From: a bacterium
Lineage (GTDB): Bacteria; SAR324; NAC60-12
DNA length: 64,000 bases
Assembly: GCA_965233585.1 (NCBI GenBank)
Contig: CBDDTI010000747.1
Span: forward strand, 576,001-640,000
Direction of reading: 5' to 3'
The notes below the pieces were generated by a model. That model made no database searches, was not told where the DNA came from, and worked only from the letters and a program-made list of their open reading frames with translations. Positions 1 to 64,000 of this stretch are shown here, one piece after another. The position numbers and the translations under genes are program-made. How positions within the stretch are numbered: position 1 is the stretch's first letter; each line of letters opens with the position of its first letter.

Positions 1-40
1 TTTGCTGACTTGATGTGACCCTTAAAAATTTGGAAACTGC

Positions 41-1357
41 ATGAAAACAGCGATTGAAGTCAACAACCTTTGCAAGTGTTACAAACTCTACAACTCCCAA
101 CGAGAAAGGGTTTATGATTTTTTCAATCCTTTTCGTCAATACCACCGTGAATTTTGGGCATTGCAAGATGTCTCATTACAGATTGAATCAGGTCAAACAG
201 TTGGGTTACTAGGCAAGAATGGTTCAGGAAAATCTACATTACTGCAAATTATTTCAGGCGTGTTGCATTCCACCCAAGGCAGTGTCAAAACTGACGGGAG
301 AGTTGCGGCATTGCTTGAGCTGGGTGCAGGCTTTAATCCCAAATTTACAGGACGAGAGAATGTGATTTTAAACGGTGCATTGATGGGGCTGGGGCATCGT
401 GAAATGAAGCAGAGACTACCCAAAATCATTGAGTTTTCAGAACTGGGAGATTTTGTTGACCAGCCTGTGTGGACGTATTCGTCAGGTATGTATGTCAGGC
501 TTGCTTTTTCTGCTGCAATCCATGTTGATGCTGACATTTTAATTGTTGATGAAGCCTTAGCTGTGGGAGATGCCAAATTTCAACGAAAATGCTACCAGCA
601 ATTTGAAAAATTCCGTGAACAAAAGAAAACAATTTTGCTGGTGACGCATGACACAGGAGCGGTAGCAAGGCATTGTGACCAAGTTGTCTTGATGAATCAA
701 GGACGTTTAGTCAGCACGGGCGAACCACGTGAGATGATCAATCTTTATTCTGACCTCATGGCAGAAAAACTAGAAGATTTCAAAGCTGAGACAACCAGTA
801 GCCCCAAAACTGATGCGACTCAAGAAGCAAAGCTGCAGCACTTTTTTGAATCAACTCATGCACAAGACCTTGTCTGCCAACGCAAAGCATACAACGAAAA
901 AGAGTACAGATATGGAAGTTCGCAAGCTCAGATTATAGATTGCCTGTTGATTTGTGGGCATGAGCAAGACATCAGTGCTTTGACGTCTCACGATGAGTTA
1001 CAGATTTATCTCAAAGTATTGTTTCACCAAAAAGTAGAACAGCCCATTTATGGCATGAATATCAAAAGAGTTGATGGAATTGAGGTGTATGGCTCAAACA
1101 CACACTATGAAAAAGTCAATGTTTGTTCCCCTGATGCAGGGCAAACGATTGTTATTTCCATGTCTTTGACGATTCCCTTGACCAAAGGAGATTACTTTAT
1201 GAGCTTTGGCGTTGTTACAAGAGCAGGTCTTGAAGACATTGTACTTGACAGAAGATATGACATGATTCATTTACAGGTGCATCAATACAACCAAGCACTT
1301 GGGATTGTAGATTGTCGTGTTGCCATGAAACAACTTGAACCATCTTTTCATTCCTAA
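41..1357 (+). CDS. wzt: Polysaccharide ABC exporter ATP-binding subunit with Wzt C-terminal carbohydrate-binding domain
   Basis: Walker A GKNGSGKST, YSSGM signature, ILIVDEALAVGD, and a C-terminal domain starting EYRYGS typical of Wzt_C. Confidence 0.9.
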   Translation: MKTAIEVNNLCKCYKLYNSQRERVYDFFNPFRQYHREFWALQDVSLQIESGQTVGLLGKNGSGKSTLLQIISGVLHSTQGSVKTDGRVAALLELGAGFNPKFTGRENVILNGALMGLGHREMKQRLPKIIEFSELGDFVDQPVWTYSSGMYVRLAFSAAIHVDADILIVDEALAVGDAKFQRKCYQQFEKFREQKKTILLVTHDTGAVARHCDQVVLMNQGRLVSTGEPREMINLYSDLMAEKLEDFKAETTSSPKTDATQEAKLQHFFESTHAQDLVCQRKAYNEKEYRYGSSQAQIIDCLLICGHEQDISALTSHDELQIYLKVLFHQKVEQPIYGMNIKRVDGIEVYGSNTHYEKVNVCSPDAGQTIVISMSLTIPLTKGDYFMSFGVVTRAGLEDIVLDRRYDMIHLQVHQYNQALGIVDCRVAMKQLEPSFHS

Positions 1358-1468
1358 CAAAATCTAATGAGAATTTTAGAACTTTGGTGAGAGTTTTGAA
1401 AAGTAAGGAATTGGTTTTGCATCTGACCTCCAATTAAGTTACAACGCTAGTTTTTTTTATTTTTTACT

Positions 1469-3100
1469 ATGACATATCCTATGAATTTCATACGTTTATT
1501 TTCTCTCTGTTCTTTGGGTCTTCCAATCTTTTTAACAGCATGTTCGTCTCTTTCTGAAAATGGCTCACTTCCCGTTTTCCAAGTTGACAAACCTTATACT
1601 GTGCCTGCCAGTCTTGTTGGGTCAGATTATCAAAAAAAAGTCTCATTCTCAGTTTTCAAAATAGACCCAGCTGAGTCTTATGCTTCCAATTTAGTTGGTG
1701 CAGAGTATGAAGTCGCTCCTGTTCAAATACAAAAAAAACCTCCCATTGTCGTTCCCCCTGTCAAAATAGTTTACAATCAGAGAGTGAGGCGATTGGTCAA
1801 CTTTTATTTGCATCGCAAACGTGAAGAATTAAAAAAAGGTATCAGACGTTCAGGGAGGTATGCAGAGCTGATCTCTCGTATATTGCGTGAAGAAAAAGCA
1901 CCTGCCAATTTAATCTACTTAGCAGGTGTAGAAAGCAATTACCAGATTCGTGCAAGGTCAAGAGCCAATGCTTTGGGAATGTGGCAATTTATTAGAAGTA
2001 CAGGAATTAGATTTAATTTAAAATCTAACCAATGGATTGATGAACGTTACGATGTGGAATCTTCTACGCGAGCAGCTGCGAGACTTTTGAAGTATCTTTA
2101 TAAACGTTTTGGCTCATGGGAGCTTGCTATGGCCGCTTACAATGCAGGTGGGGGCAGAGTACGCGCAGCCATTCGCAGAGCCAAAAGACTTGGGAAAAAG
2201 ACCGATTACTGGTCAATCATTCACTACTTACCACGTGAAACAAGGAATTATGTCCCAGCATTCATGGCTCTTAATATCATCTTCAATGATTTGGAGTCTT
2301 TTGGTTTATCAGATGTCAAGCTGGACAAGCCGATTCCTCAAGACCGAGTTGTCATTTCAACAAAATACTCACCTTATGAAGTGGCACAACGTCTCAAGCT
2401 ACGTTACCACGATGTGAAAGAACTCAATCATTTTTTGATTCGTGAGATTCCTCCTTTGACTGAAAAAACATATTATCTTTATATTCCCAAAGGTCACCAA
2501 GAGGCTCTTGAAGAATCTCTCACAAAGGATCCTAAACCTATTTTCGCCAAATGGAAGATTCAAGCAAGTTATGCTTATCGCTCTTCAACGATGATTCGTC
2601 TATTACAAAAACATGGCGACCGATTTTACGTAAGGGTGAGACGAGGCGACAGCTTGTGGTCTTTGGCAAGAAAATATCGCACCACGATTGGGCATTTGCG
2701 AGCATGGAATAACATCTATGGCACAAATCATCTTCACATTGGCAAAACCATTTCCCTTTATGCTCCAAACTGGAACTTTTTCCAGAAAATAGGTGCTTTG
2801 CAACAACAGCAAAACAAAAGGAAAAAAACCTTTGCCAGAAAAACTGTCAAAGTACCCAAATCAACTTATAGGTATCGTTCTACCCATCACATCAATTTGC
2901 TTGCAAAATATGGTGATAAATTTCATATTCGTGTCAGAAGAGGTGACAATTTATCAGTCATTGCCAAACGTTATCGCACGACAGTGAAACATCTTGTCAG
3001 GTGGAACAAAATCAAAAATGTCAGCTTTTTACGTATTGGACAACGACTTGTTGCATACCAACCAAATTCCAAATTTTTGCAAAAAATTAAAAAAACCTAA
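1469..3100 (+). CDS. mltD: MltD-like lytic murein transglycosylase lipoprotein with two LysM domains
   Basis: Lipobox LTAC; SLT motifs VES, GMWQF, AAYNAG, ETRNYV; two VRRGD LysM repeats. Confidence 0.85.
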   Translation: MTYPMNFIRLFSLCSLGLPIFLTACSSLSENGSLPVFQVDKPYTVPASLVGSDYQKKVSFSVFKIDPAESYASNLVGAEYEVAPVQIQKKPPIVVPPVKIVYNQRVRRLVNFYLHRKREELKKGIRRSGRYAELISRILREEKAPANLIYLAGVESNYQIRARSRANALGMWQFIRSTGIRFNLKSNQWIDERYDVESSTRAAARLLKYLYKRFGSWELAMAAYNAGGGRVRAAIRRAKRLGKKTDYWSIIHYLPRETRNYVPAFMALNIIFNDLESFGLSDVKLDKPIPQDRVVISTKYSPYEVAQRLKLRYHDVKELNHFLIREIPPLTEKTYYLYIPKGHQEALEESLTKDPKPIFAKWKIQASYAYRSSTMIRLLQKHGDRFYVRVRRGDSLWSLARKYRTTIGHLRAWNNIYGTNHLHIGKTISLYAPNWNFFQKIGALQQQQNKRKKTFARKTVKVPKSTYRYRSTHHINLLAKYGDKFHIRVRRGDNLSVIAKRYRTTVKHLVRWNKIKNVSFLRIGQRLVAYQPNSKFLQKIKKT

Positions 3101-3957
3101 TGGATTCTAAAAAAAGCAAGCAAATTGGCATCATCTTTTGTTTGCTCTCTTTAGTTGGTTGTGGAGGTGGACTGTTTTTTTACCCTACGCAAGAAATTTA
3201 CACCCTGCCTGAACAAGTCAAGTTAGATTATGAAATTGTAGATTTTCAAAGCCGCGATGGCTTGCAGCTTAAAGGTTGGTTGATTCACTCCAAAACCCAA
3301 AAATCTCGTGGCGTTGTCGTGCAGTTTCATGGCAATGCAGAAAATATGACCTCGCATTTTCTATCGCTGGCATGGTTGCCCAAATACGGATTTGACCTTT
3401 TTGTTTTTGATTATAGAGGTTATGGAGCATCAGAGGGCAGTCCGACAATCAAAGGTGCGGTTTTTGACTCTGTTGCAGCAATAGAATACGTTGTCAAAAA
3501 ATTTCCAAATCAACCTATCATTTTAGTTGGTCAAAGTCTGGGAGGAGCATTGCTACTGGCGGCTTTGCATGAAGACCAAAGTCTTTTACAACAAGCCTCG
3601 TTTCAACTGATTGTGTTAGAAGGAGCATTTGCATCATATCAACAAATCATGCAAGAAAAGATGCAAGAGTCTTTCCTTCTTTATCCTTTCCAATGGCTGT
3701 CTTATGTCATGGTTAGTGATGTTTACGCACCAAAAAATTTGATTGCCAAAGAGAATGGTATCCCGTATTTAATCATCAGTGGAGACGATGACACGGTCGT
3801 CCCACCTCATCATTCCGACGCACTCTATCAACAAATTCAAGGCGAAAAATATCGTTGGAGTGTTCCCGGTGGCAGACATATAGACGCCTTTACAAGATTT
3901 GGAAAAATCTACCAACCTCGTTTTGACAAATTAGTACGCGAGCTTGCAACCCATTAA
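3100..3957 (+). CDS. Alpha/beta hydrolase lipoprotein (YfhR/Bem46-like)
   Basis: Lipobox LVGC, FHGNAEN, DYRGYG, GQSLGG nucleophile, DTVVP acid, GRH histidine. Confidence 0.85.
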   Translation: MDSKKSKQIGIIFCLLSLVGCGGGLFFYPTQEIYTLPEQVKLDYEIVDFQSRDGLQLKGWLIHSKTQKSRGVVVQFHGNAENMTSHFLSLAWLPKYGFDLFVFDYRGYGASEGSPTIKGAVFDSVAAIEYVVKKFPNQPIILVGQSLGGALLLAALHEDQSLLQQASFQLIVLEGAFASYQQIMQEKMQESFLLYPFQWLSYVMVSDVYAPKNLIAKENGIPYLIISGDDDTVVPPHHSDALYQQIQGEKYRWSVPGGRHIDAFTRFGKIYQPRFDKLVRELATH

Positions 3958-3963
3958 AACTTC

Positions 3964-4902
3964 ATGCAATCACTTGCCTACAAACATTTATTGTTTGTCA
4001 TACCCTTACTTTTAATTCAGCCTTCCAATCCAATTGCTTTGAAGTATGCAATGTTTTCAGGTTGGCCTCCCTATTTGTTGGGAGCATTGCGTATGAGCAT
4101 GATTTCACTTTGTTTTATGATGTGGGTCTTGCTTGCCAAGCAATCCTTATTAGGTTCTGCCAAAGTGAGAAATTGGATTTTACCTGCCGCATTTTTCAAA
4201 GCACTTGGAATTTATTGCTTTTTCACGGCACTTAGTATGATTTCTGCAAGCCGTGTGATTATGCTTGCATCTTCTGCTCCCATTCTCAATTTGCTACTAG
4301 TGCAGATTTTTTTGAAACAAGAAAAAATTCGCTATCATCATGTGGTGGGGTTGCTCATTAGCCTTTGTGGTGTCACGCTTTTGCTCGCTTTTCGTTCTTT
4401 GCAAGAAGTCACTTTTGAGGACATTCACATTGAAGCAGGAGATTTGATTTTATTGCTTGGTCTGATTGCAACGGGATTTATGACGATTTGTGAAAAACAT
4501 GCTGTCACTCACGGTGCAACGCCTCAACAACTAGTCGCCTCAATCAATTTATTTTCAGTCCCTTTATTCGTCACATTGACTTTGTTTGAAGAACCAACCC
4601 AACAAAATTTTCCTACTTCTTTTGAATCATGGGGCGTCTTCATTTACCTTTTTTTGATTGGAACAATTCTTTTTTATTATCGCCGTTGGCTTTTGGTTCG
4701 TGTTCCTGTCACATTCCTCAACTCCTTAACGTATCTTGAAAGGGCTATCGGGATAGCCTATGCCATGATTTTTCTTGGTGAAACTGTTGCATTGATTAGC
4801 TTGATAGGATTTGGCATGATTTTAGGGGGTTCTACATTTGCAATCCAAAGAGATTTACTTCACAAATCTCCCAAATTACCAGCTTCACTAAGCCAATCCT
4901 AA
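3964..4902 (+). CDS. DMT/EamA family membrane transporter
   Basis: About 10 hydrophobic segments with two-fold internal symmetry; FLKQEKI and FLGETV motifs. Confidence 0.8.
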   Translation: MQSLAYKHLLFVIPLLLIQPSNPIALKYAMFSGWPPYLLGALRMSMISLCFMMWVLLAKQSLLGSAKVRNWILPAAFFKALGIYCFFTALSMISASRVIMLASSAPILNLLLVQIFLKQEKIRYHHVVGLLISLCGVTLLLAFRSLQEVTFEDIHIEAGDLILLLGLIATGFMTICEKHAVTHGATPQQLVASINLFSVPLFVTLTLFEEPTQQNFPTSFESWGVFIYLFLIGTILFYYRRWLLVRVPVTFLNSLTYLERAIGIAYAMIFLGETVALISLIGFGMILGGSTFAIQRDLLHKSPKLPASLSQS

Positions 4903-5104
4903 CATCAAAAAATTTAGTTTTTTTAGAAAAAAAGATGGGTGAGAAAAAGTGAGATGAACAGCAAAGAAGTAGAAAAAGATTAGAATGAGAGGAGCAGAAG
5001 ATGTTATCATCAGTCCCTGAATCTTGTGCAAAGCCTGATTATCTGTTGCTCACTGCAAATCAGCAAATTTAGAACATTAAAACCAAATACTATTTAAAAA
5101 TCTT

Positions 5105-5518
5105 ATGGCTTCTATTTTTACAAAAATTATTCAAAATTCATTACCGTCTGAAAAGATTTATGAAACAGCATCAGAAATTGCATTTTTGGATATTGAACCT
5201 GTTGCTTATGGGCATACGCTTGTTGTACCCAAACGAGAAGTTGCCTTGTTAGAGGAACTTCCTACGGAAGAGGCAGTTTGTTTGATGAAGACGTTGCAGA
5301 AGGTTGCGAAAGCTGTTTCCAGTGCCTATCAGCAGGCACACTACAACATTCTTTTGAATAATGGGAAAGATGCGGGGCAGGAAGTCCCTCACCTCCATTT
5401 TCATATCATTCCCCGCTTGACAGGTTCTGTTTGGCAACCTAGCCAAAAAATGAAATATGGAGCAGAGGATCTTCAAAAAACGGGAGAATTGATACGTTCT
5501 AAATTACTGATCAGCTAA
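5105..5518 (+). CDS. HIT family nucleotide hydrolase
   Basis: SIFTKII start, FLDIEP, GHTLVVPK, histidine triad HLHFH. Confidence 0.93.
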   Translation: MASIFTKIIQNSLPSEKIYETASEIAFLDIEPVAYGHTLVVPKREVALLEELPTEEAVCLMKTLQKVAKAVSSAYQQAHYNILLNNGKDAGQEVPHLHFHIIPRLTGSVWQPSQKMKYGAEDLQKTGELIRSKLLIS

Positions 5519-5884
5519 TGCAGAACGTGCTTTTTGTTCAGAGTAGAAAAGACGATCGTCATTTTCAATGACCCAAATCTGACGATGCAATCCTTCTGGA
5601 TTGAAGGTCAAGTTATTGTCATGATTTTTCAAGTCTCCTTTGTGTAAGACAATTCCAAACGATTTAGTATTGTCTTTGACCTTGATGACAACTTTAGAGG
5701 CTGTCTGTTTGTAAGGTTTCAAAGGCAGCGAATGCTCCCAGTCACAAGACACAGAACCATCTAACGCACCTTCATCAATGTCCCAAACATAAGCTGTCCA
5801 ATCTTGGTAATCATTTTGGGAGCGGAGGTAGTAAAGTTCAACAGTTTTAAATTGTCTTCTTTTTGTCATTTTGAGATTAGCCAT
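5504..5884 (-). CDS. Stand-alone pullulanase-associated (PUD/CBM41-like) alpha-glucan-binding domain protein
   Basis: YYLRSQNDYQDWTAYVWD, FGIVLHKGD and IWVIEND resemble the CBM41 pattern; no catalytic domain. Confidence 0.65.
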   Translation of the reverse strand: MANLKMTKRRQFKTVELYYLRSQNDYQDWTAYVWDIDEGALDGSVSCDWEHSLPLKPYKQTASKVVIKVKDNTKSFGIVLHKGDLKNHDNNLTFNPEGLHRQIWVIENDDRLFYSEQKARSALADQ

Positions 5885-5940
5885 TTTTAATTTAAAGAGA
5901 TAAGATGGGTCATTTTAACAATTTCTAGCTCAAGAGTAAA

Positions 5941-6315
5941 GTGATGCCTATAAAAAAAGTCATTTTAGTAGAAGATAACGAGAATAACCAGTTGTTGATA
6001 CAGGATATTTTTTATAAATATAGAAAGGAGTATGAGCTGGTTGTGATTGATTCATCAGAAGAGGCGTTGGCTTATTTAACCTCCAATTCATTTGATTTGC
6101 TCTTGCTGGATATGCGACTACCTAAAATTTCAGGTTGGGAAGTAGCTAGAATTTTGCGAGACCAACATCATTGCCAAAATCCTATCATTGCTGTTACAGC
6201 ACATGCCATGAAAGGAGACCGCGAACGTTCCCTTGAGGCAGGCTGTAATGACTTCATTACAAAGCCCATTCAAAAAGAGACTTTGCTTGAAAAAGTCAGG
6301 CATTGGACGTCCTGA
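5941..6315 (+). CDS. Single-domain response regulator (DivK-like)
   Basis: LVEDN, LLDMRLP phosphoacceptor, VTAHAMKGDRE, TKP. Confidence 0.9.
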   Translation: MMPIKKVILVEDNENNQLLIQDIFYKYRKEYELVVIDSSEEALAYLTSNSFDLLLLDMRLPKISGWEVARILRDQHHCQNPIIAVTAHAMKGDRERSLEAGCNDFITKPIQKETLLEKVRHWTS

Positions 6316-7793
6316 TTTTTGTGCGTCTTTTGCTCGCTTCCTTTTTTCAAAAACCTTTCTTTCTCGTCTCTTCTTCTATTGTTCTACTTGGTTTGTCCCT
6401 TGAAGTTTCATGGATTGCATGGACTGCATGGACTCCTTTTTTTTATGGATTAAACCGACATTCAACAGCCAAAATTGTGCAAATGGCTTTTTTCATTTTG
6501 TGCAGTTGGCATGTCATCGCTTTCATCTGGCTGTTAGACATCACACATTGGGGATATTTAGTTGGTCTGGCGATGGTGCTTTCTATCATACCAGCTTTGA
6601 CATGGGTTTTTGCCAAATTCCTGTTACCAAGAAGCTATGCACTCATTGGTCTGTTATGGGTTTTGCAAGAGCAAATTTTGGAGGAATTGCCATTTGGAGG
6701 TGTGCCGTGGATGGTGCTTTCTGCATCACAACCTTTGGGGACGTGGCAAAGTGCAGTCGTTCAAATAGGTGGAAGTAGTCTGCTTTCTGCCATCTTGATT
6801 GCTTATTCTGCATGGCTTGCTAGTACTTTGCATCAGCGAGGCAAGCCAATGAGTCTTTGCCTCATCTTTGGAGGAATGGCATTGGGATTAGCCAATTTTC
6901 ATTTTGTCCCATCGTCAAATGACAAGCAGAAACCTTTGAAAGTCGCAGTTGTGACGGGAGATGTGTCATTGGAAGACCTTGCCAATGTCAAACGTTATCC
7001 AGCTATTTTAGAAAATTACCAAGCACGAGCATCAAAGTTGTTGGAAAAGGAACGTAGCGATTTGCTGATTTTTCCAGAAACAGCATGGGCAGGAGTTTTG
7101 GAAAAAGGTGAGACGTTGTTGAAACTTTTAGACTTCGCCAAAGAACATTCTTTAGATTTATTGCTGGGGTCAAATTCCCATCGCCTGATGCCTCCTGATT
7201 GGAAGTGGTTTAATTCTGCCTATTTGTTAAGAAGCGATGCCATGTCTTTTCAGCGATATGACAAAAGACAGCTCGTTCCATTTGGGGAATACACACCTGC
7301 ATTTTTAAAAAAACTGGGCATGAAGCAAGCCATTCCAATCCATGAATACCATGAAGGCAGAACAAAAACAGTGTTACATACCAGTTCTGCAAACATAGGA
7401 GTCTTGATTTGTTTTGAGTCGTTATTTACCAAACTTCGCCCTCATTTTGAGCAAAACCAAGTGGATATGTTTGTCGTCATTTCCAATTTACAATGGCTTT
7501 CTCAAGCAGGGGCAAATCGCTATTTGTTACTGACAAGACTCAAAGCGGCAGAAACTAGAAAGCCTTGGCTTGTTGTTGCCAATGGCAGTGTCTCTGCTTC
7601 TTTTTTTCCTAGTTTGTGGGGAATGAATGAAAGAAAAATCAAAGGGGAACAAGTGCTGACAGTTTATCAAAGTCAGCACGTCACGCCCTATGGACGTTAC
7701 GGACTCTTGCTGACCCTTGCAATTTTAGGAGGTTGTGTATTTGTTGAATTCTTTGCGAGAAGAAATGATTTTGTCCAACAAACCAAAGTCTAG
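6303..7793 (+). CDS. lnt: Apolipoprotein N-acyltransferase
   Basis: N-terminal TM region, GGVPW, nitrilase triad in FPE / YDKRQLVPFGEY / LICFES. Confidence 0.9.
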   Translation: MDVLIFVRLLLASFFQKPFFLVSSSIVLLGLSLEVSWIAWTAWTPFFYGLNRHSTAKIVQMAFFILCSWHVIAFIWLLDITHWGYLVGLAMVLSIIPALTWVFAKFLLPRSYALIGLLWVLQEQILEELPFGGVPWMVLSASQPLGTWQSAVVQIGGSSLLSAILIAYSAWLASTLHQRGKPMSLCLIFGGMALGLANFHFVPSSNDKQKPLKVAVVTGDVSLEDLANVKRYPAILENYQARASKLLEKERSDLLIFPETAWAGVLEKGETLLKLLDFAKEHSLDLLLGSNSHRLMPPDWKWFNSAYLLRSDAMSFQRYDKRQLVPFGEYTPAFLKKLGMKQAIPIHEYHEGRTKTVLHTSSANIGVLICFESLFTKLRPHFEQNQVDMFVVISNLQWLSQAGANRYLLLTRLKAAETRKPWLVVANGSVSASFFPSLWGMNERKIKGEQVLTVYQSQHVTPYGRYGLLLTLAILGGCVFVEFFARRNDFVQQTKV

Positions 7794-8303
7794 TGCTTCT
7801 TTGGCAGTGAACCAGTTGTCTCTGTCTAGTGCTTCTTTGATTTCTTCATACGATTTGCCTGTGTGCTGACAATAAATTTCAATTGTTAAGTCTCGTGTTT
7901 TTAGAATTTCTTGGGCTTGAATCTCGCAGTCTGTCGCCCTTCCTTGATAGCCTGTCAACAAAGGTTGATGAATCATAATTTTTGCATGTGGCATGGCAAA
8001 TCGTTGTCCTTTGTCTGCAGAAAGACTTAACAATGACCCCATACTTGCCGCAAAGCCGCTCACTACTGTTGTCACAGGGCAGCTGATAAAGCGAAGCATA
8101 TCAAAAATAGCAAATCCTGAAAACATTTCGCCCCCTGGAGAATTGATCAACACTGTGATTCGTTTGTCAGATGCCAGTTGCTCAAGCAAGACAAGTTGTT
8201 CCAATATCTTTGATGCCAATTTTGAGTCCACTTGATTTGAAATAATCACAGTCCGCGATTCAAGAAGTTGTTCCTCAAGTGAGAAGTTTTTTTGATTTGC
8301 CAT
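7725..8303 (-). CDS. clpP: ATP-dependent Clp protease proteolytic subunit
   Basis: INSPGG, AASMGS (Ser), MIHQP (His), RDNWF (Asp). Confidence 0.93.
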   Translation of the reverse strand: MANQKNFSLEEQLLESRTVIISNQVDSKLASKILEQLVLLEQLASDKRITVLINSPGGEMFSGFAIFDMLRFISCPVTTVVSGFAASMGSLLSLSADKGQRFAMPHAKIMIHQPLLTGYQGRATDCEIQAQEILKTRDLTIEIYCQHTGKSYEEIKEALDRDNWFTAKEALDFGLLDKIISSRKEFNKYTTS

Positions 8304-8408
8304 AAATGGGGAGGATAAAGTTAAAAATTCAATAATCTATCAAGGAATTAGAATAGCGTGAAGCCGTTGTAAACACAAGCAACCTCTTCAGACATTGCCC
8401 AGAGAAAG

Positions 8409-9482
8409 TCAAGCGGTAGTTCTTCTGCCTTTGAGGCGGTAAACGTAAGACAGCACTTCTGCCACTGCACGGAAAAACTGGTCTGGAATCACCTCGCCCA
8501 CTTCTACATCGTTGTAGAGTTCACGTGCAAGTTTAGGTCTTTCTACAATAGGCACAGAGTTTTCACGGGCAATGACACGCATTCTTTGTGCAAGGTGGTC
8601 GCCCCCTTTGGCTGTGACGTGTGGTGCTGTCATTGTCTCTCGGTCATAACGAATGGCTACCGAATAGTGTGTCGGATTGGTCAAGATGGCATCAGCTTTG
8701 GGGACCTCTTGCATCATGCGTGCGCGTGCCATCTCTCGTTGTACTTGACGAATACGGCTTTTCACATGAGGGTCACCTTCTGTTTGTTTGTTTTCTTCTT
8801 TCACCTCTTGCTTTGTCATTCGTAGCTGTTGTTCCAAATACCAACGTTGGTAAAAGTAATCAATGACACTCAATGCAATGACCGTGAGCAAAATTTTTAG
8901 TGACACTTCGTTCAGCAGTTGGAAACAGTACACAATGATTTCAGAGGGAGGCAATGAAATGAGACCAGCCCATGCCTCTTTTTCTGCCTCAAATGTGTCA
9001 TAGCCGATGTACCCCAGTGCAGTGATTTTAAATAAACTTTTAAATAGTTCTACCAATCCTTGTGTAGAAAAAAGTCTTTTAATTCCACTCAATGGGCTGA
9101 TCTTGCTAAACTTTGGCATGAGAGGCTTCCAAGTCAAACGTAACCCTACTTGAAAGATAGATGCAAAAATTCCAATGATCACAGCTATTGCAAAGAAAGG
9201 GAGTAAAAGCCAGCCACCTATGCCGACCAAAGGGACGATTGTTGGCACAACAGACTGAATGGTGATTTCGTTGGTTGTCAAATTGCTGAAGGCTTCTACA
9301 AACAGTTGTTGCGAGTCTTCTAAAAGATTGGAAGACATGAAGTAAAAGACAGACAACGTTGCCGCTAACAATGCTGCTGACCCAACCTCTCTGCTAAAGG
9401 CGACTTGTCCTTCATTTCGGGCATCGTCTCTCTTTTTATCTGTGGGGTCTTCTGTTTTTTCTTGTCCTTCCTGTTCTGCCAT
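8409..9482 (-). CDS. flhB: Flagellar export apparatus protein FlhB
   Basis: EKTEDPT start, four TM helices, EGDP, NPTH autocleavage motif. Confidence 0.93.
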   Translation of the reverse strand: MAEQEGQEKTEDPTDKKRDDARNEGQVAFSREVGSAALLAATLSVFYFMSSNLLEDSQQLFVEAFSNLTTNEITIQSVVPTIVPLVGIGGWLLLPFFAIAVIIGIFASIFQVGLRLTWKPLMPKFSKISPLSGIKRLFSTQGLVELFKSLFKITALGYIGYDTFEAEKEAWAGLISLPPSEIIVYCFQLLNEVSLKILLTVIALSVIDYFYQRWYLEQQLRMTKQEVKEENKQTEGDPHVKSRIRQVQREMARARMMQEVPKADAILTNPTHYSVAIRYDRETMTAPHVTAKGGDHLAQRMRVIARENSVPIVERPKLARELYNDVEVGEVIPDQFFRAVAEVLSYVYRLKGRRTTA

Positions 9483-9570
9483 AATTTATTTATAAGAATA
9501 TTTTACACATTTTTTAAAATTTCTACTTTTAATTAGTAATATCAAAAATTTAATCACACTATTACATTTT

Positions 9571-9819
9571 TTAGTTTTCTGATGGACTAGATAGTGGTAA
9601 AAGAGTTCTAATAGATTCTCCTAGAACTGGAACTCCTAAACACAATGAGACCATACTAGATAGTCTCCCTATTATATTCCAAAATTTTTCATTAATATCA
9701 TTACCTTTCTTTACTGTATCCCTAAATGATTTATTTGTAATGACATAACCATAAATCTTATCTATAGATTCTGTAATAGGAACAACACCAGAAATAAAAT
9801 ATTCTTCAATATTAATCAC
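9571..9819 (-). CDS. Short AT-rich hypothetical ORF, possibly a gene remnant
   Basis: 82-aa ORF directly downstream of the R-M gene in very AT-rich DNA; no recognised motif. Confidence 0.3.
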   Translation of the reverse strand: MINIEEYFISGVVPITESIDKIYGYVITNKSFRDTVKKGNDINEKFWNIIGRLSSMVSLCLGVPVLGESIRTLLPLSSPSEN

Positions 9820-9884
9820 TATTTTTTGAATGAATTTAAACTTGTGATAACAATATAAAAAATCAAGTAAGTTTTATAAAAATT

Positions 9885-12800
9885 TTACAACTCCCTTTCC
9901 AAAACCGCCTCTTTCCTGCTCCCCGATGTATCCACCACATTTTGAGCTTCGTTTATTTTTTGTTCTAATTGTCCTACTTTTTGAACAAGGGATTTTTGAA
10001 TATTTAGAGGAGGCAAGGAGCTTTGAATATTGTAAATATTATTTCTATTGATTCCTCCTGAACCAGAACCTACTTTCATAGAAGGTAAGTTTAACGATTT
10101 CAATAGATAAAATATAAATTTTAATTCATTATCATCAGAATCCAATAACTTGACGTAAAAGGTAGTATCAATAGGAGTGCAATTTTTTTCTGACCAATTA
10201 ATTTCTCCTGCACTTCCTTTCCTACCAACTATAACACAAGGAGCTTTCACCTCAAAATTATTATGAGTTCCTACAATACCGTTTGAACCGTACACAGGAA
10301 ACTCTCCTTGTACTCTTTCATTCTCTGGTAATGAAATACCATATTCTAAAGTAAATACTTCCCCCAACTTTCTCACCTCATGCCCTCCATTTACTACCGC
10401 TTGAACTTCCTTTTCTATCTCATTTTTATAAGTGCTTATCTTTTCTTGTGCTTTTGCTACTTCCTTATCTATTGCTTCACACTTCACAACTATTTTTTGC
10501 TGAATATCTAAGGGAGGGAGTGGGATTTTTATTTGTTTCATCTTTTCAGCATTTAAGTTCGGTTGTGTTAATGCTATAGTTAAATTGTTGACTTGCTGCC
10601 AATACAAATCCGTATTGTAAAACGAAAAAAGATACGCTGGAAGTATTTTTTCATTTAAGGTTAATCTTACTAGATAAGAGGCGAAAATTAATTTTTCATT
10701 TATATTTTTATAGAAAAACATTCTTCCTGTACTACCACTTCTTGCGATAACAATATCATTCTGTTTTAGTAAAAAATCTTTTTTTATCTCTACGGTAGGA
10801 TTGATATATTTCTTATCCTCGTTTTTTAATGTTCCATCTTCATTAATATCTGTTATTCTTAAATATCTTATTTCTCCTTTGTTTTCTGCTTTTGCAGTAT
10901 ATCCATATTGAGTATTACAGACTTCTCCTAAATTTATAATTGGATACTTACTTTCTACCTCATTATGTATTTTAGGGTTTAAACTAAGGCTGTTACTAAA
11001 TTCCGTCCTTTCAAAATCCAGCATATCGGTTAAACGGGCAATTTTTACATGGTCTTTTAAGGTTTCGTCAACAGCGGTAATGGGCTGTTTTTCAAAGTGG
11101 TTTAAAATATAGCTATTGGCTTTTTCAGGGTTTAGATGATTGTTTTCATCAAACATTTTATTTTGGGCTTGTCCCTTTTCGTTTCGCTTGATTTTAATCC
11201 CTTCGCTTCCCTTTCTATTAGAAAATTCATAACCTAAAAAGTCTTTGGCGGTTTGTTTTTCACCCGATTGCACGATAATCGTTTGTTGATGCTTATAGGC
11301 TTCGCTTACAGTTTTCACTTTTCTAAAATCATCTTTTAAGGTCAGCATAAAATAATAGAATTTTTCCTGTTCTATTTCCAATACCTTATTTAAAAATGCT
11401 GTATTTAATCTTGTTTCTTGATCTTTAAGAGATAAATGTTTAAAACTGGTTTTCTTCTTTAAGTTTTCTGTGGAGGGTAATTTGTTAAACCAGTCTTGAT
11501 AATTTTTGTAAAAAGAAGCGTCTTGAATGTTTTCATTAGGGTTTTTATCAATCAGGGTTTTGTAATCTTCTTTATTCAATCCACGGTAAGATAAAAACAT
11601 ATCTAAAAGTTTATCCCTGTCTAAATAATTCTCTTTTTTCCCCGTGGTGAAAATTTCATCGGCAACCACCCCTCTATCATAGGCAAACCAAAAATGTCTT
11701 TTTTCTAAAAACAACACTACGGTATTGGTTCCCGTTGCTCCAAAAGTGCCGCTACCAAAAGAAGCAATGGCTTTGATATTAAAATGTTCTAAAATTATTT
11801 TTCGGGTCGCTCTATGTAAATCCGAATCATTGCTTAAAATAGAAGAAGGTAAAATAATCGCCGCCCTGCCACCTTCTTTTAAAAGTTGTGCCGTGCGTTC
11901 TATAAAAAGATTTTCTATTTCTTTGGAACTTTCGGTTAAATACTTAAAAAGCGAAAATTGTTTTTCATTAACGGGTAAATAGTTCTTAAAAGATTTAATG
12001 GAATAAGGCGGATTAGACAAAATCACATCAAACAGATTTTTTTCTTCCTTACAATCTAATCTGTCATGATCTTCCAACCCATCACCATAAATGATATTGG
12101 CATCGCCATCACCATTGAGAAAACAAGCAATTTGTGAAGTCCTTGCCAAACGGTAATCTTTCTCTATGCCAAAAATATAGTCCTTTGCCCAAAGCGTATT
12201 GTCTTTGTAAGATTTTGCATTATTCAATATAACTTCTTTGTCTCCCTCAACAACATCTATCTTGTCAATTTGGCTTAAATCCAATCGGTCAATGTTTTTT
12301 TGTAGTTCATCAATGCTTTCAGTTAAAAAATGCCCTGCACCACAGGCATAATCCAAAATTTTAGGTAGGAAACTTTTTGTTCCTGCTTGTAATTTTTTGT
12401 CTGTTATGTGATTCAATCCTAAAGACAAAATCATAAACCGAACAATCGGTACAGGGGTAAAAAACTGCCCTTCGTTTTGTTTGATCCCGTGATTTAGTAT
12501 CAATTCAAAAAAATCGCCCAGTATTTGTTGCTTTTTGGTATAGCGAAAACGGTAATTTTGTAGCATTTTTATCACTTCGTTTAACACCCTTGCGTTTTCT
12601 TTAAACAAGGTTTCGTTATGAACCTCTTTTAGAGCAAATTCATTTTGAGTGTAATACTTGATTTGCTTAAAAATATGTTCTATTTCTCGTATTTTTGATA
12701 CTTTTGAGTAAGAATCTATAATATCTTTAATTTTTTGATCTTCAAAATATACAATTTCTTGCCCTAAATGCTCTTCCATTCCCTTAGCATAAAGTCTTTG

Positions 12801-13724
12801 CAGTCTGTCTTGAATGTTTTCAGGGGTATCTTCTCCCTCCTTGACTTGAAAATCCAAAACGGCATGACCGCCTTTTTCTTCATCTACAATTTTACAAAGC
12901 AGCAAAGACAAAAACCTGTTAAACGCATTGGCGTTGTCCGAAATGTTGTTGTGCCTTAAAATTTCCATAAATTGGTTAAAAATCCCCGAAGCCCCCGTAA
13001 AGGGTTTTAAATCTTTCTTTTTTAGAGGCTTTAATTCAATTTCATAGGCATTAACATCGTATTCAAAAATACCGTTATAATGAAAATAGAGGTTGAAAGT
13101 TTCTTTCCAAACCTCAAAAAGTGCTTTGTTGTTTTTGGCTTTTTCGTATAGCTTAATGCTTTCATCTCCATTCTTAAATGCCTCTATGTCTTCTTTTCTA
13201 TCTTGAGTTTTGATGATGGCGTTTTCATAAGTTATTTTTTCTTCTTTAAAATCAGAAGCGTATAGACACAGGTATTTTGTATCTTTTTCTTGTTGAAAAT
13301 AAGAAAAAAGTTGTCCGCCATTGGATAGCATTTTTTGTTTTTCTTTTTCATATTCGTCGCCCCAAGTTTTGCATTCAATCAGAAGCAACGGTTTTTCTTC
13401 ATGATCTCTTACTAAAATATCGGCTCGTCCGCCACTTGCTCCGTGTCCTACTTTCCATTTTGGTTCAAGCTCTAAATGTTGAGGTAAATATCCTTTCTCC
13501 AAAAGTCTATGCACGCATTCAAACACGACAAAATTCTCTGCAGATGAAAAATTACAAGTTTGCCGTTCGTTAACTTTTAGCCCTTGATTTTCAGGGTAAA
13601 TGATTTGACCTTTGGCAAAATCTACTTGTAAACTAACTTCCTTAAAGGTTTTAGTAAAAACATTGTTCTTTTCCTCAAAAGCTAACTTTTGTAATAGTTT
13701 TTTAAAATTTTCTTTTGTTATCAT
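9885..13724 (-). CDS. Single-chain restriction-modification enzyme: endonuclease + N6-adenine MTase + two HsdS-type TRDs (type IIG/IIB-like R-M-S fusion)
   Basis: N-terminal GRADILV..LLIECK PD-(D/E)xK motif; GQFFTP, DYACGAGHF (motif I), NPPY (motif IV); two C-terminal HsdS repeats ending LPPLDIQQKIV and LPPLNIQKSLV. Confidence 0.9.
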   Translation of the reverse strand: MITKENFKKLLQKLAFEEKNNVFTKTFKEVSLQVDFAKGQIIYPENQGLKVNERQTCNFSSAENFVVFECVHRLLEKGYLPQHLELEPKWKVGHGASGGRADILVRDHEEKPLLLIECKTWGDEYEKEKQKMLSNGGQLFSYFQQEKDTKYLCLYASDFKEEKITYENAIIKTQDRKEDIEAFKNGDESIKLYEKAKNNKALFEVWKETFNLYFHYNGIFEYDVNAYEIELKPLKKKDLKPFTGASGIFNQFMEILRHNNISDNANAFNRFLSLLLCKIVDEEKGGHAVLDFQVKEGEDTPENIQDRLQRLYAKGMEEHLGQEIVYFEDQKIKDIIDSYSKVSKIREIEHIFKQIKYYTQNEFALKEVHNETLFKENARVLNEVIKMLQNYRFRYTKKQQILGDFFELILNHGIKQNEGQFFTPVPIVRFMILSLGLNHITDKKLQAGTKSFLPKILDYACGAGHFLTESIDELQKNIDRLDLSQIDKIDVVEGDKEVILNNAKSYKDNTLWAKDYIFGIEKDYRLARTSQIACFLNGDGDANIIYGDGLEDHDRLDCKEEKNLFDVILSNPPYSIKSFKNYLPVNEKQFSLFKYLTESSKEIENLFIERTAQLLKEGGRAAIILPSSILSNDSDLHRATRKIILEHFNIKAIASFGSGTFGATGTNTVVLFLEKRHFWFAYDRGVVADEIFTTGKKENYLDRDKLLDMFLSYRGLNKEDYKTLIDKNPNENIQDASFYKNYQDWFNKLPSTENLKKKTSFKHLSLKDQETRLNTAFLNKVLEIEQEKFYYFMLTLKDDFRKVKTVSEAYKHQQTIIVQSGEKQTAKDFLGYEFSNRKGSEGIKIKRNEKGQAQNKMFDENNHLNPEKANSYILNHFEKQPITAVDETLKDHVKIARLTDMLDFERTEFSNSLSLNPKIHNEVESKYPIINLGEVCNTQYGYTAKAENKGEIRYLRITDINEDGTLKNEDKKYINPTVEIKKDFLLKQNDIVIARSGSTGRMFFYKNINEKLIFASYLVRLTLNEKILPAYLFSFYNTDLYWQQVNNLTIALTQPNLNAEKMKQIKIPLPPLDIQQKIVVKCEAIDKEVAKAQEKISTYKNEIEKEVQAVVNGGHEVRKLGEVFTLEYGISLPENERVQGEFPVYGSNGIVGTHNNFEVKAPCVIVGRKGSAGEINWSEKNCTPIDTTFYVKLLDSDDNELKFIFYLLKSLNLPSMKVGSGSGGINRNNIYNIQSSLPPLNIQKSLVQKVGQLEQKINEAQNVVDTSGSRKEAVLEREL

Positions 13725-13885
13725 TTTGACTAATGTTAAGGTAGGTTAAAAGTTTTTCTCATCACTTCACAAAATCAAAGTGTCGTTTGATTGGATTGAT
13801 TTTTAAATGATTCCACAAACGAGATGTATTATATTCTGCATTCAACTGACAATCAAAATTTGAACACTTCTAATTTTGAGCAAAA

Positions 13886-14314
13886 ATGTATCAAAAAGAA
13901 ATAAATCTGCAAGCCCGTTCCAGAGGCTTCCATCTGATCACTGATGAAATTATGCAACACTTGGAAGATTCACCTATTCAAAAAATTCAGACAGGGTTAC
14001 TCCATTTACTCTTGAAGCATACATCAGCATCATTGACTTTGAACGAAAATGCAGACCCCACCGTCAGAAAAGACTTTGAAAACTTTTTTCATCGCACAGT
14101 GCCAGAAAATGAACCCTACTACTTGCATACTTACGAAGGGAGTGATGACCTACCTGCTCATCTGAAAAGCAGTCTTTTAGGAACATCACTGACTCTGCCA
14201 GTCACATCAGGTCGTCTAAATCTTGGTACATGGCAAGGAATCTATCTGGGGGAACATCGCAATCATGCTTCATCACGAACTATTGTTGCCACATTGCAAG
14301 GTACGGGTTTTTAA
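13886..14314 (+). CDS. yjbQ: YjbQ/UPF0047 family protein
   Basis: [47 protein letters not shown]. Confidence 0.93.
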
Positions 14315-14487
14315 TAAACTGTTGCCGAAGCTGGGGCATGATTGATGACGAACAATGCTAGTCTAAAATGTTGGATAAGAGGAGTTATAAAAAAACATCT
14401 TGAAATATTGAAATAATTAGATTGACTATGATTATCATAGTTTTTTATACTTCTCTATTTTTCACTTTTTAAGTCACAATCAGGGAT

Positions 14488-14895
14488 ATGGAAGATCAAT
14501 CGCTCTTAGATATGAATTATTTAATAGGACTTTTAAATCAAGAAGGTTATGCAGAAGCAGAGTTACTTGGGGACGAGTGCATTGGTTTTAAATCAGATGG
14601 GTTAGCTGTGTTGCTTTTTCAATACAGCGATGGAGATTTACAACTGTATTTTTGCATCAGAATTGATGGCGTGTGGGGGCATGATTCTATGAATACTTGG
14701 AACTCTACCCATAGAATGAGCCGTGCTTATCTGGACAAAGACAAGCACCCTGTTTTGGAAAATGACATGTCTGGGGGGGCATCTGCTACTTCTGAATCTA
14801 TCATCAATTTTGTCAATGTCTTCACACAGGTTTCTATTCCTAGCTTCGTGCGTTTTTTGAGAGAAGGGGATTACAGCAACGAGACACTCAATTAA
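14488..14895 (+). CDS. YbjN domain-containing protein
   Basis: NTWNSTHRMSRAYLDKD..PVLEND pattern typical of YbjN; 135 aa. Confidence 0.7.
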   Translation: MEDQSLLDMNYLIGLLNQEGYAEAELLGDECIGFKSDGLAVLLFQYSDGDLQLYFCIRIDGVWGHDSMNTWNSTHRMSRAYLDKDKHPVLENDMSGGASATSESIINFVNVFTQVSIPSFVRFLREGDYSNETLN

Positions 14896-15857
14896 AGCGA
14901 CTCTATCTGTTGTCCTTTAACCCATAATGAAATAGGTGGCCATTGCTGAAGCAACATCACATTTTCAGGTAACATGATGGTGGGGCGTTCCCAATAACTG
15001 CCGGGCGCTTTCCCTTCTGCGTCAATTTTTGCAGAAAGACCTTCTTCTGCCAATCTTTTCAACACATCTTTAGGACCTTCCAAATGGACATTAAACACTT
15101 CAGGATTGATCTTGACTTCATATTCTGAACCAACCACCCGAATTTGGACATTTTTAAACACCCGCCTTACAGGTAAAACTTTGATACGGACTTGTGCGAG
15201 ATAATCTGACCCATTTGCAAGCACGCGGATTCTTTTTGGCACATCAAGTGAAATGGTTTCAATAAATGACTCAGAACGTTCCTCAAGGTCAATGCTTCTT
15301 GTAAAAAGTTGTGTTAACTCTGAGACTTGTGATTGAACACCTTCAATCTGAGCCTGATTCGGAATAATCTCAAGAGATTGTAAAATGTATCCTTCTTTGA
15401 GGTTTCCATGATAGCGGGGGGTCAACGTCACAGATTTGGTCACAACCTGCTCAATGTCAAACTCTAATTTTGAGGGTGAAAGCGACAGAATCTCCATGTC
15501 TGAAGCACCTTCTACGTCTTGTTCAGAAAGAGTATGGGTAAAGTATCCGGGGTTGACACGTTCCATGTCAATAATGATTTGGATATTTTTAGACTGAAAA
15601 TCTTGACCAGACCGCCTGCCTAGCATACCTGTCAGCTGGACTGTAGAAGGAAAGTTTGAAGCAATTTGAAGTTTTTCAGGGAAATTTTGAAAGATAATTG
15701 GTGCAGAAAAACTCACTCTGGTCGGCTCAAATTTTCTTTTGGAAAGAAACCAGATGAACAATGCCATAAAAATAGAAATCAATTTCAGAGCCAAATGCTT
15801 ACGAAAGACTTTGAAATTGACAGGGGAATTGAAATTTAAGCGATTTTTAAATGGCAT
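14892..15857 (-). CDS. cdaR: CdaR/YbbR-like regulator of diadenylate cyclase
   Basis: KLISIFMALFIW N-terminal TM, repeated YbbR-like beta domains, overlaps the end of cdaA. Confidence 0.85.
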   Translation of the reverse strand: MPFKNRLNFNSPVNFKVFRKHLALKLISIFMALFIWFLSKRKFEPTRVSFSAPIIFQNFPEKLQIASNFPSTVQLTGMLGRRSGQDFQSKNIQIIIDMERVNPGYFTHTLSEQDVEGASDMEILSLSPSKLEFDIEQVVTKSVTLTPRYHGNLKEGYILQSLEIIPNQAQIEGVQSQVSELTQLFTRSIDLEERSESFIETISLDVPKRIRVLANGSDYLAQVRIKVLPVRRVFKNVQIRVVGSEYEVKINPEVFNVHLEGPKDVLKRLAEEGLSAKIDAEGKAPGSYWERPTIMLPENVMLLQQWPPISLWVKGQQIESL

Positions 15858-16662
15858 GAGAGTCTTCTAAATCTGATGTGGATTTTGATGACAAAAATTG
15901 TTTTAAAATTTGACGCATGTCTGTGAGCTGTTCTCGTGAATAAATTTCTCCTCGGTAACAAACACTTAACTCACCTCTTTCTTCTGAAACCACAATCACC
16001 ACTGAATCTGTGGTTTCAGACAATCCTAGTGCAGCGCGATGACGTGTTCCAAATTGAGGAGCAAGTTCTGATATAGACAGAGGTAAAACACAACCAGCAG
16101 AGGCAATTCTGCCAGCAGAATCAATAATCAACGCACCATCATGCAAGGGTGATTGTGTTTGAAAAATGCTGATGAGTAAACTTTTATTGATTTGAGCGTC
16201 TAAAAATTGTCCTCTTTCCATAAAATTACGCAACCCCATTTCTTTTTCAAAGGCAATTAATGCACCAATCCTTTTCTCCGCTAGATAAACTGCACTTTGA
16301 ATGACAACTTCTAAATTCTCCTCTTGACGCCTTTGTGGCTTCCCAATTAAAAATGGCAAGACTCCAAAACGTGCCAAACCGTCTCGGATTTCTGATTGAA
16401 ACAAAATAATCAACGCTAAAGTCAAAGAGTTTGCAAGGTTATCCAAGAGCAGTTGTGTTGCAGAAAGTTCTAAGTAGATAGAAACAAAATACAAAATGAA
16501 TGCTAGCAAAAAGCCAACAAAAATTTGCATCGTCCGTGTGCCTTGAATCCAGAGCATCACACGGTAAAAGACAGCTCCCAACAACAAAACATCTACTGCA
16601 TCTTGCCAGACCAAAAATCCTAGCCATTTTTGCAAACTGACAATGTTCAAATATTCTTCCAT
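15847..16662 (-). CDS. cdaA: Membrane diadenylate cyclase CdaA (c-di-AMP synthase); start corrected to ATG 16662
   Basis: Three TM helices, ILFQSEIR, PLHDGA and GTRHRAA DAC motifs; AAGGGG RBS before MEEYL. The longer ORF would run through the hrcA promoter. Confidence 0.92.
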   Translation of the reverse strand: MEEYLNIVSLQKWLGFLVWQDAVDVLLLGAVFYRVMLWIQGTRTMQIFVGFLLAFILYFVSIYLELSATQLLLDNLANSLTLALIILFQSEIRDGLARFGVLPFLIGKPQRRQEENLEVVIQSAVYLAEKRIGALIAFEKEMGLRNFMERGQFLDAQINKSLLISIFQTQSPLHDGALIIDSAGRIASAGCVLPLSISELAPQFGTRHRAALGLSETTDSVVIVVSEERGELSVCYRGEIYSREQLTDMRQILKQFLSSKSTSDLEDSHAI

Positions 16663-16717
16663 AACCCCTTGTAAAGCATAGATTGTTCCAAAATAGATTT
16701 TTTCTAGCAAATCCCTC

Positions 16718-16746
16718 TTGACAAATTTCATAAGATGTAAGATAAT
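16718..16746 (+). promoter_or_regulatory. Sigma70-type promoter for the hrcA operon
   Basis: TTGACA (16718-16723), 17-bp spacer, GATAAT (16741-16746) abutting the CIRCE. Confidence 0.6.
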
Positions 16747-16772
16747 TAGCACTCTATCGTGATGAGTGCTAA
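16746..16772. promoter_or_regulatory. CIRCE operator (HrcA binding site)
   Basis: Perfect consensus TTAGCACTC-N9-GAGTGCTAA immediately upstream of hrcA; arms extend to 15 bp (16740-16778). Confidence 0.97.
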
Positions 16773-16787
16773 TTATCTGGAGAGATT

Positions 16788-17852
16788 TTGTCAGACATGC
16801 AAGATTCAAAGTCTTTAGATGAAAGAAGATTTAAGATTCTTAGAGGGATTATAGAAAACTACATTGAGACGACTGAACCTGTTGGCTCAAGAATGCTTTC
16901 TAAAGACCCTAATATCAACCTTTCCCCTGCAACGATTCGCAATATTATGTCAGACCTTGCTGATATGGGTTTTTTGTGCCAATCCCACACTTCAGCAGGG
17001 AGGATCCCGACAGACAAGGCTTTCCGTTTTTATGTAGATACCGTGATTGACATTTCATCTCTGCCAGATGTGGTGCGTCAGAAAATTGACCAGCTTTCCC
17101 AGCCTGATGTGTTGCAGTTTGAAAGCTTTCTTCACAACGTCACACGCACCATTGCAGATTTGACCCAATTCATGTGTATTATCACCAAACCGCTGGCTGA
17201 ATTGAGTTTGCTCAAAAGAATTGAATTTTTGAGGGTGTCTGAAAATTCGGTGCTGGTCGTATTGGTGACTAAATCAGGAGTGATTCACAACAAAGTTTTG
17301 CAAATCCCTCAAGACCTTTCACAGTCTTTTTTAAACAAGATTTCAGAGTTTTTGAATGAACAGTTTCAAGACCATTCCTTGTTGGAAGTCAGAGACAAAC
17401 TTTTTAGTAGCATGCTGGAAGATAGAGTGCGTTATGATAAGATGCTTGCACAAGCCATTCGTCTTGGCAAAAAAGCATTTGATTTTGATGACACACCAGA
17501 TTTTTACATTGATGGACATATTGGCATGATTGTCAGTTCAGACCCGCAACGTCAAAGCTCTATCCAATCTATTTTGGAAATACTGAAACAAAAACAAACG
17601 GTCATGGATTTGATAGACAACACCATTCATGCAAACGGAGTCCAGATTTTCATTGGAATTGAAAACACATGTGATGAGCTTCAAGAACACACAATGATTT
17701 CTTCAGGTTATGGTTTCACAGGTAATCCTTTAGGTATGATTGGGGTCATTGGACCTACGTCCATGAATTATCAAAACATTGTTCCCATTGTAGATTACAC
17801 ATCACAAGTTTTATCAAACTCTCTTATTGAACAGACTGACTCACCAAAATAG
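16788..17852 (+). CDS. hrcA: Heat-inducible transcription repressor HrcA
   Basis: EPVGS, SPATIRN, HTSAGRIPTD, GVIGPT; CIRCE upstream. Confidence 0.96.
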   Translation: MSDMQDSKSLDERRFKILRGIIENYIETTEPVGSRMLSKDPNINLSPATIRNIMSDLADMGFLCQSHTSAGRIPTDKAFRFYVDTVIDISSLPDVVRQKIDQLSQPDVLQFESFLHNVTRTIADLTQFMCIITKPLAELSLLKRIEFLRVSENSVLVVLVTKSGVIHNKVLQIPQDLSQSFLNKISEFLNEQFQDHSLLEVRDKLFSSMLEDRVRYDKMLAQAIRLGKKAFDFDDTPDFYIDGHIGMIVSSDPQRQSSIQSILEILKQKQTVMDLIDNTIHANGVQIFIGIENTCDELQEHTMISSGYGFTGNPLGMIGVIGPTSMNYQNIVPIVDYTSQVLSNSLIEQTDSPK

Positions 17853-17857
17853 CAACA

Positions 17858-18496
17858 ATGAACCAAGAACAACAAACAGACATATCAGAACAAGATAATC
17901 AAGTGACAGAACACGAGACAGAGCTTTCTGCTGACCCCCAAGAAGATGAACTTTCAGAAGCCGAAGAAACAGGCACAGAAAATGAGGCAGAACTTTCTGA
18001 AAACGTCCAAGAAGACAAGATTTCAGAGGAGCAAACACAAGAAGCTCAAATCAAAAAATTGACCGAAGATTTAGAAAAAGCACAAGCAGACCTCTTGCGT
18101 GAACGTGCAGAATTAGAAAACTTTAAACGTCGTTCTGCAAAAGCAAGCTCAGACACTTTAAAATATGCCTCCTCTGAACTCATCAAAGAGCTGTTGCCTG
18201 TGTTAGACAGTTTGGGAAAAGCCATTGAGTCTGCTCAAAATGAAGATACGTCTGTTACATCAATTAGGGAAGGCGTTGAAATGGTGTATAAGATGGCGCA
18301 AGATGCACTGACGAAACATGGTGTCACGCAGATCAACCCCGTTGGAGAACAGTTTGACCCAAATCAGCATCAAGCTGTTGGCATGGTTGCCTCAGAAGAA
18401 GTGCCAGAAGAACATGTTGTTGATGTGATGCAAAAAGGATATATGTTGTATGAGCGTGTGCTTCGTGCTGCGATGGTGCGTGTCTCTCAAAAATAA
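17858..18496 (+). CDS. grpE: Nucleotide exchange factor GrpE
   Basis: AELENFKRR, LLPVLDSL, FDPNQHQAV, QKGY..RVLRAAMV. Confidence 0.96.
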   Translation: MNQEQQTDISEQDNQVTEHETELSADPQEDELSEAEETGTENEAELSENVQEDKISEEQTQEAQIKKLTEDLEKAQADLLRERAELENFKRRSAKASSDTLKYASSELIKELLPVLDSLGKAIESAQNEDTSVTSIREGVEMVYKMAQDALTKHGVTQINPVGEQFDPNQHQAVGMVASEEVPEEHVVDVMQKGYMLYERVLRAAMVRVSQK

Positions 18497-18524
18497 ATAA
18501 TTTAAACTTAGAAAGGAGTTTTTT

Positions 18525-20447
18525 ATGGGAAAAGTCATAGGTATTGATTTAGGAACAACCAACTCATGTGTTGCAATTATGGAGGGTGGAGACCCTAAAG
18601 TAGTTCAAAATGCAGAAGGAACACTGACCACACCTTCTATGGTAGCATTTAATGATTCAGGTGAACGTTTGATTGGGCAGGTAGCTAAGCGACAAGCTGT
18701 CACTAATCCTGCACGGACTGTCTTTTCAGTGAAACGAATGATGGGACAAAAAATTGGCTCAAAGGAAGTGCAAAAGCTCAAAGAAGTTGCCCCCTATCAT
18801 GTCAGTGAAAGCTCCAACGGTCTGGCTTGTGTAGAAGTTGATGACAAAAAATACACCCCCCCTGAAATCTCTGCATTCATCTTACAAAAAATCAAACAAA
18901 CTGCAGAGGACTATCTGGGAGAACCTGTGACAGAAGCAGTCATCACAGTCCCTGCCTATTTCAATGACAGTCAACGACAGGCAACCAAAGATGCAGGAAA
19001 AATTGCAGGTCTTGATGTGTTACGTATCATCAACGAGCCAACAGCCGCAGCGCTTGCCTATGGGCTAGAAAAAAACAATGACCAAAAAATTGTTGTGTTT
19101 GACTTGGGTGGTGGAACTTTTGATGTCTCCATTCTTGAAATTGGTGATGGTGTGTTTGAAGTCAAAGCGACCAATGGCGACACTTTTCTGGGTGGTGATG
19201 ACTTTGATACCAGAATCATTGACTTCCTTGCTGATGAATTTAAAAAGGAACAAGGAATTGACCTCCGTGCTGACAAGATGGCACTCCAAAGGCTCAAAGA
19301 AGCTGCAGAAAAAGCAAAACATGAGCTTTCCGCAAGTTCGGAGACAGAAGTCAACTTGCCTTTTATCACTGCTGACGCATCAGGACCCAAACATCTTAAC
19401 GTCAAAATCACACGGGCTAAGTTTGAGCAACTTGTTGCCGATTTAGTTGAAAAATGCCTTGTCCCCTGTGAAAAAGCATTAAAAGACTCTGGCTTCAGTG
19501 CAAGTGATATTCACGAAGTCATTTTGGTTGGTGGCATGACCCGTATGCCAAAAATTCAAGAAAAAGTGAAAGAGTTTTTTGGCAAAGAACCCCATAAGGG
19601 CGTCAATCCTGACGAAGTTGTTGCCATCGGTGCTGCAATCCAAGGTGGCGTTTTAAAAGGCGATGTCAAAGATGTTCTACTCCTTGATGTCACACCACTT
19701 TCATTGGGAATTGAGACATTGGGAGAAGTGATGACCAAGTTAATTGAACGCAACACAACTATTCCCACTAAGAAAAGTCAGGTGTTCTCTACTGCCGCAG
19801 ACAATCAACCTGCTGTAAGCATTCACATTCTACAAGGTGAACGAGAGATGGCACGGGACAACAAAACTTTGGGAAGGTTTGAGTTGGTTGGCATTCCTCC
19901 TGCCCCACGTGGCACCCCTCAAATTGAAGTGACTTTTGACATTGACGCCAATGGTATTGTGCATGTCAGTGCCAAAGACTTAGGGACAGGCAAAGAACAG
20001 CAAATCCGTGTCACCACTTCTAGCGGATTGTCAGAAAGTGAGATTGAGAAAATGGTGCAAGATGCAGAGAAATTTGCTGAAGAAGACAAGAAGACTCGCG
20101 CAAGAGTGGAAGCAAAAAATGAGGCAGAATCGTTGATCTATCAAACTGAAAAATCAGTGAATGAGCTTGGGGATAAACTTCCAGCAGAAGACAAAACTGC
20201 TGTTGAAAATGCCATCAGTGACTTGAAAGGTACGCTAGAAAATGGCGATGCTGAAGCCATTCGTGCAGGGACTCAAACTTTAACCGAAGCCTCTCACAAA
20301 CTGGCAGAATTGCTTTATGCCAAACCAGAAGAAGGTGCTGAACCCACTCCAGAACCAGAACCAGAACCTTCACAACAACAATCATCAAACGAGACTAAAA
20401 ACGATGATGATGTCATTGATGCTGATTACGAAGAAGTTAAAAAATAA
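18525..20447 (+). CDS. dnaK: Chaperone DnaK
   Basis: [31 protein letters not shown] end; AAGGAG RBS. Confidence 0.99.
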
Positions 20448-20464
20448 CGAACCAAAGGAGTCCC

Positions 20465-21589
20465 TTGGCTGAAGACTATTACAGTGTGCTGGGCGTTTCC
20501 AAAAGTGCCTCTGCCGACGAATTAAAAAAAGCATATCGCCAAATTGCCAAAAAATATCACCCCGACCGCAATCAAGGTGATGCTGCAGCAGAAGCGAAGT
20601 TTAAAGAAGCGACAGAAGCATACGAGGTGCTGTCTGACTCCCAAAAACGTTCTCAATACGACCGTTTTGGACATTCTGCCTTCAAACAAGCAGGAGGCGG
20701 TGCTGGAGCGGGTGGAGGTTTTAGCGATATTTTTGAGGCGGCTTTCCAAGGTGGAATGGGCGACGTTTTTGAGTCTTTTTTTGGTGGCGGAGGTAGCAGA
20801 AAACGGAGTTCAGCACAACGTGGAGCAGACTTGCAATATCATACAGAAGTAGAATTTGAAGAGGCTGTTTTTGGTGCAAGTGTTGAGGTTCAAATTCCAC
20901 GCCTGTCTTCTTGTGAAGACTGTCGGGGACACGGAGCAAAATCGCAATCAGACATTGAGGTTTGTCAAAATTGTGGTGGTGCAGGTCAAGTGAGAGTGCA
21001 GCAAGGATTTTTCAGCGTCACCACAGACTGTAGCACCTGTCGTGGAGTGGGAAAAAGTATTAAAAATCCTTGCAAAAAGTGTCGTGGTGCAGGACGAATC
21101 CGCGAAAACAAAAATTTAAAAATCAACATTCCTGCAGGTGTTGAAGATGGCAATAGAATTCGGATGACTGGCGAAGGAGAAGCAGGTTTGCGTGGGGGAC
21201 CTCCGGGCGATTTGTATGTCAGCATTCAAGTCAAGCCTCACGAGATTTTTATGCGTGAAGGCAATCAACTTTCATGCGACGTGCCTGTCAGTTTTCCAAC
21301 ACTGGCTCTTGGGGGGGCTGTTGAAGTGCCGACGTTAGAAGGTGTTGCAGAAATTAAAGTCCCAGCAGGTACACAAAGTCATAAGATTTTTCGCTTGCGT
21401 GGAAAAGGCGTCACTCATGTTCAAAGCAACGTTCGTGGAGATTTGCATGCCAGAATTATCGCAGAAACTCCAACAAATCTGACTGAACAGCAAAGACAAC
21501 TGCTTGAACAATTTCAGGAAAGTATGAAAGAAAGCCATACTCCCATCCTTGACAAATTTAAAGACAAGATTAAAAACTTGTTTTCTTAA
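20465..21589 (+). CDS. dnaJ: Chaperone DnaJ (TTG start)
   Basis: HPD motif, G/F-rich region, four CxxCxGxG repeats; AAGGAG RBS. Confidence 0.98.
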
Positions 21590-21620
21590 ATTTCTGCCTC
21601 TTCCTTCCTTCAAACCAAAG

Positions 21621-21655
21621 ACTCTCTATTCTGGGTCATAGAGGGTTCCCTTTTT
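21621..21655 (+). terminator. Possible intrinsic terminator after dnaJ
   Basis: ACTCTCTAT..ATAGAGGGT stem (with a G-U pair) followed by CCC and a T5 run; weak. Confidence 0.3.
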
Positions 21656-21718
21656 CCAGACTCAATCCAATTTAAATCTACTAAATCTGTCAAATCTGCC
21701 AAATTTTTAGAGTGTTTA

Positions 21719-23281
21719 ATGACAATGTTTAAAATGTTTCATCAGACGTTTTGGAAAAATCCTATAAGCTGGTGGGGTTTTGCTTTGTTCCTCTGGTTCA
21801 CAGGAATTGGAGGGAGAGATTTGTATGCCTTGCCTGCATTGGTTGGGTTAGTTTGCTTTCTCATTCAATCTTTTTGTATTGATGACTTGCTCAAAAAGTC
21901 TGATTTACTCCTGAAACATCGCAAAGTGATTTTTTGCCTTTTTGGTGGCTTTTCCCTGCTCCTTTTTTTCACAGTCATTGCCAAAACTTATGCGTTTGCA
22001 TGGAATATTTACGATGTTGGGGTCAATAGCAATGTTGCCTACAATTTAAGTCAAGGCATCGCTTACAACTCATTTTTGCAAATGAAAAGTTGGGCAGACC
22101 ACTTTGTGCCATCATTGTTTGTTTTTGCTCCATTTTACTGGTTGAATCCTAACCCGCTGTGGTTGTTGGTCAGCAAACTGCTTTCCTATCTAGCTGTTCC
22201 TTTTGCACTCAATTATTGGTTAAGTTTTCAAAAAATCACTTCTGAAAAACGTTGGGGGTTAGTTGTTTTGCTCAGTGTGTGGTGGTTGATTCTATACAAA
22301 CCCGCAGTCAGTGGAAGGATTTTTGAGTTTTCTACATCAGCTCTTGCCCCCGCCCTTCTCGTGTTGTCATATAGTTTTTTGGAAAGGCGAAAGTGGCTGT
22401 TGTTCCTGCCAATCATCTTGTTTTTACTTGGTTTGAAAGAACACATGGGAGTCGTTTTACTAAGTTTTGGATTGCACAGCTTCTTTGCACGAGATTGCAA
22501 AAAAAGTGGTATTTTGTTAAGTAGTTTAGGGTTTATGATTGCACTGGGCAGTATTTTGGTGCTGATGCCTTACTTTAGAGATTACCAAGAGTTTGGAACA
22601 AAGCTTGCCCCATTTAATGACCTGCCACAAAAATCGTTTTATCTCGTCAAGTTGCTTGCTCCTTTGGCTTTTCTTCCCCTCATTTTTTGGAGACATGGAG
22701 TGTTGGCATTGCCTGCGGTGGGTGTCAATTTGGTTGCTGACCGTCCCAACATGTACAGCACTTGGTATCACTACAACGATTTGGTTTCAACATTTTTGTT
22801 GATGGCAGTCGCTTTGATTCTGATAGAGCATCACACTGTGTTAGCTCGTTGGTTTCGGGGAAAGTGGGGCAAGGCTTCTTTCGCTGGGTTTGTTGCATCA
22901 GTTTTCGTCACTTTACCACCTTACAGTCCTGTCCTTGATTTTTTGAATCATCTGCCAACTGAAACACATTGGCAGGTGAGAAAAGAATTGAAGAAACTGG
23001 AGAATGAATTTGCCACCGAATCTTTGGCTTTACAAGCGGCACTCGGTCCACAGGTGTATCGTTTATTGGTGAGTCGTATCCTCCAAAACCAGCAAACCCA
23101 AGCATGTCAAGCAATTCCCATAGAAGGACAACCTCCCCAAATTTGGGTGCTATCTCGCCACGTTGGACACCACGAAATAGACGACTTGGAACAATGTATT
23201 CAAAGCCTTGAATCTTCCAATCAATTCACTAAAAAACTTGGCTATCAAACCTTGCTTGTCTTTGAACGAAAGGCATCATAA
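21719..23281 (+). CDS. DUF2079-like multi-TM membrane protein (GT-C fold-like)
   Basis: YDVG..N, DHFVP and LKE motifs with many TM helices. Confidence 0.7.
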   Translation: MTMFKMFHQTFWKNPISWWGFALFLWFTGIGGRDLYALPALVGLVCFLIQSFCIDDLLKKSDLLLKHRKVIFCLFGGFSLLLFFTVIAKTYAFAWNIYDVGVNSNVAYNLSQGIAYNSFLQMKSWADHFVPSLFVFAPFYWLNPNPLWLLVSKLLSYLAVPFALNYWLSFQKITSEKRWGLVVLLSVWWLILYKPAVSGRIFEFSTSALAPALLVLSYSFLERRKWLLFLPIILFLLGLKEHMGVVLLSFGLHSFFARDCKKSGILLSSLGFMIALGSILVLMPYFRDYQEFGTKLAPFNDLPQKSFYLVKLLAPLAFLPLIFWRHGVLALPAVGVNLVADRPNMYSTWYHYNDLVSTFLLMAVALILIEHHTVLARWFRGKWGKASFAGFVASVFVTLPPYSPVLDFLNHLPTETHWQVRKELKKLENEFATESLALQAALGPQVYRLLVSRILQNQQTQACQAIPIEGQPPQIWVLSRHVGHHEIDDLEQCIQSLESSNQFTKKLGYQTLLVFERKAS

Positions 23282-23338
23282 AGTTTTTTATGATTGTGAT
23301 GTGCAAATCTGGGTAGGGACTTCTTAAAGAATCAAAAT

Positions 23339-24247
23339 TTAAGAGTTTTGATTTTCAAGGTCAAAGTTATAAATGTGAGTGTCAAAGGTGTTGTAATCCT
23401 GATAGCCAAGAGTTTGATAAAGTTCTTGTCGTGTTTGCATCTGATGAAGCAAGTCATTTTGATGCCCTTTGTTGCGAATGTCTTGCAAGCCTTTAACTGT
23501 CGCATACATTGCCAAACGCCATGTTGTAACAGGATAAATGACCATGTTGTAACCCAAATCTTGAAGTTCTTGAAAGGTGAACAAATCAGACTTGCCAAAC
23601 TCTGTCATATTGGCAAGCAGTGGGACATCAGTTGCTTGGCGAACGGCTTCAAACTCTAAAAGATTGTTTAAGGCTTCAGGAAAAATCATGTCTGCTCCTG
23701 CATCAACGTATGCTTGAATGCGTTGAATCGTGCCTTCCAAGCCTTCACTAGCACGTGAATCGGTTCGTGCAATGATGAGGAAGTTTGGGTCTCTTCTGCT
23801 TTGGGTGGCGGCAATGATTTTTTTCACCATGTCATTTTGGCTAATGACCGATTTATGGTCTAAATGCCCGCACCGCTTTGGCATGACTTGGTCTTCAATA
23901 TGACAGCCTGCAAGACCTGCTTGTTCTAAAAGCTGAATAGTACGGGCTGTATTGATTGGTTCACCAAATCCTGTATCAGCATCAATGATGCAAGGCAGAT
24001 TTATGGCTCTGGCAATTTGCGACCCGCGATGTGCCACCTCGCTAACACTAGTCAAGCCTATGTCAGGGAGTCCTAAATCTGCAGCCAAAACTGCCCCAGA
24101 AATATACACGGCAGGAAATCCAGCCTTTTCAACTTCCATAGCAACCATTGGGGCAAAAGCCCCAGGAGCTTGCAAAAGTGTTCCTGATGCTAATTGGCGT
24201 CGCAAAGTCTGCCTTTTGGCAGAATCTGATTGATGAACATGTAACAT
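23339..24247 (-). CDS. prpB: 2-methylisocitrate lyase
   Basis: GLPDIG, DADTGFG, IEDQVMPKRCGH, LLANMTEFGK. Confidence 0.93.
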   Translation of the reverse strand: MLHVHQSDSAKRQTLRRQLASGTLLQAPGAFAPMVAMEVEKAGFPAVYISGAVLAADLGLPDIGLTSVSEVAHRGSQIARAINLPCIIDADTGFGEPINTARTIQLLEQAGLAGCHIEDQVMPKRCGHLDHKSVISQNDMVKKIIAATQSRRDPNFLIIARTDSRASEGLEGTIQRIQAYVDAGADMIFPEALNNLLEFEAVRQATDVPLLANMTEFGKSDLFTFQELQDLGYNMVIYPVTTWRLAMYATVKGLQDIRNKGHQNDLLHQMQTRQELYQTLGYQDYNTFDTHIYNFDLENQNS

Positions 24248-24248
24248 T

Positions 24249-25766
24249 TTAAAAAATCCCTTCGGCTTGATTGGTCAACAACTGTTCACAAGGAATAGTG
24301 ATATTGAGTTGTTGAACTTCTGATGCAGTCAAAAGCGGAAGACGTTGGACAAGGTTTAAAAAACGTTCCTGTTCTGGCTTGGAAACAATTCCATCAACAA
24401 GGCTTTGAAACTTTTTAAGATAATCTTGCCTTCCAAAAGGCTTCTTCCCCAAAGGGTGTGCGTTAGCAACAGCTTGTTCCTGCACAATCTTTTCACCATT
24501 TTTTAAAAAGATTTCAATACGTCCTCCAAATGCCTTAATTTTAGGGTCTGCTGCATGATAACGTTTTGTCCATGCTTGGTCTTCTATGGTTTGGATTTTA
24601 TGCCATAACTGGACTGTATCAGGACGTTTGGCTCGGTCTGGAAGGTATGAATGTTCGTGATGCCATCTTCCATCTTGGAGAGCAACTGCCATGATGTACA
24701 TAATGGAGTGGTCTAATGTTTCACGGCTAGCATCAGGGGCAAACTTTTGGGGGTCATTTGCACCTGTTCCAATGACATAATGTGTATGATGTGAGGTATA
24801 GAGAAAGATTTTTTGCACCTGACTCCAATCACCACCTGTTTTTGCATTGATGATCTTTCTTAAATCAAAGCATAAATCAATGATGGCTTGTGATTGATAT
24901 TCTGCAGAATATTCTTTGGTATAGGTTTCAAGAATGGCACGTTTCGCCTCTCCTTGTTCTGGGAGTGAGACAAAATATTGAGAATCCTTGCCATCTAAAA
25001 GCCATGCTAAGACAGAGTCTTCTCCTTCGTAAATGGGAGATGGTGCTTGCTCTCCACGCATACAACGATCCACCGCTTCAATCGCAAGTTTAGTCGCATG
25101 AGCAGGAGCATAAGCCTTCCAGCTTGAAATCTCTCCTTTACGCGATTGCCTTGTGGTGCAAGTCGTGTGTAATGCCTGTTGAATGGCTTGATAGATGATG
25201 TTAGTCTCCAAACAAAGCAATGTTCCCAAACCTCCTGCTGTTGCCACTCCAACATGGGCAATATGGTCAATTTTATGTTGATGCAAACAAATGCCTTTGA
25301 CCAGATTGACATGCAACTCATAAGCGGTTGCAATGGCATGAAGCAACGCATTGCCATCTTGTCCTTTTTGTTGTGCCACAGCAATCAATGGGGGAATGTT
25401 GTCAGCAGGGTGTGAGTATTCTGCCGCAAGAAACGTATCGTGATAGTCCAGTTCTCGCACAGCAGTCCCATTTGCCCATGCCGCCCATTCTGCACAAACA
25501 GTGACCCGATGAGGTAAGCCAAACAGTGTCGCTCCGTTTTCTCTGGGGTGTGCTAATGCCATCGCACGAGCAGACAGAACAGACTGACGATTAATTGAAG
25601 CCATTGCCACCGCAACATTGTCAATGATGCGATTGATTACCATGTCAGCTACATCTTCATCAACCTTTGCGTCATCGCTAGCCACGCATGCCATTTTCCA
25701 TGAAAATTGTTCTTCTTTTTTTAATAACGATGTTTCAGGGTGAACACAAATCGTGTGACGTTTCAT
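24249..25766 (-). CDS. prpD: 2-methylcitrate dehydratase (MmgE/PrpD family)
   Basis: [34 protein letters not shown]; adjacent to prpB. Confidence 0.9.
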
Positions 25767-26015
25767 AGTATTTTTTTAAGATGTTGCAACAGCCTCTTTC
25801 AAGACCAGCTAAAGAAAACTCTTTTTGACCAATGCCATGCTGTCAAACCAACCGAACTACTTAAGACAGCTCGTTAGCGTTTCTCCTCCCTTATTTCTCA
25901 AAAGCCATTTGGCAAATCAAGTTTGATTTTGACAGACTGGCAATGACAAGTTAGCTCAACATGTCAAAGAATTATTTTTTATTTGACTTTGTTTATCTGA
26001 CTTTTGAGAAAGATT

Positions 26016-26849
26016 TTAGGCATTCACAGTGATTTGTTCTTGTGTGCCAAGTTTGTCAATAGTGAGTGTCATTTTTTGATTTGGCTTCAAGTAAAGAGGG
26101 TCAGGCTTTTGTCCCATTCCCACACCCGGAGGCGTGCCAGTAGAAATCAAATCACCCGGCAAAAGTGTCATAAATTGTGATAAATAAGCCACCAAAAAAG
26201 GAATTTTGTAGTGCATGTTATTCGTTGTGCTGTCTTGATAAACCTTGCCGTCAACGCTCAGTGTCAAATGCAAATCATCTTCATTGCCCACTTCATCTTT
26301 GGTGACCAAATAAGGACCGATTGGCGAAAAAGTGTCATGGCTTTTGCCCTTTGTCCATTGTCCACTTCGTTCAATTTGGAACTCTCGTTCTGAAAGATCA
26401 TTGACGATAGTATAGCCCGCAATATGCTCATACGCCTCTGCTTCTGTGATATATTTTGCTTTTTTGCCAATGATGACACCAAGCTCCACTTCCCAGTCTG
26501 TTTTTTTAGAGTTTTTGGGAATTTCTACATGGTCGTATGCTCCAACAATAGAGCTTGTTGCTTTCATAAAAATCATAGGTTCAGGTGGAATTTCAAGTCC
26601 ACTTTCCTTAGCATGGTCTGAATAGTTGAGTCCGATACAAATGATTTTACCAATCTGGTCAACAGGAGGTGCAATGCGGTCATATTGTTCCACCTTTGGC
26701 AACTTTTCTACATGGATTTGAGAAGACAAAAGTTTTCCTAACGTCTGCGGGTTGATGTCTTCTACAACAGAAGAAAGGTCATAAAAATCATCTTCCACTT
26801 TGATTGCAGGTTTTGTTTGATTCTGTGTTGTGTATCGTAAAAATTTCAT
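26016..26849 (-). CDS. Fumarylacetoacetate-hydrolase family protein (probable diketo-deoxy sugar acid hydrolase)
   Basis: CIGLNY, DWEVEL, NDLSER, KGKSHD, TGTPPGVG; lies downstream of mutarotase and SDR remnants. Confidence 0.88.
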   Translation of the reverse strand: MKFLRYTTQNQTKPAIKVEDDFYDLSSVVEDINPQTLGKLLSSQIHVEKLPKVEQYDRIAPPVDQIGKIICIGLNYSDHAKESGLEIPPEPMIFMKATSSIVGAYDHVEIPKNSKKTDWEVELGVIIGKKAKYITEAEAYEHIAGYTIVNDLSEREFQIERSGQWTKGKSHDTFSPIGPYLVTKDEVGNEDDLHLTLSVDGKVYQDSTTNNMHYKIPFLVAYLSQFMTLLPGDLISTGTPPGVGMGQKPDPLYLKPNQKMTLTIDKLGTQEQITVNA

Positions 26850-27046
26850 ATCGTTTTCTTGATTGAATGTTGAGTTTAAGTTGGATAGTTAAAATGATTT
26901 TAAAAAATAGACAAAATGAATAACAAAACATAAGGAATCATCATAAAAATTGGTATAAATTTCTCTATTTTTGTCAGTTGAAAATAGGTTTTCGTCTGTT
27001 GACCTTCTTTGAGTAACTCCCATTCTTTTTTATAAAACGGATATCT

Positions 27047-27806
27047 GGCATTGTTAAGTAATAAGTGATAGCTGATTATTCCGTTTTGCCATGAACAAAA
27101 GAACAGAATATTGTAATGCTTTAAGAGACTTGCTGTAACATTTGGTTTTCCTTCTCATTCTTGCCAAGAAATGTCTCAAGAGAGAATTATACCCTTCTAT
27201 CGTGTATGTTTCTGCCTTGGAACATGTATGAATTTCTTTGGGAATGACTTGTTTGTAAGCCTTGCAGTGATCAGTCATCACCTGAAGAGGTTTTGTTTCC
27301 TTGACCTTGTCCCATAAATGCCTACAGGCTTTTGAGTCTCTGTTTCCAAGCACACAATTGATAAATTGCTTCCCACATCTATCAACAGCAATCCAGAGCC
27401 AGCAGTAGTTTTTTTTGACTGGATGTAGGTGTGCATTTCATCAATTTCCATAATTTCAATGTCTGTGTCCTTTCTTAATGCCTTGAGCTGTTCGCCAAAA
27501 CTACAGACCCAATTATAAACTGAAACATGAGAACAATTCAGCAAACGACCGATTGACCTGAAACCAAGACCCTCCAAATACAACTCTAATGCTCTTCTTT
27601 TGATCTGTGGTGAGATTTGACCACGATAGGACTTGGTATATTGATAGTTGCAGGCATTGCAACGCCTCCTCGGTTTACCATATAAGAAACCATTCTTAAC
27701 CGTCTTCTCACTTTCACATCTAGGACACGACTTCATTGCTACACCATGACTATCAATTCAATTAAATGAACTTAATATCGCATATCACTTATAGTTTAAC
27801 AATACC
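27047..27806 (-). mobile_element. IS1-family insertion sequence, 760 bp
   Basis: 24-bp terminal IRs (GGCATTGTTAAGTAATAAGTGATA vs GGTATTGTTAAACTATAAGTGATA, 20/24 identical); 8-bp TSD GGATATCT at 27039-27046 and 27807-27814; InsA/InsB ORFs inside. Confidence 0.95.
27054..27736 (-). CDS. insAB: IS1-family transposase (InsA+InsB) expressed by -1 programmed frameshift
   Basis: Zinc finger CPRC..CNAC, HTH GLGFRSIGRLL, EIDEMH, TDHC, IEGYN DDE motifs; slippery A8C run at 27416-27408 shifts into KNYCWLWIAVDR. Confidence 0.92.
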
Positions 27807-28119
27807 GGATATCTTAATTGCTGCTCCAAACCATGAATTGCTTTAAACTTTCCAGAATTTAATTGCTTGTATGAATGAATATTAATCAGCCATATAAGGC
27901 AAAGGATCATGCCCAGAATAGAAAAAACAAGGAGTATGATTTTTCCATGCCATACAAGCAGATCTTTATTAAAAAGCAAGGTTACAAAAGCAAATAAACC
28001 TGACAATAAGGCAATGTAAAAACGATTTGTTTGTAACCGCCTTTGGCTCACTCTATCTGCCATTTCTACATGCAGTTTATAAATTTCTAATAATTCTTGT
28101 TGAGTTTCCATTTCACTAA

Positions 28120-28533
28120 CTATTTGGTTAATTTTTGAATTGCATCAACAATACTTTTTGTATTCCAACGAACGATTTCATCAGCATTGTCTTTGACATG
28201 TTGTGAAGTTCTTTCACTAGCCCATGGTTCTATTGCGACAATAGGTTTTTGCCATGTCTCACTTTTTTTAGCAACTTCTACTTCAATATTGATCCATTTA
28301 CTATAAGTGGAATAAACTCCTGCTAAAACTAAGACGACATGACAATTTCTTATTTTTTCTGTAATGGCTTCTCGTAATTCTTTGTTAGTACCATCGGTAT
28401 GAATAGGATTATCTTTCGGCACAGAAAAATTGTTATACTCAAAGCCATCTGCTTGATCCAACAAATTTACTAGATGATCATATTGTTGCTTATATGTCCA
28501 TGAATGACTAATAAATAAATTGTAAATTTTCAT
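28120..28533 (-). CDS. TIR-like domain protein (MTH538/DUF1863, ThsB-like)
   Basis: YNLFISHSW, SVP, VLAGVYSTYSKWINIEV with catalytic-position Glu, KPIVAI, IVRWNTKSIVDAI; AAGGA RBS. Confidence 0.88.
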   Translation of the reverse strand: MKIYNLFISHSWTYKQQYDHLVNLLDQADGFEYNNFSVPKDNPIHTDGTNKELREAITEKIRNCHVVLVLAGVYSTYSKWINIEVEVAKKSETWQKPIVAIEPWASERTSQHVKDNADEIVRWNTKSIVDAIQKLTK

Positions 28534-28555
28534 ATTTATTCCTTATTTTAAGTTA

Positions 28556-29177
<622 letters not shown>

Positions 29178-29187
29178 AGTTTGTCCC

Positions 29188-30252
29188 TTATTTTAGTTGG
29201 GCACTCATTTTCTTTTCCCAATCCTTCACATTTTTCCAACTTCTTTTGAACCATTCAGATGTTAAGTAGTAGTCTTCACCTAAAAAACGATAAATCTTTT
29301 TATAATAACGAGGCAATTTTATCTCTCCGCCTTCTATCTTTCTTCTCAATACAGGATAATTGATATTAAAAACTTTTTTTGAATAATCTTTATCCAACAA
29401 ATTTTGAATTTCTTGTGATGTTAAATTTTTTTGAGTTTCTAGTTTTTCAAATAATTTTTGAACATATTTACCAATTTTCATTCCATCTTCAGTTGGCTGT
29501 TGTGGCACGAGTTTACAGTCAATAGCCTGATTTTGATTAGGTTTAGGAGATGTTGATGCTTCCCAACTTTTGATAGTACTTTGACATGTTTCTTGTTCGT
29601 CTTGACAGATCAATTTGACTTCTAATTCTCCAAACACCTCATCAATCACTTCAGGAGCATATTGATCTTGTAAAGAATTTTTAATCAATCTTGTTACAGA
29701 ATCTAAAAAACTTGTATCTTGAATGTGTTCTCTCAAATCTTGTTTTGCTTTTTGTCCTTGTACAAATTTTTCTAACTTATCAAAGCTAAAGCGAGATTTG
29801 TCAAATAACTCCACAAAACAATCTCCCTTTTTTGACTTTGTATTTAATGGGATTATCTCAATTAAAGTAGGCTCTTGGGATTGTTTTAATTTCCCATCAT
29901 AAAAAATCTGTATCTCACTTCCTATCAATAGTCCATAATCAAGTTTGAGCTGTCTCATGTATGAAAAAAGTTGTCCGTGATGTTGAGAGTTAATGTGAAT
30001 GCTTGGTCTTTTCACTTCAACAACAAACACAGGTTTTGAATCATCTGTTTTAAATAATAAATCAGGTTCAATTCTATTTTGAGAACCCACTCTAAGTGTG
30101 CGTCTCCTTTCAATATTTTTTAAATATTCTTTCCAACCTAATTCTCCGAATGCTTGAACAATTTTATCTTCAAATTGTTTTTCGTCAGTATTTTGATTGA
30201 TCCCTTGTAAAAGGTAAAAGTGAAATGCCGACCATTTGTTGTTGTTTTCCAT
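29188..30252 (-). CDS. Stand-alone HsdR_N-like PD-(D/E)xK endonuclease protein with a C-terminal domain of unknown function
   Basis: IEPDLLF..FVVEVKRP..QLFSYM; C-terminal KIGKYVQ..YSKKVFNINYPVL..RYY..YYLTSEWF domain. Confidence 0.75.
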   Translation of the reverse strand: MENNNKWSAFHFYLLQGINQNTDEKQFEDKIVQAFGELGWKEYLKNIERRRTLRVGSQNRIEPDLLFKTDDSKPVFVVEVKRPSIHINSQHHGQLFSYMRQLKLDYGLLIGSEIQIFYDGKLKQSQEPTLIEIIPLNTKSKKGDCFVELFDKSRFSFDKLEKFVQGQKAKQDLREHIQDTSFLDSVTRLIKNSLQDQYAPEVIDEVFGELEVKLICQDEQETCQSTIKSWEASTSPKPNQNQAIDCKLVPQQPTEDGMKIGKYVQKLFEKLETQKNLTSQEIQNLLDKDYSKKVFNINYPVLRRKIEGGEIKLPRYYKKIYRFLGEDYYLTSEWFKRSWKNVKDWEKKMSAQLK

Positions 30253-30563
30253 AGCTACTTCTTAACGATTGGATAAAATTTGGAAGTCTAACCTACTGAA
30301 AAACTTTGGTCAAGACTTCTTGAATTTGAGAAGTAAAAAACCATTTTGACTAACCTAAAATTGACATTAAGGTTTTTAGTCAGCTTAGACAATTCTGCTT
30401 AATACAAAAGACTGAGCAGCCACATTGAAAAGTCAGGAATGAATGTCACCAACAAAAGTGTGATAAATAAGGGGATTAAAAATTTAATTTTAACAGCAAA
30501 AAAGAGTTAGGAAGGTTACTATTTGAGGTAAGGATTACAAAAATCTCTTGGGCTAAAGACGTG

Positions 30564-31532
30564 TTATTTGCAAAGATTCATGGTGGGGAGGTCGTGTTCT
30601 GTCTGGATTTTTATGCCTTCTTTCTCAAAATTAACAGAAACGTGTCCATGAAGTCCCGAGACATAGTTAGGAACTTTCCTTGATTCAAAATAAGTGCGTG
30701 GACGTTGACTTCGTTCAGCACAAAATAAACCTTTATGAGTAGAAGTCAAGGCGTATCTAGGATTCACTTTGTCAAAAAAAGAGTTGGGAGCTAAGCCTTC
30801 TGTGCCATGGTGAGGGACTTGGAGAATATCTGACTGTAAGTCTTTTCCGTGTTCTGCTAAAAATTTTCCATTAAAACGGTTTAAATCTCCTGTCAATAAT
30901 AGTTTTTTTTCATTCTTCTCTACTTTCATAATCAATGACATGTCATTGATGTCTAATTTTTCTGGAACATCAACCATGATGGGATCGTATTCTTTGAAGG
31001 CGTAGAGTAACCTAATCGCGACTTCTCCAAACTGGAAAGTTCTGGGCTCCCAAATCTCCAATACTTCTCCACCACTTTGTCGCAACATGTCTCTTGTCTG
31101 CAAGATGTGTTGATAATCACAACCCCATGGGATTTCTTTGCTACATTGTTCTTGGTCAGGTAAATTGAAGTAGGTGGTTTGAATTTTTATTCCGTGTTTC
31201 AGAAGGTCTGGAATGGAGCCGTAATGGTCTTTATGCGGGTGAGATACAAACAACAAATCAATCTTTTTGATTTGGTATTGGTCTAAAAATTCTAACAAAT
31301 TTGGGGCTTCAGAAGGGTAACCTGTGTCAATCAAAATAATTTTTTCTTCAGGTTCTTTGGCATAAACCAAAAACGCATCTGATTGTATTCCATGATTGAC
31401 ATTGATCATTGTAAAATCTGCTAAATCTTTTCTTGGATTTGTCAAAGAATTGAATCTCAAAGAATTTTGATTCCCACAAGCAAGATTTAAAAATAATATA
31501 AAAAACATGACGATAAGCAAACGATAGTGCAT
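30564..31532 (-). CDS. Exported metallo-beta-lactamase-fold hydrolase (ComEC/Rec2 C-terminal-like), probable lipoprotein
   Basis: LAC lipobox-like motif, LIDTG, SHPHKDH, NDMS, LTGD, VPHHG. Confidence 0.85.
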   Translation of the reverse strand: MHYRLLIVMFFILFLNLACGNQNSLRFNSLTNPRKDLADFTMINVNHGIQSDAFLVYAKEPEEKIILIDTGYPSEAPNLLEFLDQYQIKKIDLLFVSHPHKDHYGSIPDLLKHGIKIQTTYFNLPDQEQCSKEIPWGCDYQHILQTRDMLRQSGGEVLEIWEPRTFQFGEVAIRLLYAFKEYDPIMVDVPEKLDINDMSLIMKVEKNEKKLLLTGDLNRFNGKFLAEHGKDLQSDILQVPHHGTEGLAPNSFFDKVNPRYALTSTHKGLFCAERSQRPRTYFESRKVPNYVSGLHGHVSVNFEKEGIKIQTEHDLPTMNLCK

Positions 31533-31577
31533 CTGTCAAATACCGAGAAAAGTTGGGAACATAAGAAAAAAATTTTT

Positions 31578-33068
31578 CTAAACCAAGAGAATATAATTTG
31601 TATCAATAGGCAATGTCAACGTGATTTGACAAAACTGCCCTGTTTTTGAGTCAACTTGAATCTGCCCAGAACAAGCCTCCATTTCTTTTTGAACAGCACC
31701 CATGCCCATTCCCCTTCCTGAAATAATGGAAATCTCATTTTTTGTAGAAACGCCGCTTGCGAAAATTAGCTTGGTTGACACGTCTTGGTCGTTCCTCAAG
31801 GCTGATATTTCATCTTGTGAGAAGTGATTTTGCTGAATGGCTTTTGCTATCAGTGATTCTGAATCAATTCCTCTGCCATCGTCCTTTAGGTAAAGTTTGA
31901 GTAAATTGCCATCTTGTACCACTTGGAGAGTCACGGTCGCTGTTGCTTTTTTTTGAAGTTTTTGACGTTCAGAGGCTGATTCAATGCCATGATCCAAAGC
32001 ATTTTTGAGAAGTTGAGAACACGCATGCCACAGCTTTTCAAAAACAATTTGCGGCAGATGGACTTGGGAAAGAGAACATTCTGCCTGAAAACACACATCT
32101 TTTTGCAAGGCAGTCGCAAGCTGTTGATTGAGGGATTCAAGACGTTCAAATAATTGCGTGATAGACACCATACCTGCATTAAGTAAGTCGTAGTGTAGGG
32201 ACTCAACTTGCTGGGTCAGATGTCCTTTAGCAACATTGGGTTTGAGAGAATTTTGATGAAGTTGTGAACAGTTTTGCAACAACTGATGATAAGTTTTCAT
32301 AGGGATTGTCATCAATTCACTATCTTTGTAGTCTGCAGAATGTTGTAGATTGATGCAAAACCCCTCTGCCAAATCAAATAACATCAAGACAGGTTCAATC
32401 CACTCTTTCAATTCATTGACAGACTTTGAACAAAAATTTTGCAGCTGAGATTCAAGGTCGTGACATGCGTGACCCAAACAATCCAACTGGCAAAAGAACA
32501 ATGTCCCTTTGGCGATGTGTAAATCTTTTTTGAGTTCGTTGATAGGATTTTGTTGTCTGTGAAAATGAGCTAATTTTTCACGCAAGACGGGTAGATATTC
32601 CAAAACATTCTTAATTCGCTCTGAATCCATTTGTTGCACCTCTCGCATCAACTGCATGATTTTATTCACCTGTTGATATTCACTTTGGTCTATGTTCGGA
32701 ATCAATGAGGCAATCACATAATCAAAGGCTTTTTCTCCCAAAATAGGTTTGAAAGTCACTTGATAAACCAAACCATCATGCCATTTGACAGACAAGTTAG
32801 GGCAGAGTTTCATCAAATCCTCTTCTGTCATCAAATTGACATAAAGCTCATCACAAATCAGCTGAAGCCACTCTTCCAGTTGTGTTTTTTCTTTGGGATT
32901 TAATGACTTTGAAAAGACTTGATGAATGGTTTGATGAGTAAAATTTTGAAAGGAATTTGTGTTGTCGTTTTCAGTTTCGTAAACCTCAATAATTGTTCCT
33001 TCTCGGGTTTGAAAAACAAGAGAAACTAGATTTGGGTCTTTCGGGATCAGTTCTGAAAAATCAGTCAT
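31578..33068 (-). CDS. CheA-like histidine kinase (Hpt + HATPase_c) lacking a CheW domain
   Basis: Hpt DLHIAKG..CHDLE; QLLKNALDHGIE, DDGRGID, SGRGMGM; ends right after TLTLP. Confidence 0.8.
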   Translation of the reverse strand: MTDFSELIPKDPNLVSLVFQTREGTIIEVYETENDNTNSFQNFTHQTIHQVFSKSLNPKEKTQLEEWLQLICDELYVNLMTEEDLMKLCPNLSVKWHDGLVYQVTFKPILGEKAFDYVIASLIPNIDQSEYQQVNKIMQLMREVQQMDSERIKNVLEYLPVLREKLAHFHRQQNPINELKKDLHIAKGTLFFCQLDCLGHACHDLESQLQNFCSKSVNELKEWIEPVLMLFDLAEGFCINLQHSADYKDSELMTIPMKTYHQLLQNCSQLHQNSLKPNVAKGHLTQQVESLHYDLLNAGMVSITQLFERLESLNQQLATALQKDVCFQAECSLSQVHLPQIVFEKLWHACSQLLKNALDHGIESASERQKLQKKATATVTLQVVQDGNLLKLYLKDDGRGIDSESLIAKAIQQNHFSQDEISALRNDQDVSTKLIFASGVSTKNEISIISGRGMGMGAVQKEMEACSGQIQVDSKTGQFCQITLTLPIDTNYILLV

Positions 33069-33320
33069 TGATTCAATGTTTTTGGTTTGGAATGTCTTTT
33101 GAGCTTGGAATTTTTACGTCAGGATGCGAAAAATTTCAACCCCGTCAAAAAATAATAAAAACACTCAAGATGCCTTGAAATAAAAGGGATCTTAGAAACA
33201 TTTTTTGACTCAAAAAGACGTAAAGAAGCATCTTTGCATGTTTCACGCCTTAAAAAAAACTTGCATCATTTGAAAAACCAGTTATCCTAACCTGTCTTTA
33301 GTCTATTTATTAGGATAACT

Positions 33321-33431
33321 ATGACACAAGAATCAAGTTCAGAATCAGAAACTTTGACCAAGCAGGTTTGCATCCTTTTCAGTATTGGAATCCTGCTGTT
33401 TACTCTTCCAATCGTTTTTTTCATTTTATGA
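33321..33431 (+). CDS. Unannotated 36-aa single-TM protein heading the cox operon
   Basis: MTQESSSESETLTKQVCILFSIGILLFTLPIVFFIL*, TAGGA RBS, ends 37 nt before coxB. Confidence 0.55.
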   Translation: MTQESSSESETLTKQVCILFSIGILLFTLPIVFFIL

Positions 33432-33468
33432 CTCTTCACCCTAACTTTTTACTAGGAGCTATTCGGCT

Positions 33469-34203
33469 ATGATCTCTTACTTCGTGGAACAAGCATCGGC
33501 TGCTGCCTCAAAAATTGACTTCCTGTTTGACATGATCACTGTCATTGTTGGATTTTGGTTTATTCTGACACAGGGTTTGATTGTTTACTTACTGGTCAAA
33601 TTCAGACGTGGGAAATCTCCCAAAGCTCAGTATATTTCAGGAGAAAAGCATCGTGAGTCTCGTTGGGTACACATTCCTCACTATCTGGTCATTGTTTGTG
33701 ACATTGCAATTATTGCCGTCACCATTCCGCTATGGGGAGAGTTAAAAGTGAACCCAATCGTTCCAGATTTGAAAATCAGAGCAATCGGACAACAATGGTC
33801 TTGGATTTTTATCCACCCAGGAGCCGATGGCATTTTGGACACAGCAGATGACATCAAAACGGTCAATGACCTGAGACTTGTGGTGAACAAAAAGTACCAC
33901 GTTGAGATGCAGTCTCGCGATGTACTCCATGATTTGTCCATTCCAGCTTTCCGTTTCAAACAAGACACAATTCCCGGTCGCTCCGTTTTAGGCTGGTTTG
34001 AGCCAACAAAAACAGGAAATTTTTCAGTGCAGTGTGCTGAAATGTGCGGAATAGGTCATGGTTTAATGGCAGCAAGGGTTCAAGTTCAAACAGAAGAAGA
34101 ACACAAAAAATGGATTGTGTCTGTCCAAAACACACAAGAAGGTGTTGCCCAGACTGAACGAGTTGTAGAGCCGTTTACAGAAAAATTGACTGCAGGTTTC
34201 TAA
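33469..34203 (+). CDS. coxB: Cytochrome c oxidase subunit II
   Basis: Two TM helices, GQQWSW, DVLH, CuA motif CAEMCGIGHGLM. Confidence 0.95.
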   Translation: MISYFVEQASAAASKIDFLFDMITVIVGFWFILTQGLIVYLLVKFRRGKSPKAQYISGEKHRESRWVHIPHYLVIVCDIAIIAVTIPLWGELKVNPIVPDLKIRAIGQQWSWIFIHPGADGILDTADDIKTVNDLRLVVNKKYHVEMQSRDVLHDLSIPAFRFKQDTIPGRSVLGWFEPTKTGNFSVQCAEMCGIGHGLMAARVQVQTEEEHKKWIVSVQNTQEGVAQTERVVEPFTEKLTAGF

Positions 34204-34265
34204 CTGATTCAAATTTTACAATTCATTTTTAGAAAATCTATTTTATTTTTTTGAGGAGAAGAGTT

Positions 34266-35939
34266 ATGAGTGATCATCACAATCAGAGTTTTTGGAGCAA
34301 GTACGTTTTTTCAGTAGATCACAAAGTGATAGGCATGCAGTATCTGTTTACTGGAATGTTTATGGCTGTGATTGGTGGCTTAATGGCATACGTGTTTAGA
34401 ATGCAACTGGCTTTCCCTGGTGAAGCTGTACCGGGGTTTGGGGTGGTTTCGCCAGCCAACTATAATTCCCTGGTCACGAACCATGGAACCATCATGGTTT
34501 TCTGGGTTGCCATGCCCATTTTACTTGCTGCGCTTGGTAATTTCTTAATTCCGTTGATGATTGGTTGCGATGACATGGTTTTTCCACGGCTCAATCGTCT
34601 TTCCTACCAAATCTTTTTACTGAGTGCCATCGTGTTGATTTTCTCTTGGTTTGTTCCAGGGGGAGGTTTTGGCGGTGCGTGGACTTCTTATCCTCCTCTT
34701 TCTGCACGTGCAGAGTTTAACCATACAGATTGGGGAGCTAGCTTATGGCTTGTGGCAGTTGCATTAGAGATTGTTGCATTTTTAATAGGTGGCATTAACT
34801 TTCTGACAACGACGATGAACTCTAGGGCGCCCGGTATGACAATCTTCCGTTTACCCATCATCGTTTGGATGATCAACATTGCCACAGTGGTTTTTATGGC
34901 TTCCGTTGGACCTTTGGTAGCTGGTGCAATCATGCTTTTTATGGACCAACGTTTGGGAACATCGTTTTTTGTTCCTGACCAAGGCGGTGACCCTATTTTG
35001 TGGCAGCATCTATTTTGGTTTTTTGGACACCCTGAAGTGTACGTAGTCTTATTCCCGCCTATGGGCATTTGTGCAGAAATTTTTACAACTTTTTGCCGAA
35101 AAAAGATATTCGGCTACAAAATCATCATTTACACTGCCATTGCAACGGGTGGACTCAGTTTTATTGTCTGGGCGCACCATCAATTCATTGCAGGAATTGA
35201 CCCGCGGATGGGAACTGTTTTTGCCATCACGACTGTTTTAATTTCCATTCCTGTTGCAGAGATGATCTTTTCTTACATTGCCACACTTTATGGCGGTTCT
35301 ATTGAGTTTAAAACGCCTATGTTGTGGGCATTATCCTTTTTGTTCACTTTCATTCTTGGTGGTGTCACGGGTATTCACTTGGGAGCAAACGCATCTGATG
35401 CCTACCTGCATGATACCTATTTTGTTCTTGCACACTTTCACTATACGTTCTTTCCTATTGCCATCATTGGTTCGTTTGCCGCCTTTTACTATTGGTTTCC
35501 CAAAATGTTTGGAAAGATGCTTGACGAAACGTTAGGCAAAATTCATTGCCTTGGCACAGTTGCTACATTCAACCTTGTGTTCATTCCTCTTTTCTTTTTA
35601 GGACTAGCAGGTCAACATCGTAGAATTTGGGGGTTCACATCTGAGAATTATCCTGAACTTGCCAAATATCAAGATGTTCGTGTGTTTGCCACCGTCTCAT
35701 TGGTTTTCATGTTGCTCTTTCAAATCCCTTTCTTTATCAATCTAATCATCACGTTTCGTAAAAAGACTAAAGATGCGGGCGAAAATCCTTGGAAGGCAAA
35801 TAGCTTAGAATGGCTTACTCCTTCTCCTCCACCACATGGAAACTTCCCGGACGGCATGCCTGAAGTGTATAGAGGACCTTACGAATACAGTCTGCCAGAC
35901 CGTCAAGATGACTACTTTCCCCAATATGTTAAAGCATAA
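34266..35939 (+). CDS. coxA: Cytochrome c oxidase subunit I, A1 type (start ATG 34266)
   Basis: SVDHKVIG, NHGTIM, WFFGHPEVY, WAHH, AHFHY; GAGGAG RBS. Confidence 0.97.
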   Translation: MSDHHNQSFWSKYVFSVDHKVIGMQYLFTGMFMAVIGGLMAYVFRMQLAFPGEAVPGFGVVSPANYNSLVTNHGTIMVFWVAMPILLAALGNFLIPLMIGCDDMVFPRLNRLSYQIFLLSAIVLIFSWFVPGGGFGGAWTSYPPLSARAEFNHTDWGASLWLVAVALEIVAFLIGGINFLTTTMNSRAPGMTIFRLPIIVWMINIATVVFMASVGPLVAGAIMLFMDQRLGTSFFVPDQGGDPILWQHLFWFFGHPEVYVVLFPPMGICAEIFTTFCRKKIFGYKIIIYTAIATGGLSFIVWAHHQFIAGIDPRMGTVFAITTVLISIPVAEMIFSYIATLYGGSIEFKTPMLWALSFLFTFILGGVTGIHLGANASDAYLHDTYFVLAHFHYTFFPIAIIGSFAAFYYWFPKMFGKMLDETLGKIHCLGTVATFNLVFIPLFFLGLAGQHRRIWGFTSENYPELAKYQDVRVFATVSLVFMLLFQIPFFINLIITFRKKTKDAGENPWKANSLEWLTPSPPPHGNFPDGMPEVYRGPYEYSLPDRQDDYFPQYVKA

Positions 35940-35959
35940 AATCAATTAGGAGCTGATTT

Positions 35960-36538
35960 ATGGCACATACTCAACCGATTGCAACAACTCGTTCCGCAAC
36001 TGGAGTTCCAACAGGAAGACTGGCGGTGTGGTGGGTGATTTCCTCTGAAATTTTTATTTTTGGGGGGCTCATTCTGACTTACCTACTCATGCGTTTGGGG
36101 CTGCCTGAATGGGGAGAAGATGCGGCACAGACACACACAGTTGCTGGGGCAATCAATACTTTTTTTCTGTTAACTTCCAGTTTAACGATTGTTCTAGCTC
36201 ACCATGCTGCAGAACATAAAGAATGTGATAAAGCGTTCAAATACATCTGGTTTACAATAGGTTTTGGATTATTGTTTTTGGTCGTCAAAAGCTATGAATA
36301 TACCACCAAAATTGTGCATGACATTGTGTTGACAACCAATGTGTTTTGGAGCTTTTACTACACTACAACGGCTCTTCACGCAACTCATGTGGTTGCTGGA
36401 ATGATCATTATGGGGGTCATCTCTTTTGAGGTCAAAAAGGGGAGAAATTTGCAACGTGTGGAACTCATCGGCATCTATTGGCATTTTGTTGATGTGGTTT
36501 GGATTTTCTTGTTTCCTCTGCTCTACATCGCTAAATAA
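35960..36538 (+). CDS. coxC: Cytochrome c oxidase subunit III (short 5-TM form)
   Basis: SEIFIFGG, NTFFLLTSS, HATHV, YWHFVDVVWIFLFPLLY. Confidence 0.92.
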   Translation: MAHTQPIATTRSATGVPTGRLAVWWVISSEIFIFGGLILTYLLMRLGLPEWGEDAAQTHTVAGAINTFFLLTSSLTIVLAHHAAEHKECDKAFKYIWFTIGFGLLFLVVKSYEYTTKIVHDIVLTTNVFWSFYYTTTALHATHVVAGMIIMGVISFEVKKGRNLQRVELIGIYWHFVDVVWIFLFPLLYIAK

Positions 36539-36556
36539 TTTAAGAAGGAGGTTGTT

Positions 36557-36940
36557 ATGTCTGCTGAAGCATCTACAAAGCGTTATGTTAAAATTTATTT
36601 TATCTTGCTAGGACTTCTGGTTGTCAGCTTAATTGGTCCAGAAATAGGGATTCAATGGATTACATTAATCACAGCTTTTGGAATTGCCATTGTCAAAGCA
36701 TATATTGTTGTTGCAGAGTATATGCACCTGAAAATTGAGAAGAGAGTTGTAATTTACATGATGGCAGTGTCTCTTGTCATGGTTTTTGCGTTCTTTATTG
36801 GTTCTGCACCTGATGTTTTGTCACACAAAGCAGAGCCTTGGTCTCGTGATGGGACAGTTATCTCAGGCAACTGTATTGCATCAAAAAATGAACATTTCAC
36901 CTGCGTTAAGCAACGTCGTCAACTTTTGGAAGAAGAATAA
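36557..36940 (+). CDS. Cytochrome c oxidase subunit IV family protein
   Basis: Three TM helices, AIVKA..V.EYMHLK. Confidence 0.85.
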   Translation: MSAEASTKRYVKIYFILLGLLVVSLIGPEIGIQWITLITAFGIAIVKAYIVVAEYMHLKIEKRVVIYMMAVSLVMVFAFFIGSAPDVLSHKAEPWSRDGTVISGNCIASKNEHFTCVKQRRQLLEEE

Positions 36941-36943
36941 AAG

Positions 36944-37513
36944 ATGCCAAATACAGTGCAAACTCACAATCCCCGTATTCCCAATGGTGTTCTGGGTATA
37001 GGAATGGCAATTATTGTAGAAATCGTTTACTTTGCGGCGCTTGTTAGCTCCTATCTTGTCTTGCGTGCCAACACCGTAGAATGGCCCCCTTGGGGGCAAC
37101 CCAGATTGCCAGTTGAAACCACTGCTTTAAACACTGTGGTCTTGCTTTTAAGCGGTTTCTTTCTTTTTCGTGCAAGGCAACAGTTTGTCAGCCAGCCTCA
37201 AACCTTCCCTGCCAGATTAGTCTTACTTTCCATACTTTGTGGAGCGTTCTTTCTTCTTTTTCAAGGTTATGAATGGGTACGGTTGATTAATTTTGGCTTA
37301 ACGGTTCAATCAGGGCAGTATGGCAGTATTTTCTATTTGCTGATTGGTTCACATGCTCTTCATGTTGCTGCGGGCTTATGTGGACTCTGCTATCTTCACT
37401 ACCAGGGACTCAAAAATTGCATGACAAACGAAATGTCGCTTGTGGGTGCAATGTTTTGGTATTTTGTTGTTGGATTGTGGCCGATTTTGTACGTTTTGGT
37501 GTATCTAATTTAG
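36944..37513 (+). CDS. Second heme-copper oxidase subunit III-like protein
   Basis: NTVVLLLSG, QGYEW, GSHALHV, FWYFVVGLW. Confidence 0.85.
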   Translation: MPNTVQTHNPRIPNGVLGIGMAIIVEIVYFAALVSSYLVLRANTVEWPPWGQPRLPVETTALNTVVLLLSGFFLFRARQQFVSQPQTFPARLVLLSILCGAFFLLFQGYEWVRLINFGLTVQSGQYGSIFYLLIGSHALHVAAGLCGLCYLHYQGLKNCMTNEMSLVGAMFWYFVVGLWPILYVLVYLI

Positions 37514-37546
37514 TCATTCTTTTTCAAATTTTCAAAAAAAGTTTCT

Positions 37547-37759
37547 ATGCCCTACTTAGTGTCATCAGTGTTCTTTTTGTTTTTTTCTCCTGTTTCCCTT
37601 TTTGCATGTGCTGTTTGTGTTGCAGGAAATGAAGCGACCCGCATGACATACTATTGGGCAACGTGGATTATGGCGTTGCTTCCAATCTTGCTCATTGGAA
37701 GTGCAAGCTGGTTTCTTTACAGATTCTTTAAAAAACATTCGGTTGAAGCACAACCGTAA
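37547..37759 (+). CDS. Small membrane protein with CxxC motif in the cox operon
   Basis: Signal-like N-terminus, ACAVC, one TM helix, basic tail. Confidence 0.65.
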   Translation: MPYLVSSVFFLFFSPVSLFACAVCVAGNEATRMTYYWATWIMALLPILLIGSASWFLYRFFKKHSVEAQP

Positions 37760-37797
37760 ACAAATTTTGCCACCTATCAAGCATCATCAATTTCATT

Positions 37798-38706
37798 ATG
37801 AAAGCAAAAAGTGTCGCACTTGCTCTGGCATGCCCTTTGGTTAAAAAATCATTACTTTCGGTGTATTGGGAACTTTTGAAGGTGAGGCTTCTTTCCATGG
37901 CGCTCATCACCCTTGCCCTTGCCTTTTACATGGAGGCTTCTTCTGTCCATGATGTTGTGTTGCTTTTTCATGCTTTAGTTGGGGGGTTTCTTGTTGGAGG
38001 AGGAGGGCATGCCATGAACCAATGGCTGGAAAAAGATTTAGATGCTTTGATGGAGAGAACCCAATCCCGCCCCTTGCCTGCTGAAAAAATTGCTCCTTAT
38101 CATGCCATGTTCTATGGTCTTTCTCTTTCCATAGCAGGTTTTGTGTATCTGGGAATGGCAGTGAATTTGCTTGCCATGGTTTTTGGCATGTTGACATGGT
38201 TTTTGTATGTTTGGGTTTATACGCCGCTCAAGCAAAAAACAATTTGGAATACATGGATTGGTGCCATACCGGGTGCATTACCCACAGTGATTGGATATGT
38301 CTCTGCAACAAATTCGTTGTCGTGGGAAGCTATCAGTTTGTTTAGCCTGCTTTTCTTTTGGCAGATTCCTCATTTTTTTGCGATTGCTGTCATGTATCGT
38401 AAGGACTACCAAAGGGGAAATTATCAGATGCTACCATGCAAAGAAGAGATCCTTCAGAAAACAAGAAGGCATACTTTGGGACATACTTTGTTGACAGTGT
38501 TAGTCAGCTTTTTGCCTGTTTATTTTGGACAAGCAGGATTTGTCTATCTGGCAGGGGCATGTCTTTCAGGAGTAGGCTTTTTGTGGGTCGCATGGCAGTT
38601 TTATCAAAGTCCAAACGTGAACATTGCCCGCCGCTTGTGTATCTCTTCAATCATTTATCTACCTATCGTTTTGTTGGCTCTTGGCATTGACAAATTCATC
38701 TCATAG
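37798..38706 (+). CDS. ctaB: Heme O synthase (protoheme IX farnesyltransferase)
   Basis: LLKVR, DALMERTQSRPLP, YTPLK, GAIPGALP, WQIPHF, DY. Confidence 0.95.
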   Translation: MKAKSVALALACPLVKKSLLSVYWELLKVRLLSMALITLALAFYMEASSVHDVVLLFHALVGGFLVGGGGHAMNQWLEKDLDALMERTQSRPLPAEKIAPYHAMFYGLSLSIAGFVYLGMAVNLLAMVFGMLTWFLYVWVYTPLKQKTIWNTWIGAIPGALPTVIGYVSATNSLSWEAISLFSLLFFWQIPHFFAIAVMYRKDYQRGNYQMLPCKEEILQKTRRHTLGHTLLTVLVSFLPVYFGQAGFVYLAGACLSGVGFLWVAWQFYQSPNVNIARRLCISSIIYLPIVLLALGIDKFIS

Positions 38707-39628
38707 TTTCTTTTGGAGGCTTTCTTATTTTTGTAGCTTCCTGACATGGATATTGATTTCATTTGGCACGATTGTCCGTCTGAAGGGTGCAGGTCTGGCT
38801 TGCCCTGATTGGCCTCTTTGCTATGGTCAAATTGTCCCCCCGCCCGGACTACCGATTGCCTTAGAGGTTGGGCATCGCTTTGTTGCTACCATTCTTGGCA
38901 TTTTTTGCATTCTCCTTGTCACTTTAACTTACAAAAAAGTTTGGAGTGCGTTTAGGATTCACGCCTGGGGTTGTCTGATTTTAGTGACGGTGCAAGGCAT
39001 TTTTGGTGGACTGACTGTGACCATGAAGCTCAACCCGATGATTGTGACTTTTCACCTCATTGGTGGGAATTTAGTCCTTGCTTTGTTTATCTATATGAGT
39101 TACATCAGCAGGTTTGGAGCGGTTAGGAGTTACCAATGGAAGAAAGCGAAACCTCATCTTTTAGCATTGCTGGCATTGTTTGTTGTTTTATTTTCAGGGG
39201 GTTACAACAGCTCCACTTACTCCAGTTATTCATGTCAAGGCTTCCCCGGTTGCCATGCCACCAGTTCTTTTTCATTTGGGGTCAAAGACATTAACCCACA
39301 GATTCCCAAAGTTCATAACTTGTCTGAAGACTTCTTCCCCTTGAATCAATCTACTCTAATTCACATGGTGCATCGTCTTCTTGCTATCACTTTTGGTCTG
39401 GGTATGATGGTCTTTGCATGGAAGCAGCAAGGTCAAGTTCGTAGTATCATCATTCTCTTGTTACTGACTCAGATTGGGGTAGGGGTCGCCAACGCACTCT
39501 TGAGCATTCCTGTTCCTCTTTCTACTCTACATACAGCTATTGCAGCAACACTAGTTGGATTATTGACTTATCAATTCACTCATTCGCTTCATGCTCAGCC
39601 TCACAGTTCAAGACCTACCAGCACTTAA
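38624..39628 (+). CDS. ctaA: Heme A synthase (COX15/CtaA); true start probably near TTG 38687
   Basis: GAGLACPDWPLC, EVGHR, second Cys pair CQGFPGC, HMVHR, TLH. Confidence 0.92.
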   Translation: MPAACVSLQSFIYLSFCWLLALTNSSHSFFWRLSYFCSFLTWILISFGTIVRLKGAGLACPDWPLCYGQIVPPPGLPIALEVGHRFVATILGIFCILLVTLTYKKVWSAFRIHAWGCLILVTVQGIFGGLTVTMKLNPMIVTFHLIGGNLVLALFIYMSYISRFGAVRSYQWKKAKPHLLALLALFVVLFSGGYNSSTYSSYSCQGFPGCHATSSFSFGVKDINPQIPKVHNLSEDFFPLNQSTLIHMVHRLLAITFGLGMMVFAWKQQGQVRSIIILLLLTQIGVGVANALLSIPVPLSTLHTAIAATLVGLLTYQFTHSLHAQPHSSRPTST

Positions 39629-40016
39629 TGCAATCCTCAATACACTAGCATTCTGCTTCATTGTTTCGGCAATCATTGCTATCAAAAAAGGCAATATTCC
39701 ACTACATAAAAGATGTATGTTGACTGCGACATTCATATCCGCATTGTTTTTAACAAGTTACAGCATTTATCACTATTACGTGGGGTCTGTTGCCTTTACA
39801 GGGGTTGGTTTAATACGTGTCGTTTATTTTACTATCTTGATTCCTCACATCATTTTAGCGGCAGTTCAAGTTCCTTTGATTTTGTTCACGCTTTACTTTG
39901 CACTTTCTTCCAAAATTTCCAAACATCGTCGTCTTGCCAAGTGGACAACTCCAATCTGGTTGTTTGTTTCAGTGACTGGTGTCATTATTTATCTGATGCT
40001 TTATCACATGGTTTAG
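39591..40016 (+). CDS. DUF420 (CtaM/YozB-like) oxidase assembly membrane protein
   Basis: LPALNA, HKRCM, FLTSY, PHIILA, HRRLAK..PIWLFVSVTGV. Confidence 0.88.
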   Translation: MLSLTVQDLPALNAILNTLAFCFIVSAIIAIKKGNIPLHKRCMLTATFISALFLTSYSIYHYYVGSVAFTGVGLIRVVYFTILIPHIILAAVQVPLILFTLYFALSSKISKHRRLAKWTTPIWLFVSVTGVIIYLMLYHMV

Positions 40017-40017
40017 A

Positions 40018-40764
40018 ATGTCTAAAATCATTGATGTCAAAAACTTGTACACCCATTATGGAAGTCATGCCATTCATACCAACATCAGTTTTCATGTCAA
40101 TCAAGGTGAAATTTTCATCATTCTTGGGGGCAGTGGTTGTGGTAAGAGTACGCTACTCAAACACATAGGCAGATTGCTGACTCCCACACATGGGCAAATC
40201 CTTATTGATCAGGTAGATGTTGCCAATTTGCATGAAGAAGCACTTGTCAAAGCGATGCAACCTGTTGGCTTTATGTTTCAGTCGGGTGCTTTGTTCGGTT
40301 CGCTGAATTTGCTGGAAAATGTCTGCGTGCCATTATACAAATATACTGATTTTCCATCACGATTGATTGAAAGCATTGCCTTTGCAAAACTGAAGTTGGT
40401 AGGTTTAAGCGGTTTTGAAAAGTATTATCCCCATGAGATTAGTGGAGGCATGAAAAAAAGAGCAGGCGTTGCAAGGGCAATGGCACTTGACCCTAAAATC
40501 TTATTGCTAGACGAACCTAGTGCGGGGCTTGACCCCATCAGTGCAGATGAACTGGACGAGCTGATTTTAGAACTCAATCGTGCATTACAAGTGACATTTG
40601 TGATTGTGACGCATGAATTACCCAGCATTTTCAAAATTGCACAACGCGTCATTATGCTGGGGCAATGCAGGATTCAGGCAGAAGGCAAGCCTGAAGATTT
40701 AAAACACTCTCCAAAACCTTGGATTTCTAATTTTTTTCAAAGACGTGGTAAGTTTAAGCAATGA
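40018..40764 (+). CDS. mlaF: MlaF/Mkl-type ABC transporter ATPase
   Basis: GGSGCGKST, FQSGALFGSL, ISGGMKKR, DEPSAGLDP, VTHEL. Confidence 0.88.
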   Translation: MSKIIDVKNLYTHYGSHAIHTNISFHVNQGEIFIILGGSGCGKSTLLKHIGRLLTPTHGQILIDQVDVANLHEEALVKAMQPVGFMFQSGALFGSLNLLENVCVPLYKYTDFPSRLIESIAFAKLKLVGLSGFEKYYPHEISGGMKKRAGVARAMALDPKILLLDEPSAGLDPISADELDELILELNRALQVTFVIVTHELPSIFKIAQRVIMLGQCRIQAEGKPEDLKHSPKPWISNFFQRRGKFKQ

Positions 40765-42209
40765 ATCCTAATGCCAGATACACTCTTGTTGGCATTGCTT
40801 TTTCTGTTTTGGTGATTGCATTAGCCGCCATTATTTTATGGATGTCTAACCTTTCATCAAATCAAGAATTAAAACTCTACTCCTCCTTTTTGCAAGAGGC
40901 TGTCTCTGGATTGTCTCCTCAAGCGCCTGTGAAATATAATGGGGTAGATGTTGGCTTTGTGCAGGATATTCGTATCTCTCAAGAACGAAACAATCAGATT
41001 GAGCTAGTGCTGGCGATTGATTCCAAAGTGGTGATTCGTGAAAATGACCGAGTCATCTTAACCTCACAGGGCATTACAGGCTTGCAATATATTGAAATCA
41101 AAGGGAGTATAGCACCATCTGCTCCTGTTGAAGTAACAACAGGCAATGACCACCCTGTCATTCTCTCGCAACCTTCTACATTCCAAGAGATTCGCTCTTC
41201 CATTGACCCTGTCATCAAAAACATTGGGCAGACAACAGAAAAATTTAGTCAAATTTTAGAACAAACAGACTCGCAAAAAATAGATGAAATCATAGACAAT
41301 ATTCACGCCTTGACCTCCATGCTTGCAACTGAATCTAAGCCTATTGTGCAAAAGGTTAGTACTATCACTACCAATGCTGAACAAACTTCTGTTGACTTCA
41401 AACAAGTGATGAAAGATGTCAAGTTGTTGACAAAGGAGGTGTTGAAAACCAATAAAAATGTCAAAAACACCATTCAAACATTAGAAAAATCTGTCAAGAC
41501 ACTGACCAAACAAGTCAATCAATCCCTACAAACAACCGTTCCCAAATTAGAACAGTCTTTAGAGGAAGTAGATTCCTTACTGGTGGAAGTGAAGGCGACA
41601 TCGCAACAAGCCAAAGTTTTTATGAGTTCTTTGGAACAGACCAGAAACCAAGTCAATCAATTACTTCAAAAATCAAATTCCGCAATAGACCAAGTCCAGT
41701 TTGCCAGTATCAACCAAGAATTACAGAACACTCTGGCAGAAATTCAATCACTTTCCCAAACCATTCAAACTACTCTGACAGAAGTCAAACCTGCTCAAAC
41801 TAGCCAAGAATTACAGAACACTCTGGCAGAAATTCAATCGCTTTCCCAGACCATTCAAACTACTCTGACGGAAGTCAAACCTGCTCAAACTAGCCAAGAA
41901 TTACAGAACACTCTGGCAGAAATTCAATCACTTTCCCAGACCATTCAAACTACTCTGACAGAAGTTAAACCTGCTCAAACTAGCCAAGAATTACAGAACA
42001 CTCTGGCAGAAATTCAATCGCTTTCCCAAACCATTCAAACTGCTCTGACAGAAGTCAATGTTTCTGAAACAGGAGAAAACGTTCGTCAGACACTCAAAAA
42101 TTTACAACAGGCTACTCAATCCTTGATACAAACGGCAGAAACACTCAATCAAAGTCCCTCCTCTCTTATCTTTAGCGACCCAAAAAAAGAAGTCCAAATT
42201 CTGCCTTAA
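40761..42209 (+). CDS. mlaD: MlaD/MCE-domain protein with long helical extension containing tandem repeats
   Basis: N-terminal TM, VSGLSPQAPVKYNGVDVG, QGITGLQYIEI, terminal PSSLIF motif. Confidence 0.85.
   Translation: MNPNARYTLVGIAFSVLVIALAAIILWMSNLSSNQELKLYSSFLQEAVSGLSPQAPVKYNGVDVGFVQDIRISQERNNQIELVLAIDSKVVIRENDRVILTSQGITGLQYIEIKGSIAPSAPVEVTTGNDHPVILSQPSTFQEIRSSIDPVIKNIGQTTEKFSQILEQTDSQKIDEIIDNIHALTSMLATESKPIVQKVSTITTNAEQTSVDFKQVMKDVKLLTKEVLKTNKNVKNTIQTLEKSVKTLTKQVNQSLQTTVPKLEQSLEEVDSLLVEVKATSQQAKVFMSSLEQTRNQVNQLLQKSNSAIDQVQFASINQELQNTLAEIQSLSQTIQTTLTEVKPAQTSQELQNTLAEIQSLSQTIQTTLTEVKPAQTSQELQNTLAEIQSLSQTIQTTLTEVKPAQTSQELQNTLAEIQSLSQTIQTALTEVNVSETGENVRQTLKNLQQATQSLIQTAETLNQSPSSLIFSDPKKEVQILP
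41714..42058 (+). repeat. 90-bp coding tandem repeat, about 3.8 copies (30-aa unit)
   Basis: Units start at 41714, 41804, 41894 and 41984 and encode QELQNTLAEIQSLSQTIQTTLTEVKPAQTS; few, mostly synonymous differences. Confidence 0.97.
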
Positions 42210-42332
42210 TCCAATGCACAATATTTGCATCTCACTTGTCGTCTTGTTCTAAATTTTTTCACATTTTTTGTTTTGCGTAAATTTTATGCAGAATTGAAAA
42301 ATAGGTTGAAGCCAGCTTCTTAACTCTCAAAC

Positions 42333-43100
42333 ATGGCTAAACGAATTTGCCTACAAATAGCTGTTTTGACGATCTGGTGCATACACGTCCATGCTCAGCA
42401 AGTTGAAAATGACCAACTTGAAATCACCTATCAAATTTTAGAACCATTTCTGATTAAAAATGTCGGGCTTTCTGAACAAGCAGATGAAAGAGTCCGTGAT
42501 AGCAAGGGGTATGGTCTTCTTTATGTGTTGGGATTAGGTGAAGTTTTAGGACTGACTGCCAGCACAACATCAGTCCGTTACAAAGCCCGCATCTACCATT
42601 CTGCCGACTTGAAGCTAGAAGGAGAACACCCCGAATATGACTACTTTATCCAAGAAGTCAAATATTTGGATTACAACATTGACCTTGAAGTCAACACCAT
42701 ACGTTATGGAATGAGGCTTTCAGGGGGACTTTATAGTTTAGTAGGTCTCACCGTGCGTTCAGAACCTAAAGTTTTTATAGAAGGAGGCATGACCTCTAGT
42801 GCGGTCAAAGGTACTGTTGATTTGGTTTTGGAAGACGAAGAAGAACCTGTTGCCAGTTTGAAAGCAGTGAAAAGTGACGACCAACACTATTGGCTTGCAG
42901 GCGTTGTCATCGCTGTGACCGAACATATTCATTTTTCTTTTTATTCCAAAAAAGAAGAAACTTATAGGCTACAAGTGGAAAGTTGCAACTCTGTGAAGTT
43001 AGGCATCACAGGTTGTGATGGCATCAAAAAGAAAGCAGATGAGAAAAAACAATATGACTTCATTTCTTCTATCAGTTTCAGTATCGGCACAAATTGGTAA
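42333..43100 (+). CDS. Exported hypothetical protein, possibly an outer-membrane beta-barrel
   Basis: Signal peptide ending VHA, beta-strand-rich sequence, C-terminal ISFSIGTNW. Confidence 0.55.
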   Translation: MAKRICLQIAVLTIWCIHVHAQQVENDQLEITYQILEPFLIKNVGLSEQADERVRDSKGYGLLYVLGLGEVLGLTASTTSVRYKARIYHSADLKLEGEHPEYDYFIQEVKYLDYNIDLEVNTIRYGMRLSGGLYSLVGLTVRSEPKVFIEGGMTSSAVKGTVDLVLEDEEEPVASLKAVKSDDQHYWLAGVVIAVTEHIHFSFYSKKEETYRLQVESCNSVKLGITGCDGIKKKADEKKQYDFISSISFSIGTNW

Positions 43101-43103
43101 AAG

Positions 43104-44477
43104 TTACCTTTGATAGGCAGTGTGTTGCTTTCTACGTCTGTTGGTAAAGTATTCGCTGGTGTCTTTAGAAACTAGCTCATAGAGAATTGCCCGTTTTTTA
43201 GGTGCGGCACGCAAGATTCTACCAAGCCTCTGCACATGCTCGCGGACACTTCCACTGCCTGACACAATGATCGCAATGCTTGCCTCTGGAACGTCAACTC
43301 CTTCATTTAAAACTTTGGAGGTCATCAGTACTGGGTAAGCTCCTGTGCGGAATTTGCTCAGCAAATCCTCTCTTTCTTTTGTCTTGGTGTGATGGGTGAG
43401 TATTGGAAGAAAAAATAAATTTCCAAGGCGATATGCCATGTCATTATCTTGTGTGAAAACAAGGATTCTTTCTCCATGATGTTTTTGAATGAGTGACCAA
43501 ACAGTGTCAAGTTTGGACTCTGACGCCTGACTGAGTTTCTTTTGCAGTAAATAGGCTTCAAAGGCTTCTCGTCCAAATTGAGAACGGCTACTTTTCCATA
43601 AAAATTGACTCCAACCGTTCTTGCTTCCAAAATTGATACGTTCTGCACGAATAAAATTGATGTAAACACTGCGTGCCTTGTCATATTCCAGACGCTCGGA
43701 CTCACTTAATTCTACTTCCATCGTGACAATGTCATAAGGTGCAAGTGTTCTGCCTTCTAACTCTGTGACATCAGTTTCATAGCAAAGTTGTCCGCAAATG
43801 TCATAAAGAATGGACTCCCGCCCATCTGCACGTTCAGGGGTTGCACTTAAACCCAGACGAAAAGGTGCAATGGAGGCAATGGCAATATGCTGAAACCTCT
43901 CACTTGGCAGATGGTGGCATTCATCAAAAACAACCATGCCAAAACGATTGCCAATGCGGTCAATGTGAATCAAAGCAGAGTCATAAGTTGTGACAGTCAA
44001 ATCTTCTATCTCGTGATAGCCTCCTCCAAGCAATCCAACAGGCACGTTGAAAAACTCTTGCATTGTGCTGTGCCACTGTCTCATCAAATCTATTGTAGGA
44101 ACATGCACCAATGTTGGACGCTGCGTTGCTTGAATGGCAAACATTGCCAAAATCGTCTTGCCTGCACCTGTTGGCAAAGAAATCACACCTTGCTGTCCTG
44201 ACTTTGTCCAACTAGCCAATGCTTCCGACTGATAAGGACGCAGTGGAATTTGCTGTTTAAAAGCGAGCGTCAAGGGTGAGAACTGCTTGGCTTGGTCTTC
44301 ATAAGGAATGCCTTGCTGATGCAAAGTCATTGCAATAGAGCGGTAAAAGTAGGCAGGAGAACGTAGCATTTGAGTGCGAACGTCCCATTGCACACCATGT
44401 AATCCCAATGGATTGTGCTTGGAGTAGTTTTGCAAAAGTAGTGTTCCTTTGTCAAACTCAAGTAAGATTTTGCTCAT
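43104..44477 (-). CDS. XPB/Rad25-like SF2 helicase (start probably ATG 44477)
   Basis: LRPYQ, PTGAGKT, DECHH, LSATPER, VLNEGVDVP, QRLGRILR. Confidence 0.9.
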   Translation of the reverse strand: MSKILLEFDKGTLLLQNYSKHNPLGLHGVQWDVRTQMLRSPAYFYRSIAMTLHQQGIPYEDQAKQFSPLTLAFKQQIPLRPYQSEALASWTKSGQQGVISLPTGAGKTILAMFAIQATQRPTLVHVPTIDLMRQWHSTMQEFFNVPVGLLGGGYHEIEDLTVTTYDSALIHIDRIGNRFGMVVFDECHHLPSERFQHIAIASIAPFRLGLSATPERADGRESILYDICGQLCYETDVTELEGRTLAPYDIVTMEVELSESERLEYDKARSVYINFIRAERINFGSKNGWSQFLWKSSRSQFGREAFEAYLLQKKLSQASESKLDTVWSLIQKHHGERILVFTQDNDMAYRLGNLFFLPILTHHTKTKEREDLLSKFRTGAYPVLMTSKVLNEGVDVPEASIAIIVSGSGSVREHVQRLGRILRAAPKKRAILYELVSKDTSEYFTNRRRKQHTAYQR

Positions 44478-45648
44478 GGCAAGCAATTAAATTCATGGTT
44501 TGTTGGGCAATCTCATATTCTTCATTGGTTGGAATCACCAACACTTTGACAGGATTTTGCTGTTTTGAGATGCAACGGGCTTCTTTTGATGACTTTTGAT
44601 TGAAGTTTGAGTCAAGCTCAATTCCCAATGCTTGCAAGTTTTCACAGACTTTTTGACGCACTAGCACAGAATTTTCACCAACTCCTGCAGTAAAAATCAA
44701 GGCATCAAGACCACCCAAAACGGCAAAGTATGAGCCAATGTATTTTTGAATGCGATAAGCATAAAGGTTTAGTGCCAACTTGGCTTCATGGCGTCCCTCT
44801 TTTATCTGTTGTTCAATCGTTCTCAAATCATTTTCTCCGCAAATCCCTTTGAGACCACTTTGACGATTCAGCAAATGCTCTAACTCTTTGAACTCCACGA
44901 TTTGATTTTGTAGCAAATACATCAAAATTGCAGGGTCTAAATCACCACAACGGCTTCCCATCATCAAACCTTCTAGGGGCGTCATGCCCATTGAAGTATC
45001 TATGCTTTGACCTCCACGAATTGCACAGGCACTGCAACCGTTTCCAAGATGCAAAGAAATCAACTTCAATTCTTCAAGAGGTTGTTCTAAGAACTCTGCC
45101 GCTTTTTTGGCAACGTATCCATGAGACTGCCCATGAAAGCCATAACGTCTGACTTGATGTTGCAAATAAAGAGACTCTGGCAGCGCATAACGATAAGCAT
45201 GAGCAGGAATGCTTTGATGGAAGGCGGTGTCAAAGACTGCCACTTGAGGCACTTGAAACAATTCTTGAGTAATCTCAATGCCTGCCAGATTAGAAGGATT
45301 ATGCAATGGTGCAAGGCAAGCAGATTTTTGGATTTTGGCAAGAACACTTTCGTCCACCACCACTGCACTAGAAAAATCTTCTCCTCCATGCACCACACGA
45401 TGCCCAACCGCATCAATTCCTTCAAGCCCTTCTTTGCTCAACAACTCTGCCATCATTTGTAAACCCTTCCTGTGGGATTCAATTTGTCTCTTTTCCTGCA
45501 CCTGCACACGCTTGCTTTGGTAAACAAAATGAGACTCTGCTGTGCCAATTTCTTCAATCAAACCATGAATGAAACAATGGTCTTCCATCATGTCAAAGAG
45601 TTGAAACTTGATTGAAGAACTGCCCGTGTTAATCACTAAAATTTTCAT
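44458..45648 (-). CDS. ackA: Acetate kinase
   Basis: VINTGSSSIK, GHRVVHGG, APLHNP, FDTAFH, HLGNG, PTNEE. Confidence 0.97.
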   Translation of the reverse strand: MKILVINTGSSSIKFQLFDMMEDHCFIHGLIEEIGTAESHFVYQSKRVQVQEKRQIESHRKGLQMMAELLSKEGLEGIDAVGHRVVHGGEDFSSAVVVDESVLAKIQKSACLAPLHNPSNLAGIEITQELFQVPQVAVFDTAFHQSIPAHAYRYALPESLYLQHQVRRYGFHGQSHGYVAKKAAEFLEQPLEELKLISLHLGNGCSACAIRGGQSIDTSMGMTPLEGLMMGSRCGDLDPAILMYLLQNQIVEFKELEHLLNRQSGLKGICGENDLRTIEQQIKEGRHEAKLALNLYAYRIQKYIGSYFAVLGGLDALIFTAGVGENSVLVRQKVCENLQALGIELDSNFNQKSSKEARCISKQQNPVKVLVIPTNEEYEIAQQTMNLIACHEQNLT

Positions 45649-45876
45649 AAAATGTCTTTCCTTTTTTAAAATCTTTTGAGGTGGTCAACTTGATTTTTTA
45701 CAAAATGAATGAACACCAAATCATCTAGTTTAGCAGACTTTTGAGAAAAAGCAGGGGAAGTCATCAAACGGAGATTGGAAGTTTCAAAAATAAATAACAA
45801 GTCTTTGGCGATTCTGTTAGACTGATTGGGTTGCAAGAACTACAAAATGATCCAAAATTTCAAAAGGAGGTGCAAA

Positions 45877-45975
45877 ATGCAAGGAGAAGAGTTAGTGATT
45901 ACTGTCATTTTGTCTGCAGGTTATATTGCCTTTGCCACATGGCTTTATTTTAAAACATCAAAAAACAAAGAGTGA
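45877..45975 (+). CDS. Unannotated 32-aa single-TM protein
   Basis: MQGEELVITVILSAGYIAFATWLYFKTSKNKE* preceded by a perfect AAGGAGGT Shine-Dalgarno. Confidence 0.65.
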   Translation: MQGEELVITVILSAGYIAFATWLYFKTSKNKE

Positions 45976-45987
45976 CAAAGAGTAACC

Positions 45988-46209
45988 ATGACTAATCCGT
46001 TGGCTCTGACTCTTCTTTCCATACTAGGATATTGGTTGATTATTATCCCTTTGTTTTTTATGTTACTTATCTGGGCATTAATCGCCGTAATCCGACTGCC
46101 ACGTCTCATCAAAAAACAATCTCAGCAAAACCGAGACTTCCAAAATGCTTTGCTAGAAAGATTGGAGAAATTGGAACAGACACAACTTAAACCCGAAGCC
46201 AGTGAGTGA
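45988..46209 (+). CDS. Small membrane protein (TM plus coiled-coil tail)
   Basis: Long hydrophobic N-terminus and charged helical C-terminus; overlaps the start of the CDF gene. Confidence 0.55.
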   Translation: MTNPLALTLLSILGYWLIIIPLFFMLLIWALIAVIRLPRLIKKQSQQNRDFQNALLERLEKLEQTQLKPEASE

Positions 46210-47095
46210 CCATCATCATCATTCCTGCCATTCTTACCAGACTCAACAAGGATTACTTGTTGTCTTCCTTCTGAACCTTACCTTTACCATCATTGAGTTT
46301 ACAGGCGGTGCGTACGTCAATAGCATTGCGATTTTATCTGATGCAATCCACGATTTAGGAGACACTTTTGCCATTGGTTCTGCATGGGCGATTAGTAAAA
46401 TCGCAGTCAAGCAGCGCGATGAGCAATTTTCTTATGGCTATGGTCGTATGACGTTGTTTTCATCTCTCATCAGTGCAGGGGTGATTATTTCAGGCAGCGC
46501 AGTTGTCATTTTCAATGCTATTCCTCGCCTCATAGAGCCTCAAGCAATTCAAACTGAAGGAATGATCTTGCTTGCGATTTTGGGAATTTTGTTTAATAGT
46601 GTTGCTTTTTTCAAAATGAAGTTTGGACACTCTATCAACGAGCGTCTAGTCATGTGGCATTTGTTAGAAGATGCACTGGGCTGGGGTGTGACGTTGATTG
46701 GTTCAATCGTCATTCATTTTTGGGGGATTTTATGGCTTGACTCCATTCTTGCGATTTTGTTGGCATTGTTTATTCTGCGTCATGTCATCTTGCACCTCAA
46801 ACATGCCCTTGCCCTACTGATGCAAGGAGTGCCTGAAAATGTCAACTGTCAAGAGTTAGAAGAAAGTCTCATGGACATCAAGCAAGTCTCCCAAATTCAC
46901 GATATGCACTTGTGGTCTCTTGATGGTTCATATCATATTTTAAGCCTGCATGTTGTCATGGAACAAAGGTTGTCCTTTGAAGAACAAATCATGCTGAAGC
47001 AAAACATACGGCAATGTGCTAAATCCTTTCAGATTCAGCATGCCACCATTGAACTAGAAACGGCACAAGAACAATGTGAATTAGAATCATGTTAA
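46202..47095 (+). CDS. Cation diffusion facilitator (CzcD/ZitB-like Zn/Co/Cd efflux)
   Basis: His-rich N-terminus, SDAIHDLGD, FSYGYGR, HLLED, HDMHLWSLD, HATIE. Confidence 0.93.
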   Translation: MSDHHHHSCHSYQTQQGLLVVFLLNLTFTIIEFTGGAYVNSIAILSDAIHDLGDTFAIGSAWAISKIAVKQRDEQFSYGYGRMTLFSSLISAGVIISGSAVVIFNAIPRLIEPQAIQTEGMILLAILGILFNSVAFFKMKFGHSINERLVMWHLLEDALGWGVTLIGSIVIHFWGILWLDSILAILLALFILRHVILHLKHALALLMQGVPENVNCQELEESLMDIKQVSQIHDMHLWSLDGSYHILSLHVVMEQRLSFEEQIMLKQNIRQCAKSFQIQHATIELETAQEQCELESC

Positions 47096-47988
47096 ATTGG
47101 AATCAACACCACTTTTTGCTCACTGGAGTCACAGGCTTTTTGGGCAGGCATTTATCTAAACGACTCCTCCAACAAGGGGCAAAGGTCAGTGCTATTTGCC
47201 GTCCCTCATCTGATTTGTCCAAACTACCGCAAGGCGTGCAAAGCATCATAGATGATGGCTCACACTCCAAATTCATCACAAGTTGTGAACAACAATCTAT
47301 TTCAGCAGTGATTCATCTTGCCACAGAGTTTGTTGGCACACACACGCCAGACCATATCGCTTTGTTGATTGAGACCAACGTTAGTTTTGCAACTCGTGTG
47401 TTTGAAGTCGCATCTCGTTTAAAAGTCCCTATCATCAACACTGGAACTTATGCAGAACACTATGAAAACTCCCCATACTTTCCAATCAACCTTTACGCAG
47501 CCACGAAACATGCGGCACAAAACATTCTTGAGTATTACGCAAAAGTTGAGGAACTCCCTGCTCTCACTTTGAAACTCTTTGACATTTACGGACCTCAAGA
47601 CACAAGACCTAAAATTCTTAACCTGCTCAAAAAGATTGCAACAAGCGGTGAGGAATTGGAAATGACAGCAGGAGAACAGCTTTTTGACCTTGTGCATGTG
47701 AACGATGTTTGTAGGGCGTATGAAGTGGCTTTGCAAAAATTACTGTCTCAACAAACAACAAGCCATCAGATTTATGCAGTTTCTGGTGGCGATAGAAAAA
47801 CATTGAAAGAAGTTGTCAGGCTGTTTGAAAAAGTTTGCAATGTCTCATGCCGTATCAAATGGGGGGCAAAACCCTACAAAGCAAAAGAAGTCATGATTCC
47901 TTGGGACACTTTCCAACCATTAGAAAATTGGCACGCAGAGATTTCTTTAAAAGAAGGCTTTCAAACGTTGCTTGAAGAAAAGAGGTAA
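47089..47988 (+). CDS. NAD-dependent epimerase/dehydratase (CDP-abequose/paratose synthase-like)
   Basis: TGVTGFLG, VIHLAT, NLYAATK, YGPQD, GEQLFDLVHVNDV. Confidence 0.82.
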   Translation: MLNWNQHHFLLTGVTGFLGRHLSKRLLQQGAKVSAICRPSSDLSKLPQGVQSIIDDGSHSKFITSCEQQSISAVIHLATEFVGTHTPDHIALLIETNVSFATRVFEVASRLKVPIINTGTYAEHYENSPYFPINLYAATKHAAQNILEYYAKVEELPALTLKLFDIYGPQDTRPKILNLLKKIATSGEELEMTAGEQLFDLVHVNDVCRAYEVALQKLLSQQTTSHQIYAVSGGDRKTLKEVVRLFEKVCNVSCRIKWGAKPYKAKEVMIPWDTFQPLENWHAEISLKEGFQTLLEEKR

Positions 47989-48112
47989 CCTTGTTCGTTT
48001 TGGGGCATTGTTACCGGCAACTCTCCCAATCTGCTCATTTTTTCAACTTTTCACAGAAACAGATTTCAAACCCGTCCCCCTGCAAAACTCCAAATTACCA
48101 GAAGGTGAGTGT

Positions 48113-48330
48113 TCAGGATTCCAATGCCTCCAGCTGTAGCTGCAACGAAGCAGATGTGATGACCTGTAATTCTCCAGCTTGTTCTTGAAAAAGATAAATA
48201 CCTTCTTCTTCTGCTTCACTGATGAGTTCATCATAAAAGATTTCTCCTGCCAAACCGCAATGAATTGTATAGTCTTGATAACTTGGAAACAACTTGAGGG
48301 GTTTAACTTTATAAAAGTGGAAGTCAAAGA
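48113..48330 (-). pseudogene. Possible C-terminal remnant of a DUF3782-like/PD-(D/E)xK family protein
   Basis: A frame not shown in the ORF track reads KLFPSYQDYTIHCGLAGEIFYDELISEAEEEGIYLFQEQAGELQVI, resembling the 'LFPEY..GLA..A...GIY' tail of that family; no credible start. Confidence 0.4.
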
Positions 48331-48480
48331 AAATGAATGATAATGAAATCTATGAATTTATGTTTTGAGGTATAATTGAAATTTGGAACATAGAGCGATA
48401 AACAGTTTTAGCATTTGCCATAAATCCTGTAAAATATCCCATTCGTTCAAATGTTGAAGCCTTCAAAAAACAATTAGTAG

Positions 48481-49002
48481 ATGAGTCAGAATCTTCTTTT
48501 AATGGGACCTCCGGGTGCTGGAAAAACAGTCACTTCCCAAGCATTGTCTGCACTTTTGCAAATGCCTGTGATTGACATTGACGATGATCTTTTAGAGCCT
48601 TTGTGGGGGTGTTCAATAGAAGAAAAGTTAATGCAGGTTGGGACAAAGGAGTTTTTAGAGTTAGAAGGACAAGCCGCTTGTTCTCTTCATGCTGAAAAGA
48701 GCATCATTTCGCTGTCGGGGTCAAATCCTCTGCATGAAAAAGGAATGAGGCATCTTTGTTCATTAGGTCAAATCATTTATTTGAAGTCTAGTTTTAAGGT
48801 GGTGGAAGCGTTTCTTGCACGGATGAAAACAGGTCGGATTGTCAAGGAGCAGCATCAAAGTTTGGAAGAGGTCTTTGCCTATCGTGAAACCTTTTATGAA
48901 AAGTATGCTGATGAGACCATTTTGATTGATGGCTCCAAAACGCCTGAAGAGATCGCGTTGCAGGTCAGCCAGTTGGAGTGTGTTAGAAGTTTGAAAAGCT
49001 AG
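48481..49002 (+). CDS. aroK: Shikimate kinase
   Basis: LMGPPGAGKT, DIDD, F..LE, R...YEKYAD. Confidence 0.82.
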   Translation: MSQNLLLMGPPGAGKTVTSQALSALLQMPVIDIDDDLLEPLWGCSIEEKLMQVGTKEFLELEGQAACSLHAEKSIISLSGSNPLHEKGMRHLCSLGQIIYLKSSFKVVEAFLARMKTGRIVKEQHQSLEEVFAYRETFYEKYADETILIDGSKTPEEIALQVSQLECVRSLKS

Positions 49003-49520
49003 CGGGCAACCAGCTTTTTGAATTTGACAACAGAATCTAAGGCAAGATGCGTGTACCAACCTGCAATGCAAGCAATGACTAGCCATACATGCGAAGATAG
49101 CACGTGAAGTGTTCCGTCCACTGACCATTGATACAACTCTGCTTGTCCTGCATAAAAGTATTCATATCCCACTGCAACAATAATCGGAAAGATGAAAGGA
49201 ATGATTGGGTGATGTGTCCACGAGCGATGATGGTCTAAAAGAGGCAAAATAGAAACAATGGCGATACTCGTCGCCAGAGAGTATTGTTTGGTAAAAAACA
49301 AAAAGGCAAGAATCACAAAAATCCCGCGAAAAAACCAACGTTGGGGAATAGAACTGGTGTCGGTGTCTGGGTATAGACTAAAAAAGAATCCTGTTGCCCA
49401 AATCATCATTGTATATTTCCACAAAATCGGCTCACTTCCCACAACTTGAGTTGCCACTGCACCCAATGTAATTGCTGTTGCTGTGACCGTTCCTCCAATC
49501 GCATGTGCTGAAAAGTTCAT
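48999..49520 (-). CDS. Membrane-bound metal-dependent hydrolase (YdjM-like)
   Basis: N-terminal His, PDTD, HRSWTH, HLALD. Confidence 0.8.
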   Translation of the reverse strand: MNFSAHAIGGTVTATAITLGAVATQVVGSEPILWKYTMMIWATGFFFSLYPDTDTSSIPQRWFFRGIFVILAFLFFTKQYSLATSIAIVSILPLLDHHRSWTHHPIIPFIFPIIVAVGYEYFYAGQAELYQWSVDGTLHVLSSHVWLVIACIAGWYTHLALDSVVKFKKLVAR

Positions 49521-49671
49521 AATCTAATCCATCTAAAAGGTTGTATAAAGAATGTTTCTGGCTTCTACAACCAACAGCAAAAACTAGACCATCAACCTAT
49601 TTCATTGCAATTTTAGAAAAGAGAAGGCAAAGAAGTTTTGAAAATCTTAAAAAAAGAGATGTTTGAGCCAC

Positions 49672-50148
49672 TCACAGGAGTTGATGCAGATAAGCGGCAA
49701 TGCCAACAGCGCAATAGCCCCTAAAGGCAATACATTTGGCTTTGCCAAGCAATTTGCCCTCAGCTGAATAAGTGTAACTCCAAAAGGTGTGCCAGTCGTA
49801 AGTGCCAAGAAACAGTCCCGTTGCATCATACAATGTGCGATGCTTCGCCCAACCAACGAGCGACCTGTCCCCATCTTCTTTGACTACAAAAAGCTCAAAT
49901 CGCCCACCTAAATTGACAATTCCCACCTTCCCAAGCAGTTCTCCTGTCAATGACACAATTTCAACATAATCAATATAAATCAAAACCCTTGCCAGTGCTT
50001 TTTCGTCTGCAGATAGAATTTCTGTTTTCAGTGGTCTTCCAAGAGGTTTGCCTAATTGCAAAGAATGACCTGTTTGCAACATGACCAAAAAAGTCACCCC
50101 AATTAACACAATGACAATGATGATGGCTTTGATTATGATGTGAAACAT
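49672..50148 (-). CDS. Hypothetical membrane-anchored protein
   Basis: N-terminal TM and a beta-rich body; overlaps the upstream esterase, suggesting translational coupling. Confidence 0.55.
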   Translation of the reverse strand: MFHIIIKAIIIVIVLIGVTFLVMLQTGHSLQLGKPLGRPLKTEILSADEKALARVLIYIDYVEIVSLTGELLGKVGIVNLGGRFELFVVKEDGDRSLVGWAKHRTLYDATGLFLGTYDWHTFWSYTYSAEGKLLGKAKCIAFRGYCAVGIAAYLHQLL

Positions 50149-50798
50149 GATTGAACCCAGTTTTGAATGTCTTGTATTTCTTCAGAGCAGACTTCGTGTG
50201 CCATGGCATACTCACGCCACTGTAATTTTGCCCCCAAGCCTTCTAAGACCTGCCTTGATTCGTCAGCAATGTCATAGGGAATGACTGTGTCTTGTGTGCC
50301 ATGAGTCATCAAGATAGGCGTTTCAAGACCTTGTTTTTCAGGCATTTGTTTAGGTTTGGGAAAGTAGGTTGAAAGTGCCAGCACCCCTCCAAGTTTGACA
50401 GGATAAAACAACGAGGTATAGAGTGCGATTAATCCACCTTGTGAAAACCCACCAATGATGATGTTCTCAGACTTGATTCCTGATTCCAGCTCTTGTTGAA
50501 TGAACTTTTGAATGTGCTGACTTGATTTTTGGATTCCCTCAGCATCCACACGACTTGAACGTTCCAGAGAGACAATGTTAAACCAAGAAGGAACGGTTGC
50601 ACCACCACAGATGGTCACAGGTTGCTTGGGGGCATGTGGAAAGATAAAACGAATGGCAAGGTTGGGAATCTGCAAGTATTGAGGAAAGTCCTGAAAATCA
50701 TGCCCACTTGCACCTAAACCGTGCATGAAAATGAGGCTGACTTGAGCAGGTTCTTTAGGTTCGTACTTCAGACAATCTAAAGTTTGGGAGTCGTTCAT
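50133..50798 (-). CDS. Phospholipase/carboxylesterase (start ATG 50798)
   Basis: MHGLGASG, FIFPHAP, GGFSQGG, HGTQDTVIP, MAHEV. The longer ORF start is only translated repeat DNA. Confidence 0.92.
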   Translation of the reverse strand: MNDSQTLDCLKYEPKEPAQVSLIFMHGLGASGHDFQDFPQYLQIPNLAIRFIFPHAPKQPVTICGGATVPSWFNIVSLERSSRVDAEGIQKSSQHIQKFIQQELESGIKSENIIIGGFSQGGLIALYTSLFYPVKLGGVLALSTYFPKPKQMPEKQGLETPILMTHGTQDTVIPYDIADESRQVLEGLGAKLQWREYAMAHEVCSEEIQDIQNWVQSCFTS

Positions 50799-50810
50799 CG
50801 TTTTTTTAAG

Positions 50811-50966
50811 GTGATGTGATGTGTTGAAATTCAGAAAAGAAGCATAAAACTTTATTTTCATCAAAAAGTTGAAATTCAGAAAAGAAGTATAACGTTTCAT
50901 TTTTATCAAAATAGTGATGTGATGAGATTCAGAAAAGAAGTCTAACGTTTTATTTTAATAAAAATA
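50811..50966. repeat. Three degenerate intergenic direct repeats (45-53 bp period)
   Basis: Identical core ATTCAGAAAAGAAG at 50829, 50874 and 50927 with similar tails; GTGATGTGATG at 50811 and 50914. Confidence 0.85.
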
Positions 50967-50989
50967 AAGATTGATTGAAACAAAAAGAG

Positions 50990-52768
50990 TTATTGATTTG
51001 AATCGTTTCGCCAGTCTATACGTTCTGCAATTTCTTTTTGAATCTGTTTTAAAAAGAGGTCAGCAGAAATTAATTGTTGTTCTTTTGAACCATAACGTTT
51101 CCATGAGACGTTCTGCAATTTTTGTTCTTCTTCTCCCACGATTAAAAGATTGGGAGTTTTAGACATGGCACCATTGCGGATTTTTTTGCCAAATGAATCA
51201 TTGGAGTCATCAACTTCTACACGAATGAATTGGGACATCAGCATCTTTTTGAGGTTGAAGGCATAGTCGTGAAAAGATGGGGCAACAGGAATAATCAACA
51301 CTTGTGTTGGAGCAAGCCAAGTCGGGAACGCCCCCCCGTAATGTTCAATTAAAAAAGAGCAAAACCTTTCATGCGTGCCAAGAGGGGCGCGGTGGATAAT
51401 AAAGGGCTGATGCGGTTCACCATCTTCTCCGACATAAGAAAGCCCAAAACGTTCGGACATGATGAGGTCAAGTTGATTGGTAGATGCAGTTTCTTCACGC
51501 CCTACGACATTACGCACTTGGAAGTCAATTTTTGGTCCATAAAACGCAGCTTCTCCTCGTTCTGCCTGATACGGCAGTCCGCATTCTTCCATTGCCTCAA
51601 TGACCACTTGTTCTGCTTGTTTCCAAAGTTCAGGCTGGTTGACATATTTTGCAGAGTCTTCCTCGCTCAACGAAAGTCTCATCCAAAAATCAGAAAGTCC
51701 AAAAACTTGATAATATTCAATGTGCATATTGATCACATCAATAAATTCCTGCTTCACTTGTTCTGGGGTGCAATAGATATGGGCATCATTCATGGTCATA
51801 CCACGCACTCGCAACAGCCCTGCCAATTCTCCTGATTTTTCGTAGCGGTAGCATCTGCCATACTCTGCAAATCTGACAGGTAAATCGCGATAGCTATGAG
51901 GTTGGGACTTGAACAATAGATGATGATGCGGGCAATTCATTGGTGTTAAATAAAAAGACTCGCCTTCTTCTGTTTGCATGGGTGGGAACATGCTGTCTGC
52001 ATAATATGGCAAATGTCCTGAACGCAAGTAAAGCTCTTCTTTTGTAATTTCAGGAGTGACGACTCTTTGGTAACCTGCTATAAATTCTTTTTCTTTGGCA
52101 AGTTTTTCAATTTCTTCGCGGATAACTGTTCCGTTAGGCGCCCACATGGGCAATCCTTTTCCAGCAGTTTCATCAATGACAAAAAAGTGCATGGTTTTAT
52201 TGAGCTTGCGGTGGTCTCGCTCCATAGCCAGCTTGCGGTTGCGTTTGAACTGGACTAATTCCTCATTGGTTTGGAACGCCAGCCCATAAACTCGCTGAAG
52301 CATCTTATTTTTCTCTGACCCTCGCCAATACGCCCCTGCAAGAGAATCCAACGCAAACGCATCAATGGGAATCTTGCCCGTATGTTCCACATGTCCCCCA
52401 CGACACATGTCCCAAAATTCATCATTCCAGTATAGCGTCCAATTTGTCTCCCCTTGTTCTTTTAGACTTTCAGCATACTCTGACTTATAAATCTGCCCTG
52501 AACTTTTCAGCTTGTCTTGCAAGGTTTCATAAGACATCTGTTCACATTCAAAAGTTTGCTTAGCACGAATAATCCTTTTCATGCGTTTTTCAAGGTCTTT
52601 TAAATCTTCCGGGACTAGTGGCGTCTCTTCATCAAAATCAAAATCGTAATAAAAGCCTGTTTCAATGGCAGGACCAAATGCCAACTTGGCTTTGGGTCTA
52701 ATTTGTAAAACGGCTTGAGCCAAAACATGAGCGAGTGAGTGACGAATATATTGAAGTTGTTGGTTCAT
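50990..52768 (-). CDS. thrS: Threonine--tRNA ligase (no N-terminal TGS domain)
   Basis: RHSLAH, DMCRGGHV, GAYWRG, RDHRKL, PMNCPHH, AAFYGPKID, IHRAPLG. Confidence 0.97.
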   Translation of the reverse strand: MNQQLQYIRHSLAHVLAQAVLQIRPKAKLAFGPAIETGFYYDFDFDEETPLVPEDLKDLEKRMKRIIRAKQTFECEQMSYETLQDKLKSSGQIYKSEYAESLKEQGETNWTLYWNDEFWDMCRGGHVEHTGKIPIDAFALDSLAGAYWRGSEKNKMLQRVYGLAFQTNEELVQFKRNRKLAMERDHRKLNKTMHFFVIDETAGKGLPMWAPNGTVIREEIEKLAKEKEFIAGYQRVVTPEITKEELYLRSGHLPYYADSMFPPMQTEEGESFYLTPMNCPHHHLLFKSQPHSYRDLPVRFAEYGRCYRYEKSGELAGLLRVRGMTMNDAHIYCTPEQVKQEFIDVINMHIEYYQVFGLSDFWMRLSLSEEDSAKYVNQPELWKQAEQVVIEAMEECGLPYQAERGEAAFYGPKIDFQVRNVVGREETASTNQLDLIMSERFGLSYVGEDGEPHQPFIIHRAPLGTHERFCSFLIEHYGGAFPTWLAPTQVLIIPVAPSFHDYAFNLKKMLMSQFIRVEVDDSNDSFGKKIRNGAMSKTPNLLIVGEEEQKLQNVSWKRYGSKEQQLISADLFLKQIQKEIAERIDWRNDSNQ

Positions 52769-52801
52769 AGCTGAAATTGATTGAAGTTGATTGAAATTGA
52801 C

Positions 52802-54112
52802 TTAAAAAGAGTTTTCTGAAAAAAGGTTTACTGTTCCTATTGTTTGGAGCAAGTTTTGATAAAAACGGAGCATCGCCTCATACTCTTCAAGTGTGATGTA
52901 TTCGTCAACCCCGTGAAGCTGTGCCAGACGTTTTTGATGAAAAGTGATGGGAATGAAACGATAAATTGCATCGCTGATGTCCATGTAGTGCCTTGAATCT
53001 GTTGAGGCAGGAGTGATCCAGGGAACAAGAATCATTTTTTGATGAAAAGTATTTTGAATGACTTGACCCAATTTGGCAAGTACACCTTGCTTCGTGACTT
53101 GAGCCAGTTGCGTTGTAAAATCAGGAGTCTGCTGAAAATTTTCAAAACTATCATTCCATACAACATGATGATGTTTCAGATATTTGGCAATTTGTGTCCT
53201 GATTTGTTTTTTGGGAGTTGCAGGATAGCCCCTGATTTGCAATGTAATCTGTGCTTGTGATGGATTCATGGAGTGAATGGATTGAATCTTGATAGAGCTG
53301 GTGAGTATGGTCTTCATCAAATCATCATAACGAGCCAAAGGGGCGATTATTTTAGATAAGACTTGAGGGATTCCTTGTTGAGTTAAAAATGTTTCAACCA
53401 CTTCAAAATGAAAGGGGAATTTGACACGTTGCAATTCATTTAAGACCTGCAAGGTTTGTGAATGTTGTGATAATGCGGAATGTCCTTGTTGCTTGAAATG
53501 AAGTTTGAGGTTGATTTGCCAGATGTTTCGTTCTGTGATTCCAATCAAGGCAAATTGTTTGACCCCCAAAGGCAGAGGATTGTTGACAAATCCGCCACCT
53601 TCATCAAAAACTGCATCAAGGCGAATGCCCTGTAACTTCAAAAAATTTGCCATTTGTCTAGCACCATTGAAACCCCCTGACTCTTCATCAGCACCAAAAG
53701 CAAAGAATAAAGTATTTTGAGGTTGGAAGTTTTTTTGTAGAAGTGCCTCAATGCCTTCTAAAATGGCAAGCATGGCAGATTTGTTGTCAATCGCTCCCCT
53801 TCCAAAAATCTTTCCTTGCTTGATGACTCCACCAAAAGGGGGGTCGTTCCAATCGTCAGCATTGGCAGGAAAAATATCTTGATGGGTACTCAAAAGAAAC
53901 CGATGAGGTTCTGACAACTGACCTTGCCAAGTCAGTAAAAAACTCTTGCCAAATTGCTTGAACGTTAAACTTTTGAAAGTTTGTGGAAATTCATTTTGTA
54001 AAAAACGGAAAGAATCAACAAAAGCAGGACTGTTGAAGGTGGTTGGGAATTGTAAAAAACGAGACAAACGTTGGGCTTCTTCAAAAGGCTTTGCTTGGCA
54101 GAGAGAGGACAA
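52802..54112 (-). CDS. M20 family metallopeptidase (Gly-X carboxypeptidase-like); start uncertain
   Basis: THQD, GRGAIDNK, ADEE, DEGG, TDSRH, HGVDE. Confidence 0.85.
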   Translation of the reverse strand: MSSLCQAKPFEEAQRLSRFLQFPTTFNSPAFVDSFRFLQNEFPQTFKSLTFKQFGKSFLLTWQGQLSEPHRFLLSTHQDIFPANADDWNDPPFGGVIKQGKIFGRGAIDNKSAMLAILEGIEALLQKNFQPQNTLFFAFGADEESGGFNGARQMANFLKLQGIRLDAVFDEGGGFVNNPLPLGVKQFALIGITERNIWQINLKLHFKQQGHSALSQHSQTLQVLNELQRVKFPFHFEVVETFLTQQGIPQVLSKIIAPLARYDDLMKTILTSSIKIQSIHSMNPSQAQITLQIRGYPATPKKQIRTQIAKYLKHHHVVWNDSFENFQQTPDFTTQLAQVTKQGVLAKLGQVIQNTFHQKMILVPWITPASTDSRHYMDISDAIYRFIPITFHQKRLAQLHGVDEYITLEEYEAMLRFYQNLLQTIGTVNLFSENSF

Positions 54113-54299
54113 GATGAAGAAAGAGAGTAGGCTGTACTTTGCAACTACGAAAGAAAGTGAAAACCCAAATAAATGATTGAAGGATTGATGAACTTGGGTC
54201 AGAGTCAGTGAGGATTGTTGAGGAGTGAAGGAAGTTTTTGAGAGACAACTTGCGACAAAGTAGTCTTCTTCAAAATGAACATCTACAATTTCAAAATTG

Positions 54300-54869
54300 C
54301 TAGATTGTCAGAATTTCTTGTTCTTTTTCAGCAATCAAGTCAGACACTTTTTCAATAGCTTGGTCTGTCATTTTTTGGATTTCGTTGCGTGCTTGCTTCA
54401 AGTCATCTTCAGAGATGGCTTTGTTCTTTTCTAACTGCTTTGCCTCGTCATTGGCATCGCGTCTGATATTCCTGATGGCGACTTTATGTTCTTCGCCTAT
54501 CTGACGCACTTGTTTTGCTAGTTCTTGACGTCTTTCTTCAGTTAAAGAAGGAATGGTTAGTCTGACGACATTGCCATCATTAGAGACAGCACCGCCCAAG
54601 TTTAGCTTTTGGATGCTTCTTTCAATTTCTTTGATCGCTCCCTTGTCCCAAGGATTGACGACTAACAGCTGAGCCTCGGGTGCTGTAATTGCCCCAACTT
54701 GTAGCATGGGAGTCATTTGTCCGTAATATGAAACTTTGACATTTTCCATCATGGCAGGAGAGGCTTGACCTCCTCTGACACCAATTAAATGTTTAGTGAG
54801 ACTTTGCAAAGCCCCGTCCATCTTGCTTGAGGCACTTTCGTAAACGTCTTGTAATGTTGCGCTAGTCAT
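54300..54869 (-). CDS. frr: Ribosome recycling factor (start ATG 54869)
   Basis: VSYYG, PWDK, LTEERR, AIRNIRRDAN; overlaps the pyrH stop. Confidence 0.96.
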   Translation of the reverse strand: MTSATLQDVYESASSKMDGALQSLTKHLIGVRGGQASPAMMENVKVSYYGQMTPMLQVGAITAPEAQLLVVNPWDKGAIKEIERSIQKLNLGGAVSNDGNVVRLTIPSLTEERRQELAKQVRQIGEEHKVAIRNIRRDANDEAKQLEKNKAISEDDLKQARNEIQKMTDQAIEKVSDLIAEKEQEILTI

Positions 54870-55600
54870 AATTTGTTTTGGGAACTGATGAGCGTGCCGA
54901 CATTTTCCCCACAAACTGCTTTGACGAGGGTGTCAGGGGAATTGATATTGACAACCATAATTGGAACATCATTGTCTTGACCAAAGCCGATAGAAGTAGA
55001 ATCCATCACACGCAAATTTTGTGTTAACATTTGGTTATAAGAAAGGCAAGAATACCTCAGGGCGTTTTCATGCACCATTGGGTCTTTGTCATACACACCA
55101 TCAATTTTAGTGGCTTTGATGACGATGTCTGCACCAACTTCTCTAGCACGAAACAATGCGGCAGAGTCTGTTGTAATGCCTGTTTGACCACAACCTGCAG
55201 CAAAGATGACCACACGTCCTTTTTCTAAATGACGAATAGCTCTGCGTTGGATGTAAGGCTCTGCCACTGCATTTGCCTCTATTCCAGACATGACACGTGT
55301 TTTAATCCCGTTGTTTTCCAAAAACTGTTGGAGTAAAAGGCTGTTCATCATTGTTGCCAGCATGCCAATATGGTCTCCTGCAACCCCTTGAATCCCGTAA
55401 TAGTCTATGAATTTTTGACTTCCACGAAAAACATTGCCTCCACCTACAACGATGCCGACTTCCATTGCCTCAAGCTGATAAACAGAGATGATGGCATGTG
55501 TTACAGAATCAAAAGCCTCTTTGTCAAAACCAAACCCTCCGTCACCACTCAGCATCTCCCCACTTAGTTTGAGTATAATCCTTTTGTATTGAGCCTTCAT
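54866..55600 (-). CDS. pyrH: UMP kinase
   Basis: LKLSGE, VVGGGNVFRG, TTDSAA, DGVYDKDP. Confidence 0.96.
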   Translation of the reverse strand: MKAQYKRIILKLSGEMLSGDGGFGFDKEAFDSVTHAIISVYQLEAMEVGIVVGGGNVFRGSQKFIDYYGIQGVAGDHIGMLATMMNSLLLQQFLENNGIKTRVMSGIEANAVAEPYIQRRAIRHLEKGRVVIFAAGCGQTGITTDSAALFRAREVGADIVIKATKIDGVYDKDPMVHENALRYSCLSYNQMLTQNLRVMDSTSIGFGQDNDVPIMVVNINSPDTLVKAVCGENVGTLISSQNKL

Positions 55601-55627
55601 AGCAAAGAATTTGTGTCAAAAACTGGA

Positions 55628-57583
55628 TTAGAATTGTAACTTTGCAAATTGTTGAAGTGTGATTTGAGTGCCAAGTTCTTTGGAAGTGTCTTTGAGAAGT
55701 TGCTCAATCGTTTGGTCTGGGTTTTTGACAAATGGTTGTTTCAAAACACAAACTTCGTTCAGGAATTTTTTAAGACGTCCTGCGACCATTTTCTCAATGA
55801 TTTCGGGAGGCTTACCAGATTCTTGAGCTTGGGCAATAAAGATTTCTTTCTCTTTTTCAATCAATGCGGGATTGATTTCGTCAGGAGAGATAGATTCTGC
55901 AGGAGTCGCAGCAACGTGCATGGCAATATCTTTGGCAACTGCAGAAAGACGGGCTTGGTCGCATTCCCCCTTTGTTGCAAGGGCAATCAGTACACCAATT
56001 TTGCCAGTTGTATGCAGATACCCACCAATGACCCCTTGTTCTACTGAGACTTGCTTGGCGTCTAAAAATTGAACATTCTCACCAAGAGTGGCAATAGAAT
56101 CATTCAAAATCTCTTGGACTGTTTTGTCTGTGCTGACTTTTTGGTCTGCGAAGTCAGCAACCCCGTTGATTTGAGCATGCTTGCTGAGAGTTTGAAGTAA
56201 TTCTAAAAATTGCTCGTTCTTTGCTACAAAATCAGTTTCGCATGCAATTTGAACAAGTGCGGCACTAGTTTGTGAGTCATTGAAAGAAAGACCTATTCCT
56301 CCATCTTTGGTTTCTCGGTCAGATTTTTTGAGGGCTTTTGCCTGCCCCGTTTTTCTCAGATGCTCTTTGGCAGCCTCTAAATCACCCCCAACTTCTTGCA
56401 ATGCTTTTTTACACTCCATCATGCCAGCACCGCTGGCCTCCCTGAGTTCTTTGACTAATTTAGCATTGATCTTTCCGTCTGATTGATTTTCCATTGGTTT
56501 GGTAGTTTTTTCGGGTTCAGGGGTTGTGTCTGCTGGAGCGGCGGCTTTGCTAGCTTCTTTCTTATCTTTTTGGGAAGTAGCTTTGTCGGTCTCCTTAGTT
56601 GTGTTTGCTTGAGCATCGGCTTTGCCAGTTTCTTTCTTACTTTTCTCTGTCTTCTTTTTGGTGTCTGCTTTTTTTGCTTGTTCAGGAACGTTTTCTACTG
56701 AAGGCGAATCAGGGGCGTTGACCTGAACGTTTTCTTTTTGAGACTTGGCTTGAGATGCCTTTTTTTCTTCAATCTGTAAACGTTCTTCTCTCAATGCCTT
56801 ACCTTCTGAAGGCGAATCAGGGGCGTTGACCTGAACGTTTTCTTTTTGAGACTTGGCTTGAGATGCCTTTTTTTCTTCAATCTGTAAACGTTCTTCTCTC
56901 AGCGCCTTACCTTCTTTCACTGCAAGGCACAGAGTTTCTACAAAAAGCCTAATAGAGCGAATAGAATCATCATTGCCCGGTATCATCATAAAAAGGTCAT
57001 CAGGGTCAGAGTTAGTGTCAGCAATTCCAAGCACAGGAATTGAAAGTTTTTGGGCTTCACTAATAGCAAGATGTTCATGGTTACAATCAATGACAAAAAT
57101 GGCAGAAGGGAATTTTGTCATGTTGCGAATCCCCCCAAGCGATTGTTCTAACTTTTGACGTTTGCGATGGATTTGAAGAGCTTCTTTCTTCAGCAAAGAA
57201 GGGTAGCTTTCATCATCTCCTGCAAGGCTTTCATATTCCTCCAGCCTTGAGATAGATTGCCTAATCGTTGCAAAGTTAGTCAGCATGCCCCCCAGCCAAC
57301 GATGGCTGACATAGAAAGAGCCACATTCTGTTGCGTATTGTTTGATGATGTCTGACGCTTGCAACTTAGTACCGATGAACAGAACTTCCTTGCCTTCTTC
57401 ACTCAGTTGGCGAATGTATTCATACGCAGATTTGAGTTTTTGTAGGGTGTGTTGGAGATTGATGATGTGAATCCCCTGTTTTTCCCCATAGATGTAAGGA
57501 GCCATTTTAGGATTCCACCTTTGAGTTTGATGCCCGAAGTGGACACTTGCTTCCACGAAGCTCTGAAGAGAAATATTTGTCAT
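55628..57583 (-). CDS. rpsB-tsf: Fused 30S ribosomal protein S2 and elongation factor Ts in a single 651-aa ORF
   Basis: N-terminal S2 (VHFGHQ..WNPKM, RWLGGMLTNF, PGNDD), about 130-aa charged linker, C-terminal EF-Ts (LVKELREASGAGMMECKKAL, CETDFVA, IAMHVAA, QPFVK) with no intervening stop. Confidence 0.92.
   Translation of the reverse strand: MTNISLQSFVEASVHFGHQTQRWNPKMAPYIYGEKQGIHIINLQHTLQKLKSAYEYIRQLSEEGKEVLFIGTKLQASDIIKQYATECGSFYVSHRWLGGMLTNFATIRQSISRLEEYESLAGDDESYPSLLKKEALQIHRKRQKLEQSLGGIRNMTKFPSAIFVIDCNHEHLAISEAQKLSIPVLGIADTNSDPDDLFMMIPGNDDSIRSIRLFVETLCLAVKEGKALREERLQIEEKKASQAKSQKENVQVNAPDSPSEGKALREERLQIEEKKASQAKSQKENVQVNAPDSPSVENVPEQAKKADTKKKTEKSKKETGKADAQANTTKETDKATSQKDKKEASKAAAPADTTPEPEKTTKPMENQSDGKINAKLVKELREASGAGMMECKKALQEVGGDLEAAKEHLRKTGQAKALKKSDRETKDGGIGLSFNDSQTSAALVQIACETDFVAKNEQFLELLQTLSKHAQINGVADFADQKVSTDKTVQEILNDSIATLGENVQFLDAKQVSVEQGVIGGYLHTTGKIGVLIALATKGECDQARLSAVAKDIAMHVAATPAESISPDEINPALIEKEKEIFIAQAQESGKPPEIIEKMVAGRLKKFLNEVCVLKQPFVKNPDQTIEQLLKDTSKELGTQITLQQFAKLQF
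56698..56915 (-). repeat. 108-bp tandem duplication (36 aa) in the S2/EF-Ts linker
   Basis: Two copies of EGKALREERLQIEEKKASQAKSQKENVQVNAPDSPS starting at 56698 and 56806; two synonymous nucleotide differences. Confidence 0.97.
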
Positions 57584-57853
57584 GTTCGCTTAAAATGCAG
57601 TGAAACGATTGATTAAAAAATTGAAGGTTTGTCAAAAAGCACCATTCTTCTTGAATAAGAAAACGATACGGTTTCAAACGCAAAACCCGTCATTCTAAAT
57701 GGAAATAAAAACAAAAGCAACTACTTCCTTGTTAAGACAACTTAATGTGAGCATGCTGAGAATAGAATAAAAAAGTATTGATATTCTCTAAAAATTCTTG
57801 CAAGATGCTATGTTTGCAACAAATTTTCAACACTTTTATTTAATGAAGGCAGA

Positions 57854-58882
57854 TTGATAATGAACAATCAGAGTAAAAAAGACAATCAAGACGTTGCTGA
57901 AAAGAAAACGACTTTGCAAGAAATTGAAAAAAAACAGGCTTTGAGCATGTTAGAGCAAATCTTGCTGATTCGTAGATTTGAAGAACGCGCCCAAGAGATG
58001 TACCAACAGCGAAAGATTGGCGGGTTTTGTCATCTTTGCATTGGGCAAGAGGCTACAGTCGTTGGCGTAGCCGCTGCGATTCGTGAAGATGATTTTTTAG
58101 TCACTTCTTATCGCGATCATGGATACGGGCTTTTGCTGGGATTATCACCAGAGCAATGTATGGCAGAGTTATTTGGCAAAGTTGATGGATGCGTGAAAGG
58201 GAGAGGTGGCTCCATGCACTTTTTCAACAAGGACAGAAACTTTTTAGGGGGGCATGGAATCGTTGGCGGGCAAATTCCTGTCGGCACAGGTGCAGGATTT
58301 TATGCAAAATATAAGCAGACTGAACAAGTCAGTCTTGTGTTATTTGGTGATGGTGCAGTGGCAGAGGGGACATTCCATGAATCCCTCAATCTTGCATCTA
58401 TCTGGAATTTACCTTGCGTTTACATCATTGAGAACAATAAGTATGGTATGGGAACAGACATTAGCAGGGTTTCATCAGGGGGGCGATTGTTCCAAAAGGC
58501 TCAAGCATACGGAATGGAAGGTTATGAAATAGATGGAATGGACGTCTTTGAGGTGTACCGAAGGATGTCCCAAATTGTGAAAACATGCCGCGAGACTTCC
58601 CGACCTGTGCTTGTAGAAATTCACACGTATCGTTTTAGAGGACATTCAGTTTCTGATGCCGCAACTTACCGCTCCAAAGAGGAACTAGCCAAATACAAAC
58701 AATCAGACCCTGTTTTATTAACCAGAAGTGCTTTGGAAGAGGCAAAATGGTTGACCGAGGCAGAATTTAAAGCGATGGATAAAAAAGTCAGAGAACAAGT
58801 GATGCGTGCCATTGAATTTTCAGAGGCAAGCCCTTTGCCTGACCTTTCTACTTTGCAAGATCAAGTTTATTGTGAGGGATAA
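57854..58882 (+). CDS. pdhA: Pyruvate dehydrogenase E1 alpha
   Basis: GFCHLCIGQEA, YRDH, GGSMH, FGDGA TPP motif, YRFRGHS. Confidence 0.96.
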   Translation: MIMNNQSKKDNQDVAEKKTTLQEIEKKQALSMLEQILLIRRFEERAQEMYQQRKIGGFCHLCIGQEATVVGVAAAIREDDFLVTSYRDHGYGLLLGLSPEQCMAELFGKVDGCVKGRGGSMHFFNKDRNFLGGHGIVGGQIPVGTGAGFYAKYKQTEQVSLVLFGDGAVAEGTFHESLNLASIWNLPCVYIIENNKYGMGTDISRVSSGGRLFQKAQAYGMEGYEIDGMDVFEVYRRMSQIVKTCRETSRPVLVEIHTYRFRGHSVSDAATYRSKEELAKYKQSDPVLLTRSALEEAKWLTEAEFKAMDKKVREQVMRAIEFSEASPLPDLSTLQDQVYCEG

Positions 58883-58886
58883 GTCA

Positions 58887-59870
58887 ATGATGAAAAAAAT
58901 AACAGTGCGCGATGCCATTCGCGAAGCCATGATTGAGGAAATGGAACGAGATGACAATGTCTTTCTTATTGGTGAAGAAGTGGCAGAGTATGATGGGGCT
59001 TACAAAGTTTCAAAGGGAATGCTTGAGCAATTTGGAAGCAGACGTGTTGTGGATACACCCATTGCAGAAAGCGGATTTACGGGGCTTGCAATAGGTGCTG
59101 CGATGGTTGGTCTTAAACCCATCGTTGAGTTTATGAGCTTCAATTTTAGCTTTGTTGCCATGGACCAAATCATCTCTAATGCCGCAAAAATGTATTACAT
59201 GACAGCAGGTCAATACAATGTGCCAATGGTGATGAGAGGGTGCAATGGTTCTGCTGCTCAAGTGTCTTCTCAACACTCTCATTGCCTTGCCGCAAATTTT
59301 TCATATTTCCCGGGCTTGATTGTGATTTCTCCTTCTTCTGCTGAAGACCACAAAGGTTTGCTTAAATCTGCCATTCGCAATCTGAATCCTGTGATTTTTC
59401 TTGAAAATGAAATGCTTTATGGCGTGACTGAAGAAATTCCCAGTGATGAATACCTCATTCCGATTGGCGTTGCAAAAGTGGTGAAGCAGGGGCAAGACGT
59501 CACCGTCATCTCACACAGCAGAATGGTACACGTGGCATCTGATGCTGTGAATCTCTTGGCTCAAGAAGGCATTGATGCCGAATTGATTGATTTGCGGACT
59601 ATCAGACCACTAGACATCAATACCATTGCACAATCTGTCAAGAAGACGAATCGTGTTGTGATTGTTGAGGAGGGATGGCGTTTTTGTGGCATTGGGTCAG
59701 AAATCAGTGACCAAATTTGTAACACATGCTTTGACTATCTTGATGCACCAGTGGCACGAGTCACTTCTACCGATAACCCGATGCCTTATGCAAAAAACTT
59801 AGAACAAGCAACACTTCCTTCTCCAGAAAGAGTGATTCAAGCAGTCAAAGGTATTTGCTACAAAAATTAA
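58887..59870 (+). CDS. pdhB: Pyruvate dehydrogenase E1 beta (start ATG 58887)
   Basis: GEEVAEYDGAYK, DTPIAE, SQHS, DLRTIRPLD, FDYLDAPV. Confidence 0.96.
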   Translation: MMKKITVRDAIREAMIEEMERDDNVFLIGEEVAEYDGAYKVSKGMLEQFGSRRVVDTPIAESGFTGLAIGAAMVGLKPIVEFMSFNFSFVAMDQIISNAAKMYYMTAGQYNVPMVMRGCNGSAAQVSSQHSHCLAANFSYFPGLIVISPSSAEDHKGLLKSAIRNLNPVIFLENEMLYGVTEEIPSDEYLIPIGVAKVVKQGQDVTVISHSRMVHVASDAVNLLAQEGIDAELIDLRTIRPLDINTIAQSVKKTNRVVIVEEGWRFCGIGSEISDQICNTCFDYLDAPVARVTSTDNPMPYAKNLEQATLPSPERVIQAVKGICYKN

Positions 59871-59908
59871 ATCCATCTGCTCAAATTTTAAAATAAAAGG
59901 AAGACTTT

Positions 59909-61153
59909 ATGGTAAACATTTTAAACATGCCCTCTCTCAGTCCAAGTATGGAGCAAGGGGTGATTGTGTCTTGGGAAAAGCAGGAAGGCGATTTTGTCAA
60001 CAGTGGTGATTTACTGGCACAAGTAGAAACAGACAAGGCTGTTGTGGAATATGAAGCACTTGATGAAGGTTTTTTGAGAAAAATTTTAAAGCCCACAGGC
60101 GAGGTGATTCAGGTTGGAGAACCCATTGCCATCTTTTCTGAAACACAAGATGAGGACATTTCTCAGGTGTCTCTTCCTGATGCCTCAAATGGCAAGCCCC
60201 CTTCTGCTGAATTTGCTCACAATACTGCACCACCTGCAGCCACTCAACTAGACAAACCAGAACCAACAGACACAAGAATTAAAGCCTCACCTTTGGCACG
60301 TAAAATTGCTAAAGAACAAGGTCTTGATTTAGCAACTATCACAGGTTCAGGACCAAATGGCAGGATCGTGAAAGCAGACTTGCAAAATCTCAATACACCA
60401 CAAGCTGTTAGTTCTTCAACTCCTGCACCGAAGCCTCAAACTCAGACTCAAAGTGATTGGGCTAAAGAAGGCAATTATGAAGTTTTGCCTTTGACAATGG
60501 TTCGCAAAACGATTGCAGGCAGACTCCAAGAATCCACGCGAGAAATTCCTCACTTTTATCTCACCGTGAAAGTTTGTGTTGATGAGTTGGTGGCACTGCG
60601 CAAGCAAATCAATTCTTTGAGTGAGGTCAAAGTGTCTCTTAATGACATGATTATCAAGGCATCTTCGGTCGCATTAGCAAATCACCCCGTCGTCAATTCC
60701 CGCTACACTGAAGAAGGCATCGTCCAATTTGAAGATGCAAACATTGCATTTGCAGTGGCAACAGATGACGCTTTGTTTACGCCCATCGTACGTGCTGTTA
60801 ACAAAAAAGGTCTCGGTCAAATCGCAAAAGAAACCAAAGACTTTGCCTTGCGTGCCAGAGAAAAACGGCTTGCGATTGAGGAATTTACAGGAGGCACTTT
60901 TGGAACTTCTAATTTAGGTATGTTTCAAATAGAGCAATTCACTGCCATCATCAATCCACCTCAATCTGCAAATCTTGCCATTGCACAAGCATTGACTGAA
61001 CTGCAATTAGATTCCAATGGAGAGGTGTATCAAAGTAAGCAGATGAAGCTGACGCTTTCTTGCGACCATCGCATCATTGACGGGGCAACAGGTGCAAAAT
61101 TCCTTAAAGAACTTAAAAAAATTCTTGAAAATCCACTCTTTTTGACGCTTTAG
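59909..61153 (+). CDS. pdhC: Pyruvate dehydrogenase E2 dihydrolipoamide acetyltransferase
   Basis: Lipoyl ETDKA, ASPLARK subunit-binding domain, PHFY, DHRIIDG. Confidence 0.96.
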   Translation: MVNILNMPSLSPSMEQGVIVSWEKQEGDFVNSGDLLAQVETDKAVVEYEALDEGFLRKILKPTGEVIQVGEPIAIFSETQDEDISQVSLPDASNGKPPSAEFAHNTAPPAATQLDKPEPTDTRIKASPLARKIAKEQGLDLATITGSGPNGRIVKADLQNLNTPQAVSSSTPAPKPQTQTQSDWAKEGNYEVLPLTMVRKTIAGRLQESTREIPHFYLTVKVCVDELVALRKQINSLSEVKVSLNDMIIKASSVALANHPVVNSRYTEEGIVQFEDANIAFAVATDDALFTPIVRAVNKKGLGQIAKETKDFALRAREKRLAIEEFTGGTFGTSNLGMFQIEQFTAIINPPQSANLAIAQALTELQLDSNGEVYQSKQMKLTLSCDHRIIDGATGAKFLKELKKILENPLFLTL

Positions 61154-61202
61154 ATTGTTGATACAATCTATTGTTACATGAAATGAGTTTATCAGGAGTG
61201 AA

Positions 61203-62018
61203 ATGATGGAAAGAACACAAGAAGCGATTTTGTATCATTACGAGCTTGAAAAAAGGCTTGCAAGTCAGCTTCTGAGTGCAAATAAGCAAGAGAGAAAAGT
61301 TTTATACACAGAACTTTATGAAGAGTTGCTTCAATCTGTCCCCTATCTCACTGCCCCAAGTGACTCTGCATACAAACAGAAACAGGCAGAAAGGCAGGTA
61401 CAAAATATTCAACCGTTTTTAAGTAAACAAACTTCTTTTCTTGAGCTGGGTCCAGGAGACTGCAGTGTTTCGCTAAGGGTGGCTCGTTTGGTGAAGCAAG
61501 TCTATGCAGTGGACGTTAGCCCAACTATCACTCAAAATCAAAAGACTCCCGATAACTTTCACTTGATCATCTCTGATGGAACAAACATTCCTGTTCCTCC
61601 TCATAGTATTGATTTTGTTTATTCAAATCAACTTATGGAGCATTTACATCCAGATGATGCTTATGAACAGATGCAGAATGTTCTGTCTGCACTTGTTCCT
61701 AATGGCATTTATCTTTGTATGACTCCCAGTCGGCTCAATGGCCCACATGACGTCTCCAAATATTTTGACGATGTTGCCACAGGCTTTCACCTCAAAGAAT
61801 ATACAATCACTGATTTAAATAGACTTTTCAAAGAGGTCGGTTTTTCTAAAGTCAAAATATTGATTGGAGCAAGGGGAAGGTATATCAAGGCTTCTGTAAC
61901 CCCTTCTATTCTGCTAGAAAAAATGCTAAGTTTGCTACCTGCTTCAGTGCGTAAAAAAATCATGAGTTATCGCATAGTGAATGCTTTAGTTTATGTTCGT
62001 CTCATTGGCATCAAATGA
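61203..62018 (+). CDS. Class I SAM-dependent methyltransferase
   Basis: LELGPGD, AVDVS, DFVYSNQLMEHL. Confidence 0.85.
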   Translation: MMERTQEAILYHYELEKRLASQLLSANKQERKVLYTELYEELLQSVPYLTAPSDSAYKQKQAERQVQNIQPFLSKQTSFLELGPGDCSVSLRVARLVKQVYAVDVSPTITQNQKTPDNFHLIISDGTNIPVPPHSIDFVYSNQLMEHLHPDDAYEQMQNVLSALVPNGIYLCMTPSRLNGPHDVSKYFDDVATGFHLKEYTITDLNRLFKEVGFSKVKILIGARGRYIKASVTPSILLEKMLSLLPASVRKKIMSYRIVNALVYVRLIGIK

Positions 62019-62107
62019 TCTCATTCAGGTCAATTTGATTGATTTTTAGGGTTCTCTGGTAAGTTCTGACAGACAGGCTGTTTCAATTCAATACAATGTA
62101 GGAGATA

Positions 62108-62509
62108 ATGATTCAGTTTATCAATTTTGATCATGTGGGCTACCAAAAGAAACGTTCTAAGCAAAAAAGACGTATTTGGATTTTTGGAGGACTTGCTACG
62201 TTTTTTCTCGTTGGAGGTTTAAGGTCTGCGAGTATAACGTCTTTAATTTTTGGTGGGCTGTTTGCTTACTTTTCATGGAGCAACTACCAAGCCTATTCCT
62301 TACCTTTACATGATGCTATTCACTTTATTCGTGCTTTACAGGCACCATTTAGCCGTGCTGAACTTTTTTCTGCTCTTGAACTCTCACTTAAACAAGTTGA
62401 CGAATTGTTGAATGAACTGATCCGCTTGGGTTTTATTGAGCCGCATGAGTCTGACATTTCAGAAACTGGTGAAGTGCTTTATAGGCTGGTGTCTCATCGT
62501 TCATCATGA
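62108..62509 (+). CDS. Hypothetical protein with 2 TM helices and a winged-HTH-like C-terminus
   Basis: Two TM helices then SRAELFSALELSLKQVDELLNELIRLGFI..GEVLYR; overlaps the lpxK start. Confidence 0.6.
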   Translation: MIQFINFDHVGYQKKRSKQKRRIWIFGGLATFFLVGGLRSASITSLIFGGLFAYFSWSNYQAYSLPLHDAIHFIRALQAPFSRAELFSALELSLKQVDELLNELIRLGFIEPHESDISETGEVLYRLVSHRSS

Positions 62510-63522
62510 GTCTTCGTAAGATTCTTGCGACAATTTACCTCTGCCTGATTCAATTTAGATTATGGCTTTATCAAAAAAACATTTTAAAGTCATACCGACC
62601 TGATGCCTTCGTCATTTCTGTTGGGAATTTAACCGTTGGTGGGACAGGTAAAACTCCCATTGTCAATCATCTCACTCAATATCTTTTACAAGAAGGAAAA
62701 AAAGTTGTCATCTTGACCAGAGGCTATGGGAGCAAAAACCCTAAATTGATGAAACGGTCAAAAGGTGCGGTTGAGTTTCCCCCCCAAGAGTTTGGAGATG
62801 AACCCTATTTTTTGGCTATGCAAAATCCTGATGCCGTCGTTTATTCATGCAAGAATCGCAAGAAGTCCGCAAAGTTTTCTTGTCAAAATGATGATGTTGA
62901 TGTTTTCATTCTTGATGATGGCTATCAACATCTTGCATTGCAAAGAGATTTGAATCTGCTATTGGTTGACTCGCAAAAAAAATTTGGGAACAAGCAGGTC
63001 TTGCCATTAGGTGAATTAAGAGAACCGATTGAGCAATGTTCACGTGCTGATACCGTGATTTTGACAAAAGCTAGCTTAGGCAATGTTGACAAGACCATTG
63101 GTTGCCTTCCTTATGAAATACGCAAGGCAAAACCTCTTTTTATTTTTGACTACCAACCCACTTATCTCCTTCATCAGCAAGTCAAAATTCCATTGCATGA
63201 GTTAAAAGGTCAAAGGATTGTAGCAAGTTGTGGCATTGCTCATGCTAAGCAGTTTGAAGCAGTTCTTGTCAAATTTGGTATGAACGTCCTGTATTTTTGG
63301 GAATTTCAAGACCATGTTGTTTATGACTCCAGTATGTTACATCTGATTCACCAAAAGAAAGAGGAACTGGATGCAAAGTTTTGGGTTACCACTGAAAAAG
63401 ATGCTGTCAAACTGCAAACTTTTCCCAAATTTGCAAATCATTACAGTACGCTTGTGATGCAAGTGATTCCAGACCACGATTGGGAGAGATTCCTTAAAAT
63501 GAAAATAAGTAGTTTCAAATAA
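62506..63522 (+). CDS. lpxK: Tetraacyldisaccharide 4'-kinase
   Basis: ISVGNLTVGGTGKTP, RGYG, GDEP, DDGYQH, PLGELRE, TTEKDAVK. Confidence 0.96.
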   Translation: MSLRKILATIYLCLIQFRLWLYQKNILKSYRPDAFVISVGNLTVGGTGKTPIVNHLTQYLLQEGKKVVILTRGYGSKNPKLMKRSKGAVEFPPQEFGDEPYFLAMQNPDAVVYSCKNRKKSAKFSCQNDDVDVFILDDGYQHLALQRDLNLLLVDSQKKFGNKQVLPLGELREPIEQCSRADTVILTKASLGNVDKTIGCLPYEIRKAKPLFIFDYQPTYLLHQQVKIPLHELKGQRIVASCGIAHAKQFEAVLVKFGMNVLYFWEFQDHVVYDSSMLHLIHQKKEELDAKFWVTTEKDAVKLQTFPKFANHYSTLVMQVIPDHDWERFLKMKISSFK

Positions 63523-63593
63523 TCAATAAATTTTGTAGAATGTCATTTTGAGACGTTTAAATGTTTGATGAATTTTATTAGCAATAACTGACT

Positions 63594-64000
63594 ATGGCAC
63601 TTCTCAATGTTTATCAATTTCCTGCCGAGGTCTTGAGTCAAGTTTCTGAATCGGTGGATGTTTTTGACGAGGATTTAAGAAAGCTCATTGAAGACATGAA
63701 AGAGACCATGTATGCAGAATCTGGAATTGGCTTGGCGGCACCACAGGTTGGGGTTTCAAAGCGTATTTTGGTCATGGATACAAAATATCCAACTTTAGAA
63801 GAGCATCATCCACGTGCAATCATCAATCCTGAAATCACTTTTGCAAGTGAGGAAAAGGTTATGTCAATGGAAGGCTGTCTAAGTATTCCAGAGTTTCGTG
63901 CAGAAGTTTCGCGTGCAAGCAGTGTGGAAATCACTTATCAAGATGAGGAAGGCAATTCATTGGAAGACAAGCTGGAAGGACTTGAGGCGATTTGTCTTCA
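63594..64000 (+). CDS. def: Peptide deformylase (runs off the window end; absent from the ORF track)
   Basis: Manual translation: MALLNVYQFP..ETMYAESGIGLAAPQVG..INPEI..EGCLSIP..AICL. Confidence 0.93.
   Translation, partial: MALLNVYQFPAEVLSQVSESVDVFDEDLRKLIEDMKETMYAESGIGLAAPQVGVSKRILVMDTKYPTLEEHHPRAIINPEITFASEEKVMSMEGCLSIPEFRAEVSRASSVEITYQDEEGNSLEDKLEGLEAICL

Follow-up and report, generated by a model that had tools for sequence, protein, structure and literature searches.

An 8xMP membrane protein gene interrupted by IS1 and its TIR partner in a SAR324 genome: a probable Thoeris variant

The locus examined here raises the question of whether a short TIR gene and the interrupted membrane protein gene behind it constitute an anti-phage system and, if so, how that system relates to the Thoeris types already described. 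In the window, that is, the whole stretch of 64,000 nucleotides analysed, the TIR gene occupies 28120..28533 on the minus strand and encodes an intact protein of 137 aa that keeps Glu84, and the ORF of its partner starts at 28111, 8 nt past the TIR stop codon on the same strand, in agreement with the initial annotation. The 5′ part of the partner gene (27815..28111, minus strand, codons 1–99) corresponds to positions 1–91 of the Pfam family 8xMP (PF24838), an identification also backed by residue conservation and hydropathy, and the 3′ part (26900..27046, minus strand, 48 codons and a stop) corresponds to positions 94–135. Between the two parts lies an insertion element at 27047..27806 (minus strand). 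IS1 elements are about 760 bp long, have terminal inverted repeats, duplicate 8–9 bp of their target and encode a transposase in two frames. The present element is 760 bp long, is bounded by inverted repeats (27040–27070 and 27783–27813), is flanked by an exact 8-bp target-site duplication (copy 1, 27807..27814; copy 2, 27039..27046) and contains transposase pieces in two frames (27278–27736 and 27054–27353) matching NF033558 and PF03400, and its assignment to the IS1 family rests on these features and on its copies in the assembly. Removing the element and one repeat copy in silico gave an open frame of 147 codons with its stop at 26900–26902, so that the intact gene predicted to lie beneath the insertion was recovered; excision one base shorter or longer left only 104 or 122 codons.

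The insertion is regarded as real and recent because the assembly contains 33 IS1 matches longer than 700 nt at 98.9–100% identity, many of them flanked by their own 8-bp duplications, because the read depth of IS1 is approximately 30 times that of its flanks, because both junctions are backed by contigs from two of the four sequencing runs examined, and because no IS-free joined form of the 8xMP gene was found in these four runs. All 33 matches lie on five contigs (G000 C747, C746, C745, C295 and C729), which carry what appears to be a burst of IS1.

Both halves of the interrupted gene belong to PF24838, a profile of 136 positions, scoring 90.6 bits (5′) and 38.5 bits (3′) against a cut-off of 30, and they were 63–69% and 57–71% identical, respectively, to intact homologues (six of six tested). 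An Atlas cluster of this family is named 'RipA family octameric membrane protein', so the RipA-family name given in the initial annotation was right, and the profile matches at least 4032 clusters at 50% identity. The three transmembrane helices and the soluble helix noticed earlier were likewise recovered: hydrophobic segments lie at residues 35–53, 58–76 and 129–147, as in the intact homologue P0003, and the 5′ part comprises, in order, a soluble helix with conserved Y11, D19, R24, R25 and N29, TM1, TM2 and then W74, N85, K88 and E96, followed in the 3′ part by E107, W108, Y120, E127, P131 and TM3. Every residue conserved in at least 80% of 146 relatives is kept in the two halves, and D19, R24, R25, N85, K88, E96 and E107 are invariant, all of them located in soluble regions on the same side of the membrane. 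The protein P0144 (859 aa) combines 8xMP at its N-terminus with an ABC/AAA ATPase at its C-terminus.

Modelled as a monomer (pLDDT 88.2), P0003 forms a bundle of three helices with one short helix. The model gave no Foldseek match at E ≤ 0.001 and only generic helical bundles in VIA-align (best Z 10.6, rmsd 4.7); no solved relative of 8xMP was found by sequence, and neither the TIR nor the 8xMP proteins tested have a model in NCBIfam. Four copies of P0003 modelled together scored 0.44 versus 0.00 for the best of three controls, and the mark concerned, whose calibration applies only roughly here, had been attained by 20 of the 30 homodimers of solved structure and by one of the 23 single chains; the runs agreed in at least 83% of contacts, with a partner pLDDT of at least 68. 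In the four-copy model, helix 1 of one subunit packs on helices 1 and 2 of the next, with an open arc or ring geometry, and the helix carrying E107 and W108 touches the next subunit. The modelling, of four copies of a homologue, thus supports self-association of 8xMP. Basic pockets between subunits have been modelled for ThsF, ThsG and ThsH in the available text of Yirmiya et al. (2025; bioRxiv 10.64898/2025.12.03.692087), and by analogy 8xMP may possess a basic ligand pocket at the same place.

The 8xMP product of the window, shortened by IS1, would lose TM3 and the E107/W108 helix. Since it lacks these parts, the copy here is predicted to be inactive, and the system in this genome appears to be dead, presumably killed by the recent insertion of IS1. 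Downstream of the pair lies a gene of the FAA-hydrolase family (26016..26849, minus strand; PF01557, with NF053535 below its cut-off). Upstream of the pair, a frameshifted fragment of a short-chain dehydrogenase, recognised by three-frame translation and by relatives' genes matched in two frames, forms a block at 28561..29177 (minus strand) with a shortened L-rhamnose mutarotase gene (28932–29177, minus strand; PF05336 positions 1–72 of 105). In three loci (L083, L085 and L087) of two related genomes, the FAA-hydrolase gene comes next after the dehydrogenase gene, within approximately 40 nt. Because the relatives' dehydrogenase directly precedes the FAA-hydrolase gene and the TIR–8xMP pair here lies between the two, the pair evidently arrived as a cassette, whose recipient, to judge from the gene remnants, appears to be a decaying rhamnose-type operon. 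As had been noticed, the TIR gene (GC 0.316) and the two 8xMP halves (0.327 and 0.259) are richer in AT than the FAA-hydrolase gene (0.40) and the dehydrogenase fragment (0.45); the GC content of the window is 0.399. The two ends of the cassette, at the FAA-hydrolase start (26840–26867) and the TIR gene start (28524–28551), are 71% alike over 28 nt, which possibly reflects a decayed target duplication or microhomology and possibly chance.

Promoter-like sites around the locus occurred at chance level (9 versus 8.7). Near the cassette lies an AT-rich ORF for an HsdR-N-type nuclease (29188–30252, GC 0.309), and farther away a type IIG restriction-modification gene (12735–13724) lies inside an AT-rich stretch at approximately 9–14 kb. 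A second PF08937 match in the assembly falls within an 860-aa frame (G000:C747:109493–109759). The IS1 burst and the broken rhamnose-type genes (28561–29177) are signs of ongoing genome erosion, and the copy in the window is of interest solely as a fossil that records the loss of a defence cassette in the course of such a burst.

The TIR protein carries the FISHSW and SKWINIE motifs and matches PF08937 with 55.8 bits (cut-off 21.2) and the PADLOC ThsB model with E 1.7e-11. Glu84, which is conserved in at least 90% of 29 TIR relatives, aligns with EcTIR, and the protein is thus a stand-alone TIR of ThsB type with the catalytic Glu, as in Thoeris. The kinship to ThsB that had been proposed stands at the level of these matches, but the nearest characterised TIR is EcTIR of type IV Thoeris rather than a ThsB of type I or II. 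The TIR of the window is identical to the EcTIR sequence found in locus L221 at 66 of 136 positions (49%, E 2e-47), the TIR and caspase of that locus reading letter for letter, by eye, as EcTIR and EcCaspase of Supplementary Data 1 of PMC13243611. In the accessible text of that paper, EcTIR is used to make N7-cADPR and is a proven type IV producer. Furthermore, the TIR upstream of 8xMP in L009 is approximately 45% identical, by a count made by eye, to PsTIR, the other proven N7-cADPR producer according to the sources available. By sequence, the TIR of the window is assigned to the N7-cADPR-producing clade. Activation of EcTIR is reported, in the text available, to need the capsid vertex protein of T6; that a capsid protein might also trigger the TIR here is a guess by analogy. 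Scans of viral sequences with either of two single queries, the TIR of the window and that of L009, gave no match.

The argument for an anti-phage role comes mainly from other genomes. Relatives of 8xMP were encoded in 430 genome stretches, of which the best 80 were kept; in 33 of these 80 loci, a gene closely related to the TIR of the window lies directly upstream of 8xMP, L022 and L025 being the same in sequence and three of the TIRs being partial. For the other 47 loci, 91 of 207 neighbouring ORFs, from 36 loci, were scanned, 11 look-alike Poribacteria loci being left out; another PF08937 gene was found in three of the 47 and an adjacent TIR_2 gene in five (eight more TIR loci), and a caspase gene was adjacent in seven, one of them also with TIR_2. 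Over the 80 loci, a TIR is thus present in 41 and a caspase alone in 6, and the neighbours examined include neither gene in the remaining 33; of the 39 loci without an adjacent TIR gene, 11 resemble one Poribacteria lineage. PF08937 also adjoins 8xMP in 9 of 12 viral loci. It is likewise adjacent in six of eight plasmid loci read from 36 records, with four phyla of bacteria and one haloarchaeon represented. Within the order to which the window belongs, 8xMP scored above the cut-off in 3 of 64 genomes, the source genome counted, and TIR was linked to it in all three strong loci. The check on conservation that the initial annotation had called for thus came out in favour of the pair.

The proposed enrichment of defence genes was also found: at E ≤ 1e-25, PADLOC matched 21 of 82 flanking proteins, in 12 of 30 TIR–8xMP loci (BrxC/PglX, type I HsdM/HsdS and methylases), compared with 3 of 39 proteins of the window, this control being one genome window, and one of the flanking matches is a RecQ-like helicase that may be housekeeping. 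The labels HsdM, RecQ-like and LuxR-type rest on PADLOC or Pfam matches. In L032 and L040 the pair is flanked by BrxC on one side and PglX on the other, and in L064 by HsdM and HsdS. Conserved operons in which the TIR gene is joined by a distinct effector gene, close to genes of defence systems, are thus seen here as in Thoeris. The pair has been lost here without obvious cost, as might be expected of a pair without an anti-phage role that hitch-hikes in mobile DNA, but its insertion inside BREX and restriction operons, the exchange of 8xMP with type IV caspases and SLATT effectors and the strong residue conservation in 8xMP make such a reading scarcely credible.

Several loci depart from the simple pair. 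In L026 (4503–6459), the order is TIR, SLATT, TIR, 8xMP and methylase, with two TIR/effector pairs stacked in one operon. Upstream of 8xMP in L078 (4844–5995), an ORF of 383 aa fuses a ThsB TIR to a Phage_Mu_F head-morphogenesis domain, a fusion that may serve to sense phage directly or may be an artefact of a frameshift. In a Poribacteria lineage (L018–L020, L024, L028, L030, L035, L037, L048, L059 and L079), a lone 8xMP gene stands behind a heavy-metal P-type ATPase gene with no TIR, and L043 has a TIR remnant at the corresponding place. In Bacteroidota (L002, L010, L013 and L016), a TPR protein, a LuxR-type response regulator, a type IV-like caspase and 8xMP are encoded in one run; L002, L013 and L016 are without an adjacent TIR.

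Such loci bear on whether 8xMP could be a general pore-forming executioner opened by a cue other than a TIR signal, such as caspase cleavage or direct sensing of a phage protein, with the TIR as one of several passengers. The six loci with a caspase and no adjacent TIR, three of them behind the TPR protein and response regulator, and the 33 with neither gene fit this scheme. However, caspases are rare at TIR–8xMP loci (2 of 37 metagenomic 8xMP loci), those adjacent to 8xMP resemble EcCaspase, a promiscuous ligand-activated protease, a PF08937 match was present elsewhere in four of five caspase–8xMP genomes searched, and TIR remnants precede some lone 8xMP genes (L043 and L057). We thus consider it very unlikely that 8xMP is opened independently of the TIR.

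The position of 8xMP as an effector was then viewed from the side of the TIRs, with an alignment of 29 8xMP-linked TIRs as the query; the best 80 of at least 552 metagenomic loci and 80 viral loci were retrieved, 75 of the viral loci were analysed, and loci were labelled by the genes within 3 kb. The 80 closest metagenomic loci contained a caspase in 36, 8xMP in 35, SLATT in 5, both caspase and 8xMP in 2 and none of these in 2, whereas the 75 viral loci, many of them near-copies, contained SLATT in 52, a caspase in 15, 8xMP in 6 and none in 2. The share of 8xMP is inflated, as the query was built from 8xMP-linked TIRs, but this bias cannot explain the caspases. The SLATT pairs of the viral set (L225–L277) lie by integrase-like genes, and proviruses thus appear, from gene content, to carry a type VII-like Thoeris.

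The TIR tree comprised 113 of 155 unique TIRs, leaving out a separate viral SLATT clade, double or empty labels and one frameshifted row. Partner labels change 19 times on this tree versus 38 when shuffled, and a single clade of 8xMP-linked TIRs was rejected (p-AU 0.0097); caspase-linked and 8xMP-linked TIRs are interleaved, on a tree of few columns whose support is weak overall and in which the window's TIR falls in no well-supported set. Four SLATT-linked TIRs lie within the same clade and share its residues, and no residue was found to tell apart the TIRs linked to caspase, to 8xMP or, within the clade, to SLATT. Over the full length of EcCaspase, the seven caspases encoded next to 8xMP share 37–44% identity with it, and in L166 and L100 caspase, TIR and 8xMP genes form one operon. 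With EcCaspase as the one query sequence, no match was found in the assembly of the window.

Considering these results, we propose that the TIR–8xMP pair is probably a Thoeris variant in which a signal made by the TIR opens an oligomeric three-helix membrane pore, leading to abortive infection. The short TIR would sense a phage product and convert NAD+ to a cyclic ADP-ribose signal through Glu84. In the 8xMP oligomer, conserved residues of basic or polar character on the soluble helices would bind the signal. The three-helix subunits, ringed side by side, would then open the inner membrane and thereby bring the infection to a halt. This scheme is built on the structure of the two genes, their families, the conservation of their linkage, the defence genes nearby, the relationship of the TIR to EcTIR and the self-association seen in modelling. 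TIRs act as effectors in CBASS, Pycsar and SPARTA. The roles in our scheme could be reversed, with 8xMP serving as sensor or scaffold in the membrane and the TIR depleting NAD+ as the effector, and Yirmiya et al. (2025) warn in the text available that unverified types may work in reverse polarity. We regard this arrangement as highly improbable, as the TIR is a bare 137-aa domain whose clade includes a member with proven signalling activity, three unrelated partners alternate beside the same TIRs, and only mild NAD+ loss is reported with a type IV system in the accessible part of Rousset et al. (bioRxiv 10.1101/2024.10.24.620036).

If the TIR of the pair does signal to an 8xMP pore, the likeliest signal is N7-cADPR, to which we would give roughly even chances. 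Membership of the EcTIR clade does not fix the signal, since SLATT-linked TIRs lie inside the clade and type VII uses canonical cADPR, and since one TIR cluster of Yirmiya et al. (2025) mixes types I, IV and V. Likewise, a shared operon need not mean a shared signal, by analogy with Pycsar and type IV Thoeris, which co-occur in one operon without cross-activation in the available text of PMC13069673. We suggest tentatively, and with somewhat less than even confidence, that 8xMP is a second, structurally unrelated receptor of N7-cADPR, namely a ligand-gated pore that swaps freely with the type IV caspase, is about as common in the TIR clade and lies outside the verified Thoeris types. According to the literature available, N7-cADPR has one known receptor, the type IV caspase; to judge from the relatives of the TIR, an alarm molecule so far known only to switch on a protease may also act on 8xMP. 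Were 8xMP to read it, the signal would have a second receptor of a different fold, which would also be smaller than any other signal-gated pore among the Thoeris systems. A function would then be gained for a large family of more than 4000 clusters that is so far uncharacterised.

The position of the pair among known systems can be judged from the effector. The earlier proposal of a minimal TIR-to-membrane module holds in that the two-gene pair is conserved, but the module is not new in kind, since minimal TIR plus membrane effector systems are already verified as types V (three TM helices, DUF2270), VII (SLATT) and X (ion channel) in the available text of Yirmiya et al. (2025), which describes a scan of approximately 600 million proteins and 29 putative Thoeris types. 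We think it rather likely that the TIR–8xMP pair is among these 29. In the open literature, with subscription papers, figures and preprint supplements outside the scope, we found no paper on the 8xMP family or describing the TIR–8xMP pair; the Thoeris literature consulted in part includes PMC13434031 and PMC13712596. The pair thus represents a widespread Thoeris configuration that has probably been predicted already and is apparently without prior experimental study.

The pair might also be the verified type IX (ThsJ) of Yirmiya et al. (2025), with a TIR making 3′cADPR. The text of the preprint, as available, does not state the nature of ThsJ, a scan of that size should have met a pair this common, and 8xMP also pairs with other ThsB subclades. 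However, in the same text the type IV caspase was not activated by the lysate of any new type, while the TIR of the window belongs to the EcTIR clade, and type IX came from Bacillus cereus, whereas no Bacillus is listed among the 36 plasmid records that carry 8xMP, a weak point; identity with type IX thus seems unlikely. An E. coli TIR system of Wang 2024 (PMC11350192) was also considered as a match for the pair; it is less likely, since two TIR–8xMP loci gave no match to E. coli by blastn. Rip1 (ring interacting pore 1), as summarised in a review, is a single prophage gene whose product rings phage terminase or portal.

From the sequences, the TIR–8xMP pair appears to differ in its effector from types I, II, IV, V and VII. 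The partner contains no SIR2, SLOG or Macro domain in a Pfam scan, as the initial annotation had stated, and hence is neither the SIR2-SLOG nor the Macro-TM ThsA of types I and II. Type IV consists of a TIR and the caspase-like ThsE with N7-cADPR as the signal (Rousset et al., in the part available); it shares with the present pair the two-gene layout and the TIR clade, and close TIR relatives occur beside ThsE-like caspases as often as beside 8xMP, but the partner here is a 147-aa three-helix membrane protein instead of a protease. Type VII (ThsB and the SLATT protein ThsH, with canonical cADPR; Yirmiya et al., 2025) resembles the pair in combining a TIR with a small membrane effector, and SLATT genes fill the same slot by related TIRs. 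However, 8xMP has three TM helices versus two in SLATT, neither half of the gene gave a SLATT score near the cut-off, and the SLATT signals of 8xMP were weak (PADLOC E 0.0013; SLATT_1 in 4 of 105 members; probability of 10.5% over 18 columns for the 8xMP profile against 20 SLATT proteins). Type V comprises ThsB and ThsF/DUF2270 (PF10028) with 3′cADPR (same source). Its effector differs from that of the pair, which belongs to PF24838: neither 8xMP half matched PF10028 at E ≤ 0.1, PF10028 was absent from the 25 commonest families among 105 8xMP members, and a DUF2270 protein compared with 8xMP gave an hhalign probability of 0.3%. The comparison rests on one DUF2270 sequence and Pfam scans because PF10028 is scarce in the genomes scanned (0 of 88 in the phylum of the window and 2 of 40 others), and remote common ancestry of 8xMP with DUF2270, or remote kinship with SLATT, is possible. 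Since it likewise combines a short TIR with an effector of three TM helices, and since ThsF is predicted to form a homo-oligomeric ring without a separate ligand-binding domain, type V Thoeris would be the best functional analogue of the TIR–8xMP pair.

Follow-up and report, generated by a model that had tools for sequence, protein, structure and literature searches.

Textbooks present EF-Ts as an exchange factor that diffuses freely, and in E. coli it is made at roughly ribosomal stoichiometry. Ribosomal protein uS2 sits on the solvent side of the 30S subunit between the head and the body; structures from E. coli show its C-terminal end to be disordered. The two proteins are encoded by rpsB and tsf, which form separate genes in the canonical rpsB-tsf(-pyrH-frr) cluster. 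The expectation in the earlier note that rpsB and tsf are normally separate neighbors was borne out in 77 of the 78 reference loci with both genes, which lay in different frames at 49 loci and in the same frame with stops at 28. At 9 of the 78 loci, the genes shared a frame and were parted by a single stop. The only reference locus without a stop between the genes (L026) was not accepted as a real fusion, since the translated sequence was garbled in several places.

A related system that has been described is the PSRP-7/EF-Ts polyprotein (PETs) of chloroplasts, a precedent that the earlier note had rightly named and that is documented in two papers (PMC8343077, PMC13684679). PETs likewise joins a small-subunit ribosomal protein and EF-Ts in one polypeptide; in Chlamydomonas it is reported to be cleaved to give PSRP-7 and EF-Ts, while the Arabidopsis homologue is reported as unprocessed (PMC8343077). 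PETs also differs from the locus described here. Its ribosomal part carries S1 domains and is not uS2, and the proteins are nuclear-encoded, plastid-targeted and carry one or two EF-Ts domains. A Pfam scan of the bacterial ORF found no S1 domain, and the likeness is an analogy rather than homology of the fusion event. A second point of comparison is provided by uncharacterised S2-EF-Ts fusions in protein databases, which have the same domain order and a low-complexity linker as here. No paper on S2-EF-Ts fusion proteins was found in the literature searched.

The locus lies in a 64-kb stretch of bacterial DNA (64,000 nt, hereafter the window) from a SAR324-like lineage. The claim that S2 and EF-Ts share one stop-free 651-aa frame was confirmed: the S2 domain came first, the frame was uninterrupted, and a single ORF under table 11 held both complete domains and ended in TAA (Table 1). 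An alternative genetic code was considered as an explanation for the open frame and rejected, since both this frame and the other genes in the window were intact under table 11.

Table 1. Positions of the fusion ORF, its parts and its flanks within the window
Feature	Position	Strand	Basis or remark
rpsB::tsf fusion ORF	55628..57583	minus	651 aa, ATG start, TAA stop, table 11
uS2 domain (aa 1-235)	56879..57583	minus	PF00318, TIGR01011, AF2, PDB matches
Low-complexity linker (aa 236-368), predicted disordered	56480..56878	minus	Frame test, pLDDT, GC
EF-Ts domain (aa 369-651) and stop	55628..56479	minus	TIGR00116, PF00889, motifs, PDB match
Met364 ATG, sole candidate internal start giving whole EF-Ts	56492..56494	minus	Position relative to VKELR
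In-frame tandem repeat of 108 nt or 36 codons, 2.0 copies, at aa 223-295	56698-56915	minus	TRF, 98% matches
pyrH (UMP kinase), 27 nt downstream of fusion	54866..55600	minus	TIGR02075, 267.8 bits
frr (ribosome recycling factor), listed TTG start overlaps pyrH	54300..54914	minus	TIGR00496 at aa 30-204
AT-rich divergent intergenic region, rpsB::tsf / pdhA	57584..57853	.	GC 0.31

In the N-terminal part, aa 10-225 matched positions 2-216 of the 216 in the PF00318 (Ribosomal_S2) profile (E 5e-88). TIGR01011 (rpsB_bact) matched aa 4-227 over its positions 2-224 of 225 and scored 306.5 bits, the cut-off being 76.3. This full-length match above a curated cut-off places it in the S2 family, and incorporation into the 30S subunit is predicted from its similarity to uS2 chains of solved ribosomes. 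The C-terminal part matched TIGR00116 (tsf) at aa 371-647, with 251.5 bits against a cut-off of 104.05, and PF00889 (EF_TS) at aa 441-639 (E 2.1e-60). The Pfam match to EF-Ts_N at aa 373-415 was weak (21.7 bits, under the cut-off of 33.2). The motifs LVKELR...GAGMMECKKAL and CETDFVA were both present, with motif columns invariant in the alignment; we take their functional role to be that seen in the E. coli EF-Tu/EF-Ts structure. The match is full-length, clears the curated threshold and takes in both TDFV and the N-terminal domain that binds EF-Tu. The protein thus includes an EF-Ts, with putative nucleotide-exchange activity on EF-Tu.

A sequence search of the PDB returned uS2 chains of solved ribosomes with E-values down to 9e-74 and the EF-Ts chain 1efu_B with an E-value of 5.9e-47, and no chain among the 60 listed of 78 matched covered both domains. 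Going by their molecule names, the PDB entries 3mmp, 4r71, 3agp and 4toi contain engineered chains in which EF-Ts is linked with EF-Tu, or S2 with an S1 peptide, and thus S2 and EF-Ts each tolerate fusion in at least one construct. AlphaFold2 predicted two confident domains joined by a disordered tether. The pLDDT was mostly 80-97 in the uS2 domain and below 50 at aa 251-266, 268-270 and 276-370. The low pTM of 0.41, together with the poorly predicted residues 276-370, suggests that the S2 and EF-Ts domains make no fixed contact.

The gene order was that of the canonical cluster, with the fusion followed by pyrH and frr, and both domains were full-length as in the separate proteins. In contrast to the canonical cluster, there was neither a stop nor a spacer between the domains, the start Met of EF-Ts was lost, and a 133-aa linker took their place. 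The true start of frr is probably a later ATG (MTSATLQ...). The neighbors also included a gene for a general type of M20 peptidase family protein and thrS. The divergent intergenic region upstream of the fusion presumably holds the promoter and leader; on its minus strand no match to a consensus promoter was found, and no Rfam family, including any known rpsB leader, was matched in the whole window at gathering thresholds.

The linker had been described as roughly 130 aa long, low in complexity and rich in Lys, Glu, Thr and Pro. Its length and low complexity were as stated, but its composition (K26 E18 A18 S12 Q11 T11 P9 of 133 residues) is better called Lys/Glu/Ala/Ser/Gln/Thr-rich. The further claim that it reads as coding sequence right up to EF-Ts was supported by several measures. 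The coding frame had no stops; the two remaining sense frames had 2 and 10, and the three on the opposite strand had 4, 8 and 6. Only 24 of 20000 mononucleotide shuffles left the frame open; the open frame is thus more than chance. The 108-nt duplication (Table 1) points the same way, its length being divisible by three and the sole two differences between its copies being synonymous. The frequency of G at codon position 1 was 0.38 in the linker and 0.39 in EF-Ts, and the GC content was 0.42-0.46, a coding level, as opposed to 0.31 in the true intergenic region. A consensus scan found no promoter-like or terminator-like sites on the coding strand inside the gene, which is weak evidence as the counts were not above those in shuffles.

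Long extensions of S2 were found in unfused relatives as well, and S2 proteins in the lineage often carry long disordered tails. One such relative (L001) encoded an S2 of 459 aa, with a tail of ~230 aa, followed by a stop and a separate EF-Ts, and two others had S2 proteins of 352 aa (P0247) and 357 aa (P0248). Among the best 150 cluster representatives, 116 of the 126 S2-only proteins were at least 300 aa long. The NCBIfam model NF051451, named '30S ribosomal protein S2, sunset domain variant', aligned with aa 1-352 of the fusion at positions 1-352 of 382, but the score of 268.9 bits fell far short of its cut-off of 710 bits. In these long-tailed uS2 proteins the tail ends in a stop, whereas in the fusion it runs on into EF-Ts.

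The nearest full-length relative (P0002, 626 aa) was also fused, with 60.7% identity in S2 and 64.1% in EF-Ts, and was present on 2 contigs from two sources, so the fusion is unlikely to be a one-off error. The arrangement was thus not singular, and fused S2-EF-Ts proteins were numerous in public protein sets. Both PF00318 and PF00889 were found in 118 of the 120 best matches of similar length (117 besides the ORF itself), most of them from other lineages with 33-45% overall identity. The sources named some of these proteins '30S ribosomal protein S2 [Spirochaetes bacterium]' or 'elongation factor Ts' alone. An ESM Atlas cluster of 263 members was named 'Elongation factor TS/Ribosomal protein S2 domain-containing protein', and of the cluster representatives at the 50% identity level, 19 among the top 150 had both domains. 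The canonical EF-Ts start Met was kept in 56 of 105 fused database proteins and absent in 49; in the latter, unless another start exists in the linker, EF-Ts must work as, or be cut from, a fusion. In many of the 56 that kept the Met, the junction reads like a translated spacer. About half of the database fusions may thus be read-through calls, and part of the database support may reflect read-through or error. The ORF described here differs from these in its clean, tail-like linker. S2-EF-Ts fusion is still rare, but it recurs.

In the EF-Ts tree, 56 of the 61 rows of the SAR324-like clade, gathered in two length-restricted searches, were standalone proteins, and the same clade held three more fused proteins (P0003, P0019 and P0004). 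P0001, P0002 and 13 standalone proteins made up an unresolved trichotomy (support 93), and P0003 with P0019, and P0004, were placed elsewhere in the clade. The fused state was scattered, requiring 6 changes on the 68 rows of this tree and 11 changes on the 228 rows of a larger one, at least 5 of the latter forced by starred branches. Given this scatter, the fusion may arise and disappear readily and be close to neutral.

Our main reading, to which we give a probability of about 0.55, is that this is a genuine in-frame rpsB-tsf fusion in a SAR324-like bacterium, with the following origin, product and consequence. The S2 proteins of the lineage would already have had long disordered Lys/Glu/Ala/Ser-rich C-terminal tails, and loss of the rpsB stop and a short spacer would have joined such a tail to EF-Ts, with the linker evolving since then by in-frame tandem duplication. 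Translation from the S2 ATG would yield a ~72 kDa protein whose uS2 part takes its place on the solvent side of the 30S subunit and whose intact EF-Ts part hangs on a flexible tether of ~130 residues. S2 and EF-Ts would then be made 1:1, giving one exchange factor per ribosome and local recharging of EF-Tu-GDP. Some free EF-Ts may also arise by internal initiation at Met364, and a second tsf or rpsB is possible elsewhere in the genome, beyond the 64 kb seen.

The opposing view, that the genes are separate in the living population and that the open frame stems from an error in sequencing or assembly or from a recent, inconsequential stop-loss mutation in this contig, we consider improbable. Such cases do exist, as the garbled L026 illustrates, and at nine reference loci a single stop parts the two genes within a shared frame; in a Lys/Glu-rich tail, moreover, a single substitution turns many codons into TAA. 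The closest relative also lends it some weight. Its S2 domain was 90% identical, and the locus was called as two ORFs, a 323-aa S2 (P0241) that aligned to aa 1-306 of the fusion and a 192-aa EF-Ts fragment (P0144) that aligned to aa 460-651, with a longest contig of 19,776 nt for both. The missing 150 residues seem to point to a gap or frameshifts in a damaged locus, although a real stop after the S2 tail is possible. The comparison with relatives proposed in the earlier note was thus split, the nearest full-length relative being fused and the closest one being called as separate pieces. No close relative of the window was present among the 80 of 574 matched stretches listed from the reference genome contigs. 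The junction itself argues against an artefact. It contained no spacer-like or garbled sequence. Of 119 standalone EF-Ts proteins, 108 have the canonical start Met 7-8 residues ahead of VKxLR; here that position was occupied by Gly/Asp. The Met was also gone in P0002, and in both proteins low-complexity sequence reached the EF-Ts domain, so a single misread stop would not give this junction. The coding-like GC content and codon periodicity of the linker up to the domain, the same architecture on both P0002 contigs and the 51 dense and intact ORFs of at least 150 aa in the window, which speak against an error-rich assembly, all favor a genuine fusion.

A genuine fusion ORF could still deliver its EF-Ts as a separate protein, and two routes, which the earlier note had named besides the tether, were weighed. 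One is that the gene has two products, with most of the working EF-Ts being a free ~32 kDa protein started at Met364 and the full-length fusion a minor or tolerated by-product that gives S2 its long tail; this is possible, though we regard it as unlikely. The ATG of Met364 was located at 56494-56492, as previously assigned, 13 residues ahead of VKELR compared to the 7-8 residues in standalone EF-Ts. The earlier note had also pointed to the lack of a Shine-Dalgarno sequence before this ATG. The observation was correct, as no GGAG, GAGG or AGGA was found upstream of Met364, but it carries no force as an argument: 42 of 50 gene starts in the window lacked the SD core (8 of 50 had it), and the mean SD pairing energy equalled the background. 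The missing SD was dropped as an uninformative test of internal initiation in a genome that hardly uses it, and initiation that is largely SD-independent favors a second start. The local RNA fold energy at Met364 was -1.9 kcal/mol. The 199 internal ATGs had a mean of -10.4 kcal/mol against -4.8 kcal/mol at true starts (n=35), and 98% of them lay in RNA predicted to be more structured than that at Met364. Such weak folding is the mark of true starts here, so the cell may work mainly with free EF-Ts. However, low predicted structure was common to the whole distal linker (aa 300-375) and not to Met364 alone, so that it is suggestive of a start but not specific. A Met shortly before the EF-Ts domain occurred in P0002 (-11) as in the ORF (-13), and the canonical Met persisted in the 56 of 105 database fusions; against this, one Met within ~14 residues is close to what chance would give, the canonical position itself was lost here, and P0003 and P0004 had no Met within 20 residues of the domain.

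The other route, which we judge to be improbable, is cleavage of the 72-kDa precursor in the linker by a protease, freeing S2, with or without its tail, and EF-Ts. A long, exposed linker that AlphaFold2 predicts to be disordered would be an easy protease substrate, and the processing of PETs in Chlamydomonas, as reported in PMC8343077, sets a precedent, although the same source reports the Arabidopsis homologue as unprocessed. In addition, no conserved candidate cleavage site was found, the linkers of relatives being unalignable, and no protease gene was adjacent, the neighbors being pyrH, frr, thrS and the gene for the general M20 peptidase family protein.

The main reading can be extended to an EF-Ts that is resident on the ribosome in this lineage. 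We put this forward tentatively: each 30S subunit would carry one factor on a disordered uS2 leash of ~130 residues, and recharging of EF-Tu-GDP would take place in cis, either on the ribosome itself or inside the polysome. That S2-EF-Ts fusions arose repeatedly and independently across bacteria, and a fusion of an S1-domain protein to EF-Ts in plastids, would then reflect selection for local recycling and strict 1:1 dosage rather than mere tolerance of stop loss. A natural EF-Ts covalently tied to a core 30S protein would offer a test of whether EF-Tu recycling is diffusion-limited, and the same fusion would test whether the long disordered uS2 tails, which are common and unexplained, are scaffolds for translation factors. 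If the fusion is neutral, it is a clear example of operon neighbors with a disordered tail fusing repeatedly. There is also a practical side, in that such ORFs are annotated as 'S2' alone or 'EF-Ts' alone, and completeness or marker-gene pipelines that count rpsB and tsf apart can be misled by mature or read-through fusions.

A 108-nt tandem repeat, absent from the earlier note, was observed in the gene. The duplication begins within the last S2 helix and forms the first half of the linker. Its two copies differ at two adjacent bases, and both differences are synonymous (GCG/GCA for Ala and CTG/TTG for Leu).

The S2–EF-Ts ORF (rpsB::tsf) is a real gene fusion of two operon neighbours. The earlier claim that S2 and EF-Ts lie in one 651-aa ORF held, with a single open frame and both halves complete, as the Pfam and NCBIfam matches showed. 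In Pfam, Ribosomal_S2 matched aa 10–225 over its full 216-position profile (E = 5e-88) and EF_TS matched aa 441–639 (E = 2.1e-60). The NCBIfam models rpsB_bact and tsf scored 306.5 bits at aa 4–227 (cut-off 76.3) and 251.5 bits at aa 371–647 (cut-off 104.05), respectively, and the EF-Ts part carried the motifs LVKELR...GAGMMECKKAL and CETDFVA. The fusion was followed on its 3′ side by pyrH and frr, so that the order rpsB-tsf-pyrH-frr corresponds to the usual Gram-negative neighbourhood; on the 5′ side, pdhA, pdhB, a PDH E2 gene and lpxK were found on the opposite strand. The frr profile match began only at aa 30 of the listed ORF, and the true frr start is therefore probably a later ATG.

Features at the rpsB::tsf locus, in window coordinates
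Feature	Position	Strand	Remarks
rpsB::tsf fusion ORF	55628..57583	minus	651 aa; ATG start, TAA stop, table 11; no internal stop in frame
Met364 ATG	56494	minus	internal, within the fusion ORF
Tandem repeat	56698-56915	minus	108-nt unit, 2.0 copies; Tandem Repeats Finder, 98% matches
pyrH	54866-55600	minus	downstream of the fusion
frr, listed ORF	54300-54914	minus	TTG start; 49-nt overlap with pyrH
ORF near the locus	61203-62018		271 aa; no NCBIfam match at E up to 1e-10
ORF near the locus	49672-50148		158 aa; no NCBIfam match at E up to 1e-10

The linker (aa 236–368) is coding sequence and not a read-through spacer, because of its lack of stops, its codon-position G, its GC content and an in-frame duplication with synonymous differences only. 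Its 133 residues included K26, E18, A18, S12, Q11, T11 and P9. There were 2 and 10 stops in the other sense frames and 4, 8 and 6 in the antisense frames, and only 24 of 20,000 mononucleotide shuffles of the linker kept the frame open. The frequency of G at codon position 1 was 0.38, compared to 0.39 in the EF-Ts part, and the GC content of 0.42–0.46 resembled that of the coding sequence on either side, compared to 0.31 in the intergenic stretch ahead of the gene. The tandem repeat unit equals 36 codons, and the repeat covers aa 223–295 in frame, beginning within the last S2 helix; the copies are distinguished by two neighbouring bases, both changes being synonymous (GCG/GCA, CTG/TTG). A consensus scan of the coding strand within the gene found neither promoter-like nor terminator-like sites. 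In an AlphaFold2 model built on an alignment of 14 sequences, the S2 and EF-Ts domains were confident, a helix (residues 208–249) extended out of S2, and pLDDT was below 50 at residues 251–266, 268–270 and 276–370. With a pTM of 0.41, the fusion protein is thus modelled as two beads on a disordered string.

The window appears to be SAR324-like, the sole basis being the names of the EF-Ts and S2 matches and the EF-Ts tree. The closest standalone EF-Ts proteins (58–62% identity, ~283 aa) were, where named, from a 'SAR324 cluster bacterium' or a 'Deltaproteobacteria bacterium' (NCBI places the SAR324 cluster as Deltaproteobacteria incertae sedis), and one named SAR324 S2, P0254, was among the S2 matches. 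When fused relatives were searched for among proteins of 358–1140 aa, both PF00318 and PF00889 were present in 118 of the best 120 matches, the window's own protein counted; the exceptions were P0005 and P0027. The closest relative in this search, P0002 (626 aa, with a linker of 111 aa), was 60.7% identical in S2 and 64.1% in EF-Ts and was found on two contigs from two sources. The nearest full-length relative is thus fused as well. P0003, P0019 and P0004 were likewise fused, with domain identities of 41–53%. The linkers of the relatives were unalignable and all of low complexity, and several had tandem repeats of their own (SMPSVNP in P0004, a 16-aa unit in P0022).

In an IQ-TREE phylogeny of 68 EF-Ts domains, a SAR324-like clade of 61 rows (support 98) held 56 standalone and 5 fused proteins. 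The window, P0002 and 13 standalone proteins formed an unresolved three-way split (support 93), and P0003 with P0019 (support 99) and P0004 were placed elsewhere. A FastTree phylogeny of 228 EF-Ts domains required 11 changes of the fused label, at least five of them forced by well-supported branches; the 109 fused and 119 standalone proteins came, as in the other tree, from length-restricted searches, and their proportions are not frequencies. The scatter of fused forms over these trees argues for several origins of the fusion, or for gains and losses.

Judged from the database sequences, the fusion is rare per genome and recurrent across bacteria. In a biased sample of species-representative genomes (80 of 574 matching stretches), which contained no close relative of the window, rpsB and tsf were both present at 78 loci and one gene was missing at two. 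The two genes were in different frames at 49 of the 78 loci, in the same frame with two or more stops between them at 19, with exactly one stop at 9 and with none at 1. About one locus in nine was thus a single mutation or base-call error short of a fused ORF. The single-stop loci (L004, L028, L046, L051, L054, L057, L064, L069 and L079) included the isolates Brachybacterium rhamnosum JCM 11650 and Desulfatitalea alkaliphila M08but. The zero-stop locus, L026 (2924–4720), came from an Acidobacteriota MAG and gave an apparent fusion of 598 aa, which was ruled out as a true fusion since the translation was garbled in the spacer and the EF-Ts core; it probably reflects an indel-rich assembly. The number of true fusions at these 78 loci, a biased sample, is therefore about 0.

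Of 1.84 billion cluster representatives, 3483 matched at E up to 1e-30, and the best 150 comprised 19 with both domains, 126 with S2 alone and 5 with EF-Ts alone. The start Met preceded the VKxLR motif by 7 or 8 residues in 108 of the 119 standalone EF-Ts proteins. The motif could be located in 105 fused proteins; 56 of these kept a Met 5–8 residues ahead of it, often preceded by a junction resembling a translated spacer (e.g. ...RGELIEM...), and the canonical Met was absent in the other 49. By this sequence pattern, the Met-keeping fusions may be stop-loss or gene-calling read-throughs with EF-Ts still starting separately. The window fusion belongs to the kind without a canonical start Met: it has Gly/Asp at that position and its only Met at −13 from the motif, and the tail-like sequence continues clean up to the EF-Ts domain. 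P0002 is similar, with a Met at −11.

S2 proteins commonly carry long disordered tails, both in the lineage of the window and outside it. In the SAR324-like genome locus L001 (4001–6453) the genes are separate, with an S2 of 459 aa followed by a stop, a spacer of ~207 nt and EF-Ts in a different frame with a canonical start. Two further S2 proteins with long tails, P0247 and P0248, had 352 and 357 aa, and 116 of the 126 S2-only proteins among the best 150 representatives were at least 300 aa long. The S2 part and linker (aa 1–352) aligned over 352 positions of NF051451, an NCBIfam 'exception' model named '30S ribosomal protein S2, sunset domain variant', at 268.9 bits, far short of the cut-off of 710; a full-text literature search on 'sunset domain' returned nothing relevant. 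The simplest history would be that an ancestral S2 tail came first and was joined to EF-Ts when the stop and spacer were later lost. S2 tails seem to lengthen through repeated tandem duplication.

The earlier note had asked whether close relatives keep the two genes separate, and here the outcome was mixed. The closest relative is indeed called as two proteins, P0241 (323 aa, S2 domain 90% identical, aligned to aa 1–306 of the window) and P0144 (192 aa, 81% identical, aligned to aa 460–651), probably on one contig, since the longest contig listed for each is 19,776 nt. The first residue of P0144 falls where the window has Leu, and the protein lacks the EF-Ts N-terminus. An EF-Ts lacking the first 90 residues cannot function, so the locus is probably broken by a gap or frameshifts; a real stop after the S2 tail is possible. 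The P0241 tail carried its own 41-aa duplication, distinct from the 36-codon repeat in the same region of the window, and tandem repeats were also present in the tails or linkers of P0004, P0022 and L001, the last having VNATV repeats in an S2 tail of ~230 aa.

The fusion is probably functional. The full-length protein would be made, its S2 part would enter the 30S subunit and EF-Ts would be held on a tether at the ribosome. By our own polymer-scaling estimate, a 130-residue disordered chain would measure roughly 90 Å end to end with a contour near 490 Å, so the tether could sweep much of the ribosome surface, at a sub-millimolar local concentration. Free EF-Ts may be produced by internal initiation at the candidate start Met364, whose ATG was confirmed at its reported position. 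Of 50 gene starts across the window, only 8 had a Shine-Dalgarno core and the mean pairing energy was equal to background; starts were marked instead by weak RNA structure (mean −4.8 kcal/mol at 35 ATG starts vs −10.4 at 199 internal ATGs); the local fold at Met364 was −1.9 kcal/mol. However, low structure was not confined to Met364, as the entire distal linker ranged from −1 to −7 kcal/mol. Cleavage of the fusion protein, as in the Chlamydomonas chloroplast PSRP-7/EF-Ts polyprotein (PETs), is possible, but nothing in the sequence supports it, and PMC8343077 reports PETs as processed in Chlamydomonas and its homologue as unprocessed in Arabidopsis. The fusion and the plastid polyprotein, which PMC13684679 also describes, are analogous and not homologous. 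Over the 50 ORF starts of the whole window, the Shine-Dalgarno sequence is hardly used in this genome.

The S2–EF-Ts fusion is already in databases, including an ESM Atlas cluster of 263 members whose automatic name covers both domains, and is apparently absent from the literature: no natural bacterial example turned up among the titles and abstracts listed, with subscription journals outside the coverage. Outside the window, four proteins of 597–1068 aa (P0027, P0402, P0439 and P0463) had EF-Ts matches and no S2 domain. The EF-Ts matches fell in four or five separate stretches in P0402, P0439 and P0463, and P0027 had UBA and other domains besides EF-Ts; these may be PETs-like multi-EF-Ts proteins.
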